Below are positions 1 through 64,000 of a stretch of DNA of 64,000 nucleotides, piece after piece. The DNA lies in IMG/VR virus record IMGVR_UViG_2595698455_000001, positions 32,001 through 96,000 of that record. One strand, 5' to 3'. The translations under genes were made by a program, and so were the position numbers. The notes beneath the pieces are model-generated. The model searched no databases. It was not told the origin of the DNA and saw only the letters and a list, made by a program, of their open reading frames with translations. The stretch is from a virus. Lineage: Duplodnaviria; Caudoviricetes. Position 1 is the stretch's first letter; the number at the start of each line of letters is the position of its first letter.

Positions 1-31
1 TCAGCATGCGGTCCATTAATGAACTGGCCAT
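1..31 (-). CDS. 5' end of a gene running off the window, probably UvsX recombinase
   Basis: ATG at 31 reads MASSLMDRML, overlaps the stop of the upstream ORF and follows a GAGG SD. Identity inferred from synteny only. Confidence 0.4.
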   Translation of the reverse strand, partial: MASSLMDRML

Positions 32-558
32 TTCACTTCCTCTTTGTTGTTAATCGTCGTTAATAACTCTACACCCAACACCTTGTTAGACAAAATGTTG
101 ACCGCTTCTTGAATGCTTCTGAGCGACAACATTTCAACGGTTGGTCCCGCATCATTGTGTCGATCGGTTAGGTACATATTGCGCAGATTGTTGTAGTTCG
201 TGCGATTGATGCACGCAGCGTTCAACGCAATGTTCAGGATATACATCATCTGTTCGTTGGTCACATCCTTCGGCATGGCGTGGATGTAATATATCAAGCC
301 TTCGAAGTAGACGTCTACCAGTTCATCCGGTATCTCTACCCCGCCGCTCGCATACTCTTCCATCCTATTGAACAGAGATTCAGGTTCTTTGCTGGTGATC
401 TTGTGTGTCACAGTCGCCGAAAGACCATCGCCTGGTTTAACAGGCCTGGTGTATTCGGTGAGGAACACGTTGTGGCCGCCACCCCTGATATGCTCGGCGA
501 ATTTGGCGGATGCATCGGCAGCATTTTCCGCATGGTACGAAACGACGACTGTAAACAT
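16..558 (-). CDS. hypothetical protein
   Basis: 180-aa ORF whose start abuts the stop of the dUTPase-like gene. Confidence 0.75.
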   Translation of the reverse strand: MFTVVVSYHAENAADASAKFAEHIRGGGHNVFLTEYTRPVKPGDGLSATVTHKITSKEPESLFNRMEEYASGGVEIPDELVDVYFEGLIYYIHAMPKDVTNEQMMYILNIALNAACINRTNYNNLRNMYLTDRHNDAGPTVEMLSLRSIQEAVNILSNKVLGVELLTTINNKEEVKWPVH

Positions 559-1112
559 TAGAACTCCAGGGTCAGAGGGGTTTCGGCAGACTTGTCATAG
601 TCCGCGCCGCCAGCAGCACGCAGGCGATTGCGATCGTTCTTGCGCTTGTGTGCCAGCATGTAGGTCTCAATGTCGATCTCCATATAAGAGCACGCAGACG
701 ACAGGAAGAACATGAGAGTCTCAACACAAGGATCATTCATGAACTGCCCAAGGCGGTACGTCACACCCCGATGTCCAACAGCACCCAAAGCAGATGGAGT
801 GAATTCGCGGCTATCAAGAATTTCAAATTCTTCTTCGATCTCGCCTTTGGTGCGGTCCATTAGAACGAAGCACAACATGAAGTGAACCACGTCGACCAGT
901 TCATAAACCGCATTCGTATGGTGAAACCCGATGTCGTTTCCATAGACCTTCCAGTCACGGCTGGTTTCGTCAAGGAACTCTGCCCACTCACGATAAATGG
1001 AGTTGATGACTGCGTTCTGGCTCCATACATTCTTCCACTCTTCCCCAAAGTAGGCCACGTTGGTGGCCTTTTGGAGTTCGAGCAGGCTTTTGATATGCCC
1101 TGCTGTGATCAT
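558..1112 (-). CDS. all-alpha (dimeric) dUTPase / dNTP pyrophosphatase
   Basis: EWAEFLDE, ELVDVVHF and KNDRNRLR motifs of the dimeric dUTPase/MazG superfamily, inside a nucleotide-metabolism operon. Confidence 0.75.
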   Translation of the reverse strand: MITAGHIKSLLELQKATNVAYFGEEWKNVWSQNAVINSIYREWAEFLDETSRDWKVYGNDIGFHHTNAVYELVDVVHFMLCFVLMDRTKGEIEEEFEILDSREFTPSALGAVGHRGVTYRLGQFMNDPCVETLMFFLSSACSYMEIDIETYMLAHKRKNDRNRLRAAGGADYDKSAETPLTLEF

Positions 1113-1678
1113 TTACGTTCTCCGTAGAATTTAACGAACGGTGCCCAACCATCAAATGGATTGAGGAATTCGTAGTCCACTTTCATTTGGTCAATGAAAG
1201 CCTCTATATCGTCCTCTATGATACCAGCGCGGTCGGCCTTTGAAATGCGGGTGATAGGGCATTTCGTACTCAGCGCCCATTCATATTCCTGAGGAGTACG
1301 CAGATCACTCACGATATAATGTACATGAGGGTTCTGCTCTACCAGAGGAAGCTGGAAGCGCTTGAAGAATGCCAGGAACAGATCAGGCTGTACGTAACGT
1401 AAGCCCGTATCGCTGCCGAGATGAAGCCAGATCTCCCTTGGGGTTAAGCCCTTGGGGTTATCAGGGTGGAAGTAAGGAACGTCCTTCACAGCGTCCTCTA
1501 CCTCCGCTGGCAGCCACGGGTAGATGAAGTTGGCAACCCGGCGCAGTTCGTCCGAGAACGAAAGGCGCTGGATGTCAATGTCGCCCTGTAAATGGTGATA
1601 GCTGATGAGGGACTCCAAACAGAAGTCCTTACCGGAGCGCTTGCGCCCCGTAAAGAATTCAAGGTTTGGATACATCAT
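1109..1678 (-). CDS. deoxynucleoside monophosphate kinase (T4 gp1-like)
   Basis: P-loop GRKRSGKD, plus SFSDELR, TPREIW and VSDLR motifs. Confidence 0.85.
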   Translation of the reverse strand: MMYPNLEFFTGRKRSGKDFCLESLISYHHLQGDIDIQRLSFSDELRRVANFIYPWLPAEVEDAVKDVPYFHPDNPKGLTPREIWLHLGSDTGLRYVQPDLFLAFFKRFQLPLVEQNPHVHYIVSDLRTPQEYEWALSTKCPITRISKADRAGIIEDDIEAFIDQMKVDYEFLNPFDGWAPFVKFYGERK

Positions 1679-2721
1679 ACCGCACCTTCCAGGAACTTGG
1701 GATCAACAATCTTACGGTCAACCGGGGAATGGGTGAGCGCAATATTCAGGCCATGATCTTCAATCAGGTTCATGTCGATGAGCTTGTTATTCAATTTGCA
1801 GTGCAGGCAGTATGCCATCTGCACAATCAGACCGCGATCCGCATCATACTCCTTCAGGAAGGCAACCACAGTTTCCCAAGGGCTACCGAAGTCACAATGA
1901 ACAAGCACACCAGTGAATAGATTGCGGATATGGTTCTGGTTGGCCACGTTCTTGAAGTGAATCATGGAGTTGATGAACCCGCCGTCCACCTTGGTGTCTT
2001 TGGTGATCTTACCCAGCTGCTTCTGGCTGACTTCATTGTTGTAGTAATGAAGATTGTTGGAGAAGAGCTTGTACTGACCGACATCAACATCCAACACCCG
2101 AGCAATCACTTCCTGAAGAATAGAGAACTCAATGAAGTTGATTGAACTCATCCCCCACAGAACATCCTGTGAGCGGTTGATGACCGTCAGGTTCAGACGA
2201 CCTTCAACGATGGCGAACAACAGAGCCAGGTTACACACCATGTCCTTAGTCTTTGCTTCGCCGCTCTCGCTGAACTTCGCCAGACCAGCATCTGAATCCA
2301 GAGCCGGATCATAGATGGTGAGGTACGCCTGGCGAGTGTTTGGGTTCTTGCGTAGGCGGTTGATAACGCTGTCCAGCTGGCCATGGGCGTACAGACGCGG
2401 ACCATAAGCGGCTCGCCATGTGTGGCCGTTGTCAGAAAAGTTGGCGGCGCGGGGCAACACGCGGGACAGGAAGCGAACGTCATCTCGGCCTGACAGAACC
2501 CAGAAGGTTTCACCGATAGCGGCGATAGCCGATGAGTTGCGACCTTCAACGGAGAGCCAGCGGTCACGAATATTGGAAACAGTGATCGTCACACCGTCAA
2601 GGAACCGGGTGCCATCGGTGTTGATCTCCGCGTTACCAGGATCAGACTCAATCCCGTGCTCGCGGATAGCCAGGACAGCCCGCTTCAGCATGTCATTGTT
2701 GTTGATTGCTTTGATTTCCAT
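1675..2721 (-). CDS. thymidylate synthase-fold dUMP hydroxymethylase
   Basis: AYGPRL, NTRQA, catalytic Cys in DMVCN, RSQDVLWG..N and NLHYY motifs; lies between dNMP kinase and a P-loop kinase as in hmdU phages. Confidence 0.85.
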   Translation of the reverse strand: MEIKAINNNDMLKRAVLAIREHGIESDPGNAEINTDGTRFLDGVTITVSNIRDRWLSVEGRNSSAIAAIGETFWVLSGRDDVRFLSRVLPRAANFSDNGHTWRAAYGPRLYAHGQLDSVINRLRKNPNTRQAYLTIYDPALDSDAGLAKFSESGEAKTKDMVCNLALLFAIVEGRLNLTVINRSQDVLWGMSSINFIEFSILQEVIARVLDVDVGQYKLFSNNLHYYNNEVSQKQLGKITKDTKVDGGFINSMIHFKNVANQNHIRNLFTGVLVHCDFGSPWETVVAFLKEYDADRGLIVQMAYCLHCKLNNKLIDMNLIEDHGLNIALTHSPVDRKIVDPKFLEGAV

Positions 2722-2737
2722 AATTGGTCTCCAATAA

Positions 2738-3460
2738 TCATTTACTTTGCAAAATATGACCCAGATTTGGATAAATGCGATGATCTATACCATCCATGTC
2801 ATCAATACTCCCAAAATCACGACAGAGGAATGCCATTACAGCCTGATCTACTGTTAGACCATGAGACTTCATCATACCTGCAGCCACCTTAGGGAACAAG
2901 CCCTTATGGCGCTCCCGATGGTCATGGACACGCTCCCACTTCTCAACCACCAGGCTCTCATTGAAGTCAGCGCCGCCGTTGCGTGATTTGACACGGGCGA
3001 TGCAAGTTTCAAGAGGAGTGTCCATGAAGAGCACAACCAATTCGCGCGGTGGGCGCGTCAGGCGGGGGATCCATGAACTGAGCAGAGTTGAAGGGATGAT
3101 GCCTTCAAATATCACATCATATACCTGAAATTCAGGTAGATCAGCGATGCTCAGGGCAAACAACATTTGTTCAGTATCCTTCAGGGAATCAACTCCCTTG
3201 GACTTAGACTTATCGTATTTGCCGACACACACCACATTGAACGAAGGGCATACGGTCAGCATAATCTTGCCGTCATGGGTCACGACATATGCCTGATGAT
3301 CCCTCTCCGCCAGCTGAGAAGGCACGGTTGATTTACCGCTACCGTTGGAGCCTTTGATATAATAGAGTTGCCCTCGTGCTGGATAGATCCCCTTTACGAC
3401 GGGCGGCTTGGTGAATGTGTGGACGGGGCGTTTGAGCAACCCCTTTAGGGAGTAGGACAT
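2738..3460 (-). CDS. P-loop kinase, likely 5-hmdU DNA kinase
   Basis: Walker A GSNGSGKST, plus FEG and DTPLETCIARVKSR motifs; adjacent to the dUMP hydroxymethylase. Confidence 0.7.
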   Translation of the reverse strand: MSYSLKGLLKRPVHTFTKPPVVKGIYPARGQLYYIKGSNGSGKSTVPSQLAERDHQAYVVTHDGKIMLTVCPSFNVVCVGKYDKSKSKGVDSLKDTEQMLFALSIADLPEFQVYDVIFEGIIPSTLLSSWIPRLTRPPRELVVLFMDTPLETCIARVKSRNGGADFNESLVVEKWERVHDHRERHKGLFPKVAAGMMKSHGLTVDQAVMAFLCRDFGSIDDMDGIDHRIYPNLGHILQSK

Positions 3461-3534
3461 AGACTGCTCCGATAAACAAAAGGAGCTGCTATAATAGCAG
3501 CTCCTTTATCTATTGAACAGCTCCTGAACTTAAA

Positions 3535-4461
3535 TTACGCAGCAGCTTTCGCTTCGACCAGAGCCTGAGGCAACCATGCGTTGATTGCTTTGACCAGAGA
3601 CTCAGCATCAGCCTCTTTGATCTTCTGGCGTTTGGTGAAGGACTTACCGCCGACGTACAGACTGAAGCCCCAGCCGCCGGAAACGATCGGCGCAACGTCG
3701 ATGTACGTGTTGGTGCGAGCGTGCAGGTTTTCAGGGTTGGCCAGTTCGGTCACAGGGAACTGGAACCAGCGCATATCAGGGTTAACATAGCTCAGGAATA
3801 CACCTGGAGCCACACTTGCTTCAATCGCAGCCAGGATAGCACCGTGGTTAGAGGCGCGGGCAGCGTCAACCATCTCTTCACGTTTGGTGTGACGGCGCTT
3901 ACGCTCTTCCAGATGAGCCTGTGGTGTCAAGTTCGCACCCTTCCCCGCTTCTTTCAGAATTAGGGAAGCCAGGGAACCCACCTTCGCGTCAGACGGCTGG
4001 TCACCTTCTTTCAGCGCAATATTCACGGCGTCTTTGATTGCATCGGAAGAAGCGGTAGAAGTGCCAGTGTCGGCAGCCCGATCGCCTTCGGCAGGTTTCA
4101 CGTCCTGGGCATCAGTATCGGTGTCAGAAACGCCGTCGCCGGAGGTAGCAGCACCAGAGGTTGCGTCAGCAGAAATCGGGGTATCGTTGGCGGCGTTTTC
4201 AGCTACGTTCGGTGCTTCAGTTGCATCGGCTTGCTCTTGGGCTTGCGCCAGAGCCTGCTGAGTTTCTTCCTGCTCTTCAGCACTCAGACCTTCGATGAGT
4301 TCGAAGCCGTTAGCGGATTCAAGCGCACCTTCAACCATGCGGCGCAGGGTAACGTTGCCAATCAGCAGGCATGCAGCCTTGATCTCGGCCTGGATAGCCG
4401 CAACGTCTTTGCCTTCAATATCAAATTTAGAACCAGATTCTACATGAAGAATATATGACAT
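3535..4461 (-). CDS. hypothetical protein with an acidic, Ala-rich linker
   Basis: 308-aa ORF, phage-like codon usage, own upstream promoter. Confidence 0.8.
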   Translation of the reverse strand: MSYILHVESGSKFDIEGKDVAAIQAEIKAACLLIGNVTLRRMVEGALESANGFELIEGLSAEEQEETQQALAQAQEQADATEAPNVAENAANDTPISADATSGAATSGDGVSDTDTDAQDVKPAEGDRAADTGTSTASSDAIKDAVNIALKEGDQPSDAKVGSLASLILKEAGKGANLTPQAHLEERKRRHTKREEMVDAARASNHGAILAAIEASVAPGVFLSYVNPDMRWFQFPVTELANPENLHARTNTYIDVAPIVSGGWGFSLYVGGKSFTKRQKIKEADAESLVKAINAWLPQALVEAKAAA

Positions 4462-4528
4462 AATAAAACCCCTTTCGTTATTAAGACAGTCTTCGCGGCA
4501 TATTGCTGTTCTGACCGTGTAGTGAGAA

Positions 4529-4575
4529 CATAATATACTACATTTTCATAGATGTAAACCACTTTTTATTGAAAA
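4529..4575 (-). promoter_or_regulatory. early-type promoter
   Basis: Minus strand reads TTCAATA...GTTTACA...TATATT upstream of the 308-aa ORF. Confidence 0.55.
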
Positions 4576-4600
4576 GAAGTTAACACCATCGTGTTATACA

Positions 4601-4621
4601 GCGCCCCGCCAAGCGGGGCGC
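4601..4621 (-). terminator. GC-rich hairpin, probable terminator
   Basis: gcgccccgc-caa-gcggggcgc inverted repeat downstream of the 4667-5419 ORF. Confidence 0.5.
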
Positions 4622-4666
4622 GAACTTGCGTGAATATTAACTTTCAACGTCAATATTGAAAACCAA

Positions 4667-5419
4667 TTATTCTTTGATCAGATAGAAGTTCGGGACTTCA
4701 GCGCAGTGCTCTGGGAGGGTACAACCCAGGACGCCCTGCTTCACCTTCCCTTCGATGTCTGCGCGGATCCGACGAATGACCTCTTCCTGTTGCTCAGCGG
4801 CCATTACTTCTTCCATCGCAGCATACAGAGTGTCTAGGATGACACCAATGTAGTTATGGATGGCACGGCAAGAGTTCTGGTCGTACTCCATATCCGGATG
4901 GATAGCCAGGTCAACCTGATCACGCCCGACTAGCAGATGGCCTGAAACCAGATTGACTGGATGTTGGAACACGCCACTGGATTTGATAGCAACGTCGTCC
5001 GCCTGCTTCACCAGGAATTCGGTTTCAGAGAAGCGAGCGAGAACTTCTGATGGGAATTGCATACAGAAGTCTTGGCGTTTACGGCCGAAGAAGCACAGAC
5101 AGTGTGATAGCTTCAAACAAGCATCTGTCGCCATCTTCATGTGCGCTTTGGCATGCTCGTAGCCAGCGATGACGTCGCGGACATAATCGTACAGGTCGGC
5201 ATGACCAAAACGAATGTCTTCTTCGAACTGGATTGCTGTTTCACTGTCTGTTTTCAATCCCAGCACGTCAAAGATGTTGTGTTCACGGATAGATCTGCCA
5301 TTGCGATCAAACCCCAGAACGCAACCGACTTCGAACCCGCTCTTTTCAAAGTTTGGGAGTTTCATATCAAAGCGAGCAGGGGTGAATTCCAGCCCGAATA
5401 TACGATAAATTTGTGACAT
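4667..5419 (-). CDS. hypothetical protein
   Basis: 250-aa ORF with GAGG SD. Confidence 0.75.
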   Translation of the reverse strand: MSQIYRIFGLEFTPARFDMKLPNFEKSGFEVGCVLGFDRNGRSIREHNIFDVLGLKTDSETAIQFEEDIRFGHADLYDYVRDVIAGYEHAKAHMKMATDACLKLSHCLCFFGRKRQDFCMQFPSEVLARFSETEFLVKQADDVAIKSSGVFQHPVNLVSGHLLVGRDQVDLAIHPDMEYDQNSCRAIHNYIGVILDTLYAAMEEVMAAEQQEEVIRRIRADIEGKVKQGVLGCTLPEHCAEVPNFYLIKE

Positions 5420-5485
5420 GATATAGCCTCGTTGTTGGGGGATTACCCGTTCACGAATTATCCCTCGGAACGGGTTATAGAACCA

Positions 5486-6187
5486 TTACTTCTTATGAAC
5501 GCGTCGTGCATCTTTCCACACAGACATCTGGCTCCGTTTCTGGAAGCGAGCCGTGCGCATGAAGAGGACGACTTCCCAGTACTGCGGCTCAATCTCATAG
5601 AGCTGAGTGCGGAAGTGGTCGGCGCGATACAGCTTCACACAGTGATTATACAGCGGATGGTTGGCAAACCGCTTCAGGGCATCCCAAGTGAGTCTCAGAC
5701 GCGTCTTTGAGCGGTACGCCCGTTCGTTGCGCAGCTTGATGAGATCTTCAAACACCAACAGTCTGAGTTTTGGCGGCAGGTAGTGCATGTTCAATCCCCA
5801 GAGGTATGTCACACCCTTTTCCCCGAAGGTAACGCCGTCACCCTTGGCAAAGTTGAAGAAGAACACCAGTGGGTACATATCCCAGTATGGCAGTTCATCC
5901 TTCGTCAGGGCGTCGTATTTGAAATAGAACATACGCCCGACCATATAACGCCCACCCTGCACAGGGCGCTTGTTCTCAGCGAACGCCTGCTTCATGTGGT
6001 TTGGTGTCAGGTTGGCGTCCTTCGACACACGCTCCATGAACCACACATGAGAGCGGCGGATATTACGCTTGGCTTCAGGCCCGAAGTGTTGACGGTATTT
6101 GCGGATGTATCGCTTCACCAACTCGGGGGCGTCCATCTCGGCCGGAAACAGCAACGGATCTTCTTCGCCTGCTGAGTTCTTCGCCAT
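5486..6187 (-). CDS. DNA end protector protein (T4 gp2-like)
   Basis: GRMFYFKYD, LPYWDMYPL and GLNMHYLPP motifs. Confidence 0.9.
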   Translation of the reverse strand: MAKNSAGEEDPLLFPAEMDAPELVKRYIRKYRQHFGPEAKRNIRRSHVWFMERVSKDANLTPNHMKQAFAENKRPVQGGRYMVGRMFYFKYDALTKDELPYWDMYPLVFFFNFAKGDGVTFGEKGVTYLWGLNMHYLPPKLRLLVFEDLIKLRNERAYRSKTRLRLTWDALKRFANHPLYNHCVKLYRADHFRTQLYEIEPQYWEVVLFMRTARFQKRSQMSVWKDARRVHKK

Positions 6188-6241
6188 TTGTCAACTCCTT
6201 ATAAGTAACAACAGATATCATATTTAAGTGGAGTCCTCATC

Positions 6242-7186
6242 GTGGAAGACTATCGCAATTTCATCACTGAATTGTTGCAGCGTGGGATATCGCGCAAGAA
6301 CCGATTTCGGGTCACCATCCCACTTCCTCCTGGCGTGTTTGACAGCAATGCAACCCTTGCCAATGACGGCCAAGCATACACGACCAGTTCATCGTTCGGT
6401 GATCTGTTCAAACAGTCTGCACGTATTGTAAACGCTTTCTTTGGAGGGACAAACCAGACATCTCGTTCTCTCCAGATGATGTGTATGGTTGCTGGAATGC
6501 CAGGGGTAGGTATCGACACCACCCCAATGACGAACAACGGCAACCACATCAAGATGCCGAACAACAAATCGAACGTGGACCTGGATCTGACGTTTCTTCT
6601 TGCCAACGACTACTATGAAAAGTCTGTGTTGGACAAATGGAAGAATCTGATCTTTGATCCATACACGACCAAGATGGGCTATTACGAAGACTTCGTGACC
6701 GACATCTGTATTGAGCAGCTCGATACTGAAGATCAGGTTGTTCATCGTGTATACATCGTCGAAGCTCATCCGATCAACTTCAGCACAATCGAACTTGACA
6801 AGGGTGCAACAGACCAGTTCAACCAGTACAATGTCACATTCTCATACAACAAAGTGCTATCGGAGACTGAATATGAAACACGCAGCCTTGCCAGCGATTT
6901 TCTTCCTCTTGGGATTGCTGATGCTCTTGCCAGTGGCGATTGGGAAACTGCGGCCTCCAAAGCCGGACAGCTTTATCGCAAGGTGAAAGAAGGGAACTTC
7001 ACAGGGGAGGCTCTGCTGGCTTACAAACAGCTGGACCAATTGGTGAACAATCTGGCTGGGATTAGCCTGCAGGACTTCGAGCGCATCTCAGTGGGCATCT
7101 CTCGTGACATCATGAGCAATGACAACCTGACGGCGGCGGAGAAGACGAGCCTGTTGGGGATATTGCAAGACGTGATGGGCAAATAA
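6242..7186 (+). CDS. baseplate-tail tube initiator (T4 gp54-like)
   Basis: RKNRFRV N-terminus and tube-fold motifs (EAHPINFSTIELD); late-promoter-like TATAAGTA at about 6200. Confidence 0.8.
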   Translation: MEDYRNFITELLQRGISRKNRFRVTIPLPPGVFDSNATLANDGQAYTTSSSFGDLFKQSARIVNAFFGGTNQTSRSLQMMCMVAGMPGVGIDTTPMTNNGNHIKMPNNKSNVDLDLTFLLANDYYEKSVLDKWKNLIFDPYTTKMGYYEDFVTDICIEQLDTEDQVVHRVYIVEAHPINFSTIELDKGATDQFNQYNVTFSYNKVLSETEYETRSLASDFLPLGIADALASGDWETAASKAGQLYRKVKEGNFTGEALLAYKQLDQLVNNLAGISLQDFERISVGISRDIMSNDNLTAAEKTSLLGILQDVMGK

Positions 7187-7208
7187 AAAGCCCTCCGAAG
7201 AGGGCTTT
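7186..7208. terminator. bidirectional rho-independent terminator
   Basis: aaaagccctc-cgaa-gagggcttt between convergent genes. Confidence 0.75.
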
Positions 7209-7212
7209 GTTA

Positions 7213-8259
7213 TCAGTTTTGCTTCAGGAACGCTTCAAAGTCTTCGATCGATCCTGTGCCTTTCGGATCCGGTTGCTGAGCCGCCGACTGTTGATTGACG
7301 GCAGACTGAGACTGCTGAGACTGCTGTTGGTTCAGGCTATCCTGAGCGGTCTGTTGCTTCACTGGCTGTTGGCCTGCGGTCTGGCTGGTAGGAGCATGAG
7401 CCATAGTGGCCGCACCGTTCTCAACCAGAGGCTGGTCATCAGGAATCGCCAGAACTTTACGCAGACGTTTTTCCAGATCTTCGTAGCTCTTGAAGTTCGC
7501 CGGATTGAAGAACTCAAACAGGCTATGTTCACGAGACCACACGTCTTCCATGTAGGCTTCATCGTCGCTCAACGGCGCAGGTGCAGCCCAGCTCACGTTG
7601 GAGAAGTTGGCCACCGGACCTTCCCAGTTCCCGAACTTCTTCTGCTCACTGAAGAGCTTCAGGTTCAGGTTCGCACCTTCCCACAGATCGTACGGATCGA
7701 ATTTAGGGTCGGTTGGGAACTTAGGATTCTGCGCCTGATCCAGGATCTTCAGGATAGCAGGACCGAACTCCAGCAGGAAGACCTTGCCGTTGTTTTCCGG
7801 TACGTTGACATCTTCAATCACCAGGATGTTGGCGTAGTATTTGGTGTCTGGCAGACGCTTCTTCAGCACGTCCTTCAGCTTGTCATCGTTTGTATCTTTC
7901 TGCTGCTTCCACAGCGGACGGTCATGGTCGCGCACCGGATCGTCGTTACCGAACGTCTGAGGTGAGTTTTCGATGTACCAACCACCAGGTCCCTGGAACT
8001 GATGCTTCATCACCATGGCGCACGGGGTCAGGATCTGATCTTTATCGATCGTGCCTTCATCCTGTGCCTTGATGTCCACCAGCGGGACTGGCAGGAAGCG
8101 GATGGTGTTCTGAGAGATACCATCTTTGTTCCAAGTCCATTTCCAGATGCGAGGATCCTTCTGGAAGCCGGACTTTTGACCTTGCTGAGCCAGACGCGCT
8201 TGCATTGCATCGGTCTGCTGACCACGGGACTGCTTCAGACGGTCGAATAAATTACCCAT
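7213..8259 (-). CDS. single-stranded DNA-binding protein (T4 gp32-like)
   Basis: DPRIWK, IRFLP, GGWYIEN, YYANILVI and FDPYDLWEGAN motifs with an acidic C-tail. Confidence 0.93.
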   Translation of the reverse strand: MGNLFDRLKQSRGQQTDAMQARLAQQGQKSGFQKDPRIWKWTWNKDGISQNTIRFLPVPLVDIKAQDEGTIDKDQILTPCAMVMKHQFQGPGGWYIENSPQTFGNDDPVRDHDRPLWKQQKDTNDDKLKDVLKKRLPDTKYYANILVIEDVNVPENNGKVFLLEFGPAILKILDQAQNPKFPTDPKFDPYDLWEGANLNLKLFSEQKKFGNWEGPVANFSNVSWAAPAPLSDDEAYMEDVWSREHSLFEFFNPANFKSYEDLEKRLRKVLAIPDDQPLVENGAATMAHAPTSQTAGQQPVKQQTAQDSLNQQQSQQSQSAVNQQSAAQQPDPKGTGSIEDFEAFLKQN

Positions 8260-8357
8260 TTTGTTGATTCCTCTGTTTCCGCCCCTCAGGGCTATTCTGT
8301 CACATGTATTGTCAATTAATTTACAGCGGGGTAATTATACCCCGTTACTATATTGAA

Positions 8358-8597
8358 TTAACCTTTAAGCACTTGATTCGCTGGGTCAATTTCAATAATG
8401 TCGAACACGTCAGAAAACGTCTTCTTACCTTCGTCGTGGGTGTGGTACTCAACAACGTATGAGCGACCATCAGGGGTGACGTAGCGAATACGATCCGTCT
8501 GATCGGCGTTCTCGTTGATGCTACCCACACGCCAGCGCATAGAGCCTGGGAGGAATTCCGCAGCTTTCATTGCGCTGTAAATTGATTCTTTGCTCAT
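8358..8597 (-). CDS. hypothetical protein
   Basis: 79-aa ORF in operon context. Confidence 0.7.
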   Translation of the reverse strand: MSKESIYSAMKAAEFLPGSMRWRVGSINENADQTDRIRYVTPDGRSYVVEYHTHDEGKKTFSDVFDIIEIDPANQVLKG

Positions 8598-8604
8598 ATT
8601 ACAC

Positions 8605-8850
8605 CTACACTAATTTCTTCGACTTCAGCACGTCTTTGATCAAACGTGCATCGGAGCACTCAGCTGTCAGTCGGGACAGAAGAGGTGCTGTGATCATTTT
8701 TCTGACCTTTGTTTCGTCTATGTCGTTTTCTTCACAGACAGCCACGAGGGTCTCAAGGATAGTTTCCCTGGTACGGGCGGCGCGGAGCAACACAGCTTCT
8801 GAGAAGGAGTCTGCTGTCAGCACCTGTGCTGGTGATTTATCATCAGACAT
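8605..8850 (-). CDS. late transcription coactivator (T4 gp33-like)
   Basis: Start reassigned to MSDDK at 8850; ILETLVAVCEENDID...KMIT..L..RL motif; upstream of gp32. Confidence 0.8.
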   Translation of the reverse strand: MSDDKSPAQVLTADSFSEAVLLRAARTRETILETLVAVCEENDIDETKVRKMITAPLLSRLTAECSDARLIKDVLKSKKLV

Positions 8851-9088
8851 CGATCGTGTTCCCCTTGCCAGAACTCTTCTTGATCGTGCGCAGAACGTCC
8901 TTGAAGGAGTCCGGCGCAGACTGTGGTCCCTTAACCCCAGAAACAATCTTCGGGGCATAGATGACCATCTTCACTTCCGATCCACACTCTACGCATGGGT
9001 TGGACTCTGGTTCATGGCGATCGGCGATGGATTTCCGCAGAGTTTTGGTATCGCCACAGCCTTGACATTGATAATCATACAACGGCAT
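8843..9088 (-). CDS. FmdB-family zinc-ribbon protein
   Basis: MPLYDYQCQGCG...CVECG. Confidence 0.85.
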   Translation of the reverse strand: MPLYDYQCQGCGDTKTLRKSIADRHEPESNPCVECGSEVKMVIYAPKIVSGVKGPQSAPDSFKDVLRTIKKSSGKGNTIDV

Positions 9089-9389
9089 GGAACACCCCCA
9101 CAGTTGTCAGTACGAAACGAACCATAATGATAACCAGCAACGCCACTGTAGAAAACACAACGCGCTTAATCATTTTGTCACGCATATGGATGAACTGATA
9201 CGAGAGTATGGCCTCGGCCTGTTGATCAGCACGGACGTTCGTGTCACGATATGGCGACAGTGTATAGAAGTTGATCTGATACACATACGCGTGAATCAGA
9301 GTGAAGAATGACTTCACCCAGACCAACACAACCACTAACAACAAAGCGAACGTCAGGAAGTTCGCCAACAACCAGTAATCGACCATCAT
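9075..9389 (-). CDS. membrane protein with two TM helices
   Basis: Two long hydrophobic segments. Confidence 0.7.
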   Translation of the reverse strand: MMVDYWLLANFLTFALLLVVVLVWVKSFFTLIHAYVYQINFYTLSPYRDTNVRADQQAEAILSYQFIHMRDKMIKRVVFSTVALLVIIMVRFVLTTVGVFHAVV

Positions 9390-9988
9390 ACACCTCTGTT
9401 GAAGTCTGGATTATTCTCAATGAAGTAGGAACCACAAGTCATGATCGCGAACCCATCTACAAGGTCATCGATCGGCTTGGGATCCTTAACTTCCAACATA
9501 TCCATTATACCGCGCATATTAACATTGAACAGGGCTTCGAAGTGGGCGATCATGGCGAGTTTATCAGCGTTGCCTTTGTCTGTGAACATCTTCTTCACAT
9601 GGGACGGTGACACGATCTGGAAGTCGAAACCGTGACGACGCAGCACCTGCTTCAACAGGGAAGTATTCTCCGCTGTCTGACAGATGTTGTTGGAGTTCTT
9701 GGAGTTGCCCATGGCATACCCTTCAAGGGTGATGGCATCCGGCTTCTCAGTCAACAGGACGGCCTCAGCCCATTTACAGATGTTGTAGAAGCGCTCCTCA
9801 GGAGTGTCCCACTTCGGCTGCTTCATGATGAGGATGTTCTGGCGAATCTGAGTGCAGTACTTCTCCACGGTGTAATACGCGTAGAAGCGCAGATGATCAA
9901 AATCAAGAGGGTCTTTGTCATCCCAGAAGCACATGGATGGGCAACCATACGAGTAGTCAATTCCGCAATATTTCATGTAAATACCCAT
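9386..9988 (-). CDS. RuvC-like Holliday junction resolvase
   Basis: GIDYS, LEGYAM, VSPSHVKK..T.KGNADK and DDLVD motifs. Confidence 0.8.
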   Translation of the reverse strand: MGIYMKYCGIDYSYGCPSMCFWDDKDPLDFDHLRFYAYYTVEKYCTQIRQNILIMKQPKWDTPEERFYNICKWAEAVLLTEKPDAITLEGYAMGNSKNSNNICQTAENTSLLKQVLRRHGFDFQIVSPSHVKKMFTDKGNADKLAMIAHFEALFNVNMRGIMDMLEVKDPKPIDDLVDGFAIMTCGSYFIENNPDFNRGV

Positions 9989-10027
9989 AACGAAGTTTCA
10001 TGTAGTGTTATGGGTATTTACGCCGGA

Positions 10028-10519
10028 TTAACGGGTGATGATTTTACTGTCAGGCAGGATCAGGCCGGGGTGGTCCAGGTTCTTCTGCATCTGCTGGATG
10101 CTCTGCAGGATGAATGAGGTTTCAATGTGACGCTTCACTTTTCGACCTTCATCACCGTAAGAGATCTGCCCCTGAGGATCGATGTAGTGGGCTGTCACCA
10201 CACGCAGGTCATAGCCACATTGCAGAAGGTACTTGGCCAAGTTGCACACTTCGATAGACAGTGATTCACCGTCCACGCCAATGTTGGCAGAGTACAAAAC
10301 AGCGCCATCAGCCAGAGCCTTTTCTTCAAACATCAGCAGGCCGCCGATAGTCTGGATCAAAGGAACACCCTCTGTATCCAGAGCAACTTGTTCGAACGCG
10401 CCGACAAATTCATCAGGAACTTTACCATCTGCATCCGACACCGTGTGCTTCATCAGATCCAGAACATGCTGCTGCACTTCCTCAATCGGGGTGCGTTCAA
10501 TGGCGGTTTCGTTTTGCAT
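10028..10519 (-). CDS. hypothetical protein
   Basis: Start reassigned to MQNET with GGAG SD. Confidence 0.7.
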   Translation of the reverse strand: MQNETAIERTPIEEVQQHVLDLMKHTVSDADGKVPDEFVGAFEQVALDTEGVPLIQTIGGLLMFEEKALADGAVLYSANIGVDGESLSIEVCNLAKYLLQCGYDLRVVTAHYIDPQGQISYGDEGRKVKRHIETSFILQSIQQMQKNLDHPGLILPDSKIITR

Positions 10520-11027
10520 TACCTTTCTCCAGTTCATAATCGCGCTCCACAACATATTCGTAGACACGCATTTTAATATAGTCGGTGCCGCCAGCTGTCG
10601 ACAACACCCTCCATCCACTACTGAGGGCGTTCATCTTATATTGACCAACACCCTCGTGAAAATAACTTTTAATTTGATCGAGCTTTCGACCATGGTGAAA
10701 ATAAGAGACCAACTCCCCAATAACAACACAATCTGGGAAATGTTTGTCTAGAGTATCAATATTTCGATGGACGAACACAGGGAGAACTTCTTCATCGTCT
10801 ATTGGGCTATAGCAGGGATCGACGATGATTACGTTCAGTCCGGCGCGCAATAGATCCTTGACACCAAGGCGACAGAATTTATAATCGTCATGCCTCATTG
10901 CGATATGAGTGGCATTTTCTTTCTTGGCATAGTCGGACAAGAAAATAAAGAAGTCTGTGTTAGGGTCAGGATATTGTATAGACAATTCCTTGCCGATTTC
11001 ACTAAAACAAAATCCGCGCATTTTCAT
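10497..11027 (-). CDS. hypothetical protein
   Basis: 176-aa ORF. Confidence 0.7.
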   Translation of the reverse strand: MKMRGFCFSEIGKELSIQYPDPNTDFFIFLSDYAKKENATHIAMRHDDYKFCRLGVKDLLRAGLNVIIVDPCYSPIDDEEVLPVFVHRNIDTLDKHFPDCVVIGELVSYFHHGRKLDQIKSYFHEGVGQYKMNALSSGWRVLSTAGGTDYIKMRVYEYVVERDYELEKGNAKRNRH

Positions 11028-11034
11028 TCCTCGT

Positions 11035-11042
11035 TATAAATA
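11035..11042 (+). promoter_or_regulatory. T4-type late promoter
   Basis: TATAAATA about 30 bp upstream of gp26. Confidence 0.8.
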
Positions 11043-11071
11043 TCTGTACAACTATACTGTGGAGATACATT

Positions 11072-11878
11072 ATGAATTTACCATCATTGCCCAGAACGGA
11101 GAAAACGTTCAAAAGTGATTTCTGGCCGAGCACCATCAAGTATCGCGCTTTCACTGCAGGGCAACAAACTTTATTACTTCAGGTGTCTGATCCGCAAACG
11201 CCGACCGCCGAACGCGCCACTATTATGGAGAGCCTGTTCAGCGAGTGTGTAGAGGCTGGTGCTCCTTTCAGCAAACTACCAATCGGGGTTGTTGAGGAAG
11301 TGTTCATCCGCATGCGTTGTATCGCTATCGGCGAACTGATGAAGATCCGTTACAAGTGCAACAATCAGGTTGAAGAAACCATCGACCTCGGCGACGGAAC
11401 ACAACAGAAGAAGATGGTTCCGTGTGAACAAGAGCTGACATTGCCGATCCCTTTGCAGAACGTTAAATGCGTGGCGAAAGAGGGCTTCAGAGAGGTGTTT
11501 GACCTCCCTGGCGGCTATCACCTCAAGATGCGCCAACCTTCCTTCTCGGATGCCTCAGCGCTTTCAGATGCAGACAGCATTCAGGTGATGCTGGCCACGT
11601 TCATTGATTGTCTGTATGACGATGACGGACAGGTGTGGCGGATTGAGAACCCTGATGAAGCGGGCATTGCGCCTGATGAAGCTGTTGAGCGCCGCCGTGT
11701 GAAAGAAGCGTTTGTTGATTGGGTGAAAGACAACCTCGAATCTGATGTTATTGAACAGATCACGAAGGACTTCTTCCATAAGATCCCACGCATCCACTAC
11801 AAGAACAAGATCAAGTGTCCGAAATGTGGTAAAGACCACCCGATCGAGTTCAACAGCATTAATGAAATTTTCATTTAA
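11072..11878 (+). CDS. baseplate hub subunit (T4 gp26-like)
   Basis: KYRAFT, FIRMR..IGE and C-terminal CPKCG motifs. Confidence 0.85.
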   Translation: MNLPSLPRTEKTFKSDFWPSTIKYRAFTAGQQTLLLQVSDPQTPTAERATIMESLFSECVEAGAPFSKLPIGVVEEVFIRMRCIAIGELMKIRYKCNNQVEETIDLGDGTQQKKMVPCEQELTLPIPLQNVKCVAKEGFREVFDLPGGYHLKMRQPSFSDASALSDADSIQVMLATFIDCLYDDDGQVWRIENPDEAGIAPDEAVERRRVKEAFVDWVKDNLESDVIEQITKDFFHKIPRIHYKNKIKCPKCGKDHPIEFNSINEIFI

Positions 11879-12027
11879 TGTTTGAAACTGATTTACTATC
11901 CTACTTCGTGATGTGTGATGAATTGAAGTTACACGGCTATAGCATATTTGAAATCAACGAGTCGATGCCATGGCACCTTGACTTGTTAACCGAAGCCCTC
12001 AAGGTCAGGTTGTCTAAGAAACAGTAA
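11878..12027 (+). CDS. small baseplate assembly protein (T4 gp51-like), 49 aa
   Basis: Not in the ORF track. TAATG coupling to gp26; reads MFETDLLSYF...GYSIFEINESMPWHLDLL. Confidence 0.7.
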   Translation: MFETDLLSYFVMCDELKLHGYSIFEINESMPWHLDLLTEALKVRLSKKQ

Positions 12028-12050
12028 TCCCGCTTCGGCGGGATTTTTAT
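12028..12050 (+). terminator. rho-independent terminator
   Basis: tcccgc-ttcg-gcggga followed by a T-run. Confidence 0.85.
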
Positions 12051-12388
12051 TGGCTTAACTGTAAAATAGGTTAACACGTGCTCTCTTTACCTGAAATTGT
12101 TATAACAGCCGTGTTCCTGAGCCATTTGTTGGTGATCGCCTGTTTTGAATCAGATTGTCAGTAAAATACCATTTTTCAAGGAGTGGTCTGAGGTGTACAG
12201 TTATTGCCTCGCTCTTATGCCTCCATGGCATTGGAATGGTGCTGCCTGCATAGGGCGGTTTGATGAGCGAAGCGAATAGATCGATAAGGACAATAAACTG
12301 AACGGAAGCAGAGCTTCCTATAGTATATAAGGCAAAATCCGCTGCGCATAAATACCTTCAAATCCTTGTTTGACAACCGGAACTCAAT

Positions 12389-13999
12389 ATGTTAGACAAA
12401 ATGAGATGGTTTTATGGCACCGTTGAGGATGTCAACGATCCAGATGAAAACGGGCGTGTTGCTGTCCGTGTTCGTGGCGTTCATACCGAAGATCCCGTGC
12501 TCCTGCCTACGGACAAACTTCCATGGGCAAAGGTGATGATGCCTGCCTCCAATGCCTCCTCGGCCGGATTAGGCTGGTCTCCGACGGGTATTATCGTCGG
12601 CACTGAGGTCATGGGCTTCGCCCTGGACGACGCTTATCAGAATCTGCGCATCACTTGGACATGGCCTGGAGCAACCCCGACTGACGGCGCTGACACTAAC
12701 CCGCTGGCGCTTGGTCAGGTCGTCATGTCGGTTGAACGTCAGGCGTACAATGCTGTCACTGACGTTCCTGTGAAACAAGAAGATGAACCTCAGCCTGATC
12801 CCGAACCGCCTGTTGGTGGGTACGATCCAGAGAAGTGGATGACCATCGCCCGTGGTGAACTCGGTGTCAAAGAGTACGCCGGAAAGTTCAACAACAACCC
12901 ACGAATCGTTGAATATCATAAGACGACCTCTCTTGGTGCTTCCGAAGACGAAGTGTCCTGGTGTGCAGCATTCGTGGGCTGGGTTATGTTGCAGGCCGGA
13001 TACACGTCTACGCGCTCCGCTCTTGCCCGTTCGTACCTGACATGGGGTAGTGCACTGTCAGCACCCCAATACGGCGCTATCGTAGTCTTCCGGCGCGGGA
13101 ACAACCCTACATTCGGTCATGTGGCGTTCGTGCAGAAGTTCGATGCCAACTATGTCTGGTGTATCGGTGGTAACCAGTCTGACTCGGTAAAGGTCAGTCG
13201 CTTCAGTCGTTCCTCGGCCTTGGGCTACCGCTGGCCTGGACCTGCCGACACAGCTGCGGCTGCTCCGACACAACAGAATGGTAAATGGTCAGAGCCTATC
13301 CCTGATCGTACTCCTAAGGAACAACCGACTCCGGCTCCTACTGGTCGAGTGCAGGATATTGACAACACTGGTGAGACTATGGTTCCGGCGGCAGGCGGTT
13401 CCAAGTACCCATACAACAACGTCATGGCATCCCGTGCTGGTCATATTATGGAAGTGGACGACACTCCTGGAGGCGAACGTCTTCATTGGATGCATATGTC
13501 TGGCTCGTACAAGCAGATGCTTCCGAACGGAGATGTGGTCAACAAGGTCGTCAAAGACCATTATGACCTGACGGTGTTCAACAAACGCTATTATGTTGGT
13601 GGTGATCACAACCTGACGATCAAAGGAACCGAAGTCCAGCGCAAGACAGGTGAGGTCTATCATCTCCATTCCAACAACTACTCCAACGTGGTTGCAGGCA
13701 CAGCGTTGATGAAATTCAGTAACCTGGCTGAGATGCAGGCACAGAATATTCTGCGTATCATCTGCGAGACTCTGGAGGTCGGTGGGACATTGAAGGTTCC
13801 TAAGATTCTGGCGACTGAGATTATTGCCGACAAACTGACTGTGGCGCAGACGATCGATGGTAACATCATATATGCCGAAGGTGCTGGTCGCGCTTCTTCT
13901 CTGTCAGGTGCAACCCCTGCAACCCCTGCGGGTCCAGGTGAGATTGATATCAAGGCAGAATTAAAAGACAATGGTGGTAATTTCGGCACCGAAGAGTAA
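12389..13999 (+). CDS. baseplate hub/spike (gp5-like) with a CHAP/NlpC-P60-like cell-wall hydrolase domain
   Basis: OB-fold start WFYGTVEDVNDP..GRVAVR; WCAAFV...GHVAFV...GGNQ; YPYNNV..GHIMEVDDTPGGERL; CATAAATA upstream. Confidence 0.9.
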   Translation: MLDKMRWFYGTVEDVNDPDENGRVAVRVRGVHTEDPVLLPTDKLPWAKVMMPASNASSAGLGWSPTGIIVGTEVMGFALDDAYQNLRITWTWPGATPTDGADTNPLALGQVVMSVERQAYNAVTDVPVKQEDEPQPDPEPPVGGYDPEKWMTIARGELGVKEYAGKFNNNPRIVEYHKTTSLGASEDEVSWCAAFVGWVMLQAGYTSTRSALARSYLTWGSALSAPQYGAIVVFRRGNNPTFGHVAFVQKFDANYVWCIGGNQSDSVKVSRFSRSSALGYRWPGPADTAAAAPTQQNGKWSEPIPDRTPKEQPTPAPTGRVQDIDNTGETMVPAAGGSKYPYNNVMASRAGHIMEVDDTPGGERLHWMHMSGSYKQMLPNGDVVNKVVKDHYDLTVFNKRYYVGGDHNLTIKGTEVQRKTGEVYHLHSNNYSNVVAGTALMKFSNLAEMQAQNILRIICETLEVGGTLKVPKILATEIIADKLTVAQTIDGNIIYAEGAGRASSLSGATPATPAGPGEIDIKAELKDNGGNFGTEE

Positions 14000-14071
14000 G
14001 TTGGTATAGTTTAGTGGCAGAGGGACAGCACGTCTCTCTGCTCCTTATAGGCATCCTGAGAGGATCGCGAA

Positions 14072-14452
14072 ATGAAAGAGTACAAAGATGTCGATCTGAA
14101 GTTCGGCATGCATCCGGTGACCAAAGATGTCACCATGAAATCAGGCGTGTACGCTGTCCTGCAATCCGTGCGGAATATCGTTATGTCTTCAGTCGGGGAC
14201 TGGCCCACTTATCCTGGGATCGGTGCAGGGCTGTATAATCTCCTTGGAGAGAACACCACCCCAACGATTCAGGTTGACGTGAAGAACAAAGTAGAGGATG
14301 CTATCGCCCTATATGAACCCAGAGCTGAGGTAGAAGAAGTCACGGTGAGTCTGTCGGAGGATTACCACTCTCTGGGCGTGACCATCACATTCTATGTGGT
14401 CAACAACCCAGATCCGATAACAGACACCGTGTGGTTGAAGAGAACGAACTGA
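14072..14452 (+). CDS. baseplate wedge subunit (T4 gp25-like)
   Basis: YKDVDLKF, QSVRNI and YEPRA motifs. Confidence 0.9.
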   Translation: MKEYKDVDLKFGMHPVTKDVTMKSGVYAVLQSVRNIVMSSVGDWPTYPGIGAGLYNLLGENTTPTIQVDVKNKVEDAIALYEPRAEVEEVTVSLSEDYHSLGVTITFYVVNNPDPITDTVWLKRTN

Positions 14453-14842
14453 TTAACTTGCGTTGGGCGGTGTGAACATAGGCTTCAGGACGATATTCAT
14501 TTTGAAGCACACCAACAACGCAAATCTGTACTTCAGACCATCCTCCCTGAATTCGTATGGGATCGCGTCCAAGAACAGATCATACTTCTGTAGGTCAATT
14601 GGTTTGTCAATCATGAACCTCATCATCATTGATGAATCCCTTGGCTTGAAATTCTCTGTGCGATTGAAATCAAATGCCCAGTATTCACTGTCTTCGATCG
14701 CGCACGAAACCCCTTTCCCTACCTTCTTTCCACCCTCGTATACTGGGTTTGTTTCTCCGGCGGCCAAGAGTTGATGCAGAACTCGGAAGGTGTCCAGTTC
14801 CTTCCTTGGGAGAATAAACTTCGCGTCAAGAGGGTAGTTCAT
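14453..14842 (-). CDS. hypothetical protein
   Basis: 129-aa ORF coupled by ATGA overlap. Confidence 0.65.
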   Translation of the reverse strand: MNYPLDAKFILPRKELDTFRVLHQLLAAGETNPVYEGGKKVGKGVSCAIEDSEYWAFDFNRTENFKPRDSSMMMRFMIDKPIDLQKYDLFLDAIPYEFREDGLKYRFALLVCFKMNIVLKPMFTPPNAS

Positions 14843-15309
14843 GATGGTTGCTCCGCGAGAGTGATCACAACCATATTTAAGACTGTGTCGATAGCTCGGC
14901 CTGTTTCCTCTTCATGGAGGGTTTCAGCCTGCAGGTGCACGTCAGTAATGAAACTGTCGATGTGCATTGATGTCAGGTATGGGCGGTGCTGGCTGATTGG
15001 GCGATTGACCAGCACATAATTGCGCAGTGTGTTGAAGTCCTGCTGTGAGCATCCAGTTGTGTCGATACGAAGGAAGCGTTCATTGTGGCTTGTCTTCAAC
15101 TCAGTCGCCTTGCCGAGGTAGGCCAGAGGTCCAATGCGACCGATTCGGAACATGACATCGACTACCGACTTGAAGATCTCTCGCTCAATCAGGGCGGATG
15201 GTGACCAGCAGATAGCTTCATTGTCTTCAGGTAAGAGAGTGTCAATCACCAGAGGGAGCTGAATGTAACCGAAGTTGTGTAATGGATTGGTGAGTACTTT
15301 GTTTGTCAT
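14839..15309 (-). CDS. hypothetical protein
   Basis: 156-aa ORF with AGGA SD downstream of an early promoter. Confidence 0.7.
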   Translation of the reverse strand: MTNKVLTNPLHNFGYIQLPLVIDTLLPEDNEAICWSPSALIEREIFKSVVDVMFRIGRIGPLAYLGKATELKTSHNERFLRIDTTGCSQQDFNTLRNYVLVNRPISQHRPYLTSMHIDSFITDVHLQAETLHEEETGRAIDTVLNMVVITLAEQPS

Positions 15310-15360
15310 GGTGTAGTTCCTGCTGTTCAGTTTGTGGCGAATGCCAATGAATTACTGGGA

Positions 15361-15390
15361 AGTATAAATGCGGGAATTATAGAAGTAAAG
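15361..15390 (-). promoter_or_regulatory. early-type promoter
   Basis: TTTACT...TATACT on the minus strand, next to terminator hairpin aagcccctc-atc-gaggggctt. Confidence 0.6.
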
Positions 15391-15413
15391 CCCCTCATCG
15401 AGGGGCTTAGGTG

Positions 15414-15638
15414 TCAGCGCTTTACGCTTGCGGCGAGTCCAGCAACGTCGGTCACAGTACTGTCGGCCAAAACGATCACAGGCATCGCCATCCGCTGCTT
15501 ACCAGTCAGCTTCTGGAGTTCTTCTAGCTGGTAGTCTTTGTCCAGCTTCAGAATCTTATGATCAATGCCACGGGTGCGGCAAATGTTTTCGGCGGTAACG
15601 CACTGAGCACAACCCTGCTTGGAGTAAATCGTAATCAT
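15414..15638 (-). CDS. nrdC: glutaredoxin
   Basis: IYSKQGCAQC (CxxC) and MPVI motifs; downstream of nrdB. Confidence 0.85.
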   Translation of the reverse strand: MITIYSKQGCAQCVTAENICRTRGIDHKILKLDKDYQLEELQKLTGKQRMAMPVIVLADSTVTDVAGLAASVKR

Positions 15639-15647
15639 TTCTCACCT

Positions 15648-16751
15648 TCACACAAATTTAAGATTGTCGGATACCGAACCAGTCAGTACACCCATAAGAT
15701 AATCAGGAGCTTCAGCTTCCTGCAACGCGTATTGCATTGTCTTATTATCTAGCCAGTCATTAATCCATGGGACTGGGTTCTCCTTGCGAGCTTCGCCAGG
15801 ATATGGATGACCGATAGCGCCCATGCGGTGGGTGGCCAGCCAGTCTACCATCTGGTGTAGGATCTTGGCGTTTAGGCCGAGGATGGAACCGTCCTTGAAC
15901 AGGTAGTTCGCCCACTCCTTCTCCTGATGAACCACATCCAGGAACATCTGGGTCATCTCACCGCGCAGTTCCTCACGGATGATTGCGAAGTCAGGGTCCA
16001 TACCAGGCAGGCGGTTCAGCAACGTCTGCGTCAGGATCAGGTGGTCTTGCTCATCACGGGCGATCTGGCGAATGATTTTGGCGTTGCCTTCCATCTTTTG
16101 CTGGAACTGCATGAACGCCCAAGAACAAGCAAACGACACGTAGAAGCGGATGCCTTCCAGGGTATTCGCCGCAAACAGGGCGCGCCAGAATGCGCGTTTG
16201 GCATTCATGATATCTTCGCTGGTGAAGATACGTCCGGCCATGCGCATACCGCTGTAACGAACCATGTCGTCGTAGTACACGCTGATCTGGTGAGCGCAGT
16301 CCACGATCTCTGCAACGTCCAGCACATGGTCAAACACGATACCAGGATCGTTCACAGTATTGCGCAGGATGTGGGTATAGGACAGGGAGTGAATCGCTTC
16401 CTGGCGCGTCCACTCAAGGACAGCGAACTGCATCTCAGGGGTAGACGTCCAGGCAGCGAACGCCTCGAACGGGGCCGCGCCCTGGATAGAGTCCAGCATG
16501 GTCTGGCGCTTCAGGTTGCTGAAGTAGACATGCTTCTCGGCTTCGTTCAGGGTGGCAAAGTCAGATTTGTCTTTGGTGATGTCCACCTCTTCAGGACGCC
16601 AGAACTGGCTGAGGCCTTTTTCATACCACTTCTGCACGAACGGCCAGGCAACGACATCATAGCGCTGGATGCTCACTGGGTCACCGAAGAACGGCAGGCC
16701 GGTGTTGTCAGAACTTGGGTCGAATACGGAGAATTGTTTCTGTTCGCTCAT
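15648..16751 (-). CDS. nrdB: ribonucleotide reductase class Ia beta subunit
   Basis: FWRPEEVD, QTMLDSIQG, EAIHSLSY, LEGIRFYVSF and IARDEQDH motifs; start at MSEQK. Confidence 0.95.
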   Translation of the reverse strand: MSEQKQFSVFDPSSDNTGLPFFGDPVSIQRYDVVAWPFVQKWYEKGLSQFWRPEEVDITKDKSDFATLNEAEKHVYFSNLKRQTMLDSIQGAAPFEAFAAWTSTPEMQFAVLEWTRQEAIHSLSYTHILRNTVNDPGIVFDHVLDVAEIVDCAHQISVYYDDMVRYSGMRMAGRIFTSEDIMNAKRAFWRALFAANTLEGIRFYVSFACSWAFMQFQQKMEGNAKIIRQIARDEQDHLILTQTLLNRLPGMDPDFAIIREELRGEMTQMFLDVVHQEKEWANYLFKDGSILGLNAKILHQMVDWLATHRMGAIGHPYPGEARKENPVPWINDWLDNKTMQYALQEAEAPDYLMGVLTGSVSDNLKFV

Positions 16752-16752
16752 G

Positions 16753-17046
16753 TTATGCCTTGCCTTCGTGGAGTTTGATTTGTTCGGTCGTGATGTAATT
16801 CTTGATGTTAGCAACAAAATCCTGGCGTTTGTCCTCAGGTAATTTACTGAGATCCAGAAGGAAGTGGGTGCGGTTCGCCGTGTCCAAAGGATCTGTGTAG
16901 TTCAAAGGGATGGCCGTGATTTCCCCGCCGTTATGCCAAGCGCTTGCCGTCTTCACGTTTCGGAGAACATTCTCCGCTTCGACTTTGCTGTCGTGTTTAA
17001 GAAAGATGGCTGGCTGGCCAGGGACTAACACTAATGTCTGGAACAT
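16753..17046 (-). CDS. hypothetical protein between nrdA and nrdB
   Basis: 97-aa ORF with AGGAG SD. Confidence 0.65.
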   Translation of the reverse strand: MFQTLVLVPGQPAIFLKHDSKVEAENVLRNVKTASAWHNGGEITAIPLNYTDPLDTANRTHFLLDLSKLPEDKRQDFVANIKNYITTEQIKLHEGKA

Positions 17047-17116
17047 ATAGAACTCCTGATGAATAAGGGGTGATATCTCACCCCTGATGATATAACGATA
17101 GCAGGTTTAGACCAAC

Positions 17117-20100
17117 TCAGACGATACAGGAGTCGCAACCAGGTTCTTCAGCCTGCTTCAACTCTTCGTCTTCCTTGGCGTCCTTGTTCGTGTTGTAATA
17201 CAGAGTCTTGCCGCCCCACATATAGAAGGACAGGATATCCTGCATCATCTTGGCACGAGGGATCTTGCCGTCTGGGTACTTCTCAGGATCATACCACGTG
17301 TTGGTGCTGATGGACTGATCTACCCAGCGCTGGATAACAGCGGCAGTCTTCAGGTACTCGATGCATTCCAGATCCCACTTGAGGTCATACAGCGGTCCAA
17401 GGGTCTCAACATCCGGAACAACCTGCTTGTACGCCCCGTCCTTGCTGCCCTTGACACTGACCAAGCCCTTCGGTGGCTCAATACCGTTCGTTGCGTTGAG
17501 GACTTGTGAGGAGCTTTCGGTAGGGGCTACTGCCAGCAGAGTGGCATTGCGGATACCATAGGTCTTCAGGTCATCCTTCAACTCATCCCAGTCCAGTCCA
17601 TATGCCATCCCTTCCGGCTTCTTACCATTTGGCAGGATATCGAGCGGGAGCGGCTGAAGATCGGCGGTGACCTGCCCCATACCATGGATCGTTCCGCGTT
17701 TGCATGCGCCGAACTTCATTGCCAGACGGTTGGAAGCCTTGACCAGATAGTAGTGCAGGTGTGCCATCCACGCATCCAACATCTCAAGGCCAGCTGGTGA
17801 GCCGTAGCCCGTGAAGTTCTTGGCCAGGAAGTGGGCCACGTTCACGATGCCGATACCCAGAGGACGATAATCCTCAACAGCCTTGCGTGCCTGGATAGCT
17901 GGATAGTCCTGATATTCGAGCAGCATGTCCAATGCCGACACCAGAACGAACGCCACATCCTCCATCTCCGTCGGGTCTTCGAACGCCGTGAGGTTGAAGG
18001 AAGCCAGAGTACACAGAGCCACACGACCACTTTCATCATCGTACTGCTGGAACTCACGGGTCGGCAGCGCAATCTCCAGACAGTTATGCACCAATATGCC
18101 TTCACTACTCATAGGGTCGTCATTGGTCACGATGAAGAAGTTGTGGTTGTCATCAACTGTCAGATCATATACATCCTCTACGCCAGCAGGGGTAATAGAA
18201 ACGACAGTAGGGTCTTCCATAGGCGCTTCACGAGAAACGTTTGAAACAACCAACTTCTCTTTGTGCTCAAATGGTTCAATGGTTCTGGCTCCGACTTCCA
18301 GCATATTCGTGAGGTTGGAGAACTTACCACCAAACCGGTTTTTGCTAAAAGAGTTCGGCATGGATGGCGATTTCTTAACCATTCTCGGTAAAGTGACCAT
18401 TTCCCCATTGTCCTTCATTTCCCAAGCAAGATCAAGGATGTCTTGGTTGCTCATACCCTTGAATTTAGGGTTTCTTTCCATAGAAGTGCGCACAGAGCAG
18501 TTATGTACAGCACGGGCTTTGTCTGCTTTCACAGCAGGGTTACTTGGATTACCTACCCCAGACATAGAAGCCGATTTCTTAGCGAAATTGTCTTCCGCTG
18601 GAATAGAACGGAGATTGCCAATTTCATCTAGGACAACAGCGTCATCAACGATATGATCAATATGATTACCAGGATCCAGAGGGCCATCGTAAAACTCATA
18701 GATCATTCTGTGTTGGTTTGACAATCCGTTGCTGACGCTATTGATGCGTCTATATTTGTTCTCAGACATCGTGGTGTAGAAACCTTTCAGTTTCTGTCCA
18801 ACCGCATGCCGCGCTTCGACGTATGGATAATCACCACGGGCGTCGGAAAGTGCCAGTGGATGGTCTGGTGTGCAGCGGAATGTCTGGCCGTTGCTCAATA
18901 GTACTTCTACAACTTCACGCACCCCAGTCTTGGCGGCCTTGGCCATCTTGATTTCAGTCACCCATCCACCGTCATTCTTTTTAGAAGGACGAGCAGAATA
19001 TACAGGGAACTTCTTATCATAACTAGACCAATCGGCCAATTCTTTGATACTCACCATGTTACGACCATCAGCGGCAGCCACCATGGTATCACCCGTAAAG
19101 CACAGGTTGGAGCTGTATATCGTGTCAAGGTTGAATGGGCTGTACTGGTTCATATGATCTACAAACGCGATGTAGATGCGTCCTGTATCCGAACGCTGGT
19201 CTAACAGCATCTGGAAGACTTCTTCGGCCTGCAACTTCTTGGCACGACAGATACCTGCGTCGGCGGCTTTGATCATGTTCTCGTACAGGACACGGAACTT
19301 GTCAACGTCGGCGAAGTAAGCCTCATACATGTCAGGATTGTCTTTCGGGTCGAACAGATACAGAGGCTGCTTGGCAACCAGGCGCTCAAACATCACGCGG
19401 TTGATCTGAATACCGTAGTCGATGCGACGTTCGCGGTTCTCTTCTGTTCCACGGTTGTTCTTCAGGACAACGACGTCATCGAACTGGTAGTGCCACAGGG
19501 GGATGTACCCTGTCGCTGCACCGCCGCGAATGCCGCCCTGAGAGCACGACTTGAGCGCCCCAGTGAGATACTTGATGAACGGGATCAGGCCTGTGTGAAC
19601 CATCTCTCCGCCGCGAATAGGACTACCAATACCACGGATTGCCCCGAAGTCGAAACCGATACCAGCGCGTTTTGACACATAGTCAACGATGGTCTTGGCC
19701 GTTGCGTTGATAGAGTCCAGGGTGTCACCAGTCTTGATCAACACACATGAGCTGAACTGACGGGTAGGAGTACGAACACCGGCCATGATCGGGGTTGGAA
19801 GACTGAACTTGCCTGTGCTGGCATATTCATAGAACTTCTTCACCATTTCCAGGCGGCTGTCTTTGTCCCAGTTGGAGAACAACGCCATGGCGATGCCCAT
19901 GTACATAACCTGTGGTGTTTCGTAGAAGACCTTGCCATCTTTCCTGGAACGGTCACGCAGCAGATACTTCTCAGTCAGCTGACCCATGGCCGCCCATGTG
20001 AAGTTCTTGTCGCGTTTGTGGTTGATGACATCGTTCAGTTCGTTGAACTCTTCGGTCGTGTAGAGGTCGAGGAACTCACGGTCATACACACGACGTTTGA

Positions 20101-20419
20101 TGTTGTTGACAAAGATATCCAGCAGGTGAGGTGGCTTGTACTGACCGTAGACAGCCTTACGCAGATCATATGACTTCAGGCGAGCAGCCACATACTGGTA
20201 ATTGGGTTTGTCTACAGAGATCAGTGAAGCCGCAGCCTGGATGAGGATATCCTGAATGCGATCTGTTCTCATGTTGTCTGTGAACTGAATCTTCGATGCA
20301 GAGATCACCTCTGACATTGATACACCAGCCAGTCCGTCACATGCGCGGTCTACGACTGCGTGTAGTTTCTCAATATCAAAGGGGACAGAAGATCCGTCCC
20401 GCTTAATGACGTTAATCAT
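17117..20419 (-). CDS. nrdA: ribonucleotide reductase class Ia alpha subunit, intein-containing
   Basis: ATP cone (VIKRDG), PTPIMAG, QFSSC, SNL[intein]CLEI, APTESSS and C-terminal CDSC. Confidence 0.95.
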   Translation of the reverse strand: MINVIKRDGSSVPFDIEKLHAVVDRACDGLAGVSMSEVISASKIQFTDNMRTDRIQDILIQAAASLISVDKPNYQYVAARLKSYDLRKAVYGQYKPPHLLDIFVNNIKRRVYDREFLDLYTTEEFNELNDVINHKRDKNFTWAAMGQLTEKYLLRDRSRKDGKVFYETPQVMYMGIAMALFSNWDKDSRLEMVKKFYEYASTGKFSLPTPIMAGVRTPTRQFSSCVLIKTGDTLDSINATAKTIVDYVSKRAGIGFDFGAIRGIGSPIRGGEMVHTGLIPFIKYLTGALKSCSQGGIRGGAATGYIPLWHYQFDDVVVLKNNRGTEENRERRIDYGIQINRVMFERLVAKQPLYLFDPKDNPDMYEAYFADVDKFRVLYENMIKAADAGICRAKKLQAEEVFQMLLDQRSDTGRIYIAFVDHMNQYSPFNLDTIYSSNLCFTGDTMVAAADGRNMVSIKELADWSSYDKKFPVYSARPSKKNDGGWVTEIKMAKAAKTGVREVVEVLLSNGQTFRCTPDHPLALSDARGDYPYVEARHAVGQKLKGFYTTMSENKYRRINSVSNGLSNQHRMIYEFYDGPLDPGNHIDHIVDDAVVLDEIGNLRSIPAEDNFAKKSASMSGVGNPSNPAVKADKARAVHNCSVRTSMERNPKFKGMSNQDILDLAWEMKDNGEMVTLPRMVKKSPSMPNSFSKNRFGGKFSNLTNMLEVGARTIEPFEHKEKLVVSNVSREAPMEDPTVVSITPAGVEDVYDLTVDDNHNFFIVTNDDPMSSEGILVHNCLEIALPTREFQQYDDESGRVALCTLASFNLTAFEDPTEMEDVAFVLVSALDMLLEYQDYPAIQARKAVEDYRPLGIGIVNVAHFLAKNFTGYGSPAGLEMLDAWMAHLHYYLVKASNRLAMKFGACKRGTIHGMGQVTADLQPLPLDILPNGKKPEGMAYGLDWDELKDDLKTYGIRNATLLAVAPTESSSQVLNATNGIEPPKGLVSVKGSKDGAYKQVVPDVETLGPLYDLKWDLECIEYLKTAAVIQRWVDQSISTNTWYDPEKYPDGKIPRAKMMQDILSFYMWGGKTLYYNTNKDAKEDEELKQAEEPGCDSCIV
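18083..19102 (-). mobile_element. 340-aa intein with an HNH-type endonuclease domain
   Basis: Block A CFTGDT, block B CTPDHP, block F VYDLTVDDNHNF, terminal HN followed by extein C; internal HRMIY...HIDHI...NL motif. Confidence 0.92.
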
Positions 20420-20452
20420 AGCGATCCTCGGTTTGTGTTATAAGCAGGTTTT

Positions 20453-20478
20453 ATTATACGCCGCCCTCGTAGATTGAA
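20453..20478 (-). promoter_or_regulatory. TTCAAT-N14-TATAAT promoter upstream of nrdA
   Basis: Minus strand TTCAAT ctacgagggcggcg TATAAT; related copies near 3490-3517, 8334-8357 and 47658-47682. Confidence 0.7.
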
Positions 20479-20504
20479 GGCGGCGGGGAGTGTTGGTGAG
20501 TTAC

Positions 20505-21347
20505 TTAAATGTCATACAGATCGTTGACTTCCAGCATCAGGCGGGTGAAGTCCCCGCGCCCGTTGCGGTCGGATTTGTCGAATTCGATGATACTGAACGG
20601 CTGAACCCATTCAGGGTACTCATCACCGACGCCAACACCATCGATCTTCAGGGTTCCGGCCTCCAGCTTGGCGTTGAAGTCGCGGAAGGAACCGACGTAC
20701 TTTTCCAGAGCGCTGTCACGCAGGCGCTTGTTGGACTGCTTGATGTCGCCGTTGACAAAGATGTAGGTTGAATCAGATGCGCGGGTCAGCAGGTTCTTCA
20801 GCTGCTCCATATCGCATTCCTGCGCTTCTTCGATGATCAAGAAGGTGTCGTCAAAGGTCATCCCCTTGATGGTTTCCAGGTCCTGGATCTCGATGATGCG
20901 CTTCTCCCACAGGTAGTTGAAGAAACCATCATTGCCTGTGTCGGTCTTCAGCACCTTCTTCAACGTCTGAATCAGGGGCATCAGGTATGGCATGAGTTTT
21001 TCGTACGTGTCGCCAGGACGGAAGCCTGCTGTCTGACCTGTTGGCAGCGGTGATCGCGTGATGACAATCTTGCTGACAACTTTATCGATCAGGAGCTTGG
21101 CGGCGGCTGAGGCACCGCAGTACGATTTACCTGTACCCGCCGGACCGATGGCGATGGTGAGATTTTCTTCAAGAGCAGATTGATAAGCGAGGTTCTGATT
21201 CTCTGAGAGGCCATTGAACGGAGCGATTCTGAAGTCACCCTTGGAGAACTTCATCCAGTCATCTTCTTTCTGGATTGTCTCCTTCTTACGTGCTGACTTG
21301 GTCTTGCCCGCTGGCTTCATACTTACAACTTTGGTGGCAGATTGCAT
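20505..21347 (-). CDS. phoH: PhoH-like ATPase
   Basis: GPAGTGKS, GFRPG, KGMTF, EEAQE and GDIKQ motifs. Confidence 0.9.
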   Translation of the reverse strand: MQSATKVVSMKPAGKTKSARKKETIQKEDDWMKFSKGDFRIAPFNGLSENQNLAYQSALEENLTIAIGPAGTGKSYCGASAAAKLLIDKVVSKIVITRSPLPTGQTAGFRPGDTYEKLMPYLMPLIQTLKKVLKTDTGNDGFFNYLWEKRIIEIQDLETIKGMTFDDTFLIIEEAQECDMEQLKNLLTRASDSTYIFVNGDIKQSNKRLRDSALEKYVGSFRDFNAKLEAGTLKIDGVGVGDEYPEWVQPFSIIEFDKSDRNGRGDFTRLMLEVNDLYDI

Positions 21348-21451
21348 GGGAACCTTCCTATATCTCAGGGGTGTCATCAACCTTAATTAAGGCGACACAC
21401 CCAGCATACCCGAGGCTTGGATAAAGAAAAAGGCCGTTTCCGGCCTTGTGA

Positions 21452-22246
21452 TTAATTGAAGCTGTTGTATGCTGCTGCGAGCTTCGTGTCGTACTGGTTC
21501 TTGGCATACGCCGGACCATTATAGCGCCGCGCGAACTCAGCCCAATTCTTGTCCTTCAGAGCCTGCCAGAGCTTGGCATCAGCCTTGATGAACTTCACGA
21601 ATGCCATCAGGTGAGCACGTTCTCCCGTCAGGAAGTCATTGAACATCTCCTTGGCGTTGGCATACCCGCAGACCTGGCAGTTGAAGCCCATGATCTGGAA
21701 GAGGCCGTATGAAGCGCTCTCGTACGCACAATCCTCGTCGATGTTGATCGCTGCGTGGAGTCGATCCAATTCTGCGTCACCTCCCGTGTACCCGCCTGCA
21801 ACCGGGCTGACCAGAGTCGGATACATCTGACCCATGGCATTCGCTCGAGCCTGTCCGAACTTTGCCATCAGTTTCTTATACATGATGTGACGCTCGAACA
21901 ATGTCTTGATCTTGCCTGACTTGGTGAAGCCTGTGCCACGGGATTCAACCTGGTTGACTGCCTTCACAGAAGCGAGGTCGACGCCCAGCTGATTGGCCGC
22001 CTCGATAAGGTCAGCCTCAGTCAGGTGATCCTGATGCGCTTCCCCGGCGTTGCGAATAGCATAGGAGGTCTTTGGACCCACGATACCATCAATGACAAGC
22101 CCCGCACCCGCCTGAACGGTCTTGACAGCGTTCTCTGTTGCCTTACCAAAGATGCCGTCAGCGACGAGGGTGAAGCCGATTTTGTTGAGGCTATCCTGAA
22201 GTGCCTTCACTTCAGTGCCACGGTTGCCAAGTTTTAGAATGGCCAT
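21452..22246 (-). CDS. modular endolysin (PG-binding domain plus N-acetylmuramidase)
   Basis: DGIFGKAT and DGIVGPKT PG-binding repeats; VESRG, LFERH, SYGLFQIMGFN and FARRYNGP motifs. Confidence 0.92.
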   Translation of the reverse strand: MAILKLGNRGTEVKALQDSLNKIGFTLVADGIFGKATENAVKTVQAGAGLVIDGIVGPKTSYAIRNAGEAHQDHLTEADLIEAANQLGVDLASVKAVNQVESRGTGFTKSGKIKTLFERHIMYKKLMAKFGQARANAMGQMYPTLVSPVAGGYTGGDAELDRLHAAINIDEDCAYESASYGLFQIMGFNCQVCGYANAKEMFNDFLTGERAHLMAFVKFIKADAKLWQALKDKNWAEFARRYNGPAYAKNQYDTKLAAAYNSFN

Positions 22247-22313
22247 AAGAAAATACCTCCGCAATGAATGCGAAGGTATTTAAAGTGAAAGTGAACTACT
22301 TGAGGAACTGATG

Positions 22314-22619
22314 TTACAGACTGGACAAAATGGTGTTCAGTTTAACGATCCGCATTTCTATGCGTTTCTTCAGATCTTGATATGCTTCCCGTAAAGAAGG
22401 ATTCGGTGTGCCTTTCTCTTCTCCACCATACATCTGGGCGGTCCAGAGTCCGGTGTCTTCCCAGTAGAAGAGCACTGCAACAGATTCTTCGCTATCGATC
22501 ATGATAGCGTTGTCTTCACCTGGTCGGTCACTGAATGACTGATGTTTCCATTGTTTGCCAGTCATTTCCTTCAGAACCAGGCAAGCGGCGATACCGATTT
22601 GCTCGAGAGTCACTTTCAT
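22314..22619 (-). CDS. hypothetical protein
   Basis: 101-aa ORF, ATGA coupling. Confidence 0.65.
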   Translation of the reverse strand: MKVTLEQIGIAACLVLKEMTGKQWKHQSFSDRPGEDNAIMIDSEESVAVLFYWEDTGLWTAQMYGGEEKGTPNPSLREAYQDLKKRIEMRIVKLNTILSSL

Positions 22620-22804
22620 CTTGCTACCACCACAGGCATGACTTCGTTGAAGGAAGTACGAACTTCGGTGTCGTACCCGTATTTTTCCAGGACTGCTAAC
22701 ATCGCCTGCTCGAGTTCCTCTTGGAACTGAGGGAAGACTTTGTTCGGAATGCGGTCAGCAACCCAGAGAGCGCCTGAAGAGGCTTGAATGACAGCGCGGG
22801 ACAT
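22616..22804 (-). CDS. hypothetical protein
   Basis: 62-aa ORF with AGGAG SD. Confidence 0.65.
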   Translation of the reverse strand: MSRAVIQASSGALWVADRIPNKVFPQFQEELEQAMLAVLEKYGYDTEVRTSFNEVMPVVVAR

Positions 22805-22865
22805 GGTAATCTCCTACCAAAAATCTGAATGGGAGGGGAGTTTCCTCCCCTGTCATGCGTCTGGC

Positions 22866-23354
22866 TTAGGCCAGTTTGCTCACCAGAGCTTCAACCGCAG
22901 CGGCGTTCAGTTTACCCATTTTGACGTATTGGGTTTTCGCTTCGCCACCAGCTGCTTTCACGATGTCTTCGTTTGCGTAGCCTTTCTTAGGGAAGACCAT
23001 CACAGAGAAGGAACCGTTGTTCAGTGGGTTCAGCTGGATGCGGCCTTTACCGACTACGATGGTGCCGTAAGTTTCGGTATTCGCTTCGACAACGTGGATG
23101 TCGTGACCCAGGCTTTTCAGCATGCCAACTTTGTCGGCAGTCTTAGCAACCACAGCTTTGTCAACCACAGCCTGCTCGATCAGAGTGAAGCCGTTGGTCG
23201 CTTTCACTTTGCCGTTCAGCAGGTTCATGAAGGAAGTTTTGCCACCAGTGAAGCCAGCTGCCTGAGCGATGCGGAACATTTCGACTTTAGCAACTTCGGT
23301 GTTCAGTTCGAAAGAGATGGTGCCGTTGGTGATCAGAGTTTTGGTAGTCGCCAT
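22866..23354 (-). CDS. hypothetical protein, probably highly expressed
   Basis: Strong codon bias, GAGGA SD before MATTK, early promoter at about 23428-23460. Confidence 0.75.
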   Translation of the reverse strand: MATTKTLITNGTISFELNTEVAKVEMFRIAQAAGFTGGKTSFMNLLNGKVKATNGFTLIEQAVVDKAVVAKTADKVGMLKSLGHDIHVVEANTETYGTIVVGKGRIQLNPLNNGSFSVMVFPKKGYANEDIVKAAGGEAKTQYVKMGKLNAAAVEALVSKLA

Positions 23355-23547
23355 GATGTAATTCCTCATAATGTAGTTGGTTCGTTTCACTTTTCATTCG
23401 GCGGTGTGTTACCGCCCTATGTGAACTATAATAGTGCATCGTTATTGAAGAGTAAAGTCTTTTCAATAATTTTTTAAAATATTTTTGAAGTATTTTAAAG
23501 GCCTCATTCGACGAGGCCTGGAGGGAAGTAATGTGAAGTAAAAAGTT

Positions 23548-23753
23548 TTAGTTCGGGCGAACTCTTACAAACTCACGAGCCAATTCGGCCTGGTCAGCAC
23601 TGATGGGCCCCCATGAAAGTCCGCCTGACCATTCTTCCAGCCATGGATGAAACTCGGAGTCTCTTCACCAGATAGAGCGTATCCCTTGCGGGACATCTCA
23701 TACCCGCGCTGGATCTCACCGTCGTCCAGTTTGTTCAGTTCTTCTAACGTCAT
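23548..23753 (-). CDS. small hypothetical protein, apparently frameshifted near 23610
   Basis: After a G/C run an alternative frame reads ISADQAELAREFVRVRPN*. Confidence 0.5.
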
Positions 23754-24811
23754 CGCACTTTCCTCAGTTCAGCAAATTGTAATGAGGCGGCCATCCCCTG
23801 GTAGACGTTCTGGGCAATCAGCTTCAGGAGGTCTCGTATGGCCATGTTACCCTTTGTCGGCATGACCATATCGTTGATGTCCTTCCACGGAATGTTCGGC
23901 GGGAAGAGGACGACCTTGACACCTTTATCTATCATCTTCTGAATGCCATCACACACCTGTGGGTTCCGGTACTGGTTGTCAGGGATATAGATGTCGCCCT
24001 TCACACTCAATAAATCGGCGTCGGCTGATGCAAGACAGTTGGGCAGGAACAGACTGTCAATCGGACCTTCCACAACCAGCTTGGTCTTGTGAATGTTCAC
24101 CCGGTCTTCACCATACACCTTCGTGTCTTCATCGCGTGGCTTGACAGTAGAGTACCGGAGCACACCATCACGTACTTCGAATGCACGTCCCTGAACGATC
24201 TTCATGCGACCATCCTGAGTCCAGAATGGGATTACCAGACGCTCATCATCGGGGATCTTCAGCTGCTTCTCAGGGTTCGTTTCGAACTGCAGTAGATCCT
24301 GACGGAAGTTCTGGGTGTAATACAGGAGGGGCAACGTGCTCTCCGGCATTCCCCTCCCCTGTACGTACTGTCGAGCCTTATGCTCAGGCGGTAGAAGATC
24401 AAGGCGCAGCATATTGCCGAAGAGGCTCTCATCGCGTTTCGCCGCCACTGAGCCAATACGGGCGGTCTGTGTCAGCTTTGGCAACGGCTTCAGGGAAGGA
24501 AGTGGTCTGCCCGACGTATCACCCAGCAGGCGGAACTTCTCCATGTTGTACTCGGATGAGAGGCGTTCGTCGAACTTCTTCAGCCAGAACTCAAACGCCC
24601 AGCCATTCATGTTATGGCAGTTATGACATTTAAACCGGAAACAATCATTATCTCGATCGAAGAAAAAATAACCGCGTCGCTTATTAGCACTTTTTAGAGA
24701 ATCTCCACAAAGCGGGCATCTAAAATTTGCGACAGACCCAACGCGTTCCCACTTGAATTTATCGAGTCTGGGAGCAACATAATTTATGAATTGTTCGTCG
24801 AGAAATTTCAT
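23750..24811 (-). CDS. DNA primase (T4 gp61-like)
   Basis: NFRCPLCGDS...CHNC zinc finger, QGR, VEGPIDSLF and KDINDM motifs. Confidence 0.93.
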   Translation of the reverse strand: MKFLDEQFINYVAPRLDKFKWERVGSVANFRCPLCGDSLKSANKRRGYFFFDRDNDCFRFKCHNCHNMNGWAFEFWLKKFDERLSSEYNMEKFRLLGDTSGRPLPSLKPLPKLTQTARIGSVAAKRDESLFGNMLRLDLLPPEHKARQYVQGRGMPESTLPLLYYTQNFRQDLLQFETNPEKQLKIPDDERLVIPFWTQDGRMKIVQGRAFEVRDGVLRYSTVKPRDEDTKVYGEDRVNIHKTKLVVEGPIDSLFLPNCLASADADLLSVKGDIYIPDNQYRNPQVCDGIQKMIDKGVKVVLFPPNIPWKDINDMVMPTKGNMAIRDLLKLIAQNVYQGMAASLQFAELRKVR

Positions 24812-25464
24812 TTGTGTTCCTCAGAGAATTGCAACCAATCCGCGTCTTTCCTTGGTTTCCAACCCAATTCCAATTTTGTTTTTATGGTGGAAACCGTTCC
24901 GTATGATGTCGGCGTTTTGCAAGCATTAAAAAGGTCGATAACTCTTAAAAATTTCCCTGTGATGTACAAGTCATAAATTTCTCCAGCCGCCAACCAATTT
25001 TTATGGGTTCCTCGGCTAATATTGGTCGGGTTCCTCCATGCAGGTATCCCCTTCATTGGGTTATTCTCTCCAGTCATGGAATTAGATATTGACAATTTGG
25101 CGGATTCTGTATGGCTTCTATCCTTTATTTTCAGAGAATGCCTTTTCCGTTTTTGTGGATCTTTCGCTTTCTCCCCGGCTGTTGTACACAACAATTCCCT
25201 CCTGACGGCAAACTCTTTATTGTTTGGAGGATTAGAAGTCAAGTGGCGCATCTTTTTAAATGCGCTGACCATCACCCCGCCATGAATTTTGGCCAACAGA
25301 AGATGAATAATATAATGTTCAGATGCTGTGAGAGAAACTTTGTTGTAGTTCCTGTCTTCACCACCAAGAGATAGAGGGATGACGTGGTGATTTTCCTTGT
25401 AACCAGTTAAAATTCTATCTCTGGCTCTGGTTATTATAGCGTTATGAATTTTTTGATAGTTCAT
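24808..25464 (-). mobile_element. free-standing HNH homing endonuclease (Mob-like)
   Basis: MNYQKIH...ENHHVIPLSLGG...N...EHYIIHLLLAKIH, GENNPMKG motif, AT-rich. Confidence 0.88.
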
Positions 25465-26078
25465 TAGATCTTCGGCCTCTGGAACACTTCGGTCACAGTA
25501 TAGTCTACACCACGACTTTGAGCTATACACAGTTGACGCCAAGCCCCATACAGGATATTCTGTTCTCCAGCCGTGTTGCGCTCAAAGTGGGCGAAGCCAT
25601 ACAGGAGGTCCATGTAACTGCGCATATGACGAGTGACAGATCTGCCTCTCTTTATCTGCTCATCAAGATACTTCTGATAATGCTCTGGTGATGACAGTGA
25701 AGAGTATTGCATGTCCGGGACATGAACGGGCATCAAAGACTTGCGAGACGTGAAGTAGAACAGCCCCCACTTCGGCGGCAGGTCTTCAACCCTGATCACA
25801 TCCTGAGGACAGACATAAAAGCGGTACGCGCCCATGCCTGTTGTAGGATCCATTCGATGAGGCTTCTTCTTCTTATCGGTGAGGAAGTCGGCGCGAGACA
25901 CCTTTACTTCCATGAGGATAGAGCAACCACCGGAACGGAACCCGATGGCATCAGGTGATTCTTTGTTGTCAAACGAATTTGGCTCGATGAAGACTGCACC
26001 ACAGTTCATGCGACCGCGCAGGTAGTTGGCCGCGATCTCACATCCTTCACGATGTGATGGGGTAAAGATTTTGCTCAT
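25464..26078 (-). CDS. PD-(D/E)XK-fold protein (MmcB-like)
   Basis: ESPDAIG...MEVKVSRADFL.D, RFYVCP and LPPKWGL motifs. Confidence 0.65.
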   Translation of the reverse strand: MSKIFTPSHREGCEIAANYLRGRMNCGAVFIEPNSFDNKESPDAIGFRSGGCSILMEVKVSRADFLTDKKKKPHRMDPTTGMGAYRFYVCPQDVIRVEDLPPKWGLFYFTSRKSLMPVHVPDMQYSSLSSPEHYQKYLDEQIKRGRSVTRHMRSYMDLLYGFAHFERNTAGEQNILYGAWRQLCIAQSRGVDYTVTEVFQRPKI

Positions 26079-26135
26079 TGTCCTTTCCTTTCGGTGAATA
26101 ATGAGCAAAATTATATGCCTTTATTTCGTATTGAC

Positions 26136-26489
26136 TTACGACAGCTGCTTCAGTTTGTAGAGAGTCTGATAGCACAACGTCTTGATTTCATCAAGCGTGT
26201 TCTGAAGGTGGGAGTCACACTGCCTGTAGATGCCATCGATGTCCAGGGCTACGCTGTTGACGTAAGCAATGGGATCTGGATTGTAGAGCTTGATGTTCTC
26301 AAACGACGGAACGTATTGACCACCCGCGCCGATGTACGCCTCTGTGAACGTGTCTAGCAAGTCCTCCAGATCCCCGTAGAACTCCCCGAGAGCTTTGTGC
26401 TTGGCATAGGACGTTGTAACGAAGTGGAGGGCATGAGAGTGGGCTATAGCAAGCAGTCCACGGTTGATGAAAATACTCGCGTTAACCAT
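26136..26489 (-). CDS. ferritin/Dps-like four-helix protein
   Basis: HALHF...SYAKHKALGEFY...DTFTEAY...YKLKQL; CTAAATAC motif upstream. Confidence 0.6.
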   Translation of the reverse strand: MVNASIFINRGLLAIAHSHALHFVTTSYAKHKALGEFYGDLEDLLDTFTEAYIGAGGQYVPSFENIKLYNPDPIAYVNSVALDIDGIYRQCDSHLQNTLDEIKTLCYQTLYKLKQLS

Positions 26490-26539
26490 GATTTGTTTCC
26501 TCAGTAAAAGAAATCCCCCTGTATTTAGGGGGATTGTAA

Positions 26540-26779
26540 TCACGGCTTGACCAGAGTCATCTTGACGGTTTCACCCGTGTCGGTGTCTGTTAGGGTCATG
26601 ACGTCTTGTGCGTTCACAGACTTCACTTTCCCCTGCCGCTTGTCGCCGTTGCGATTGTAGTAATCGATCAGCTCACCTTTGGTCGGTCGACCAACGTCAG
26701 TGATGTCGTACTGACCGCGCTTGCCCAGCGCCCGATGGTCTGTTGCTTCCTTCAGTAGGAAGTCTTGAAACCCTTTCAT
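26540..26779 (-). CDS. putative internal head protein
   Basis: N-terminus MKGFQDFLLKE resembles the T4 capsid-targeting sequence. Confidence 0.6.
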   Translation of the reverse strand: MKGFQDFLLKEATDHRALGKRGQYDITDVGRPTKGELIDYYNRNGDKRQGKVKSVNAQDVMTLTDTDTGETVKMTLVKP

Positions 26780-26788
26780 ACAACCTCC

Positions 26789-27358
26789 TTAGACGGGCTT
26801 AACGCCGAGGAACTTGGCGATATCAGCAGCCAGGGTTTTGCCCTTGCTGATGTCCTGCTCTTTGCCGTTGCAGGTGACGATCACATACGGGTCGTCTTCA
26901 CCACCGAAGTTCACAGTGATCGCTTTACCATGGCCAGGGATACCGGAGTATTCGAACTCGGTGCGACCACTCTTGCGAGACTTGCCAACGCCCAGCGCGT
27001 TGCCGATCATCTTGTCCATGTTCGCCAGTTCCTGAGCATAGGCTTCAGTCACCTGGCCTTTGTCAGCAGACTTGCCAAAGAAGAATTCGAAGCCATCGTG
27101 AACGGCAACAACTTCTTGGCCTTGGGTGATGCCGTGAGTCTGATCTGGGGTCAGCTTCACCTTGATGGTGTTGCCATTGGTTAACTCCAGGTTGTAGACG
27201 TCCGCCTGATTGTCAGGGGTGATTTGGGTCACAGTAGCGCCGGAGCACCACTGAGTGCCATCAGCCTGTTTGGTGATGGATACACTTTTGCCCTGGACGC
27301 CAGCATGGGTCTGAGGCTGAGCAGCTTGCTCGTTGAAATATTGAATGAACGGTTTCAT
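26789..27358 (-). CDS. putative internal head protein
   Basis: N-terminus MKPFIQYFNE; TATAAATA late promoter at 27383-27390. Confidence 0.65.
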   Translation of the reverse strand: MKPFIQYFNEQAAQPQTHAGVQGKSVSITKQADGTQWCSGATVTQITPDNQADVYNLELTNGNTIKVKLTPDQTHGITQGQEVVAVHDGFEFFFGKSADKGQVTEAYAQELANMDKMIGNALGVGKSRKSGRTEFEYSGIPGHGKAITVNFGGEDDPYVIVTCNGKEQDISKGKTLAADIAKFLGVKPV

Positions 27359-27414
27359 CTTAATCTCCTCGGGGATTTCAGTTATTTATAAGCCCCCGAA
27401 GGGGCTTTAGATGA

Positions 27415-29011
27415 TCAGATCTTAATCTGCATGTTGCCGCCCAGGGACTGCTCATACTCACTGTACGCGCTTTCCCCGTTGCTTGCAGACCATTCGTCCG
27501 ACTGCTGGGCACGAGCCAGAGTCATCAGGTTTGGCTCGGTCGGGTTGTATCCCTTGGACTTCGCATCCTGATACAGAGTCTGCAGGTACTGGTTGGCACG
27601 GTCGATCTGAGCCTTGAACTCATGGAAAGCACCTTCTGTTGTGTTGCGGCGGAAGGTGATATCCCAATCCACGTTCAGGGTCTGCGCATCACGACTGGCA
27701 TAGATCTGCCAATCCAGGTCGCGGCCTTTTGGAGCGTTGTCGCGGATGGAACCAGCGTATGCCGCAAGGTCGACACCAGTCTTCTTACTGCTGACCGTAA
27801 CAAGAGGTGCCAGCTTGTCGACTGCTGATTGGACGATCGCGGTCAGTTTTGACGGTCGGGTGATATCAATATCACGAATGACAATCGGCTGACCGATCGT
27901 TTCTCCGCGAGGACCAAGTTCAGTGACTGCCTTGACAGTCAAAAATACAGGATCTTCGGCCTTGGTGACTCCACGGTTCAAGGTTGCTGTCACAGCACCT
28001 CTGCCACCGAAAGTTACACTACCGGAAGCCATAGTTCTGGAGGATACACCGCGCATTTCTTTGACTTTGTAGAATGCGTTTACCAGAGTACGCCAACGGT
28101 CGGTTGTGAGTTCTGCTGCGGTAGCCCGAGACGCAGGCATAATATTTTTAGAATTCCACCAAGATTCTGCTGCTGATGTGAATTTGTTCAGCACACCATT
28201 TGGGATCGCAGGTAGTTTCAATTTCTGTGCGATTTCTGCAACGTCTGTGCCTTCGATTTCTTTGAAATTCACTGCTTTAGAAGATCCCGAATACATTCCG
28301 TAGATTGGGGAAAATCTGAGACCTATGCCGCCCAGGAGCATACCTTTGTCATCGCGGTAATCGATGTGTGGATTACCATCAGGAGCGACTTGGTTGGACC
28401 AGCCAGTAGCCACACCAGCATCAGAGGTATTGCTCTGAACCGGAACGTCGCCGACCTTGTCTGGGTCATCCCGGGTGATGCCCTGCATCTTCGGACCGTC
28501 GAATACCTGAGCCGGGTCTTTACCCTTCTTGACAAGCCACACATAACCACGGTCGGGGACAGGCGCGTAGGTCAGGTCCATGACATTGAGTTTCTGCTTC
28601 AGGCCAGACTGGCGGATGATCTTCGGAATCAGGGTCATGCCGCGTTCCAGGGCTTTCTTGGAGAAGTTCACAGCATAACCGTCGATGGTCTTGCCTAGAG
28701 GGGTCGGCCAGGAACTGCTTGGTCGCTTCGATCATGGAGGCGATGACGCGCATTGGGTTCTTGAAGCGAGTGATAGCATCTGGATAGACGGAGCCGCGCT
28801 TCTGGCCGATGAAGACCTGGCGGACGTTCTTGCCAAGACCTTGTGGGGTATAGAACTGAATGCGGTATTCCTTTTCATCTTCGTCTATGAAGGTGAAGAA
28901 CACATCGCCTGCGTTCTTCTTGCCCATGGTCAGCTCATACGGAGCAGAGTTGAACGCTTCGTCCAACTGGTCTTTCTCCTGCATGAACTGGAGGAAACTT
29001 GGCTTTGACAT
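27415..29011 (-). pseudogene. putative virion protein split by a single frameshift near 28705
   Basis: ORF 29011-28520 reads sensibly to ATKQFLA; the neighbouring frame continues PLGKTIDGYAVNFSKKALERG into ORF 28671-27415. Confidence 0.65.
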
Positions 29012-29055
29012 TTTGTATCTCCTGATGGAATATGGCGGTTTCCCTTAATTAGCGA

Positions 29056-29304
29056 TCAGCCGCGCAATTGTTGTTGGATAAAGTGGGCGGATCTGTCAAA
29101 GGTTAACACATTCCCATCGACTGTTTCTACGCTGAGAGCCTCGTCCACCCGGTAACGCTGTCCATTCTTATTGAAGTAGACGAAGAAATTGCCGTGGCGT
29201 TCCACGATGTCAATCTCTGTGATACCAGACACTTCGGGCAAGTTGGTTACGATAGACTGGATAATGCGAGTTAATTTTTCCATGATATATTTCCTCAAAT
29301 ACAA
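29056..29304 (-). CDS. hypothetical protein
   Basis: ORF with GAGG SD before MEKLT. Confidence 0.6.
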   Translation of the reverse strand: MYLRKYIMEKLTRIIQSIVTNLPEVSGITEIDIVERHGNFFVYFNKNGQRYRVDEALSVETVDGNVLTFDRSAHFIQQQLRG

Positions 29305-29326
29305 AGGGAGCCGAAGCCCCCTTGTC

Positions 29327-29662
29327 TTATTTTTGAACTTTGGCTACTGACATCGCCCAGAGTGGAAGGGTATGAGAGTCCAGGGCTTCCAGCAGGTACT
29401 CTATACGCTCGGACATGATGCCTTCAGGGAAGTTTACTTCTTCCGGTTCGCCGTTGGCCGTCCAACCCAGGGACAACCCTTCAGCATGATGGATGAGGTA
29501 GATGAAGTCACCCGATTCGTAGTCTTTTTCCATCAGGTCGAAGAATGCTTCCATCTCTTCATCGGAGAAGTAGTAGATGCGGGGTACAGAACCATCAGCA
29601 AAGTGCTCAGCGCCCTGGAAGGCAAACATGTCATCGGCGGTGAAGTTCTTGAGTTGTGTCAT
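29327..29662 (-). CDS. acidic hypothetical early protein
   Basis: 111-aa ORF behind an early promoter. Confidence 0.7.
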   Translation of the reverse strand: MTQLKNFTADDMFAFQGAEHFADGSVPRIYYFSDEEMEAFFDLMEKDYESGDFIYLIHHAEGLSLGWTANGEPEEVNFPEGIMSERIEYLLEALDSHTLPLWAMSVAKVQK

Positions 29663-29663
29663 G

Positions 29664-29765
29664 ATGTAGTTCCTTCATTTCAAGTTGGTGTCGTACTGCT
29701 TATGGAATGAAGTATAGGGGAAGATATTGAAGAAGTAAAGGGGCGTTTGCCCCTTTTATTGAATT
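29664..29765 (-). promoter_or_regulatory. early promoter and leader cassette, copy 1
   Basis: TTTACTTCTTCAATA...TATACTTCATTCCATAAGCAG...TGAAATGAAGGAACTA; near-identical to 62221-62312. Confidence 0.75.
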
Positions 29766-29768
29766 ATT

Positions 29769-30407
29769 TTACGGCGTTGGGTTCACAACAGGAATATGGA
29801 ATCTGATCCCGGCGATGATATCCTTCAGCTGTGGTTTCCAGCCAGCCACTAAACGAGGGAGGGCGATAGCACCAGGCTGGACCAAAATGATGTCGCTGCC
29901 CGTGATATTGTGCTGAGGGAACTGAGCAAGGTACTGCTCCATGGTGACGCCCTCATCAATCAGAACCGCACCGACATCAGATGATGCATAGGTTGCGCCC
30001 AGACCGTCAACACCCCATGCCAAGATACCCCAGTCAGGGATGTTGGCTTCGGATGTGATGGTGAACCCAAACACAGTGTTCAGGGAGGTGAAGGAGTAGA
30101 CGTCGTGAGTGATGTCATACACCAGATACCCCTTGGCCAGCATATCGGCAAAGATAGCGTCCGTATCGCCAGCAGCTGGAGTCGGTACGGTAAACAACAG
30201 CTCACCAGCCGGAGGAGCAGGATACGTACCGAGGGCGTAGAGACACCATGCATCAATGCACTTCTTGATGAATGCCTCGGGAGCGACATAATCGGCAAGG
30301 CGAACTGTACCCGAGTACTCGGATACAATGATGCCTTCTTTCGCGCCCTGTAGAGCGATGAAGACCAAGATATGTTCATATCCGGTCTGGGATGGAGTGA
30401 TGTTCAT
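29769..30407 (-). CDS. hypothetical, possibly virion, protein
   Basis: Start MNITPS coupled to the upstream stop. Confidence 0.7.
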   Translation of the reverse strand: MNITPSQTGYEHILVFIALQGAKEGIIVSEYSGTVRLADYVAPEAFIKKCIDAWCLYALGTYPAPPAGELLFTVPTPAAGDTDAIFADMLAKGYLVYDITHDVYSFTSLNTVFGFTITSEANIPDWGILAWGVDGLGATYASSDVGAVLIDEGVTMEQYLAQFPQHNITGSDIILVQPGAIALPRLVAGWKPQLKDIIAGIRFHIPVVNPTP

Positions 30408-31021
30408 TATCTTGTCCTCTTCAGTTTCTCTATTGTGCGCTTGTTCATGGTGATCACCTGAGGATCTACCTCGGAGATGGTCCGGCCTTTGAAGGACACA
30501 CATTTCTGAAGATATTTAGCTTTCTTCACGACGTCGGCGGCATAGGCGTTCGATGCAGGATTACGGGCGAAGCCAGCATTGTAGGAGGAAAGAGATTTGC
30601 GCACATTCTGCTTGTGATAGGTCAGCCAGAACTGCATCTCATCGAGGGCGGCTTGCGCGGCATATTCTTGGTCGGTCAGCAACTTGATGGCGACATTGGC
30701 ATAGCACTTGCGATTCTTACAACCTTCGCGATCACCAACTGTCTTCACCTTGTTCTGAAAGGCTCCCATGTTGGCCGCCTTGAGGCCGTATCGCATTGAC
30801 ACTACATCTTCACCAGCGCGGCTCTCTCGCCAAGATATGGCGGCCAGAGTGTAACCAAGGTCTTGTGTCTTGCCTATGTGATAGGCAGTTGCCAGCGTAT
30901 TAAGTTGTTGCTCAGAGAAATCATAAACACATTGACTTGTATTTTGGGAAGCGTGCACATTCCCGCTGGCAATGGTAAAGGTCACGGACAAGGCCATGGC
31001 CTTCAACGTTGTCATCGTCAT
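30407..31021 (-). CDS. secreted lytic-transglycosylase-fold protein (T4 Vs.1-like)
   Basis: Signal peptide; AAISWRES (catalytic Glu), GAFQ and SSYNAG SLT motifs. Confidence 0.75.
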   Translation of the reverse strand: MTMTTLKAMALSVTFTIASGNVHASQNTSQCVYDFSEQQLNTLATAYHIGKTQDLGYTLAAISWRESRAGEDVVSMRYGLKAANMGAFQNKVKTVGDREGCKNRKCYANVAIKLLTDQEYAAQAALDEMQFWLTYHKQNVRKSLSSYNAGFARNPASNAYAADVVKKAKYLQKCVSFKGRTISEVDPQVITMNKRTIEKLKRTR

Positions 31022-31120
31022 GATGGCGTTCCTTATGTGGTTTGTCGACTTGCAGCTCGATTGAGCCTCCTGACAGGGGTTAAAAGATAAAGGGCACGTG
31101 ATATTTAGTGCCCTTCAGCC

Positions 31121-31405
31121 TCATTCATAGATGAGGTGGTAGGATTCCTCGATACATTCCAGCCAGCCGTAGACAAACTCCATCGGGTCATCCCAGGCCG
31201 TGTTGGTCGCGACGGTGAAATTGCCGTCCAAGATTTCCATATCGTGGTACTTGTTGAAGGCAAGCACAGCATCAACCACAATCAGGCCACCCTGCTCAAG
31301 ATAACGATTCGGAGTGACCGTTACCTGATAATGTGGGTTCCGACGGTTCCAGGTTTCAACCGCAATGACACAGGAGTCTTGGATTTCATCTTTTGATTCT
31401 GACAT
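31121..31405 (-). CDS. hypothetical protein
   Basis: 94-aa ORF. Confidence 0.65.
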   Translation of the reverse strand: MSESKDEIQDSCVIAVETWNRRNPHYQVTVTPNRYLEQGGLIVVDAVLAFNKYHDMEILDGNFTVATNTAWDDPMEFVYGWLECIEESYHLIYE

Positions 31406-31656
31406 ATGTTTGTCTCAGGTGTTCAGTAAAGGATTTACCCAGCTTGCGGAATAGTTTAATACGACCAATGACTTTGACGTAAACATCCCCGTGGCAGGGG
31501 CGCGGCTTACACCAACACCCCAATACCTTCCCGTCAAGCTCAAGGAGTTCATCCTCGGTGATATCCCCTCCAATCAGGCGCACATACAAGTCGTCTTCAA
31601 ACAACTCGGTGCAGTTCCCCGCCCGTGGTCTTTGAAACACGAATCAGTCTACCCAT
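31386..31656 (-). pseudogene. DUF4326-like gene with a damaged 5' end
   Basis: ELDGKVLGCWCKPRPCHGDV is present, but the N-terminal R..WGNPF motif is absent and the ATG at 31656 is out of frame. Confidence 0.6.
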
Positions 31657-31658
31657 GA

Positions 31659-33995
31659 TCAATCCTTCTTGATAACTTCGGTCAGGCCATTGCGCAGACC
31701 ATAACGGATGTTGTGTTGGAAATATTCCTGGAACTCCTGCTCACGCTGGCTGATGACAAACAGGTTGTTCCCGCCGAACTTATGCTTCAGCATCTCAACC
31801 GATTCCTGCACCCCGCGCTCACTCATGTTCTCAAGGATCTCATCCAGCACGAACAGGTTACATTGCACAGACGCCTTGAGGTTAGCCACATCACGCAGAG
31901 CTAACGTCACAGCCAGGTTCAGGCGGCTGCGCTGGCCAGTAGACAGGGAGAAGATGCTCTGTCCCTTGCGGCCTGCTGCACTCATGGTGATCTCAAATGT
32001 ATCGTCGACAACGATGTCCAGGAACATGTTGAGGGCTTCAAGATACTCGTTGATCTTGCTATTGAGGAATGGAAGGTACAGGGCGATGATGCGCGCCTTG
32101 GTCTGGTCATCCTTCAGGAAGAACAGAAGATGCTGTAAGTCCTGGAGTTCCTGATCCGCGTCCTCTCGACGCTGGTATAGATCCTCTAGTTCACTCTCAA
32201 TAGAAGAGATGGCATTCTCCAGGTCGGCTGTAGGCGTCGGCTGTACAGCCAGTTTGCGCTCCAGATCGGCAATAGACGCCACGAGAGGAGCACGACGGGC
32301 TTTCAGCTCGGCGATCTTATCATCAACGGCTTTAATCCCGCTGACGGCATTCTCTCGCGTCTGTTGCAACGACGCAGTGATGTCTTCAAAACGAACGTTC
32401 AGCGCCTTGCGAATGTCAAGGATCTTCTGCTGGCATTCACGGTTCAAAGAGTTGCATTCAATCGTGGCGGCGTCATGGAACCCCTGAATGTCACGATGCA
32501 GCTGCTTGATGTTGTCAACGATTTCGTCAGCCTGCTTGCGCATTGCATCCAATTCAGCATCGATCACCGCGATATCAGCAACCAGCTTGTCGTCCTGAGC
32601 CTTGTGGTCATCAATCAGGGCGGTGACATCTGCAGTGACTTTATCCAGTTGATCCAGTTTCGCCTGTAATTCCTGAATCTGAGGATTGTATTCACTCTCA
32701 ATCCGTGCTTTGGTATCGTCGGACACCAGCTGGGTACACGTCGGGCAAGTTCCCATGTCATGGAACCGTTTGATGGCCGACTGATGGCCATCCATTTCGG
32801 TCTGGAACTTGATGCGGAAGTTCTCACCCTGTTGGCGGCGCTGGATAGCAGCGTTCAGAGCGTCAAGGTTTGCGTTGCGCTCGGTGACCAGGGTGTTCTT
32901 GCTTTCAGCCACGGTATAGGCGCGGTCACGCAAGACCTGAAGATCATGTTCAGCAGTAGACACCTCGATGCGCTCATAATCATCGGCCTTGTCCTGCGCG
33001 GCGTCTTTCACAGACTGGATTCTGACTTCAAAATCTTTCTTGACAGCCTCGATCTCCACCATGGATTCTTCGTGCAGGCGGCTTTCCACCGTCTTCATTT
33101 CCTGGGTGGCTTCGAATTCTACAGCAGTGAGACGGGTTCGTTCTTCGTTCTGGGCGGTGATATCCGCATCCAGGGCTGTCAGGGCTTCCTGCTGCTGTAG
33201 GAGGATATCGGCTGACTGTTGCTGTATCAGGGCGTTGGATTGCTCGATCTGATGCAGCTGCGTCTTCTTGTTGGTGTGGTCAACAACTTTCAACGCACAC
33301 TCAGTAGAGATGCTGTCCAGTACGGCGTTGGCGTTCTTGATGGAAGCCTTGACATCTTCGTTCATCAGGCTGAAGAAACCCAAATCCCAGATAGTCTCCA
33401 CCATGGCGCGACGGTCGGCGGTGTACATCTCCGTGAATGGGATGAACTTCTCTTTACCCAGCACCAGAGAGTTCTCAAACATCTTCTGGTCCACACCGAT
33501 GAGGTTCACGATGTACTTGTTCATGTCGGCCTTGGCCGCTTCGTTATCGATCTGCAACCACTTGCCGTCCACCATCTGGTAGACTTCAACAAAGTCAGGC
33601 TTGATGCCACGGCGCACCTTCCATTCGCTCCCACGGCATGAGAATTCGACCTCACCCACACATTCCTTACGGCTCTGTGAGTTCACCAGGCCTGCCTTCT
33701 TCTCCTTCTTGCTGTACGTGTCGTTGTACAGTACGAAGAACAGGAGCCACACCAGCATGGTAGACTTACCCGCGCCGTTGTCATCAGAAGTGACGAGCGT
33801 AGCCGGATTGCGCTGGTAATCGATCTCCATGAACTGATTGCCAATGGAGCGGAAGTTCTTGGCGCGGCCTTTGTGGAAGGTCAGCTTGTGAGTGATGTTG
33901 TCACGCACTTCGAATGGCACATCAACCTGAACAGGAGCTTCAGCTTCCTGCAGGAGAGCACCAAACTTGGACAGGATATCTGTACTTTGGGTCAT
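31659..33995 (-). CDS. recombination endonuclease ATPase subunit (T4 gp46, SbcC/Rad50-like)
   Basis: KNFRSIG, NGAGKST, CPTC zinc hook, LSTGQ and LDE motifs. Confidence 0.93.
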   Translation of the reverse strand: MTQSTDILSKFGALLQEAEAPVQVDVPFEVRDNITHKLTFHKGRAKNFRSIGNQFMEIDYQRNPATLVTSDDNGAGKSTMLVWLLFFVLYNDTYSKKEKKAGLVNSQSRKECVGEVEFSCRGSEWKVRRGIKPDFVEVYQMVDGKWLQIDNEAAKADMNKYIVNLIGVDQKMFENSLVLGKEKFIPFTEMYTADRRAMVETIWDLGFFSLMNEDVKASIKNANAVLDSISTECALKVVDHTNKKTQLHQIEQSNALIQQQSADILLQQQEALTALDADITAQNEERTRLTAVEFEATQEMKTVESRLHEESMVEIEAVKKDFEVRIQSVKDAAQDKADDYERIEVSTAEHDLQVLRDRAYTVAESKNTLVTERNANLDALNAAIQRRQQGENFRIKFQTEMDGHQSAIKRFHDMGTCPTCTQLVSDDTKARIESEYNPQIQELQAKLDQLDKVTADVTALIDDHKAQDDKLVADIAVIDAELDAMRKQADEIVDNIKQLHRDIQGFHDAATIECNSLNRECQQKILDIRKALNVRFEDITASLQQTRENAVSGIKAVDDKIAELKARRAPLVASIADLERKLAVQPTPTADLENAISSIESELEDLYQRREDADQELQDLQHLLFFLKDDQTKARIIALYLPFLNSKINEYLEALNMFLDIVVDDTFEITMSAAGRKGQSIFSLSTGQRSRLNLAVTLALRDVANLKASVQCNLFVLDEILENMSERGVQESVEMLKHKFGGNNLFVISQREQEFQEYFQHNIRYGLRNGLTEVIKKD

Positions 33996-33997
33996 GG

Positions 33998-35113
33998 TTA
34001 TGCGTCCAGTTTGTTCAGGCGTTGTTGGGCGGCGTTGTAGAAGTGCTCTGCCAGCTTGCAGACGTTCTCAGGCCGTTGGATGTTATTACCAGCGCGGATA
34101 TCCTTCTTTAGGACTTCCACTGCATCGGTTGCCACCATCTCTTCGGTGACCTCAACCTTCTCGGCTGCAACGGTAATCGTCCGGTCGATGAAGTTGTAGT
34201 CAATGCACTTGCAGCGCTTCATGGCATCACAGAACTTCTCATAATGCTTGGCATTGTCGCGGTTCTGTACGATTACCTTAACGATTTGCCCTTCAATACC
34301 CAAACCTGTGTTCAACCACTCAGGGTCGATCCAGTTGCCTTCATTGTCAGAAGACAGCTTGGTGTAATCATATTCCACATAGCGGAACAACGTCTGGTGC
34401 TCAGCGTTCGGGATGAAGACTTCGCCGCCGCGCATGTCATCTACATAGAAGCCACGGTTGGTGCCGTCTTTGTAGTCTTCCCAGTTCAGGTGATATGGAG
34501 TCCCAATATACTGAATGTTACCTTCCATCGAACGGGTATGGAAATGCCCTGTGTCGACCCGGTCAAACTTGGAAAGCAATGCAACGTCGATCTGACCGTG
34601 ATCACAAGTAGAGGACTGGTACATTTTGAACCCTGCCAGCTCCAGATGCGCAAAACAGTACTTGGCGTCTGTATCTTGTATCGCCTTAATAGACGCATCA
34701 TAGTTCTCCTTGTTGATCCAAGGCAGCAGCAGAGTCTTGACACCCTCGATCATCACTTCGGTCGGTTCGCTGTAGTAGCAGAACACATCTGGGTCCAGCT
34801 CGTTCAGATAGGACGGCCAGTTGATGCGGTTGGACTCTTCTAAGGTGATGTCATGGTTGCCCACGATGCCATTCCACTTGATGCCAGCGGCTTTCAGCGC
34901 CGGAGTTAGCTCATCCTTCAGCCAGTCTTTGTCGCGCCCGTACATGAATTTGCGGACGTCAAAAGTGTCGCCAAACTGCCAGACCTCTTTGATATCAGAG
35001 TCGACAAGTTCAGGGATGAAATAATTGATGAGGTAGTTCTTGATGAAGTCGCGAACGTATCGGGAACCATTACGGCTCCCGATATGCAGATCGCCAATTT
35101 TAGCAATCGCCAT
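33998..35113 (-). CDS. recombination nuclease subunit (T4 gp47, SbcD/Mre11-like)
   Basis: GDLHIG, GDTFD, GNHD and GHFH motifs. Confidence 0.93.
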   Translation of the reverse strand: MAIAKIGDLHIGSRNGSRYVRDFIKNYLINYFIPELVDSDIKEVWQFGDTFDVRKFMYGRDKDWLKDELTPALKAAGIKWNGIVGNHDITLEESNRINWPSYLNELDPDVFCYYSEPTEVMIEGVKTLLLPWINKENYDASIKAIQDTDAKYCFAHLELAGFKMYQSSTCDHGQIDVALLSKFDRVDTGHFHTRSMEGNIQYIGTPYHLNWEDYKDGTNRGFYVDDMRGGEVFIPNAEHQTLFRYVEYDYTKLSSDNEGNWIDPEWLNTGLGIEGQIVKVIVQNRDNAKHYEKFCDAMKRCKCIDYNFIDRTITVAAEKVEVTEEMVATDAVEVLKKDIRAGNNIQRPENVCKLAEHFYNAAQQRLNKLDA

Positions 35114-35841
35114 TATTCTTTTTCCTCTTGGATTTCGTCCAGGTCAAATTGCGTTTTGCCAAAGTCTTGATCTGAATCATCTTCGGCCTGTGCTGTCATA
35201 GTATTCTTACCTTGTGCCATGTATTGAAGTATGCCTTTCGCAATCTTTTTAGTCGATTCGGCAGCACGGGCTGTTTCCACCTTCTCCCGCTCCTTCTGTC
35301 GCTGGCTTTCCTTCTTGTTCTCAAAGTTGCCGATGCGCTCACGGAAGTCCATACCAATCCCTGTGGCATCAACGAACGTCTCTTGCTGGAAGTCTGGGTC
35401 GTCTGCCAGGCCTGCGAACCCACCCGCCTCTTCAAATGAGCGCAATTTGATGTACGTGTGCTCTTCTTCGATGTTCAGCTTACGGGCGAATGATCGATCA
35501 GCGCACATGGTCACCCAAGAGAAGAAGTTGATCTTCCCTTTCTTTCCAATGTGACCGACGTCGAAGGTGTGGAGGTAACGCAGGATGTTGACGATTGCTT
35601 CAGAGACCATGTCTTCGCGGAAGGGATAATCACGATAGTTGTAGCGGGTGCTCATCTTGGTGATGATGCGCTGGACCTGCAGAGCGACATAGTTGGGGAT
35701 CTTTGGAAGCCTGGTGCCCTCGGCAAGTGCTTTCTTGCGAGCAGGGATCCAATCACGAAGGATACTGATGACACGCTCGTTATCTTCGTCCGTGAAATAT
35801 TTGACGACATTCTCGCCACGATCAACATAATTCATACCCAT
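35113..35841 (-). CDS. late sigma factor (T4 gp55-like)
   Basis: IPNYV, YPFREDMVSEA and FFSWVT motifs; upstream of gp47. Confidence 0.88.
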   Translation of the reverse strand: MGMNYVDRGENVVKYFTDEDNERVISILRDWIPARKKALAEGTRLPKIPNYVALQVQRIITKMSTRYNYRDYPFREDMVSEAIVNILRYLHTFDVGHIGKKGKINFFSWVTMCADRSFARKLNIEEEHTYIKLRSFEEAGGFAGLADDPDFQQETFVDATGIGMDFRERIGNFENKKESQRQKEREKVETARAAESTKKIAKGILQYMAQGKNTMTAQAEDDSDQDFGKTQFDLDEIQEEKE

Positions 35842-35852
35842 TGTGGGAACCC

Positions 35853-36380
35853 TCAGATACCGATAAATTCATCAAAAGATCCAACAACTTTCTTCACAGA
35901 GATCCTTTCATTCTCTATCAGGAAGTTGCTGTCGTTCTTGGCGGCGGTGGCCCAAGTGTCCGCGAGTTCGTTGCCTTCAACACCCGCATGACCTTTAACC
36001 CATTTTAGTTCAACTTCACAAATTGAACAAACGAGATCATAGATTCTGAACAGATCTTTGATGAGATCAACGTTCTTGTCTGGGAAGCCCTGATACTCCC
36101 ACTTCGCTCGCCATTCGGTGACGCTCTTGATGGTGTATTGGCTGTCGGACCAGATGCGGACGTCCGGTATGCTGCGCTCACCCTTTCCAGAGAATGCCCA
36201 CAGTAATTTCAATGCGTTAGTGACACCCAACAACTCGGCGATGTTGTTGGTGGACGGAGGAGGCAGGTGGCCGAAGAATACCTTCCATTGCATACCCGAC
36301 ATCGGCTTAATGGCAAATGCCCAGCCTGCGGCCTGGTTGGTCTTCGGGTTAGAACCCCCGTCAGAATAAATTTCTATCAT
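35853..36380 (-). CDS. ribonuclease HI
   Basis: IYSDGG, TNNIAEL, SDSQY, WVKGH and GNELAD motifs. Confidence 0.92.
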   Translation of the reverse strand: MIEIYSDGGSNPKTNQAAGWAFAIKPMSGMQWKVFFGHLPPPSTNNIAELLGVTNALKLLWAFSGKGERSIPDVRIWSDSQYTIKSVTEWRAKWEYQGFPDKNVDLIKDLFRIYDLVCSICEVELKWVKGHAGVEGNELADTWATAAKNDSNFLIENERISVKKVVGSFDEFIGI

Positions 36381-36425
36381 GATATAAATATCCCAAACTG
36401 GTTTTATAGAAAGAGGAATGAAACT

Positions 36426-37193
36426 ATGGCACCCCGCGCATATCGTTTCAGTCTCACCGCACCGCAGATTGAGCAACTGCTCTTGTCTATCAATGACGCT
36501 ATCAAGCTGACTGATATCGTCTATGATTACACTGCAGGTGGGACTGTTGGGCAGGTCGCTGCTGCGTCCGCCGTCAAAGACATGTGGCTCCGTCTCAACG
36601 AGATGGTGACTGGCGAAGGCCTCAAAGACGCCATCAACGCCGCAGAAGACAGCAACGTGTTCACCGACTATTATAAGTCTCTTCTGGATCGCGAAGGCTG
36701 GAAATTTATTGGATCTCCGGCCGATGAACTTGAGCGAGATGACATTGACACCACGAACTTCACAGGTGGCGAGGTCATTCTACTTCAGAAGAACACTTCA
36801 GGCAACCCTGAGTTCCAATACTGGAAGCGAACCCCTGTTGCAGGTGGTGATCCCACCTTTGCGTGGGCTTCGGTCTATGAAGGGAACTCCAATGACTCTT
36901 CCATTGAGATCCCTGTGGTTGGAACCAGCGTACTCAAGGACATCCCCAAGGCGCTCTTCCATATGATTGAGTTCCGAGTGCATGTCTACGATAAGACACT
37001 GGGCCATTGGCAGGACACTGACGGAAAGGTCGGGTATCGCGGCGAGGATCTGTTCTACAGCACGTACAACCATGTGCAGACCAAACCTCTCGCCACCATT
37101 GACTTCAGCCAAGATACGGATAGCATGACGGTTTCTGTGACATCACTGGAACCAAATGTCAAATGCCATCTGTCCTTCGTGGCGGGTTACTAA
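36426..37193 (+). CDS. putative virion structural protein
   Basis: TATAAATA late promoter at 36383-36390 and GAGG SD before MAPRA. Confidence 0.7.
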   Translation: MAPRAYRFSLTAPQIEQLLLSINDAIKLTDIVYDYTAGGTVGQVAAASAVKDMWLRLNEMVTGEGLKDAINAAEDSNVFTDYYKSLLDREGWKFIGSPADELERDDIDTTNFTGGEVILLQKNTSGNPEFQYWKRTPVAGGDPTFAWASVYEGNSNDSSIEIPVVGTSVLKDIPKALFHMIEFRVHVYDKTLGHWQDTDGKVGYRGEDLFYSTYNHVQTKPLATIDFSQDTDSMTVSVTSLEPNVKCHLSFVAGY

Positions 37194-38908
37194 ACCTCGA
37201 ACACGGCATCAGTGAACCAAGCGGGGAAGAACTCTGGGTTGCGCATCATCAGTGATTCAAAAGAAGAATCAAGGATGTATGTCGCAGCCCAGTCATTCAC
37301 ACCCCTGACCGAACGTCCGCACATCTGAACGATACGCAGTACCGCCATCCTGAAGTACGCCGATGGGTCTACACTGTTAACGTGAGCCACCAGAGGATCA
37401 CCAAGGTAATCGTATGGCACCTTGATCAGGATCTGGAAGCGGCTGTAATCGCCCTTGAAGTCATACCCCTCTTCCATAGCCGGACTGGCGATGACACAAG
37501 GCGTCTTCGTCCTGAATGCCTGCTCCATGATATCCATCAGAGCCTTGCGAGTCCGAGGAACGTGAATCATATTCCTGTACTTGCTGAACTTCTGTAGAGC
37601 CAGGGCGCGGTCATAACTGACTGTGTGAATGATGCCAGACTGCCCATGGTGGAACGCGATGATTTCATCCACGTATTCGGCCAGCTTCTTCATCTCGTAG
37701 TCACCCATGTTCGCCGTCATCTTCATGATGGGCATGTAGTTGACCTTCCGGTTCTCTATCGGGATTGGGTTGCCGATTTGAATCTTGTGGTATTCACCCT
37801 CACGGATACCCAGAGAACGAGCATAGGACTCAATCCCACAGATCGTTGCCGACATGTGAACATGGTAGTCGCCCTTGCGGAATAGGCCGAACTGAGACAC
37901 ATCAGAGGCGATGACAGGCTTGAACTGAATCATGCCCTTGTCTTTCTCCTGAACGATGAAGGTGCTGGCATTGGTCTGCCCCATGATGCCGCAGTAGTCG
38001 CTGAGGTTGTGAAGAGTATCAATGATGTCGGACAGCTTCATCACCTGGGCTTCGGTCAGGCGCTCGTCTTCTACCAGTTCCTCAAGGGTTTCTAAAAGAG
38101 CTTCAACCTTGTCATGCAGGTCGTCAAATATCGCATGCATCTCACCTGTTAACGAGTACAGCTTGCCCAGCTCATAGTTTTCTGTGCGCCTGATGATATC
38201 CGTGATGGTCTCCACGATAGGCACTCCCTCAGGGATCGTTAGCAACCCCTTTACAGCATTTATACTGTATTCCATGATCGTGTGCTCTAGGAGCGTAGAG
38301 GGCATCTTATGGCACTCATCAAGGATCAGCATATCGGCGCGGTTTTCGGGCTTCATACAGATCGTCGTACACATCTCCACCATCATGGCGGCGTTGGTGC
38401 ATCGCAGGGAGGAGATGTCTGTCCAAAGACGACGAGCCTGAACATATGGGCAACGATTCTTGTTACAGTGCCCGTCGCGGCATGCCATACGGCATTGGAT
38501 GGCGTTGTAGTACAGGTCAGGGCTGATATGGCAACGATAGTTCTTCTTGCCCTTCAGGATATCTATCGCCACGGCTTTCTCTGCCGCATACTGATCCTGT
38601 AGACCTTTGGTCGGAGTGGTGATAGAAGTGCGGAACTGGCCATACGGATTGCGCTCAAGAACCAGATGGCGAAGCACATTATGAATGGTAGTACCGATCA
38701 GGGATTTACCCACACCAGTTGGAGCCTCGATGATCACGTGTTTGACCTTCTTGTTCAAGAGGGCGTCCACGGCTTCAACGATGCATTCCATCTGTCCTGG
38801 GTTGGCGGTGTCGTATGGGAAGAACTCAGCGGCAAGAGACTTGATGCGGTCTATGCTGACTGGTCCGACGCCATCAAGCGCCTTGGTGTATTGATTGAAT
38901 GCTGTCAC
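37190..38908 (-). CDS. DinG/XPD-like SF2 helicase
   Basis: EAPTGVGKS, KGKKNY, Cys cluster, DECH, MSAT, EGYDF and QMCGRSVR motifs. Confidence 0.88.
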   Translation of the reverse strand: MTAFNQYTKALDGVGPVSIDRIKSLAAEFFPYDTANPGQMECIVEAVDALLNKKVKHVIIEAPTGVGKSLIGTTIHNVLRHLVLERNPYGQFRTSITTPTKGLQDQYAAEKAVAIDILKGKKNYRCHISPDLYYNAIQCRMACRDGHCNKNRCPYVQARRLWTDISSLRCTNAAMMVEMCTTICMKPENRADMLILDECHKMPSTLLEHTIMEYSINAVKGLLTIPEGVPIVETITDIIRRTENYELGKLYSLTGEMHAIFDDLHDKVEALLETLEELVEDERLTEAQVMKLSDIIDTLHNLSDYCGIMGQTNASTFIVQEKDKGMIQFKPVIASDVSQFGLFRKGDYHVHMSATICGIESYARSLGIREGEYHKIQIGNPIPIENRKVNYMPIMKMTANMGDYEMKKLAEYVDEIIAFHHGQSGIIHTVSYDRALALQKFSKYRNMIHVPRTRKALMDIMEQAFRTKTPCVIASPAMEEGYDFKGDYSRFQILIKVPYDYLGDPLVAHVNSVDPSAYFRMAVLRIVQMCGRSVRGVNDWAATYILDSSFESLMMRNPEFFPAWFTDAVFEV

Positions 38909-39037
38909 TTGCTTCCTCCTATGGGATTCGCCTATAGTTTACCCGATTCCCAGGAACGAAAAAGCCGGAGCATTGTACTCCGGCTTTCTCTTTTGTCACG
39001 CCCCTGCGTTGCAGAGACCGGACCGAACCAGGTTGAA

Positions 39038-39316
39038 TTACTTGCCGTTGGCAGCGTTCTTCAGACCTTCGCCCACTTTGAATTTCACAACGTTTTTGGC
39101 AGCGATGGTGATTGTCTGGCCGTTCAGAGGGTTGCGACCTTCGCGCTCTTCTTGTGCTTTCACTTCGAATGCACCGAAGCCGACCAGCTGGACAGATGCG
39201 CCTGCAGCAACTGCAGTTTTCACGCCGTCAATAAAGGATGCTACTACTTTCTCTGCTTCGCCTTTGGTGATGTTCTGGGTCGAAGCGATGTGGGCAACAA
39301 ATTCAGTACGATTCAT
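39038..39316 (-). CDS. HU-like DNA-binding protein
   Basis: VQLVGFGAF and GRNPLNG motifs. Confidence 0.93.
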   Translation of the reverse strand: MNRTEFVAHIASTQNITKGEAEKVVASFIDGVKTAVAAGASVQLVGFGAFEVKAQEEREGRNPLNGQTITIAAKNVVKFKVGEGLKNAANGK

Positions 39317-39406
39317 CTGGATTACTCCGTTGGGTTAATGTTTACTTTCATGTTCACTACAAGAGGACTACAGTTTAACTAACAAATTTTATTGAATAAA
39401 GCGGAA

Positions 39407-39685
39407 TTATTGGGCGTTCCCTTTGGGGATTAACAATTCCATCTCTGCTCGGGTAACAACCGTTTCTACATGAACTTCATCTATCAGCATTTCGTTCAGA
39501 AGATCGTATCCCAAGACATGAGCATCATCGGCGTATGACTTACACAATTCAGATTCCAATGAAAGAACCCTCTGAACTGTGAGGCCGCCGGAAGAAAACG
39601 GAACCGGAAAGAAAACTGAATATTGCTTCGAGCTTTCATGCGAACTGAATCTAACCAGCAGGACATCACACCATACACCAGCCAT
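39407..39685 (-). CDS. hypothetical protein
   Basis: 92-aa ORF with GGAGG SD. Confidence 0.6.
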   Translation of the reverse strand: MAGVWCDVLLVRFSSHESSKQYSVFFPVPFSSGGLTVQRVLSLESELCKSYADDAHVLGYDLLNEMLIDEVHVETVVTRAEMELLIPKGNAQ

Positions 39686-39686
39686 G

Positions 39687-39884
39687 TTACACCTCCACAG
39701 CGTGAGACTTCAGGAGTTCATCGACTGCTTTCTGCCCCATGTAATAGAACGGGATGCGCTGGTAGAACGCCCAAAGCAATAACTGAATAACAATGCGGGA
39801 ACGGGGTTTGGTCACAATGATCGGATAAGATTTTTCCATGATATATAGTCTCTCAAATGAAAAGGCGACTTTATGATAAGCCAC
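39687..39884 (-). CDS. hypothetical protein
   Basis: Short ORF, probable start MEKSY. Confidence 0.45.
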   Translation of the reverse strand: MAYHKVAFSFERLYIMEKSYPIIVTKPRSRIVIQLLLWAFYQRIPFYYMGQKAVDELLKSHAVEV

Positions 39885-39897
39885 CCGAGGTTATTGA

Positions 39898-40731
39898 TTA
39901 TTGGAAATCACCAACATACATGTTCAGCTTGTCATCCCAGTTCAGAACGACGCGGATCGTTCCGGCATCTCCGGGGAAGGTCAGCTTAGAGCACATGGCG
40001 CGGTTGACATAAGTCCCGCTCTGGTTGACATTATAGTCCTTCCCAGCACAGACGCCGAAACGTTTGAAGTCGCGGGTCACCATCATGTTCAGAGTTGTCC
40101 AAGGGAGTGCATCGCGCAGGGCTTTACACAGGATGATATTTCCATTCGGCCTGAAGGAGACAAACATCTCATTGGCGATGCGGTGGCGATGCGGTGGCTC
40201 GAGTTCACGCAGGGAGATGAATTCGGATCCCTTTACCTTTTCGGCCAATGCCTCCACTTCTACCGAATCTGGTTTGAACGATTCTACGACTTTGCTAGCC
40301 TTCTGAACAACAAGTTCGACTTTGCATTTTTCTGTGCAGTGTTCAGCATGATTGGTGTTCGCCAGAGATAGTTTGGTGGCGGGTATGATAATAGAACTTG
40401 CATCCGGTTTCGCCTTCGGCGCGTTGAGAGCCATGCGGAGCTGTAGGCGAGAGACCGGAGTTTCTTGAGGAATCTTGCCACTGAAGTCGGAAACGTTCAC
40501 CCAATCGCCCTGATCATTGCGCATGGCAACCAGAATCAATTTGTGAATGACGCCATGCATCTTGCTCTCCCGCATGTTGTCAGCATACCAGAGAGTCGCG
40601 CCCATCTCAAACTTCTCAGCAAAGATCACACGGGAGTCTTCGTGTATAAGCAATACCCGCGCCGCGTTTGGAGCGGAGGATTTATTCTTTTCGATAATCG
40701 CCGCAGCGATAGTTTTTGTCAAGAGCATCAC
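39898..40731 (-). CDS. hypothetical protein
   Basis: 277-aa ORF. Confidence 0.7.
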   Translation of the reverse strand: MMLLTKTIAAAIIEKNKSSAPNAARVLLIHEDSRVIFAEKFEMGATLWYADNMRESKMHGVIHKLILVAMRNDQGDWVNVSDFSGKIPQETPVSRLQLRMALNAPKAKPDASSIIIPATKLSLANTNHAEHCTEKCKVELVVQKASKVVESFKPDSVEVEALAEKVKGSEFISLRELEPPHRHRIANEMFVSFRPNGNIILCKALRDALPWTTLNMMVTRDFKRFGVCAGKDYNVNQSGTYVNRAMCSKLTFPGDAGTIRVVLNWDDKLNMYVGDFQ

Positions 40732-40777
40732 GGAGTATTCCTTCAGTTTAATGTGGGGCTAAATTTTAACCCGAAAC

Positions 40778-41110
40778 CTATTTTTGAAACCCGACAAAGT
40801 CCTGAGCAATCCCACGACAATACATCAGATCTTTCTTCGTCTGTGGGCTATTATCGGCGGCGGTCAGCATCATGGGTAGGTCCAGAGCATTCTCAATCTC
40901 GTCCACGCTGAACAGATCCAGGCGCTTCATCTCACCCTCGAAGTCAGACAGAAGGATGGAAGTATCTTTGTCGTCTGGGTGGAATTGCTGGTACGTGTTC
41001 ATCCAGGCCACACACGTGTTCAGCTTAGACGGTGGTGCTGCATACGCGCCAGCAACGTAACCCACGACAACAGCCAGCAACAACAGGAGGACGATTTTGC
41101 GTGCCATCAT
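40778..41110 (-). CDS. secreted protein with a Cys pair
   Basis: Signal peptide ending AYA; two Cys. Confidence 0.7.
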   Translation of the reverse strand: MMARKIVLLLLLAVVVGYVAGAYAAPPSKLNTCVAWMNTYQQFHPDDKDTSILLSDFEGEMKRLDLFSVDEIENALDLPMMLTAADNSPQTKKDLMYCRGIAQDFVGFQK

Positions 41111-41793
41111 TCGTTCTCCTTCATCATATTGTCGCAGTCAACACGGGTCTGCTGGAGTTCGCGTGACATGCGAGGATCATCAAGATTCACGCTCAGGTCG
41201 GTGGCCAGATCTTTCAGGCCGTTCTGAACACGATCCTCAAAATAACGGTCATTCTCCACCAACCAGGCTCTGAGGCCGAGAGCGCGGGTGCGCCATTCTT
41301 TCTTCAAAGTGCGATCGGAGGTTTGTGTGGCGCTGTATTCGAAAACCTTGATGCACTGGTTGCCATCATTGATCAGGTTCAGGTGACGGCGGCCTATCTG
41401 CACACCCTTCTGCAATGCCGGAGAAGGAAGAGAACGGCACTCTCTCACCTTTATGCGACCTTGTGTGCCCATTCGGCCAGTCATGATCAAATCACCTGCC
41501 TCCATGCCGCCTCGATTAAATTCATCGTCATTTAGGTAGCCCTTGAGGTTATAGGCTCCCTGTTTGTAACGATTGAACTCAATCCCAGCATTGACCACAG
41601 CAGTGGAGATGTTGCCTGTGTTCCAGAGTTCGGCGAAGTTCTCTATTGAACCAGACTTATCGATGGCGACTGCCTGAGAAAACCCAGCACAGTAGGAAAG
41701 ATCAGACCACAGTTTGTCACCTGTGGAGTTCAGCTTGGCGGTGGCGGGTAATGCCAGACCAGCCAGCACAGCCCCGAGGATTAAACGTTTCAT
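41107..41793 (-). CDS. secreted protein with two Cys pairs
   Basis: MKRLILGAVLAGLALPATA signal peptide; early promoter at about 41822-41851. Confidence 0.75.
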   Translation of the reverse strand: MKRLILGAVLAGLALPATAKLNSTGDKLWSDLSYCAGFSQAVAIDKSGSIENFAELWNTGNISTAVVNAGIEFNRYKQGAYNLKGYLNDDEFNRGGMEAGDLIMTGRMGTQGRIKVRECRSLPSPALQKGVQIGRRHLNLINDGNQCIKVFEYSATQTSDRTLKKEWRTRALGLRAWLVENDRYFEDRVQNGLKDLATDLSVNLDDPRMSRELQQTRVDCDNMMKENE

Positions 41794-41877
41794 GGTGGTT
41801 CTCCTTATTTCATTGGATGAAATGATAGGCGGCTCACCATGTTGAGTAAAGGGTTTCAATAAACTATCGTATTCAGA

Positions 41878-42336
41878 TTAGTGCCGACTATCACTGACCG
41901 TCCGGTACTTCACACCCTTGAACTGCTTGGCAACCTTGACAAACTCCAGGGCAGGCATGTCCACTTTGTAGACCTTGAGGCGCTGGCGATCATCCATGTT
42001 CAGGGCAGCGACATAACGGTGGGAGCCGTCTACCACATAGTTGTCAGAAGACACCCAAACCCGACCCATGGGCTTCTTATTTCGAATGTTCTTCATGATC
42101 TTCCAGACCTTCATCTTGTTGATTTCGTTCTGGGTAAGACGGAGAGATCTGATTGGAACCTGTCCAGCATCGATGGTGATGCCAAGTTCCTCCAGGTAGT
42201 CATGGAACGCCTGCTGCTTGTCATCGTCGATTTGTGGCATCGAAGAACGAGAAAGCCCGAGGTTTCCAACAGGAATCCTCAGGCCGTTGATAATGTTCAA
42301 CCAGTCTATGAAGGAAGACATGAACATGAGATTCAC
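41878..42336 (-). CDS. ParB/sulfiredoxin-like protein
   Basis: LRLTQ and VSSDNYVVDGSHR motifs. Confidence 0.7.
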   Translation of the reverse strand: MNLMFMSSFIDWLNIINGLRIPVGNLGLSRSSMPQIDDDKQQAFHDYLEELGITIDAGQVPIRSLRLTQNEINKMKVWKIMKNIRNKKPMGRVWVSSDNYVVDGSHRYVAALNMDDRQRLKVYKVDMPALEFVKVAKQFKGVKYRTVSDSRH

Positions 42337-42349
42337 CTCGGGATATGGA

Positions 42350-42592
42350 TTATCCCTTAGTTAGCCTCCCTGTCAATCTTTCCTTCCAGGTCAATTTCCG
42401 TTCTGTGAGTCGTTCTGTACTGTGAATTTCTAACAAACAGAATGCCCGACAATTGAAAGTGTCTCTGCCCTTTTCTGTTATACGGCGAGCCTCAAGTTCT
42501 GCGGCGTCACGGTACGTTGATCCCAGTTCATGAACTTCGAAACCTTTGCTATCATGGAACCACGTATGCACCACTGCGATGAATCTTGGCAT
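42350..42592 (-). CDS. hypothetical protein
   Basis: 80-aa ORF ending KLTWKERLTGR. Confidence 0.65.
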   Translation of the reverse strand: MPRFIAVVHTWFHDSKGFEVHELGSTYRDAAELEARRITEKGRDTFNCRAFCLLEIHSTERLTERKLTWKERLTGRLTKG

Positions 42593-42594
42593 GA

Positions 42595-42883
42595 TTACAC
42601 CTCGTCTTCTTCAGGTCCACCATCAATAAGGATACGAGCGGTGTCGAAACCTTCCCCGCCTGTGTTCAACAACTTGGTCAGGTCGTCAAGGGTATCGACA
42701 GGACCAAGATCGGCCTTGCGCAGAACGAACTCGAGAAGGCCGTAGAGCGCTGTTTTATACCGTTCATTGTCGATATCATTTTTGACTTTCATTAAGTCAA
42801 TAATTGCATCCGTCTCCCTGAAACCTGTTTCAACTTCGCTGCGCACCATAGAGAACAGAGCGAGTTCTTCGTCCTTTTTTCAT
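42595..42883 (-). pseudogene. hypothetical gene with an apparent +1 frameshift in an A6 run
   Basis: ATGA-coupled start at 42883 gives MKKDEELALFSMVRSE only if one A is removed. Confidence 0.55.
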
Positions 42884-43254
42884 AACGTACCACCGACGGA
42901 GATCATGAACTCTTCTTCCATGGTCGTGACAGGGCGGCGGTTGCGGGTTTCAATCATAAACCCCCAGCCACCGTCAGTGACGTTGCCAAAGGTCTTGACA
43001 CCAAAGGTCTTAGTCCCGTTGGAGCAGGCATAGAAGTCCAGGATGAACGGGCTACCCTGATTGTCGATCCCACGGTTTACGCCGTCTGACACGCAGCGCT
43101 CAATCATCTTCCCATTCTTATACAGAACGAGGTCTTGGCCATACGCCTTGAAAGCATAAACGCCGTTGGTAGACACTCCGGTGATTACAGGAGGAGCGGA
43201 AACAGCAGCGAAGGAAGCGCCCAGCAGGGCAACGGCGAGGATTAACTTTTTCAT
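42880..43254 (-). CDS. secreted protein
   Basis: MKKLILAVALLGASFAAVSA signal peptide; Cys pair. Confidence 0.7.
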   Translation of the reverse strand: MKKLILAVALLGASFAAVSAPPVITGVSTNGVYAFKAYGQDLVLYKNGKMIERCVSDGVNRGIDNQGSPFILDFYACSNGTKTFGVKTFGNVTDGGWGFMIETRNRRPVTTMEEEFMISVGGTL

Positions 43255-43266
43255 GATATAGTCTCT

Positions 43267-43722
43267 TCAGAATTGGAATGATTGTTTCATAACGTTCACC
43301 ATGTAGGATGGGTCTACTGGTGTGCGGTTATACGTGATTTTGCCCATGCCATTCAGACGCTCGACAATGCGCTCGACATTCTCTTCGACTGCGGCCTGAG
43401 TCGGTTGGTAATCGTTAAGATAGATCGCGAGTTCCTGTCGATTGTCTGGCGTCACCTGATTGCGGAGCGAAGGATAGTTGACAGTATACCCACGGGAAAG
43501 CAGTTCGGCGACAAGCTGATCATAGCGCTCGATCAGATAAATGAGCTTGTCCCGGAAGAACAGCACATGACCTTCGTTGAGTTTGTACTGCTTCGGCGCA
43601 CCCTTGAGGTTGCGGCGCTTGCCGTTCACCACATTAAGAACGACAGGCGCGAGTTCAGTGTACTCGGCAAGGAGGTGCTGGTCACAAAGAGATTCAACGG
43701 GGATGACATTAATACGGGTCAT
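43267..43722 (-). CDS. denV: pyrimidine-dimer DNA glycosylase / endonuclease V
   Basis: MTRIN, DQHLLAEYTEL, GHVLFFRDKL and RGY motifs. Confidence 0.88.
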   Translation of the reverse strand: MTRINVIPVESLCDQHLLAEYTELAPVVLNVVNGKRRNLKGAPKQYKLNEGHVLFFRDKLIYLIERYDQLVAELLSRGYTVNYPSLRNQVTPDNRQELAIYLNDYQPTQAAVEENVERIVERLNGMGKITYNRTPVDPSYMVNVMKQSFQF

Positions 43723-43782
43723 GATATAGTTCCTGCAATTTCAAATAGACGGGGTAATCATACCCCGCCCAAAGTTATAGAA

Positions 43783-44022
43783 TTAACTGATATGCTTCAG
43801 AAGAGCGAAGAGGATCGCGGCCTTGGCCTTCACCTTGCCGACGACGCCAGTCTCGACATCGACTTCTTCGGCAACCCACTCTTTGCCCTTCTTGCTGATG
43901 ATAACATCGCGGCGTGACGCATAGACTTCTTTGGTCGCATACACACGACGGAACCCTTTAGCGCGGAGCAATCCCCAATTGCGGTCGATTTCTACTGAGG
44001 TTTCTACCATTTTGTTCTTCAT
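43783..44022 (-). CDS. hypothetical protein
   Basis: 79-aa ORF behind an early promoter at about 44075-44105. Confidence 0.65.
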   Translation of the reverse strand: MKNKMVETSVEIDRNWGLLRAKGFRRVYATKEVYASRRDVIISKKGKEWVAEEVDVETGVVGKVKAKAAILFALLKHIS

Positions 44023-44145
44023 GATATAATCTTACCTTTCAACCTGGTGAACCCCATCGTTCGCCAGTTATTGAATAATAGGACATTCTTTAGAGGAAGT
44101 AAACCCCTAAAAGTAAAAATCCCCAACGTTTGTTGGGGACTTCTG

Positions 44146-44469
44146 TTATTTGCGCAGGGCAACCACGTACTCCGCGAGTTCACCCATGGTCGGGTCATCG
44201 CCTTTACTACCCAGCCAGCTGTCTAAGATGTCCACCTCAAACTCTTCTTCGAGGTCCATTACGATTTCGATGGCATCCAGTTCGTCACCGCCGAGGTCTT
44301 TCTTGGTGCGAAGGCCAGCCAGCTTGTCCAGTGCGTCTTCGTTTTGAGCCGCCACGTCATCCAGCAGTTTGCGCTTGTCTTCATCACGCCACATATCCAT
44401 ATTCAGATTGTCGGTGGCGTACTGAGCCAGATGGCGCATGACCTCAACATATGTTGGTTTGCTACTCAT
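44146..44469 (-). CDS. acyl carrier protein-like protein lacking the pantetheinylated Ser
   Basis: DLGGDELDAIEIVMDLEEEFEVDI matches ACP helix II (E. coli [20 protein letters not shown]). Confidence 0.8.
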   Translation of the reverse strand: MSSKPTYVEVMRHLAQYATDNLNMDMWRDEDKRKLLDDVAAQNEDALDKLAGLRTKKDLGGDELDAIEIVMDLEEEFEVDILDSWLGSKGDDPTMGELAEYVVALRK

Positions 44470-44511
44470 GTTCTTGCTCCCAAAATAAGGCGGGTTGCCC
44501 CGCCTGTTGGA

Positions 44512-46716
44512 TTAGATTTTGATCTCTTTCTCTGCCAATTCAGCAGTGACCTTGTACTTCACACCATCCACTTCGACTTCCATGGTGGACTCTTCCAGGT
44601 CGAGGTCGGTGAACCAGCCGTGGCCTGCAACGATGCCATACACCACTTTGGACAATTTCTTGTTCAGAGCACGGACTTCAGTGATGGCCGCCTTGGCCGC
44701 AGCGTCGATCCAGCTTTCGATCAGCTGTTTCTGTACGGCTTCAGGCACAGCAGTAATCGCCGGGGACTTCACAAATGCATCATACTCTTTCAGCGCATTG
44801 GCGATGAACATGTCACCAGCATTCAGGTTCTTCTTGTCGGCGATCTTCTTCTGCACCGCTGCGATAGACGGCAGGGAAGACGCCCCAGCGATCTTAACGT
44901 TCAGCTCACGGCTCATGTAGACATCCGTGGAGTCCTTCAGCTCGGTCTTCGGCGAGAAGCCATAATCGCGGATGCCAACACCAGACAGATATTCTGCGGC
45001 TTCAGCGCCGTACTGAATAGCCAGGCCTTTGGCATTGCCTTTACCAACCAGCTCATCGCGATAGAACTTCAGTACCTTCTGTTTGCCTTTCAGGGCTTCC
45101 AGGCGAACGTTGTCGGTAAAGAACTCGGCAGCACTGATGTTCTTAACCATCGCACGGTTGACCAGTGGTATGCTTTCCAGGTTCAGGATAAACACTTCCG
45201 GACCACCGAACACGTGTACGCCCATCTGGCACAGGTTGGTTACGACTTCAACATCGGCGTTGAACGGCAGGGTCTTCACGTTGATGATACCATCTTTGAC
45301 GATGGTATAGTTGCGCCACTGGAAGGTTTCCAGTTCTTCAGGCAGGCCAAACTTCTTCTGGGCGAACTCAGGCACCGCCACAGTGCCGTGCTGGATTGTA
45401 CGCACACTGATGTTCGGGCGCTCAGAGTTATAGACCAGGTCGCTGATAGGGACAAAGCCGAGGTCATCTGCAGGTTCAAACGACGGTGTCCACTCTTCGT
45501 GCTCGGCCAGCTTGAGAGCCAGGGCTTTACGCTCTTCTTTGGATTGAGCATTCGCGATCTCTTCCGCCAGCTTGTCTTCGGTGTCGTCCGCTTTCTGTAC
45601 AGTACCGCGACCAATGCTCTTGTAGGAGAACATCGGGTGTTTGGTGGCAACAGACACGCCAGCTTCGGCCAGGTACGTCAGCACATCAACAACAGTGGTC
45701 GCATCTTCAGCCGGGACCATATTGTAGTCGATACCGTCCACGCCGCGCAGCTGGTCGTCAACTATGGCCTGCGTCAAATCGACTTTGATGTTGGAGTAGT
45801 CTTGCTTGGTGAAACAGTTGCTGTACTGTTTGATGAAGCGAACGTCGCCCGTTTTCTTCAGTGCAGCCCACACCAGGTCGGCGTCCATGATGTGTACGCC
45901 GTAGAATGCCAGCACGTATGCCGCCTGGATGTCAGCCAGCGCATCAAGCTGGTCGATCATGTCGGGGTTGACAACCCACAGCTTCGTGACGCTCTCAGGG
46001 ATGCTCACGTGGCCGATAGGATGTCCTTCATCGTTCTGTTGGACAGCCAGAACAGTCGCCGCGCCGTTTTCAACATAAATTGCATGATCATACAGCAACG
46101 GAACGTCAACAACCACTTTTGGCGTGGATGACTTCAGCACGTTTTCTAGCTCAGTCTGATATTCAGTCTGGCCTTCGGCAAACACGTGAGTTGCGCCGGA
46201 ACGTTCAGACATCTGAGCCAGCAGTTCGCGGTTACAATACCAGCCGTATTCGATGAATGTAACGTTGTCGAATGCGGAAGGAAGTTTTTCGGCGGTGTCC
46301 AGGATTTCATTGGAACGCCAGCAGTTGTCATAACCATCGGTCATGAACGCCAGGTTGTTGACGTAGCCGGGTTTCTTCAGATCACGTGCGGTGTCCATCG
46401 CCAGTTTCAACGGCTCAACAAAGCCAGTACAGCCGGATGGTTGCAGGAAGCGATCGATGAGTTTGTTCAGCTCGCTCAGGTCAGACGCAGCACTGATCTG
46501 ACGACCTGCGAACACAGTACCAAAATCGCCACGGGATGAGAAGTACAGGAGGCTCACGGTGTCTTCCGGTTTCACCAGAGAAGGCAGGTTCTCCTTCAGG
46601 TGCTTACGGACTTCAGGGAGCGCCCGGTACATGGAACCGGAAATGTCCACAACGATTACATGGTTGGACGGAGCAACAGTCGCAACCGCATTCTTAAACT
46701 CCAGGGATTCAATCAT
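44512..46716 (-). CDS. vWA (MIDAS) domain protein
   Basis: VVDISGSM and FMTDG motifs. Confidence 0.85.
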   Translation of the reverse strand: MIESLEFKNAVATVAPSNHVIVVDISGSMYRALPEVRKHLKENLPSLVKPEDTVSLLYFSSRGDFGTVFAGRQISAASDLSELNKLIDRFLQPSGCTGFVEPLKLAMDTARDLKKPGYVNNLAFMTDGYDNCWRSNEILDTAEKLPSAFDNVTFIEYGWYCNRELLAQMSERSGATHVFAEGQTEYQTELENVLKSSTPKVVVDVPLLYDHAIYVENGAATVLAVQQNDEGHPIGHVSIPESVTKLWVVNPDMIDQLDALADIQAAYVLAFYGVHIMDADLVWAALKKTGDVRFIKQYSNCFTKQDYSNIKVDLTQAIVDDQLRGVDGIDYNMVPAEDATTVVDVLTYLAEAGVSVATKHPMFSYKSIGRGTVQKADDTEDKLAEEIANAQSKEERKALALKLAEHEEWTPSFEPADDLGFVPISDLVYNSERPNISVRTIQHGTVAVPEFAQKKFGLPEELETFQWRNYTIVKDGIINVKTLPFNADVEVVTNLCQMGVHVFGGPEVFILNLESIPLVNRAMVKNISAAEFFTDNVRLEALKGKQKVLKFYRDELVGKGNAKGLAIQYGAEAAEYLSGVGIRDYGFSPKTELKDSTDVYMSRELNVKIAGASSLPSIAAVQKKIADKKNLNAGDMFIANALKEYDAFVKSPAITAVPEAVQKQLIESWIDAAAKAAITEVRALNKKLSKVVYGIVAGHGWFTDLDLEESTMEVEVDGVKYKVTAELAEKEIKI

Positions 46717-47251
46717 CGTTATTGCCTTCTTCAGGGTTGTTATCGGCCTCACCTTCCGGCTTGGTCAGCATATGTTCAACGAATTCACGATACAGCTCAA
46801 TCTGGCTCATCAGTACATCCGTTGGATTAAAGCGGCGGTCGAGGTTGTCGACGCCCGCACGGTTAATTTGGTTGGTCATGACATTACCCCATTTAATCTC
46901 ATTTAACAAGACAACGCCCTGTTGGGATTTAATGGCGACCTTCACAGCATCGAGATGTTCTTTCTCGACTGTGATGATAAGAGTTATACAGGTTTTCTGT
47001 TTGCGCCAAGCCTTGAAATGAGAGACGAAAGACACGTCTTTCTCTTTCATACCGCTCTCGGACTGTACCGGGATGAACACGACACCAGACTCGATGACGA
47101 CTTCCGCATCATCGGGCATATCATCTGTGATGTCATCAATGTACTCACCATTGACCTTGATCGCATGATCATCATGCCAGGCATCCTTCACCCAGTAAGT
47201 GTCATCATGGTAATATTCTTTGAATTCCGCGCCTTTCATCTTCACAGACAT
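46709..47251 (-). CDS. hypothetical protein, possibly two genes read in one frame
   Basis: Internal GGGG SD and ATG (MTNQIN) at 46879. Confidence 0.55.
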   Translation of the reverse strand: MSVKMKGAEFKEYYHDDTYWVKDAWHDDHAIKVNGEYIDDITDDMPDDAEVVIESGVVFIPVQSESGMKEKDVSFVSHFKAWRKQKTCITLIITVEKEHLDAVKVAIKSQQGVVLLNEIKWGNVMTNQINRAGVDNLDRRFNPTDVLMSQIELYREFVEHMLTKPEGEADNNPEEGNNDD

Positions 47252-47293
47252 CAGGTTTCCCTCAAAACGGGGGAGTCTCCTCCCCTTCGGTTA

Positions 47294-47626
47294 TCAAATT
47301 TGTGATGCCAGTTCCATCACCAGAGGAGCGGCACGAACACGCGCTTCTTCCAGAGTTTGGGTGTTGAAGAACTTACCATCACGGTACACCAGCTGGTGCT
47401 GGTTGTCGGCGTCTTGTACCTGATCAAAGGTGATACCGTCAACCAACACTAGTTTACCCTGAGAGTCTTTAATGACTTTAAGGAAACCACGCGCAGACTT
47501 TTTAGTCCCGCCTTTGTCGGTCTTCGGCTCTTTGAAGATCTCACGGAATTCGCCGTTCACCTTACCAGCTGTTGCTTTCACCGCCGTCCCAGTGCTGTCG
47601 CGGGTGTTCAATTTCAAACGAAACAT
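47294..47626 (-). pseudogene. C-terminal remnant of a nicotinamide phosphoribosyltransferase-like gene
   Basis: TRDSTGTAVKAT...IFKEPKTD..KKSARG...VYRDGK...TLEEARVR is the NAMPT C-terminus; the catalytic core is missing. Confidence 0.8.
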
Positions 47627-47699
47627 AATGTAGCCTCATGGTTTAGTGTACAGCTGTATTATACTGTGGTGTACAAATTGAAACGCCCAGCAAATATAC

Positions 47700-48674
47700 T
47701 AGGCGTCATTGTTATTGAAAGTATTTTACGATTTGGTGCTATCTGACTTCCAATGCTGGCGCTTGTAGTGGGTTGCCATCTCCATCGTGCCCGCATACTT
47801 TGTTTCACCACGGATGACAACAGCCACGGCCAGCTTATGGCGGAGCAGTTCATCCAGACCGGACTTTGACTTCAAAGGATTTCACGGCAGTTTCCAGATC
47901 ACGACCTTCCGACAGATCTTGCAGCAACGTGCCGATGACAGTATTTCGGATGCCTAAAGAACGTGCCACATTTTCACGTGTGCCTTCATACCAGTAGAAT
48001 CGTGCTTGCAGCTCTTCGGTCATCTGCGTCACGCGAGGATACAACTTGCGTTTGAAATCAAAGAAATTTTGTACCGTATGCTTGTGCTCGTCACCGCGAT
48101 ACAGAGAATTCTGATCGGATTAGTTCCAGAACGATCTCGGCTGACTCCAGAGTTAATTCTTCAGCCGAGCACGGAAGACTTCCACAGCAGGGCGAATTTC
48201 GCCCTTCTTAGAAGCAATGTCATCGCCGCGCAGAACGAATTTGCCGCGCAGGTCGGTGTGGAAGTGATTGTATGTGCGCACATTGCCGTCTTTCATTTCG
48301 TGATTAGACTCAACGCCGACTTTCTTGGTGTCGTTGAAATACACGTCGACGATTGCGTGTTGTTTAACATACGCAGACAGCGCCGCAGCGACAACATCGT
48401 ATTCGTTGCCCAGTTGAATACCGTCCCAAATGGTGACCAATTGGTAATCAGGAGTGATGGTGACCACGCCGCCGATGTTACGGATGAATTGTTTGCAGCA
48501 GGTGCAGTCATGCTCAGTACGTTCACGGTACAGCGGGTTGGTGCCAGCCGGGAATGACGCCAGATACAGATCCCAGAGAGCATCTTTATCAGCGCTGGTC
48601 ATGAACAGGCCAGTATTAGACATTGTTTTGAGGTTATTGTTAACGGCTACTGCGAAAGGCTTAAATTCTGACAT
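47700..48674 (-). pseudogene. fragmented large conserved phage protein
   Basis: N-terminal FPAGTNPLYRERTEHDCTCCKQFIR; continues over frameshifts (LTLESAEIVLELI, QNSLYRGDEH, IRNTVIGTLLQDLSEG) and then breaks off. Confidence 0.65.
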
Positions 48675-48784
48675 GATGTAGTCTTCCTGTTTCAGTTCAA
48701 ATTAGCGCCCCGATGGAGCGCATCGTTAAAGTGAGGTCAATAATACGTTGAAAGAGTTATTGAAGAACCAAGTAATGCAGATCT

Positions 48785-49570
48785 TTATTCAGAAGAACCG
48801 TATCGTTCTATCCATTTAGGACATTTCAAAGGTTCCCACCCTTTATTGAAACGTTCGATAATGCTGTTTGTCGCATTAAAAGCCTTCAAATCCTTTGTTC
48901 CGTACACATGCATGAGGGCTTCCGCTCTTTTCATCGTCTTCAAAGATTGCATAAGCAAATCAGCTTTTGACCAATACGCATCATTTTCGGGGTTCCATTT
49001 CGCTTTCTCCCAAGGCAACTTCACCAACATACCTTTCTGGGCGTTTTCTTTCTGTTTGGATCGTTGTTCCGGTGTGAAAGAATTGGTTAAGTCCTTCCCA
49101 TAATTGGGATTGAGTTCCCCGAGTTTTGATTTTCTATAACCGGACACATCGGATATGCGTTTCCTTTTCGAAAGCCACTCGGCCTTTTGTTCCTCTGACA
49201 TACCACAATAGAATGAGTTCAACGCAGAACTGATCTTAGACTTTGTCGCTTCTTCGTGTTCAGTCATAGACAAATACACAGGATTACCGTCCCTATCACA
49301 CATGAATTTGTTCATAGAGAAAGGGCTTCTGTATGTCTTGGATATCAGTAAAGATTCCAGACGCAAAACTTCCTCGGTGGTGTCCGCAACAAAGACAATC
49401 TTTATGTCGAAATAATCTTTTCCGTGCTCTTCAATAATAGACTTTACGGTATTTGAAGAGGTATAGTATTTCACCCAGAAGTCGGCTGGGTTACACGTAT
49501 TAGAAAATCGACAACCGTAATAGAATCTTCCGTCTTTGGCTCGAACCCGATACACATACGGCTGTCTCAT
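48785..49570 (-). mobile_element. GIY-YIG (Seg-like) homing endonuclease
   Basis: YVYRV...FYYGCR...YYTSS...LE and GELNPNYGK motifs; AT-rich. Confidence 0.8.
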
Positions 49571-49571
49571 A

Positions 49572-50762
49572 CTATTTCCTTATCATATCCAGAAGACTTC
49601 TTGATTTGGTAGAGGGTGTTCCTTCCCCATCATAACCTACCTTCCCGCGTGGTTTTTTGCCTTGGTTAACAGCTTCTACGCAACGAACATATTTTTGCAA
49701 CTCACATGCCATATTCTCGATGCTCATCACATTCATACACTGATCCCAAGGCTCTTCCGCAGACCAGAATTGCTCACGAACATATCCATATTGGGAATAC
49801 ACTGCGTCCTGGTTGTCCCGCAACCAGAATATGCATTCTTCGTGAGTCATGCCGTCTTTGTTCAGGAACATCAGGTCGATCCCAGCGCGACAGCCTGGAC
49901 CAGCAATAGTGAAATGGTTTTCGCTGAATGGGTAGCCGGGAATGTAAGTAAAATCCACCCAGATCTGATAAGCCAGGAATGGACCCAGACCTTCGATTTC
50001 GTCGTACATGGCCTGATAGACTTCATCTGGGGATTCACAATCCAACAGGCGCTCAAAGTAATCTGGATACTTGGTGACAAATGCTTTCAGAGAGCGGATA
50101 ACACGCATCGGCATGTATTGTTCCCAGCCTTCGATGGTATACTCACTAGGATTCTCTTCGACCAGATTCTTGGCGACCTTGTAATCCATCTCGTCCACAA
50201 TACCCTGACCAACACGATACACTTTCACCATCATCCCGCCGAAGCGCTGCTCCTTATGGTTGACGACCAGTTCAGGGAACGCCAGACACTGCTTCAGGCC
50301 GCCTGTGTTGAAGGCATTGGTGAACACCTTGCCACCATCGGCTTCGAACTTCTGTAGACGTTCACGGGTCACATCAAGGTTGATCTTGGCGAAGTCGGAG
50401 ATCGTCATCGCGCCGCCGATAGCCTGGATCGGATCCCAGAGGTTGAACATGCGGAACAACACGCAGTTGAACATCTTGTCTGGCATGGACAGAGCATCGT
50501 TGTTGACGATGTTGTTGATCAGGTTAAGAGACTGCCTGTCGTGCTCTCTACGGACATTACAAAACTTAACTTGCCGTAATATCGGATTGTCTGTCCAAGG
50601 AGCAGGAAGACCCTGAATGTCCTTTCTCACATGAATCTGATAACGATCATGCATCCATTCATAAGACCATTCCACAATTTGCTGGTCCAGAGTGGGGGTG
50701 GCGGATTTAATCTTCGTTTCGCGGACACCACAATAAGGGATGTCACGTGGTTTATCTTTCAT
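49572..50762 (-). CDS. aGPT-Pplase1-family DNA hypermodification enzyme (putative amino acid:DNA transferase)
   Basis: PWTDNPIL..KFCNVRREHDR, LFRMFN, GLGPFLAYQI.VD, GPGCRAG and ENMACE..KY motifs. Confidence 0.8.
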   Translation of the reverse strand: MKDKPRDIPYCGVRETKIKSATPTLDQQIVEWSYEWMHDRYQIHVRKDIQGLPAPWTDNPILRQVKFCNVRREHDRQSLNLINNIVNNDALSMPDKMFNCVLFRMFNLWDPIQAIGGAMTISDFAKINLDVTRERLQKFEADGGKVFTNAFNTGGLKQCLAFPELVVNHKEQRFGGMMVKVYRVGQGIVDEMDYKVAKNLVEENPSEYTIEGWEQYMPMRVIRSLKAFVTKYPDYFERLLDCESPDEVYQAMYDEIEGLGPFLAYQIWVDFTYIPGYPFSENHFTIAGPGCRAGIDLMFLNKDGMTHEECIFWLRDNQDAVYSQYGYVREQFWSAEEPWDQCMNVMSIENMACELQKYVRCVEAVNQGKKPRGKVGYDGEGTPSTKSRSLLDMIRK

Positions 50763-50830
50763 GGTATCCTCACAGAATACGAAAACAGAGGCCATTATAG
50801 CCTCTGCTGTTTAGTGAATAACCGGATTTC

Positions 50831-51697
50831 TTAATCGATACGGGTCAGCTGTGTAATAGATGATTGCACTGGGCTGGTTACATAGATTCGGACATTGGCT
50901 TTCCATTCACCCCAGATCATCGGCAAAGCCGGGAAGTTGTCTTCGTTGAAAACAAACACAGGAATGTAGCTCTCAATCGTTTCGCCAGAGAATGCCTGGA
51001 AGCCCATCTTGGTGTATTCCACGATCTCGTCAATAAAATCGAACGGAGCGAAGGCAACACCAACGTGTTCGTTAGATCCGAGCTGGCCTGGAGTGGCCGT
51101 GCCAGTCAGAATGATTTCAGTGATCTGACGCTTAGGATTGCCAGTCAGCATATCAGAGAAGTCTGGCTCTTTGAATGCTGCCATGTTCTTCAGGAACTTG
51201 CCAGCCGGATACTCTTTCCCACCAACGGTGATCGTGTCAACCACTTTGATGCAAGCCTGTGGGAATTCACCTTGGATTTCCAGTTCGCCTTCGATGAACC
51301 CCAGGTCATAATAATATTGCAGAGCCGGACCAACTTCACCTTCGTTGCGAATGAACTTGCTCATGTTGGAGGCATAAACACGCTGCAAGCACTCGTCGCC
51401 GTCGAAACCAGTGATATGCGCCACACCATCGTTGACAGTGGTGATATCGCCCTGTGCGTCCATGATGTCTTTCATGACTTTATCCATGTCAACAACCTGA
51501 TCTACAACACGCGGCGACACAACCAGCTCTACTTTGACATCATGATCAAAATAGGCCGCTTCCAGCAGTTCACGGGTTTCTTCCAGCACCAGTTTCGCCT
51601 GATTGCGGATCTTGGTGAAATCGGGTGATGTAATATCGCCCTTTGCATTACCGAAAGCCAAATTCAGATTCACGTTTTTAGAAAATGTAGTTGTCAT
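50831..51697 (-). CDS. MazG/PRA-PH-like NTP pyrophosphohydrolase with a C-terminal extension
   Basis: EETRELLEA, DAQGD and VYASNMSK motifs. Confidence 0.7.
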   Translation of the reverse strand: MTTTFSKNVNLNLAFGNAKGDITSPDFTKIRNQAKLVLEETRELLEAAYFDHDVKVELVVSPRVVDQVVDMDKVMKDIMDAQGDITTVNDGVAHITGFDGDECLQRVYASNMSKFIRNEGEVGPALQYYYDLGFIEGELEIQGEFPQACIKVVDTITVGGKEYPAGKFLKNMAAFKEPDFSDMLTGNPKRQITEIILTGTATPGQLGSNEHVGVAFAPFDFIDEIVEYTKMGFQAFSGETIESYIPVFVFNEDNFPALPMIWGEWKANVRIYVTSPVQSSITQLTRID

Positions 51698-51713
51698 GAT
51701 TTAGCGACTCCAG

Positions 51714-52178
51714 TTATTCGCTTTTGGCCTTTGTAGGCCGGATAATGTATTTTGGAACCAGCTTCCATTCAGGAACCTGATCGTGTTTAACCACTTTAAT
51801 GCGTGACATATCGGCGGCTTCGGTGACCTGCTCAGGATGAATGACCTTCACCATGTTCCACTGCTCAAGCAGCTTGATAATACGATTCATTCGCAGGATG
51901 TCCTCACGGTTGAAGCCGTTGTAATGGCCATCCAGCATGAACAAATGCTTGAAGTGAACGATATAATACTTGCCATACTTATGAAGAATATGGCAAGTCT
52001 GATACAGAGTATTCAGCTCTTGGCGCGTGTTTACCCCAATTCGGCTCAGTGTTTCCTTGATCCCCAGGAAGATCCCTGGCCGATCTTGGTTCAATTGTAC
52101 TTCAACCATACAGTCAACGATGCTGGCCTCATCGTTGACGGCTGAAATGTTCAATATGTCTAGCGTATTGCGCGCCAT
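51714..52178 (-). CDS. regA: translational repressor RegA
   Basis: KETLSRIG and LYQTCHILHK.G.YYIVHFK motifs. Confidence 0.93.
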   Translation of the reverse strand: MARNTLDILNISAVNDEASIVDCMVEVQLNQDRPGIFLGIKETLSRIGVNTRQELNTLYQTCHILHKYGKYYIVHFKHLFMLDGHYNGFNREDILRMNRIIKLLEQWNMVKVIHPEQVTEAADMSRIKVVKHDQVPEWKLVPKYIIRPTKAKSE

Positions 52179-52207
52179 GACTCATTCCCCCTTTACAATA
52201 GTTTGAA

Positions 52208-52630
52208 CTACTTAGCCTTGCGCGGTTTCGCTTTGGCGTTCAGCTCAGTGCGTCCCATCTTCTCGCGTATCTCGGCCAGGACTTCCTTCGGCAAGAAACG
52301 GACGTACTCGGATGCCTTCTCCATGCTGATGTAGAAGTACTCGGAGAGCAACTTCACGTCAGGATCGATCGGACCTTTCTTGGACCATTTGTCGTAGCGT
52401 TTCCGCGCTGGGATGGAATGAAAGGCGTATGACCATTGCATCCATGGAGTGATAGCATGCAGCTTATTCATCTGCTGCGCAAACACCAGAGTATCTTTGC
52501 TCTGAGCGAGACCACGCCGCGTCATGAACGGGTCGAACCCTTTTTGCACTTCCGGATCATCGGTTTGCAGAAGGTTCTCTTTGCTGCTGTTCAGGGCAGA
52601 CAGATAATCGAACAATCCAGGTGCGGCCAT
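52208..52630 (-). CDS. clamp loader small subunit (T4 gp62-like)
   Basis: LFDYL, PFMTRRGL and RKRYDKW motifs; synteny 45-44-62-regA. Confidence 0.85.
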   Translation of the reverse strand: MAAPGLFDYLSALNSSKENLLQTDDPEVQKGFDPFMTRRGLAQSKDTLVFAQQMNKLHAITPWMQWSYAFHSIPARKRYDKWSKKGPIDPDVKLLSEYFYISMEKASEYVRFLPKEVLAEIREKMGRTELNAKAKPRKAK

Positions 52631-52634
52631 AGTA

Positions 52635-53624
52635 TCACTTCCACTTGATGTTGAGCATGATGTTGGTCAGGAAGTACACGGCATGCAACCATACGTCCCC
52701 AACCTGACGGTGCTCAATTTGAGACTGACCACAGACACAGACCAGGTCGGGGATAGACTCAGTCTGTACAGCCATCGGCTTCTCTTTATCCTGCGGTACA
52801 CAGAACTGGAAGAATCGAGAATAGAAGTCTTCTGTGATGTAGTTCTGGTTGTCAGTCACCCACTGCTTCATGCCAGCCCAGTCATTGGCTTTCAGCATAG
52901 CAACCAGCGTACCGAGGTCAGCTGCTTTCAATACAGCCAGAGCGCGTTCGTCAATCTTGCCATAGGTGGTGACGTTGTCTTGCAGGGCACCCATGATGCG
53001 GCGGTTGTCAGGGAAATTGCGCTTGACGATGGCGGCTAGAACCTGAGGAACGAACTCAACACCTTCGGCGCGGAGGATTTCAACGCAACGCAGGCAGAAC
53101 TTGTTCTGAACTTCCAGTGCTTCCTGCTCGTTCCAGATAAAGTCAATTTCACGGCAACGAGAGCGCAGAGGTTCGTTCACACGTTGCTTGGCGTTGGTGG
53201 TCAAGATAAAGGAGCAGTTCTTGGAGACCTTCTCTACGATACCCTTCAGGGATTCCTGCGCCGCCATAGACAAGCGCTCCACTTCGTCGAGGATAACGAC
53301 TTTGCGACCGCCGAATACGCTCACGCCAGTAGAGTACTGAATCACACGATCACGGATAACATCAATGCTGTTGTCCAGGGATGCGTTGATCAACAGGGGT
53401 TGCTTACAACCGATCTCGTTACACACAGCCAGAGCAGAGGTGGTCTTGCCAGTACCAGGTCCGGGGGAGTAGAACAGCATCGAAGGGATGTTACCGTTGC
53501 CACTTGTGATATAGCCGTGGATTTTAGCGCGGACGTCCTGAGGGATGATGATCTCATCAAGGTTGTCAGGGCGGAAGCGGTTTTCCCATGCATACTGGTC
53601 TTTTACAATCGTGATATTGGACAT
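52635..53624 (-). CDS. clamp loader ATPase (T4 gp44-like)
   Basis: WENRFRP, GPGTGKTT, DEVE, LRSRC and FPDNR motifs. Confidence 0.93.
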   Translation of the reverse strand: MSNITIVKDQYAWENRFRPDNLDEIIIPQDVRAKIHGYITSGNGNIPSMLFYSPGPGTGKTTSALAVCNEIGCKQPLLINASLDNSIDVIRDRVIQYSTGVSVFGGRKVVILDEVERLSMAAQESLKGIVEKVSKNCSFILTTNAKQRVNEPLRSRCREIDFIWNEQEALEVQNKFCLRCVEILRAEGVEFVPQVLAAIVKRNFPDNRRIMGALQDNVTTYGKIDERALAVLKAADLGTLVAMLKANDWAGMKQWVTDNQNYITEDFYSRFFQFCVPQDKEKPMAVQTESIPDLVCVCGQSQIEHRQVGDVWLHAVYFLTNIMLNIKWK

Positions 53625-53728
53625 TATGAATTCCCATGATATAGTTTACAGAATAGAACCCAAGCACTGTCATTTCAAATGGGCGAGTCAGCCCCGCCCA
53701 CACATTATATTATCAGGCTGGAGATTGA

Positions 53729-54397
53729 TTACTCAATCTGTGCGCCGACGAAGTAATTGATCGTCGCATCGGAGGACTGGAAGTTCACCATCTGCAGCTC
53801 GGCACAGGCGCGCAGAGTGTAGTTGCCTTCGATCATCTTCAGGTTGGCAACGTCCAGCGGCATTACGAAGTCCGGCAGCGCGGTTTCACCCAGCTCAACA
53901 GTGTAGTTGTTGGAGTTATCCAGGGTAGTGGTGGTCGCAACCAGACGAGTTTTGCCACCCTGAGCAACCAGACGCACTGTCTTATGGCCGAGGGTAGAAC
54001 ATGCGCGGGTCAGTTCTTTCATCTTCTCGGGAGTGATGGTCGCTTCAAAGTCGACAGACGGCAGTTCAATGGTGTCAGCCGGAACGACAGTGAGTTCTTT
54101 CGCAGAACGCCAGAACTGTAGCTGGGAGCTTTCACCTTTCAGCAGGATGTAGTCCTGGTGGAATTCGGCTTTACCGCCTTTGAAGGAAGGCAGGCGCTGA
54201 ATGGCCAGCAGTTTGGTCAGGTCCAGGATCGGGAACTCAAACGGGAACTCTTCTTCGATCTGCGCAACAGCGATAACAGTAGATGAATCGTTGATGCTGC
54301 GCAGCATTTTGCCTGGTGTCAGAACGATAGATGGGTTGATGGTCTCAAAGTTGGCCAGCAACTGAAGTGTGCGTTCGGAGAGAGTGATCTCTTGCAT
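53729..54397 (-). CDS. sliding clamp (T4 gp45-like)
   Basis: LSERTLQLLANFETINPSI and NLKMIEGNY motifs. Confidence 0.9.
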   Translation of the reverse strand: MQEITLSERTLQLLANFETINPSIVLTPGKMLRSINDSSTVIAVAQIEEEFPFEFPILDLTKLLAIQRLPSFKGGKAEFHQDYILLKGESSQLQFWRSAKELTVVPADTIELPSVDFEATITPEKMKELTRACSTLGHKTVRLVAQGGKTRLVATTTTLDNSNNYTVELGETALPDFVMPLDVANLKMIEGNYTLRACAELQMVNFQSSDATINYFVGAQIE

Positions 54398-54740
54398 TTG
54401 TATGTATCCTCAAAATATAGTGGGGTTCAAGTCATGTTTGACGCAATCTAGTATCGCTGTGTTGTGCTTATAGAACAAGTGGCAAATTGCGCTACGCGTT
54501 ATTAATAAATGCCTTCGGCATTTATGGACTTTATTAAAGATAATAATCTTTATTAATCCTATTCGCTTCGCTCATAACTGCTAATACTCGTTGCTCGTTA
54601 ACACTCACAACTCGTATAATACCACGCCAGTGTTCAACAGGAAAGCAGTTTTTATTCAACATCAAAATTATTTTAATTTGGTCTAAACATGGGCGCGAAA
54701 TAATATGTATGTCATGTTAACCAACACACGAGAGTAATAT

Positions 54741-55118
54741 ATGAAACAGTTCGTAGGATTATATGCGGTCGGATGCAGTAAGCCAGACGCCATCCTCACC
54801 GCAGGGCAGTTCGTTACAGGCACACCAGTCTACCTTGCTCAGCTGGCGTCAGACAAGAACTTACCATCGGAGCCACGATTTGTCCCTCTGGGTTTGATGA
54901 CAGGCCTGAAAGTTGGTCTGTATGTCGGTGTCGTGACGTTTGAAAACGGTATCGAAGCGAAGGTGCTGCCATTCAAATTGGGTAGCGAACAAATGCTGAA
55001 GGACACGATCAGTGAACACCTGAACGCACAGTGTCTGGCTTCTCTGGACAAATTGTTCGGTGCGGCGGACGAAGAAGGCGAGGCAACCCCCGCCTATGTG
55101 AACCAAGATCAATCGTGA
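54741..55118 (+). CDS. hypothetical protein
   Basis: 125-aa ORF with GAG SD. Confidence 0.65.
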   Translation: MKQFVGLYAVGCSKPDAILTAGQFVTGTPVYLAQLASDKNLPSEPRFVPLGLMTGLKVGLYVGVVTFENGIEAKVLPFKLGSEQMLKDTISEHLNAQCLASLDKLFGAADEEGEATPAYVNQDQS

Positions 55119-55438
55119 TTACCCAGCGCCACCTTCATGAACTCCACGGGGTGGCGCTCCGTCAGGTAGAACTTGTAACGCTCATGAGAGTGCCTGATAG
55201 CGTGGTTCGTGCTTGCGTTGTACGACACATCATCCACTAAATCCCATATCCATGCGACGTCCTTAGAGGAGTGCTGACGCATCAGACGACCCAGTGTCTG
55301 TATGACGCGGATATACGACTTGCTCGGGTGCGCCAGAACAAGGTGATGCAGCTTCTTCCAAGATATCCCGGTGCTGAAAGTTCCGTATGTGGCAAGCACC
55401 GTGATATCTTCCGCCTTATTAATTTTAGTCGGTTTCAT
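55109..55438 (-). CDS. uvsW: UvsW helicase, C-terminal fragment
   Basis: ATYGTFSTGIS (motif V), QTLGRLMR (motif VI) and WDLVDD; own ATG with AGGGGTAGGA leader. Confidence 0.88.
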   Translation of the reverse strand: MKPTKINKAEDITVLATYGTFSTGISWKKLHHLVLAHPSKSYIRVIQTLGRLMRQHSSKDVAWIWDLVDDVSYNASTNHAIRHSHERYKFYLTERHPVEFMKVALGNHD

Positions 55439-56382
55439 TTCCTACCCCTGTTGGATGCTAGTTTTCCTTCTACCCACCCAACAGGAATTTCATTGGGGTG
55501 TATGAATTTACTATTTAAACCGTTGTTGTACCATCTCCAGCCTTGTGACAGTTTCAGGAGTTTTGTTTCTTCTCTCTTCTTTTTGATGTCTTCTTTATTC
55601 TCCCACATAGTTTTGCTGGCTTTACTTCTTGTTTCTTTGAACTCTGTGGTGGACATGGCCTCTTGTCTCTTAGTGTTCACCAGTTCCACATACTCTGGGT
55701 CTTTCCATAAATTTATCGCACGTTCTTTGTGTTTGGCAACGGTGACGCCAGTGGAATTGGACTCTCGCAAACCATTGATCATCCTTTCTCTAATTTCGGG
55801 GTCTTTCCAGTTTCCCTTGGATATTTGCGAGAAACGTTCCTTTGCTTCTGCCGTGTTGGCTCTCGCTATCAAAATAGACCTTAACTTTTCACCCACCTCC
55901 GTGTTCCACATACTCACAAAGAATTTTGACCAACGTCGGCGTTCATATGGGCTAGAACGTTTCTCCTTTGAAATGGAACCCATCATCTTCCTGTATTCCG
56001 GGTCCTCCCAAAGAGCTTTCATAAGAGAAGACTTTATTGCCCGGTTGTTCTGGATGGTTGTTTGGTCTTCATATCCAAACTCCGACATCAAGACATAAGC
56101 CATTACAGCCGCCCTTGTGCGTGTGGCTTTTGCCAATATCTTGTGAGCTATGAAATGTGCTCTTGGTGACAACAGTGCCAAGTTCCAGGTATGAATGCTT
56201 AGATTTTTGAATTGTGGAAAATCCTTCGCTTGGAGAATATGGTGACGTTCTTTTGTATCACCAACTGCCTGGAAATTTCGGACAAAATTGATATACCTGT
56301 TCACCCAAAATTCATCGGATTTTGGGAGCGCCAACAAGTATTCTCTGATCTTTTTGTCGTTGTTTAATCCAGTTGTCATCAA
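55435..56382 (-). mobile_element. HNH homing endonuclease inserted in uvsW
   Basis: ERHHIL...NL..L..RAHFIAH, W(K/E)DPE repeats, WYNNG...GWVEG C-terminus; AT-rich. Confidence 0.85.
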
Positions 56383-57703
56383 CGTCGTCCTCTTCAGTTA
56401 CGAACATGGCTACTTTGGTTTCCCCATTCGACAACAGAACCTTTTCGTTGTCACCAACCATTATTGATATGTTACCAAACTCCAATGTTATTATCTTTTC
56501 CGACTCTATTAAACTACCTATCTTAAGTCTGTCTTCCACAGCGACATCCCCGTTGATGACAAACACATTGGGCTTGACAGCGCTCAGCATCTCATACACG
56601 ACCATCATGTGGGCGTCGATACGCTCGAACATGATCGCCACGTTCCCTTTCAGGTTAATAGCCATCTTGGCTATCAGTTCGTTGCGGGATTGGTGTGTGA
56701 TGAGATACTCTATTTCCTTGGCGTAATCCCCGTCCAGACCGACAGCATCCGCTGAAGTGTGCTTCAGCTGGATCATCTTCACCTTGATGTCGGTGGCATA
56801 CCCAAGGTTGATAAGGTCGCGAGCCGTGATGATCTTGTGGTACGCCCCGAAGTGGGCTACAACCTGCAGCCCTGCGACCTTCGTGTTTGCCAGAGTACCC
56901 GTAACGCCCAGACGCTGGTCGGCATAGATGCAGTTGTTCAGGATGTAGGACAGCTTCTCAGACTTGGAGGTGTGCACTTCATCCACCACGATATCACCGA
57001 ACTGGTGGAACCACTCCTTCGGCTGATCCTGAATCCCCTGCCACGTACTGATGACGATTGGCTTACTGATCTGTTTGGTCGCACCTTCAAAGATCAGCTG
57101 AGTATTGACAACAGGCTTCCAATCACTGCCATGTGCGTACTCTTCAAAGTTGTCGTACAGCTGAGTAACCAGGTGAATCGACGGCACCACGATAAGCGTC
57201 CTCAGATTGCTTTCGAGAGCTTCTCTGCGCTGCCTGTAGTACCGCGCCATGACGTACAGAACAAAGGACTTACCAGCACTCGTGGCCAGTTCACAGACGC
57301 ATCTGGTTTGGCGCATAGCCTTGGCGATCGTATCGAACTGGTAATCACGGGTTTCGGCGTCGATGTACTCGTGATTTTCGGTGCGGATCTTTGGATGCAG
57401 GCTGTTGATAAATTCACGGATCTCTTCATCAGGGATGTCCTGGATGTACTTCAGAGCCGGATCCAGTTCGATGGTGTATTTGTTGTTCTTACAGAACTTG
57501 AACACCTCGAACAGAAGTCCGATATCGATCAGGCCGGAAGATTTGGTGAACAAGCGAACAACCCCGTCCCATTTAGAGAAGGGGTTGGGAACGAAGTTTG
57601 GATCTTCAAATTTGAAGTAGTCATTCAGCTCTTCCCTGATAGAAAGATCTGCGATGCAACGCATGCGGACTTCGTTAACCTTAACAATCTGAATGTCTGC
57701 CAT
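56312..57703 (-). CDS. uvsW: UvsW helicase, N-terminal fragment with a foreign C-terminal tail
   Basis: RDYQ, TSAGKS, DEVH and GVTGT motifs; helicase-like sequence ends near VINGDVAVEDR. Confidence 0.9.
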   Translation of the reverse strand: MADIQIVKVNEVRMRCIADLSIREELNDYFKFEDPNFVPNPFSKWDGVVRLFTKSSGLIDIGLLFEVFKFCKNNKYTIELDPALKYIQDIPDEEIREFINSLHPKIRTENHEYIDAETRDYQFDTIAKAMRQTRCVCELATSAGKSFVLYVMARYYRQRREALESNLRTLIVVPSIHLVTQLYDNFEEYAHGSDWKPVVNTQLIFEGATKQISKPIVISTWQGIQDQPKEWFHQFGDIVVDEVHTSKSEKLSYILNNCIYADQRLGVTGTLANTKVAGLQVVAHFGAYHKIITARDLINLGYATDIKVKMIQLKHTSADAVGLDGDYAKEIEYLITHQSRNELIAKMAINLKGNVAIMFERIDAHMMVVYEMLSAVKPNVFVINGDVAVEDRLKIGSLIESEKIITLEFGNISIMVGDNEKVLLSNGETKVAMFVTEEDDVDDNWIKQRQKDQRILVGAPKIR

Positions 57704-57731
57704 ACAAAATCTCCCAAGATATATGGGATAT

Positions 57732-58478
57732 TTAGCGGTTCTCCCAGACTCCGTTCTGTTCTTTGTCCATTCGATGATACAGTCGAACGCGCTCAAACAT
57801 CTTTGTCAGGATGTCGTCACGATTGAACTCAATGACAGTGGGTAGAGGAGAAGACTCGTTGGCGATTACATTGATGAGGCGGGTGATCTTGACACCGAAC
57901 ATCTGCTGGAACATGACCGAATATAAGCACAGCTGGATACTGTAATCCTCGATCATTCCCCGCGTCTTCATGATGTTCGATGTCTTGAAGTCGATGATGG
58001 CAGGCTTGCCCTCATAAACCCCGATAAGGTCCACTCGACCTGCGAGACCAAGCACCTCGCTATATAATGGGATCTCCTGAGCATAGATCTTGGTCATCTT
58101 GTTCAGATAGGGGAACAGCTGCTTGAACATGAACATGTATTCGCCAGCCGCTTCCAAAACTTCTTTCATTGGGCGGTTCTTCAAATACAATTCACATGCA
58201 AGATGCAGCTTCTCCCCACGATCCGCGCAACGCATGGTCTCAAGGTCGGCGGCCTCCGTGCCCAGCTTCTCCCTCCAAGCATCAAGCCATTCATGGTCAC
58301 CAGTTCGCCCCAGCATAGTCGTGACAGACGTCAGCTTGACACCAGTTGGTGACACATAATGACGACCGTTCTCCGTCGTCACACACTCCAGTTCCTTATG
58401 AGGAAGTTCGTACTGCTGGAATGTGTAATGACGATTTTCGAAGTCGTTCAGCTTGCGTAGAGCCTGGAGAGATGCCAT
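57732..58478 (-). CDS. PD-(D/E)XK exonuclease
   Basis: SVTTML, RGEKLH, AGRVDL, IIDFKTS and QLCLY motifs. Confidence 0.85.
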   Translation of the reverse strand: MASLQALRKLNDFENRHYTFQQYELPHKELECVTTENGRHYVSPTGVKLTSVTTMLGRTGDHEWLDAWREKLGTEAADLETMRCADRGEKLHLACELYLKNRPMKEVLEAAGEYMFMFKQLFPYLNKMTKIYAQEIPLYSEVLGLAGRVDLIGVYEGKPAIIDFKTSNIMKTRGMIEDYSIQLCLYSVMFQQMFGVKITRLINVIANESSPLPTVIEFNRDDILTKMFERVRLYHRMDKEQNGVWENR

Positions 58479-58933
58479 TACATTCCTCCGTCCATGTATT
58501 TTCTCCAATCAATGGCGTTCTTCACTTCATATCCGAGCTTGTTCAGGCGATCCAAACATGTCTCGATGAACTTGACCTTTGCCTTCTGCTCTTGAAGCAG
58601 GACAGACAGTTCTACATAGTCTTCGTCGGCTTTGACCCAAGCGTCTAAATCAGACTTCAGTGGGCGAACCTTCAGTGGTCGCTCGGCATAGATGTTAGGC
58701 GGTAACTCCCCTGCATAGTAGCGGCGCAGGTAAAGATCGATCTGGCGGAATCGCCCGTTGAGGAATTCAAGATAACGCCCCTCACGCAGGTAATGGCGCT
58801 GCACTGCCATCCAAGAGCGCCCGATCTTCAATGAGATTTGGTCGAGGTTGTGATCTTCCGGATCCACTGTAACCAGCGGCTCCAGTTCATCCATGATGTC
58901 CTCGGTTGCCATTGTCTGTAGTTGTTCTTTCAT
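58478..58933 (-). CDS. uvsY: recombination mediator UvsY
   Basis: YYAG, VKADED and KNAIDWRK motifs. Confidence 0.85.
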   Translation of the reverse strand: MKEQLQTMATEDIMDELEPLVTVDPEDHNLDQISLKIGRSWMAVQRHYLREGRYLEFLNGRFRQIDLYLRRYYAGELPPNIYAERPLKVRPLKSDLDAWVKADEDYVELSVLLQEQKAKVKFIETCLDRLNKLGYEVKNAIDWRKYMDGGM

Positions 58934-58975
58934 AAAATATCCCAGCTTGTCAATGTCATGGAATTATACTGCATC

Positions 58976-59476
58976 TCACGGGTTAGGAACAACTTCTTTG
59001 GTGGCCAGCTGAGGAACCATCTGCTGGAACTTGAAGGTCACCGTCGTCACCAGCTGAGGTACTGCCGCATCTACATCGACCAACACGTTGTCAAGAGCAG
59101 TCGGGCGTGCGTCTTCCAGCACCAGAGTCAGGCCAATTGGGCGGTTCAGGTTGTCCAACAGCTCAATCACGATGTCCTTGCTGACAGGCATGTCCAGCCC
59201 GACATTGGACTTGATCCAGTTGTGTATCTGAAGCCACGACTTCCAGTCCTCATCTATAACGAAAGTAAATACGATGGGATCATATGTTAAACGTTCCGAC
59301 GGTATGGACACAAGCACATCGCCTGGAGATGGGCCATCGATGCCCTCTGAATAGAGACCAGGAATACTGAAGTCGTGAATATTGCGGGACACAAGCGTTA
59401 AGTCGCCGATTGATAAGCGCCATTTATCAGACGCCGCGAAGTTAGGGTTTTCGTTCTTGAATTGTACGTCAGACAT
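58976..59476 (-). CDS. tail completion / tube terminator (T4 gp3-like)
   Basis: SIPG and LTYDP..F.F.IDED...W..I..W motifs. Confidence 0.82.
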   Translation of the reverse strand: MSDVQFKNENPNFAASDKWRLSIGDLTLVSRNIHDFSIPGLYSEGIDGPSPGDVLVSIPSERLTYDPIVFTFVIDEDWKSWLQIHNWIKSNVGLDMPVSKDIVIELLDNLNRPIGLTLVLEDARPTALDNVLVDVDAAVPQLVTTVTFKFQQMVPQLATKEVVPNP

Positions 59477-59513
59477 AATAGCACCTTTTGCTGTGGAGAT
59501 ACTTGTGACCCTG

Positions 59514-60155
59514 ATGCGCGGGATCAATAGAATGATGTTGGCATGTGCGGCGCTCCTGCTTGTGAGCTGTCGCATCTTTGTCACGCCAATCATTTCTGTT
59601 TCCGAACTCTGGAACCCAGAAGTGCGCACATTGCCTGTCACGATATCGGCTGATGTTCAGACCTGCAACAAAGGAATCCTTGATGGGATCGTCCAAGAGT
59701 TCCAGACGTTCCAAAAACTGATACCGCTGGGTTGCTTCGAGGAGAACACCAACACCCTCAAGCCTTACTGGGAGACTACCATTCCCCTGCTTCGAAAGGG
59801 TGATGAGGGGAAGATACCTTACCTGTCAGCCAGTATTTATTACTCCCAGAACAACAGCATCATCATCACATTCAACCCATCGTTCTATGCAAAGCTGAAG
59901 CAACACACTGTAGGTCGCCTTGATGTCAACTCTGAACTCACTGTGACATTCAAAATCGTGAATGACTCGGCCAAGCCTGTGAGGATAGCAACACAGGGTG
60001 TGTTCGTGAACGGGGAAGCAGTTGGGAATGAAATGAACATATTTGAGGTGAAGCCGGAAGGAACGATATGGATCAGGCTGAGCAACGTTGGGGTGAACTC
60101 CCTACTGTTGGATGGGATTGAACCAGTGGGAGTTCTTCCGGCTAGATCAAGATGA
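59514..60155 (+). CDS. putative lipoprotein
   Basis: MRGINRMMLACAALLLVSC lipobox-like signal. Confidence 0.6.
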   Translation: MRGINRMMLACAALLLVSCRIFVTPIISVSELWNPEVRTLPVTISADVQTCNKGILDGIVQEFQTFQKLIPLGCFEENTNTLKPYWETTIPLLRKGDEGKIPYLSASIYYSQNNSIIITFNPSFYAKLKQHTVGRLDVNSELTVTFKIVNDSAKPVRIATQGVFVNGEAVGNEMNIFEVKPEGTIWIRLSNVGVNSLLLDGIEPVGVLPARSR

Positions 60156-60884
60156 TCATTTCAGGGCGTTCTTCAGATTATCGGAACCGATGCTGTTGAT
60201 GACGCCTCCGGCGCAGATGTCTTTCGCCCACTCTGAGATTACGTTGGCAAAAGAGAAGTTCAGACATTTGCCAATCATGTCTTGGATGTGGGCCAACTCT
60301 GCTGCAATACCGTTCGTGATGTCTTGAGCAACAGCGGCTACTGATGCCACGGCAGTGTTGATCGCCTGGGTAACTTCGGCGGCCAGCGCCTGAATAGCAG
60401 CCAGACCAGCACTTACCCCCTGAGCCACCAATTCAGCCAGCTCATTCATCTTGTCTGTGACGGTTGTAAGGACGCTCTGCATGGTGTTGAGCCATTGCTT
60501 GCCAAGGTTCTGGATAACTCCAAACGCATTGTTGATCAGATCGCAGTTGTTTGGTTCTCGGTCGATAGACTTCAGGCCGGACTTGTACGACACAGATGTG
60601 CCAATGCGGGAATATGCCTCGTTCACTGACTGGTCGCCATAGTTGTTCAAAGTGGTGATGCTGGCGTTGGCTGAGTTGAACATCGCCGTCGATTCATTGA
60701 GTTTGGCTGTCGTTAACCCACCTGCCGTCAGAGCGTTTTGGATCTGCGTATTTCCGGTGTTAGCTAATCCGGCTGTAGTCGCCTTGCCACTGGTGATTAA
60801 TCCCTGTGAGGTGCTGCTGAGGGACGGGAGAGGATTGGTAAAGGCGTTGCCCTGAGATAGGGCGTCATAGATCTGTGCGTTCAT
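60156..60884 (-). CDS. Ala-rich helical protein, probably a virion component
   Basis: 242 aa; CTAAATACCCC motif at about 60909-60919. Confidence 0.7.
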   Translation of the reverse strand: MNAQIYDALSQGNAFTNPLPSLSSTSQGLITSGKATTAGLANTGNTQIQNALTAGGLTTAKLNESTAMFNSANASITTLNNYGDQSVNEAYSRIGTSVSYKSGLKSIDREPNNCDLINNAFGVIQNLGKQWLNTMQSVLTTVTDKMNELAELVAQGVSAGLAAIQALAAEVTQAINTAVASVAAVAQDITNGIAAELAHIQDMIGKCLNFSFANVISEWAKDICAGGVINSIGSDNLKNALK

Positions 60885-60921
60885 AAGAAAATACCCCCAT
60901 GGATGATGGGGTATTTAGGGA

Positions 60922-61089
60922 TCAGGGTAGTTTGTAAACGAAGTTTGACCAGAACTTGCGAGCAAACTTCTTGATATAGACCATTCGGGTGGCATATTCC
61001 CCATCCTTCAGGTCATTGTAGGTCTCAAATCCCACTGCGCCCAGGAAGTAAGCCGTGAAGATATAGCAGAACAGATTGATGACGAACAT
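60922..61089 (-). CDS. small membrane protein, 55 aa
   Basis: Not in the ORF track; MFVINLFCYIFTAYFLGAVG with GGAG SD. Confidence 0.55.
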   Translation of the reverse strand: MFVINLFCYIFTAYFLGAVGFETYNDLKDGEYATRMVYIKKFARKFWSNFVYKLP

Positions 61090-61129
61090 GATGTGTCTCC
61101 GCTGTGTGAACTCAAATATTTATGACAGG

Positions 61130-61552
61130 TTACAAAAGGCGCTTGGTTTTAGGCTTGCCTATCAGTGTGATGTCCACAGGGAGGCCAGCTTTCTTGCAAC
61201 GGTTGATCATATCCAGAGTGCCAGTAGACGAGCCGTCCCACATTGCAATCGGATAAACTTCCAACTTGGTCTGATGCGCCAACTGCAATGCCTTGTCTAA
61301 CATGTCCTGGTTGCGCTTGTTGCCCATCCCGTTCCCATACTTTTCATAATAGCTTGGAGGGATTGGCATAGGGGTGACATCAACATAATTGATTTCAGCC
61401 CAATCACGGCAAATGGTATCGACGCCAGAGGCTTCACCCTCAATCAACGTATAGACTTCATGAGGATCCAATAATTCATCCAGCTTGGCGAATACCTTAT
61501 CCCGCTCGGTAATTGAGCGGGAACCTGTGATGAGTACGATATATTTCTTCAT
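61130..61552 (-). CDS. SLOG-family (YspA/DUF2493-like) protein
   Basis: LITGSR, GEASGVD, RNQDM and WDGSSTGTLDMI motifs. Confidence 0.8.
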   Translation of the reverse strand: MKKYIVLITGSRSITERDKVFAKLDELLDPHEVYTLIEGEASGVDTICRDWAEINYVDVTPMPIPPSYYEKYGNGMGNKRNQDMLDKALQLAHQTKLEVYPIAMWDGSSTGTLDMINRCKKAGLPVDITLIGKPKTKRLL

Positions 61553-61557
61553 GGAAC

Positions 61558-61878
61558 TCACAGCGCCCCAAGATTGCCGATGACATACAGGGAGCACAGA
61601 GGAGTGCCTGACGAACGCGGTTCTATCGTCATCCCGCTCAGGCGGATCAGTTCCAGCAAACCGTCGGTGGTCTGATACGCGCGTGTCGAACCGTTCGGAC
61701 GGTATAGCTCCAACTCGGTTCTGCCTTCCTTTAATGCATTACGGATGCGGGTGAACACACTGTGGCCGCCGAACTTCTGCTTCAGAATGTCCAGTTTGGT
61801 GGTCAGGCGACGGCGAGGTTTGCGAGCGCGTGGGTTCTCTTTCGCGACTGCTTCTAAAATTGGGATGCTGTTGGCCAT
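61558..61878 (-). CDS. basic hypothetical protein
   Basis: Start MANSI with GAGG SD. Confidence 0.65.
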   Translation of the reverse strand: MANSIPILEAVAKENPRARKPRRRLTTKLDILKQKFGGHSVFTRIRNALKEGRTELELYRPNGSTRAYQTTDGLLELIRLSGMTIEPRSSGTPLCSLYVIGNLGAL

Positions 61879-61937
61879 GATAAAGTCCTCTATTTGTAGG
61901 GGATAGGGTATGCGGTTAACATACCCCATTCAAAGGT

Positions 61938-62219
61938 TTAGAACAAATGCTCACCTTCTACATGGTATGCTAACACGCCGTCAGAACATTCAAAATACAT
62001 GTTATCGTATTCCCACAGAGCAGTGATTTCCTCACCCTGGCAAACTACTGAAAACTTCGGCTGGCTGGTCATAACCGGAAATTTTTCAGGGGAAGAGATT
62101 GGGGTGAATTTGGCATTTCTGACGACCATACCAACAATTTGCTGCAATGTTACTTTGTAACGAGAGTGAGTGATAGTGCCAGCATTCAGGGCTTCGGTCA
62201 ATTGCGCTTTAGTTGTCAT
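61938..62219 (-). CDS. hypothetical early protein
   Basis: 93-aa ORF behind the repeated early promoter. Confidence 0.7.
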   Translation of the reverse strand: MTTKAQLTEALNAGTITHSRYKVTLQQIVGMVVRNAKFTPISSPEKFPVMTSQPKFSVVCQGEEITALWEYDNMYFECSDGVLAYHVEGEHLF

Positions 62220-62220
62220 G

Positions 62221-62312
62221 ATATAGTTCCTTCATTTCAGAGTCAGTGTTGTGCTGCTTATGGAATGAAGTATACGGGGTTTATTGAAGAAGTAAACCCC
62301 GTTTATTGAATA
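62221..62312 (-). promoter_or_regulatory. early promoter and leader cassette, copy 2
   Basis: GTTTACTTCTTCAATA...TATACTTCATTCCATAAGCAG...TGAAATGAAGGAACTA. Confidence 0.75.
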
Positions 62313-62322
62313 AATTTAAAAT

Positions 62323-62558
62323 TTATTTGAAGCGGTCGGGAAGGGTGTCGTGCAGTTCAGCTGACATAACCAGGAACTTGCCATCTTTGGTCGGGAAGCA
62401 ATAGTCCTTTTTCACGATCTTCAGGTGCTCTGCGGTAGCCCGAACACACTCATCGGTGATATCGGTCTTTTTGCCAACCCACATGGACTTGACTGTGTCC
62501 AGAGTACCCTGATAAATGGTTCCACCAACGGGCTTGCGCCGATAGTTTTGATTCTCAT
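62323..62558 (-). pseudogene. small gene with a 1-nt frameshift near 62525
   Basis: MRIKTIGASPL followed, in another frame, by GTIYQGTLDTVKSMWVGKKTDIT...PDRFK*. Confidence 0.6.
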
Positions 62559-62566
62559 GATCAACC

Positions 62567-63007
62567 TCAGTTAATACGGAACAGATGTGGATAACCGCCA
62601 GGATGACCCTGACCCGTAACGAACACGTCGAACTTCGAACCCTTGATCAGACCAGGCAGATTACCAGAGTCTAGTAGTTCGCGGATCTGGTCCATCGCCA
62701 GCATCCAGTTCTTGGCAGGTTCGGCTTCAGCTTCACCGCGATTGAGGACGAGTTCGCCTTCAGAATAATACTTCCCGCTGTCCTTCATGTAATACAGCTT
62801 GATGTGGATGTACTGAGGGGACGGGACCAAGCGCCAACCATCGTCAATCAGATCCTGGCGATCATTGTCCAGGGACTGATAATCGATATCACCAGATGCC
62901 AGGCCATAGCTGCGCATGTAGCGGAACTTCTCAACGCGATCTTTCACGTCGGAGATGAAGAACTCCTTCGTGGCTGGACTGATAAAAATGTATTTCTCTT
63001 TTGACAT
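62567..63007 (-). CDS. hypothetical protein
   Basis: Start MSKEK with AAGGA SD. Confidence 0.7.
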   Translation of the reverse strand: MSKEKYIFISPATKEFFISDVKDRVEKFRYMRSYGLASGDIDYQSLDNDRQDLIDDGWRLVPSPQYIHIKLYYMKDSGKYYSEGELVLNRGEAEAEPAKNWMLAMDQIRELLDSGNLPGLIKGSKFDVFVTGQGHPGGYPHLFRIN

Positions 63008-63161
63008 GATGTGGTTCCTTTCTTTCAAAGAATGATGTGTTCGTCGATATCGGACTGCGTTGCAATCTCCCCAGCGGACGTTGTTCTCGGTTGTGATGAA
63101 AACACGGTTCAGGTGAGAGGCTGGCACGTACACTAATGTGTTATTACTTCTTCTAAAGTTT

Positions 63162-63335
63162 TCATTCTGTTTCCTTAATTTTAGCGGTTATTGCTTCCAA
63201 TGGGGTTTGGCCTGAAGAATAGGCTTCACGCCATTCGGCTCGATTGAAAGTCGCGGTATTATATTTGGAAACCCGCATCAATTCGTTGTGCCATTCATAA
63301 AATGTGGAATTTTTGTTGGTCATGGCTGTAATCAT
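63162..63335 (-). CDS. hypothetical protein, 57 aa
   Basis: Not in the ORF track; GAGG SD, MITAMTNK...AYSSGQTPLEAI. Confidence 0.55.
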   Translation of the reverse strand: MITAMTNKNSTFYEWHNELMRVSKYNTATFNRAEWREAYSSGQTPLEAITAKIKETE

Positions 63336-63431
63336 GTATTCGCCTCAATTTTGATAATGCGAGAATTTTAACATGTAAACAACTGTATATTAAATCAATG
63401 TATTGAATAACACAAGTATAAATATGGACAA

Positions 63432-64000
63432 TTAACGGTCTAATCGGTATTTGATCAATCCACAATTCCAAATCCTGACCAGCCCGGCTTCGGTTGCTAA
63501 CTGGCTTTCTGTTTTGCCTTCTACGTCATACCCCATCCGAGCAAATGAATCCTTTCTGAAACCGAACTTGTGCTCACGCATAAATGTACCAGGCTTGTGA
63601 TATTTGTAATCCGGCTTCTGTACTTCCTCTTCTGTGAACCCGTGGGATAGGTAAATGTTCGACAGTCTGCTTACGACACACCTGTCGCCAAAAGAATAGA
63701 TTGGGATACCAACAAATTCCCTTCTGAAGTGTGATAGAAGTTTACCGAACGCCCCATGACACTCATTAGAGGCAAATCTGACTAATTCCAGGCCATCTTT
63801 CCTTTTGGTAAACAACATCACAGCCTGTATCACACCAGCCTTATCAATTAGCGATAAGTGGTGGGTGGACGATACGGAACCTTGTATATGATGGGCGTCT
63901 AGAAACTCCCTCACACCGCTCATATTGCCCCAAACAACTTTATGTTGGCGAGCGTATGAGACAGGTGTTTTAATGCCGAGTTTTGCCTTCAGGAGGGATC
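63432..64000 (-). mobile_element. C-terminal part of a Hef-like homing endonuclease, 5' end outside the window
   Basis: FLDAHHIQG, LVRFAS, GKLL, SFGDR, PDYKY and RIWNCG motifs. Confidence 0.65.

What the first reader, a model, noticed from the sequence alone, without database searches (positions are those of the whole stretch)
55109..57703. uvsW split by an HNH endonuclease, with a degenerate split-intein-like pair at the new ends
Seen: the helicase is in two ORFs, with motifs I-IV in 57703-56312 and motifs V-VI in 55438-55109. The gap is entirely coding: the HNH ORF overlaps the N-fragment by about 70 bp and is ATGA-coupled to the C-fragment, which has its own SD. That leaves no non-coding space for a group I intron core. 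The N-fragment carries an AT-rich tail of about 60 aa (KIITLEFGNISIMVGDNEKVLLSNGETKVAMFVTEEDDV). It parallels the block-B region of Hint domains, as in this window's NrdA intein (VVEVLLSNGQTFRCTPDHPLALS), but has no Cys1/Ser1 block A and no TxxH. The C-fragment starts MKPTKINK, like the basic first strand of split-intein C-halves, but has no HN-C/S/T junction. Known: fractured genes with split inteins flanking an endonuclease exist, as does the non-spliced split nrdA of phage Aeh1. Inference: the element carries a non-splicing, intein-derived docking module that lets an interrupted helicase assemble as a heterodimer.
Basis: partly seen in the sequence, partly recalled or inferred. Interest (0 to 1): 0.88.

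Follow-up and report, generated by a model that had tools for sequence, protein, structure and literature searches.

The report
Split phage helicase with intein-like tail
A phage repair helicase gene is cut in two by an imported DNA cassette that carries a homing endonuclease and a short, conserved, intein-like tail, which probably lets the two protein halves rejoin without being spliced.

Summary
uvsW is in two ORFs, 463 aa and 109 aa, with a 314-aa HNH endonuclease gene between them. The HNH gene overlaps the first ORF and is ATGA-coupled to the second.

Close relatives (Agtrevirus, 90-93% identical) have an unsplit uvsW. The roughly 1.2-1.3 kb between the fragments is foreign: GC is 0.42 against 0.51-0.54 in the flanks. 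A related metagenome contig carries the same cassette at about 2.6% divergence, while its flanks differ by about 16%.

The tail is not chance sequence. A profile of it finds 61 clusters of UvsW N-fragments, always at the C-terminus. They come from T4-like and Ackermannviridae-like phages. The junction holds an HNH gene, a GIY-YIG-type gene or no endonuclease. So the endonuclease did not create the tail.

The tail folds confidently on its own. Of the 39 structural matches with Z of at least 2, 27 are inteins or Hint domains, including the top 16, but all Z values are below 5. Sequence profile tests find no Hint signal. The catalytic intein residues are absent across the family.

Best reading (0.6): a decayed, non-splicing "fractured gene" whose half-Hint tail docks the fragments. 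Docking itself is untested.

In many related loci the C-fragment is also interrupted at motif V, which is unexplained.

The parts
56312..57703 (-). uvsW N-fragment CDS (463 aa plus stop): UvsW N-domain, RecA1, first half of RecA2 (motifs I-IV), then the added tail
   Evidence: ORF. Pfam UvsW_N, ResIII and DEAD. AF2 model has mean pLDDT 87. Best PDB matches are T4 UvsW 2oca and 1rif.
56549..57703 (-). native helicase body, ending at VFVING
   Evidence: 326 of 355 bases are identical to phage EspM4VN over 56546-56900.
56498..56548 (-). start of the foreign tract: a diverged but homologous uvsW helix (DVAVEDRLKIGSLIESE)
   Evidence: The DNA alignment diverges from relatives here. The protein still aligns to VKIEDRRRIQKAMEDGE of unsplit UvsW.
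56366..56497 (-). conserved Hint-like tail (KIITLEFGNISIMVGDNEKVLLSNGETKVAMFVTEEDDVDDNWI)
   Evidence: The profile finds 61 clusters, always at the C-terminus. AF2 on the tail alone gives pLDDT 87-92 over residues 11-50. The VIA wide search returns 27 Hint proteins among 39 rows. ESM neighbours are Hint families.
56315..56365 (-). 17-aa C-terminal extension (KQRQKDQRILVGAPKIR) that reads into the 5' end of the HNH gene
   Evidence: Other family members stop at a median of 5 aa after the WI motif. pLDDT is 51 for residues 451-460 and 30 for 461-463, and below 50 for 458-463.
55435..56379 (-). free-standing HNH homing endonuclease gene (314 aa from the ATG at 56379; a TTG lies at 56382), MobD-like with repeated WKDPE motifs
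   Evidence: PHROG matches are phrog_10820 (E 3.7e-108), phrog_655 and phrog_12434. tblastn gives 24-31% identity to annotated MobD or homing endonucleases. Pfam has no HNH hit.
55109..55438 (-). uvsW C-fragment CDS (109 aa plus stop): motifs V and VI, second half of RecA2
   Evidence: ORF. It matches phrog_17901 over 1-109 of 109 positions, E 1e-77.
55412..55438 (-). added head MKPTKINKA, with a start codon ATGA-coupled to the HNH stop
   Evidence: Sequence. The head MKP(T/S/D/N)(K/E)(V/I), or MAKP, recurs in 15 lineage representatives.
55349..55411 (-). donor-derived motif V tract (EDITVLATYGTFSTGISWKKL) replacing the Agtrevirus version (EDITLLASYGTMQQGVSIKKL)
   Evidence: Only 38-40 of 66 bases are identical to relatives here, against 235 of 240 just downstream.
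55341..56656 (.). approximate extent of the mobile cassette, as bounded by comparison with a related metagenome contig
   Evidence: In one search the X2/X3 contig piece 55071-56656 has 72 differences, of which 38 of the first 40 listed lie at 55112-55340. The piece 56760-57716 has 157 differences in 957 bases.

Best explanation
This is a "fractured" uvsW gene.

Origin (shown). A cassette of about 1.2-1.3 kb was imported into an Agtrevirus-like phage whose relatives have an intact uvsW. The import was most likely endonuclease-driven gene conversion from a diverged donor.

Contents of the cassette, in order:
- a short stretch of donor uvsW;
- a 44-aa conserved tail that ends the N-fragment;
- a free-standing HNH homing endonuclease gene;
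- a 9-aa head (MKPTKINKA) that starts the C-fragment;
- donor motif V sequence.

Tail and head are older than the endonuclease (shown). They form an old, conserved junction found in many split uvsW genes of T4-like and Ackermannviridae-like phages. Different endonuclease genes (HNH or GIY-YIG type) come and go at that junction.

Nature of the tail (moderately supported). It is most likely the surviving block-B half of the N-piece of a split intein. The catalytic residues have been lost.

Function (inferred). The fragments are not spliced. The acidic, autonomously folding half-Hint tail captures the head of the C-fragment. The two halves of the RecA2 domain then reassemble into a working 53 + 13 kDa heterodimeric helicase.
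For: 1. Foreign origin.
- None of 171 matching phage records covers the insert; the best cover 62%.
- Ag3 has an annotated 502-aa unsplit UvsW; the EspM4VN record annotates its uvsW from an internal start.
- DNA identity to EspM4VN is 326/355 upstream and 235/240 downstream, but only 38/66 in the motif V tract. GC is 0.42 against 0.51/0.54.
- A 26-kb metagenome contig (X2/X3) carries the same cassette. It has 72 differences over 55071-56656, of which 38 of the first 40 listed lie in 55112-55340. It has 157 differences in 957 bases of the N body.

2. A conserved module.
- The tail profile against 1.84 billion representatives gives 65 hits at E<=1e-3. After dropping 4 repeat proteins, 61 remain.
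- In 59 of 61 the motif ends 1-28 aa (median 5) before the stop.
- All 20 N-fragments of at least 390 aa end 3-18 aa after it.
- 38 of 61 also match the UvsW body; the rest are short pieces.
- dN/dS of the tail is 0.08-0.28 in the one clade with enough divergence.

3. The junction is independent of the endonuclease.
- Vibrio phage D506 has the tail ATGA-coupled to MKPTKVV with no endonuclease.
- Of 39 loci, 26 have an endonuclease-sized gap and 9 have a gap of 270 nt or less.
- HNH families occupy the window and 7 tested loci; a GIY-YIG type occupies 3.
- A filled site (L096) and empty sites (L094, L099) differ only by the endonuclease.
- Deletion remnants of endonucleases occur in L112 and L106.

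4. Hint likeness.
- AF2 on the tail alone gives mean pLDDT 81.7.
- The VIA search of 48,161 chains gives 39 rows with Z>=2. The top 16 are all inteins or Hint, and 27 of 39 are Hint superfamily. The tail aligns to residues of about 45-100 of mini-inteins, for example Npu DnaE 48-98 and MchDnaB-1 45-88 (rmsd 1.8 over 43 residues).
- The only low-rmsd Foldseek rows are inteins.
- ESM features of two tails that are 35-37% identical both point to Hint, Intein_splicing and PT-HINT clusters, scores 0.76-0.84.

5. No route to splicing.
- No Rfam intron is found.
- No nucleophile is conserved after FG, and there is no TxxH and no HN junction in the family alignment.

6. The split state persists under selection.
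- C-parts downstream have dN/dS 0.10-0.17 with saturated dS.
Against: - All structural Z values are below 5, and only about 50 of roughly 135 Hint residues are covered. The tool warns that a Z under 8 can be a common arrangement. Foldseek has no match at E<=0.001.
- Sequence methods see no Hint signal. Pfam finds none on 17 tails at E<=10. hhalign of the tail profile against this window's NrdA intein gives probability 1.25% over 14 columns. hmmsearch against PDB sequences finds only T4 UvsW, through the helicase part.
- ESM scores are under 0.9, which the tool calls a lead only.
- There is no room for the first Hint lobe. The head is only about 9 aa, against about 35 aa for a normal IntC.
- No contiguous or catalytically intact intein was found at this site: 0 of 61 tails are internal.
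- Docking is not shown. The charge anticorrelation between tail strand 2 and the head is Spearman -0.76 for 17 loci. It falls to -0.55 (p 0.06) for 12 lineage representatives and to -0.40 without one clade.
- Heads of the MKPDEV class are not basic.
- In 24 of 35 loci with C-side data the head ORF is separated from motif V by a stop or a frame change. The simple two-piece model does not predict this.
Confidence: 0.6

Rival explanations
1. The tail is a conserved docking or stabilising extension, but it is not derived from an intein. On this reading its small beta-meander only resembles half a Hint domain by convergence.
For: All Z values are below 5, and unrelated rows (BRK and Cap5 domains) reach Z 2.8-2.9. 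No sequence-profile signal is seen. Foldseek finds nothing significant. No intact intein relative was found at the site.
Against: 27 of 39 rows and the whole top 16 are Hint proteins, out of 48,161 chains. Two divergent tails independently draw Hint families by language-model features. The endonuclease sits where inteins and fractured genes carry theirs (PMC2677866, passages read).
Confidence: 0.2
2. The tail has nothing to do with joining the fragments. The two RecA2 halves reassemble through their native interface, as in the non-spliced split NrdA of phage Aeh1. The tail would serve another role, such as capping the exposed half-domain or binding DNA or another replication protein through its acidic DDDVxDxWI end.
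For: Split genes without docking modules work, for example Aeh1 nrdA/mobE as cited in PMC2988022. The tail is strongly acidic, with a mean net charge of -4.2 over 40 aa across 56 tails. Acid-plus-aromatic ends are a known partner-binding theme (recalled). The tail/head charge covariation is weak after lineage correction.
Against: The tail is found only on split N-fragments and never on the unsplit UvsW proteins examined. All 61 tails are terminal, and the complete ORFs among 80 viral loci are unsplit and tail-less. This ties the tail to the split itself.
Confidence: 0.12
3. The split uvsW is a dead or dying gene in this phage, and the conserved features only reflect recent spread of the cassette.
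For: In T4, uvsW is not strictly essential (recalled). The cassette is recent in this lineage. Many related loci carry stops or frame changes at motif V.
Against: Both fragments are intact in every member of the enterobacterial clade that was seen: 8 N-fragment clusters of 463 aa and 3 C-fragment clusters of 109 aa. 20 of 20 long N-fragments across a family with only about 30% identity remain open. dN/dS is 0.08-0.28 for the tail and 0.10-0.17 for the C-parts.
Confidence: 0.05
4. The halves are rejoined covalently, either by RNA splicing (a group I intron with an endonuclease ORF) or by an unusual protein trans-splicing reaction.
For: Phage genes interrupted by endonuclease-bearing introns and inteins are common. 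This genome has an NrdA intein at 18083-19102.
Against: No Rfam intron is found even at E<=10. The whole gap is coding, with overlapping ORFs. The junction exists with a -4 nt gap in Vibrio phage D506. No Cys/Ser1, TxxH, HN or +1 nucleophile is present.
Confidence: 0.03

Closest known systems
Fractured genes: split inteins flanking a free-standing homing endonuclease (Dassa et al. 2009, PMC2677866; abstract and passages read)
   Same: A conserved phage DNA-metabolism gene is broken in two at one locus. The order is N-part with an intein-like tail, a free-standing endonuclease ORF, then C-part with a head. ORFs overlap. Variants that have lost the endonuclease exist; their locus gp41-7 corresponds to D506, L090 and L094 here. 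GIY-YIG genes are among the occupants.
   Different: Only about 44 + 9 aa remain, instead of about 90-100 + 35-40 aa. There is no Cys/Ser1, no TxxH, no HN and no +1 nucleophile, so trans-splicing is not expected. UvsW is not among the host enzymes named in the passage read (gp41, IMPDH, DnaE, NrdA, NrdJ, ligase, terminase). HNH endonucleases occur here, whereas they reported GIY-YIG and Vsr-like genes.
Non-spliced genes-in-pieces: nrdA of Aeromonas phage Aeh1 split by mobE (Friedrich et al. 2007, as cited in PMC2988022, passage read)
   Same: An HNH homing endonuclease gene lies inside a critical region of a conserved gene, and the fragments are thought to work without splicing.
   Different: No conserved, transferable peptide module at the new ends is known for Aeh1 NrdA (recalled, not checked). 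Here the module is shared by at least 61 clusters and persists without the endonuclease.
T4 mobA with the gene 60 translational bypass cassette (mentioned in PMC2988022; mechanism recalled)
   Same: An endonuclease travels together with a sequence that lets the interrupted host gene stay functional.
   Different: The compensating element there is a 50-nt ribosomal hop, and here it is a protein tail and head. However, related loci here do carry 1-11 nt interruptions at motif V that would need recoding.
Natural split inteins of phage replication genes (gp41-1, NrdJ-1, Aes123 PolB1; PDB 6riz, 8ubs, 9hth; PMC11923092 seen in the listing)
   Same: These are among the structural matches of the tail. 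They occur in T4-like phages.
   Different: They are complete and catalytically active. The tail matches only their middle part, with Z 2.2-3.8.
T4 SegE, a free-standing GIY-YIG endonuclease that targets uvsW (Table in PMC2988022)
   Same: It shows that uvsW is a known target of homing endonucleases.
   Different: SegE lies beside uvsW, not inside it, and T4 uvsW is not split at motif V.

Membership tests
UvsW-type SF2 helicase | UvsW N-domain plus two RecA-like domains carrying motifs I-VI | tested here: met
   Pfam finds UvsW_N, ResIII and DEAD. The alignment to the 502-aa Ag3 UvsW shows 84-87% identity across the two fragments. The model matches 2oca (E 4e-25) and 1rif. The motifs are divided between the two ORFs.
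Intein / Hint superfamily | Hint fold | tested here: inconclusive
   The tail model aligns only to the middle part of Hint domains, about 43-54 residues. 27 of 39 rows are Hint proteins, including the top 16, but Z is at most 4.8. Foldseek E values are at least 1. ESM neighbours are Hint families at 0.76-0.84.
Intein / Hint superfamily | Sequence-profile match to Hint or intein families | tested here: not met
   Pfam finds no Hint family on 17 tails at E<=10, nor on the whole N-fragment at E<=0.1. hhalign against the window's NrdA intein gives probability 1.25%.
Splicing-competent (split) intein | Block A nucleophile (Cys/Ser1) at the extein-intein junction | tested here: not met
   The helicase runs directly into the tail. 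The residue after FG is N, D, E or K across the family, and a Cys occurs later in only some members.
Splicing-competent (split) intein | Block B TxxH | tested here: not met
   The loop between tail strands 2 and 3 reads GDNE, NNDS, EPDE, DHND and similar. No Thr or His is conserved there. The motif definition is recalled.
Splicing-competent (split) intein | Block G His-Asn followed by a Cys/Ser/Thr +1 residue | tested here: not met
   The C-fragment begins MKPTKINKAEDITVL with no HN. The heads of 15 lineage representatives lack it too.
Fractured gene (Dassa et al. 2009) | A conserved enzyme gene broken in two at one locus with a free-standing endonuclease between the parts | tested here: met
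Fractured gene (Dassa et al. 2009) | A functional split intein at the new termini | tested here: not met
   See the three catalytic rows above.
HNH homing endonuclease (T4 Mob-like) | HNH nuclease motif and homology to known free-standing phage endonucleases | tested here: met
   PHROG matches are phrog_10820 (E 3.7e-108), phrog_655 (homing endonuclease, E 2.6e-13) and phrog_12434 (HNH, E 2.8e-10). tblastn hits MobD-like genes. The ERHHIL...N...H motif is seen by eye. Pfam HNH models do not match.
HNH homing endonuclease (T4 Mob-like) | Site-specific cleavage of the endonuclease-less allele | not testable with these tools
   Only indirect evidence exists: the co-converted flanks and the cassette being 2.6% against 16% diverged.
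Group I intron with endonuclease ORF | Conserved catalytic RNA core | tested here: not met
   Rfam cmscan with the evalue threshold over 54900-57000 finds no intron family.

The most novel reading that the evidence does not exclude
The tail and head form a portable "split-and-dock" junction, a half-Hint relic that homing endonucleases carry between phage families. On this reading gene fission itself spreads horizontally.

In most lineages the same cassette also carries a 1-11 nt interruption at the motif V codons ASY|GTFSTG. The forms seen are TTT-C, TAY-TGA-S, TAG-TGA and TCG-TGA. The interruption would protect the locus from endonuclease cleavage. It would be read through by programmed +1 frameshifting or bypass, or it would make a three-piece helicase with an 18-25 aa micro-protein.
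Probability: 0.3. Interest if true: 0.9.

Novelty: new variant of a known kind. Interest (0 to 1): 0.75.

Why it matters
It would be a natural case in which an intein has lost splicing but kept fragment association. A selfish element would have become a non-covalent assembly tag for an interrupted enzyme.

It also shows that the break point is heritable and transferable apart from the endonuclease. The endonuclease can move the break into an intact gene of another phage lineage.

A 44-aa acidic tail plus a 9-aa head is small enough to be of interest as a minimal, cysteine-free heterodimerisation pair.

The motif V interruptions in related loci, if they are recoded, would add new frameshift or bypass sites linked to homing endonucleases, a parallel to T4 gene 60.

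Tried and rejected
**Tail as a shrunken duplicate of the RecA2 C-half.** MAFFT and an hmmsearch alignment to 2oca suggested this. hhalign of the tail profile against the C-part profile gave probability 0.1%, so I rejected it.

**Group I intron.** No Rfam hit.

**Promoter and terminator scan of 54900-57900.** It found no more than the shuffles did.

**A second tail copy in the genome.** Searching the genome with the tail profile found only the uvsW site.

**RNA evidence.** No RNA holder was listed, so splicing could not be checked with reads.

**Word-based homology searches.** The search for homologous proteins on the tail and on the C-fragment found only close relatives, 8 and 3 clusters, because of its shared-word requirement.

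**Pfam on the endonucleases.** There were no HNH hits. PHROGs was used instead.

**Literature.** Searches for uvsW with split, intein or homing endonuclease, and for Ackermannviridae split helicase, found no description of this arrangement. The library is partial and supplements were closed.

**Complex prediction.** There is therefore no verdict on docking.

**Charge covariation.** It is suggestive only. In that script the anchor for L090 was misplaced.

Full report
**1. The observation**

On the minus strand, one search lists three ORFs:
- 56312..57796. From the ATG at 57703 this is a 463-aa protein beginning MADIQ.
- 55435..56382, 315 aa from a TTG or 314 aa from the ATG at 56379.
- 55109..55438, 109 aa beginning MKPTKINK.

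The middle ORF overlaps the first by 71 nt. Its stop overlaps the third ORF's start as ATGA, with AGGA 4 nt upstream.

Pfam finds UvsW_N, ResIII and DEAD in the first ORF, and a weak Helicase_C match in the third. PHROGs calls both ORFs DNA helicase. The third ORF matches a 109-position family end to end (phrog_17901, E 1e-77). PHROGs calls the middle ORF an HNH or homing endonuclease (phrog_10820 at E 3.7e-108, plus phrog_655 and phrog_12434).

Motifs I-III and VFVING lie in the first ORF, and motifs V and VI in the third. Rfam at permissive thresholds finds no intron. The description is therefore correct.

One refinement is needed. The 17 residues after VFVING (DVAVEDRLKIGSLIESE) still align with unsplit UvsW. 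The added tail is therefore KIITLEF...DDNWI (56366-56497), followed by a 17-aa extension that runs into the HNH gene.

**2. The phage and the insert**

The region is 90-93% identical to Agtrevirus phages (EspM4VN, Ag3, SKML-39 and others). None of the 171 matching phage records covers more than about 62% of the query, because they lack the middle part. Ag3 annotates a 502-aa unsplit UvsW.

The DNA alignment and segment identities show:
- 326/355 identity to EspM4VN upstream of 56546;
- 235/240 identity downstream of 55349;
- only 38/66 identity in the motif V tract (55349-55414).

GC is 0.42 in the insert, against 0.51 and 0.54 in the flanks. In the motif V tract the donor's ATYGTFSTGISW replaces the Agtrevirus ASYGTMQQGVSI.

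A 26,265-base metagenome contig (runs X2/X3, which look like one data set filed twice) carries the same arrangement.
- Over 55071-56656 it has 72 differences. Of the first 40 listed, 38 lie at 55112-55340 and 2 lie at 55455 and 55503. This leaves about 2.6% divergence across the cassette.
- Over 56760-57716 it has 157 differences in 957 bases, about 16%.

The cassette is thus much younger than the genomes that hold it. Its C-side edge (about 55340) coincides with the edge seen against the unsplit relatives. This is the pattern expected from endonuclease-driven gene conversion with co-conversion of flanks. The cleavage itself was not tested.

**3. The tail is an old, conserved module, separate from the endonuclease**

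tblastn with the tail hits 58 Vibrio phage records at 45% identity. I inspected one, D506. Its helicase is also split (452 + 135 aa). The tail is homologous (…KIGLHFGDSEIEVYFDEDVPLNDGTTKKAFDITEDDDVCDKWIEERL) and the head is the same (MKPTKVV…). There is no endonuclease, and the two ORFs overlap as ATGA.

Scans of IMG/VR found 6 + 31 further loci.

A four-sequence tail profile searched against 1.84 billion representative proteins gave 65 hits at E<=1e-3. I dropped four long repeat proteins (P0019, P0062, P0068, P0069), leaving 61.
- In 59 of the 61, a motif search places the end of the tail 1-28 aa (median 5) before the stop.
- The other two (P0067, P0070) end about 7 and about 20 aa after it by eye.
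- All 20 proteins of at least 390 aa are UvsW N-fragments that stop 3-18 aa after the motif.
- 38 of the 61 also match the UvsW body. The remaining 23 are short pieces.
- No tail lies inside a full-length helicase.

Conversely, the 80 best viral loci with a UvsW C-part were examined. All 62 that are not cut by the contig's 5' end, except L054, have one long ORF of 483-606 aa. L054 has a 147-aa ORF that I did not examine further. The split is therefore a minority state.

The family consensus is hhLxFGxxxIxVxxxxxVxL(S/T)NGxxKxAKDITxxDD(V/I)xDxWI.

In the one clade with enough divergence (L092, L101, L110, L112, L117; dS 0.28-0.65), the tail has dN/dS 0.08-0.28. Three very close pairs gave 0.45-1.9 on 3-10 changes and say little.

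**4. Endonucleases come and go at the junction**

The set is 39 loci: the window, D506 and 37 IMG/VR loci.
- 26 have an endonuclease-sized gap of 724-1107 nt.
- 9 have a gap from -20 to 269 nt.
- 4 end before the C-side.

PHROGs assigns the gap ORFs as follows:
- HNH families (phrog_655 and phrog_12434) in the window and in 7 of 10 tested loci;
- a GIY-YIG-type family (phrog_314) in 3 of 10 (L096, L009, L101).

L112 and L106 keep only remnants of an HNH gene.

L096 (filled) and L094/L099 (empty) are identical over the 130 nt downstream. They differ only by an insert of about 710 nt placed between the …NWI codons and the ribosome-binding site of the head ORF.

The junction with its tail and head exists on its own, and endonucleases use it as a landing site. 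In this phage the whole package arrived together.

**5. What the tail is**

AF2 on the N-fragment (33-sequence alignment) gives mean pLDDT 87. Residues 401-450 score 79-91 and form four short strands and a helix. The model matches T4 UvsW.

The tail alone (67 aa, 38-sequence alignment) folds with mean pLDDT 81.7, and 87-92 over residues 11-50.

I aligned this model to one representative of each of 48,161 PDB sequence clusters. This gave 39 rows with Z>=2.
- The top 16 are all inteins or the hedgehog Hint domain. They include PI-PfuI (Z 4.8), Npu DnaE residues 48-98 (Z 4.4), VidaL (4.4), Pho PolII (4.2; rmsd 2.2 over 46 residues), MchDnaB-1 (4.0; rmsd 1.8 over 43), KlbA, NrdJ-1, DnaX and gp41-1.
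- 27 of the 39 rows belong to the Hint superfamily.
- The aligned part is the middle of the Hint domain, which holds block B.

Foldseek finds nothing at E<=0.001. Its only low-rmsd rows are the Mtu RecA and VidaL inteins (rmsd 1.1-1.4 over 38-39 columns; probability 0.44-0.47).

Language-model features were tested on the window's tail and on a tail that is 35-37% identical (L092). Both have Hint_2, Intein_splicing, PT-HINT and Hint clusters as their nearest named neighbours, with scores of 0.76-0.84. The tool rates scores under 0.9 as leads only.

Against this:
- Pfam sees no Hint family in 17 tails at E<=10.
- hmmsearch against PDB sequences returns only T4 UvsW, through the helicase part.
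- All Z values are in a range that the tool warns may be a common arrangement.

I rate Hint descent at about two in three.

The catalytic features of inteins (Cys/Ser1, TxxH, HN, a +1 nucleophile; motif definitions recalled) are absent in the window and across the family alignment. There is no room for the first Hint lobe. Splicing by the known chemistry is therefore not expected.

**6. How it probably works**

Shown:
- two intact, translationally coupled helicase fragments;
- a conserved, selected, autonomously folding tail found only on split N-fragments;
- a conserved head;
- long persistence of the split state.

Inferred: the tail holds the head of the C-fragment, so that the two halves of RecA2 reassemble into an active heterodimer. 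This would resemble the way the second half of IntN captures IntC in split inteins (mechanism recalled).

Indirect support is thin.
- The tail is acidic, with a mean net charge of -4.2 over 40 aa in 56 tails. Most heads are basic, but the MKPDEV class is not.
- In the MKPDEV clade the second tail strand has become KKKIK. That gives a charge anticorrelation of Spearman -0.76 over 17 loci. It is only -0.55 (p 0.06) over 12 lineage representatives, and -0.40 without that clade.

**7. An unexplained feature of relatives**

In 24 of the 35 loci with C-side data, the head ORF does not run on into motif V. I read the DNA of 14 of them. Every break lies within a few codons of …IIVAS(Y/F)GTF|STG.
- L090, L091, L118: an in-frame TAG TGA lies between ASY and GTFSTG.
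- L100, L105 group, L116, L119 group: TAY TGA is followed by the +1 frame.
- L094-L099 and L107/L113/L115: an extra C (ACN TTT C TCN ACN GG) means the frame must shift +1 after Phe.
- L004-L007: TCG TGA overlaps a GTG in the -1 frame.

In the TTT-C group, synonymous variation follows the head frame up to TTT and the +1 frame after it. The C-parts downstream are under strong purifying selection (dN/dS 0.10-0.17, dS saturated).

Clustering at one site across eight lineages argues against random decay. Possible readings are:
- resistance scars at the endonuclease target that are read through by frameshifting or bypass (compare T4 gene 60; recalled);
- a third, TTG- or GTG-initiated ORF that leaves an 18-25 aa micro-protein.

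I could not decide between these. The window itself, D506 and 9 other loci have an uninterrupted C-fragment.

**8. Comparison with known systems**

The closest described arrangement is the "fractured gene" of Dassa et al. 2009 (PMC2677866; abstract and passages read). There, a split intein flanks a free-standing endonuclease in phage-like DNA-metabolism genes, and one locus has lost the endonuclease. UvsW is not among their hosts, and their inteins are complete.

Non-spliced split genes are also known, for example Aeh1 nrdA/mobE and T4 39/60 with mobA. uvsW is a known target of T4 SegE (PMC2988022, passages read).

My searches found no paper on a split uvsW or on a natural splicing-dead split intein used for association. 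The library is partial and supplements were closed.

I file this as a new variant of a known kind.

**9. Earlier notes of this scan**

Another reading of the same genome had also noted that UvsW switches into AT-rich foreign sequence after VFVINGDVAVEDR (e1-6217383), which I confirm. Notes on an NrdA intein (e1-6217358) and on a split polymerase elsewhere in the genome (e1-6217378) gave context. The tail profile finds no second copy in the genome.

**10. Verdict**

"Non-splicing" and "intein-like tail" hold up moderately well. "The HNH split the gene" does not. "Docking" remains an inference.
- Confidence in the overall reading is 0.6, and interest is 0.75.

Noticed in passing
L090:3652-3727, L118:4501-4576, L100:4775-4850, L105:4620-4700, L094:895-990, L107:4530-4610, L004:4138-4230 (IMG/VR loci): In 24 of 35 split-uvsW loci with C-side data, the head ORF is cut off from motif V. 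The break is a stop or frame change at one spot (ASY|GTF|STG). The forms are TAG-TGA in frame, TAY-TGA then the +1 frame, an extra C after TTT, or TCG-TGA/GTG. The downstream C-part is still under purifying selection (dN/dS 0.10-0.17). This may be programmed frameshifting or bypass, a three-piece helicase, or endonuclease-resistance scars.
   Followed up: partly
L096:2380-3300 versus L099:3549-3770 and L094:804-1025; L112:3635-3841; L106:3647-3860: There is an endonuclease presence/absence polymorphism at the identical junction in near-identical backgrounds. Short deletion remnants of HNH genes also occur, consistent with a gain-and-decay cycle of homing endonucleases.
   Followed up: yes
window 18083-19102 (-), inside the NrdA ORF 17120-20437: A 340-aa intein lies in NrdA between …SSNL and CLEI…. 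It has a canonical start (CFTGDT…) and end (…GILVHN), and an HNH-like segment (HIDHIV…NLRSIPAEDN) in place of LAGLIDADG blocks. I used it only as a comparison sequence.
   Followed up: partly
window 55071-57716 versus the 26,265-base contig of runs X2/X3: A relative whose uvsW body and C-end differ by about 16% carries the cassette at about 2.6% divergence. It also has a replaced segment of about 105 nt at 56656-56760.
   Followed up: partly
proteins P0067 (789 aa), P0034 (587 aa), P0032 (516 aa), P0036 (395 aa): Some tail-bearing UvsW N-fragments have large extra inserts elsewhere in the helicase, for example about 390 aa between residues 89 and 479 of P0067. These may be further inteins or endonuclease insertions.
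   Followed up: no
L001:709-2216 (phage EspM4VN record LC373201.2): In this record uvsW is annotated from an internal start (452 aa), with a separate 57-aa ORF covering the N-terminus. In Ag3 the same region is one 502-aa gene. This looks like a frameshift or an annotation difference at the 5' end.
   Followed up: no
window genome outside the window (earlier notes e1-6217378, e1-6217381): Earlier first-reader notes report a DNA polymerase split by an antisense HNH gene and a TerL mini-intein next to a free-standing HNH gene. The genome seems unusually rich in endonuclease-associated gene interruptions. The uvsW-type tail is not present at those sites.
   Followed up: partly
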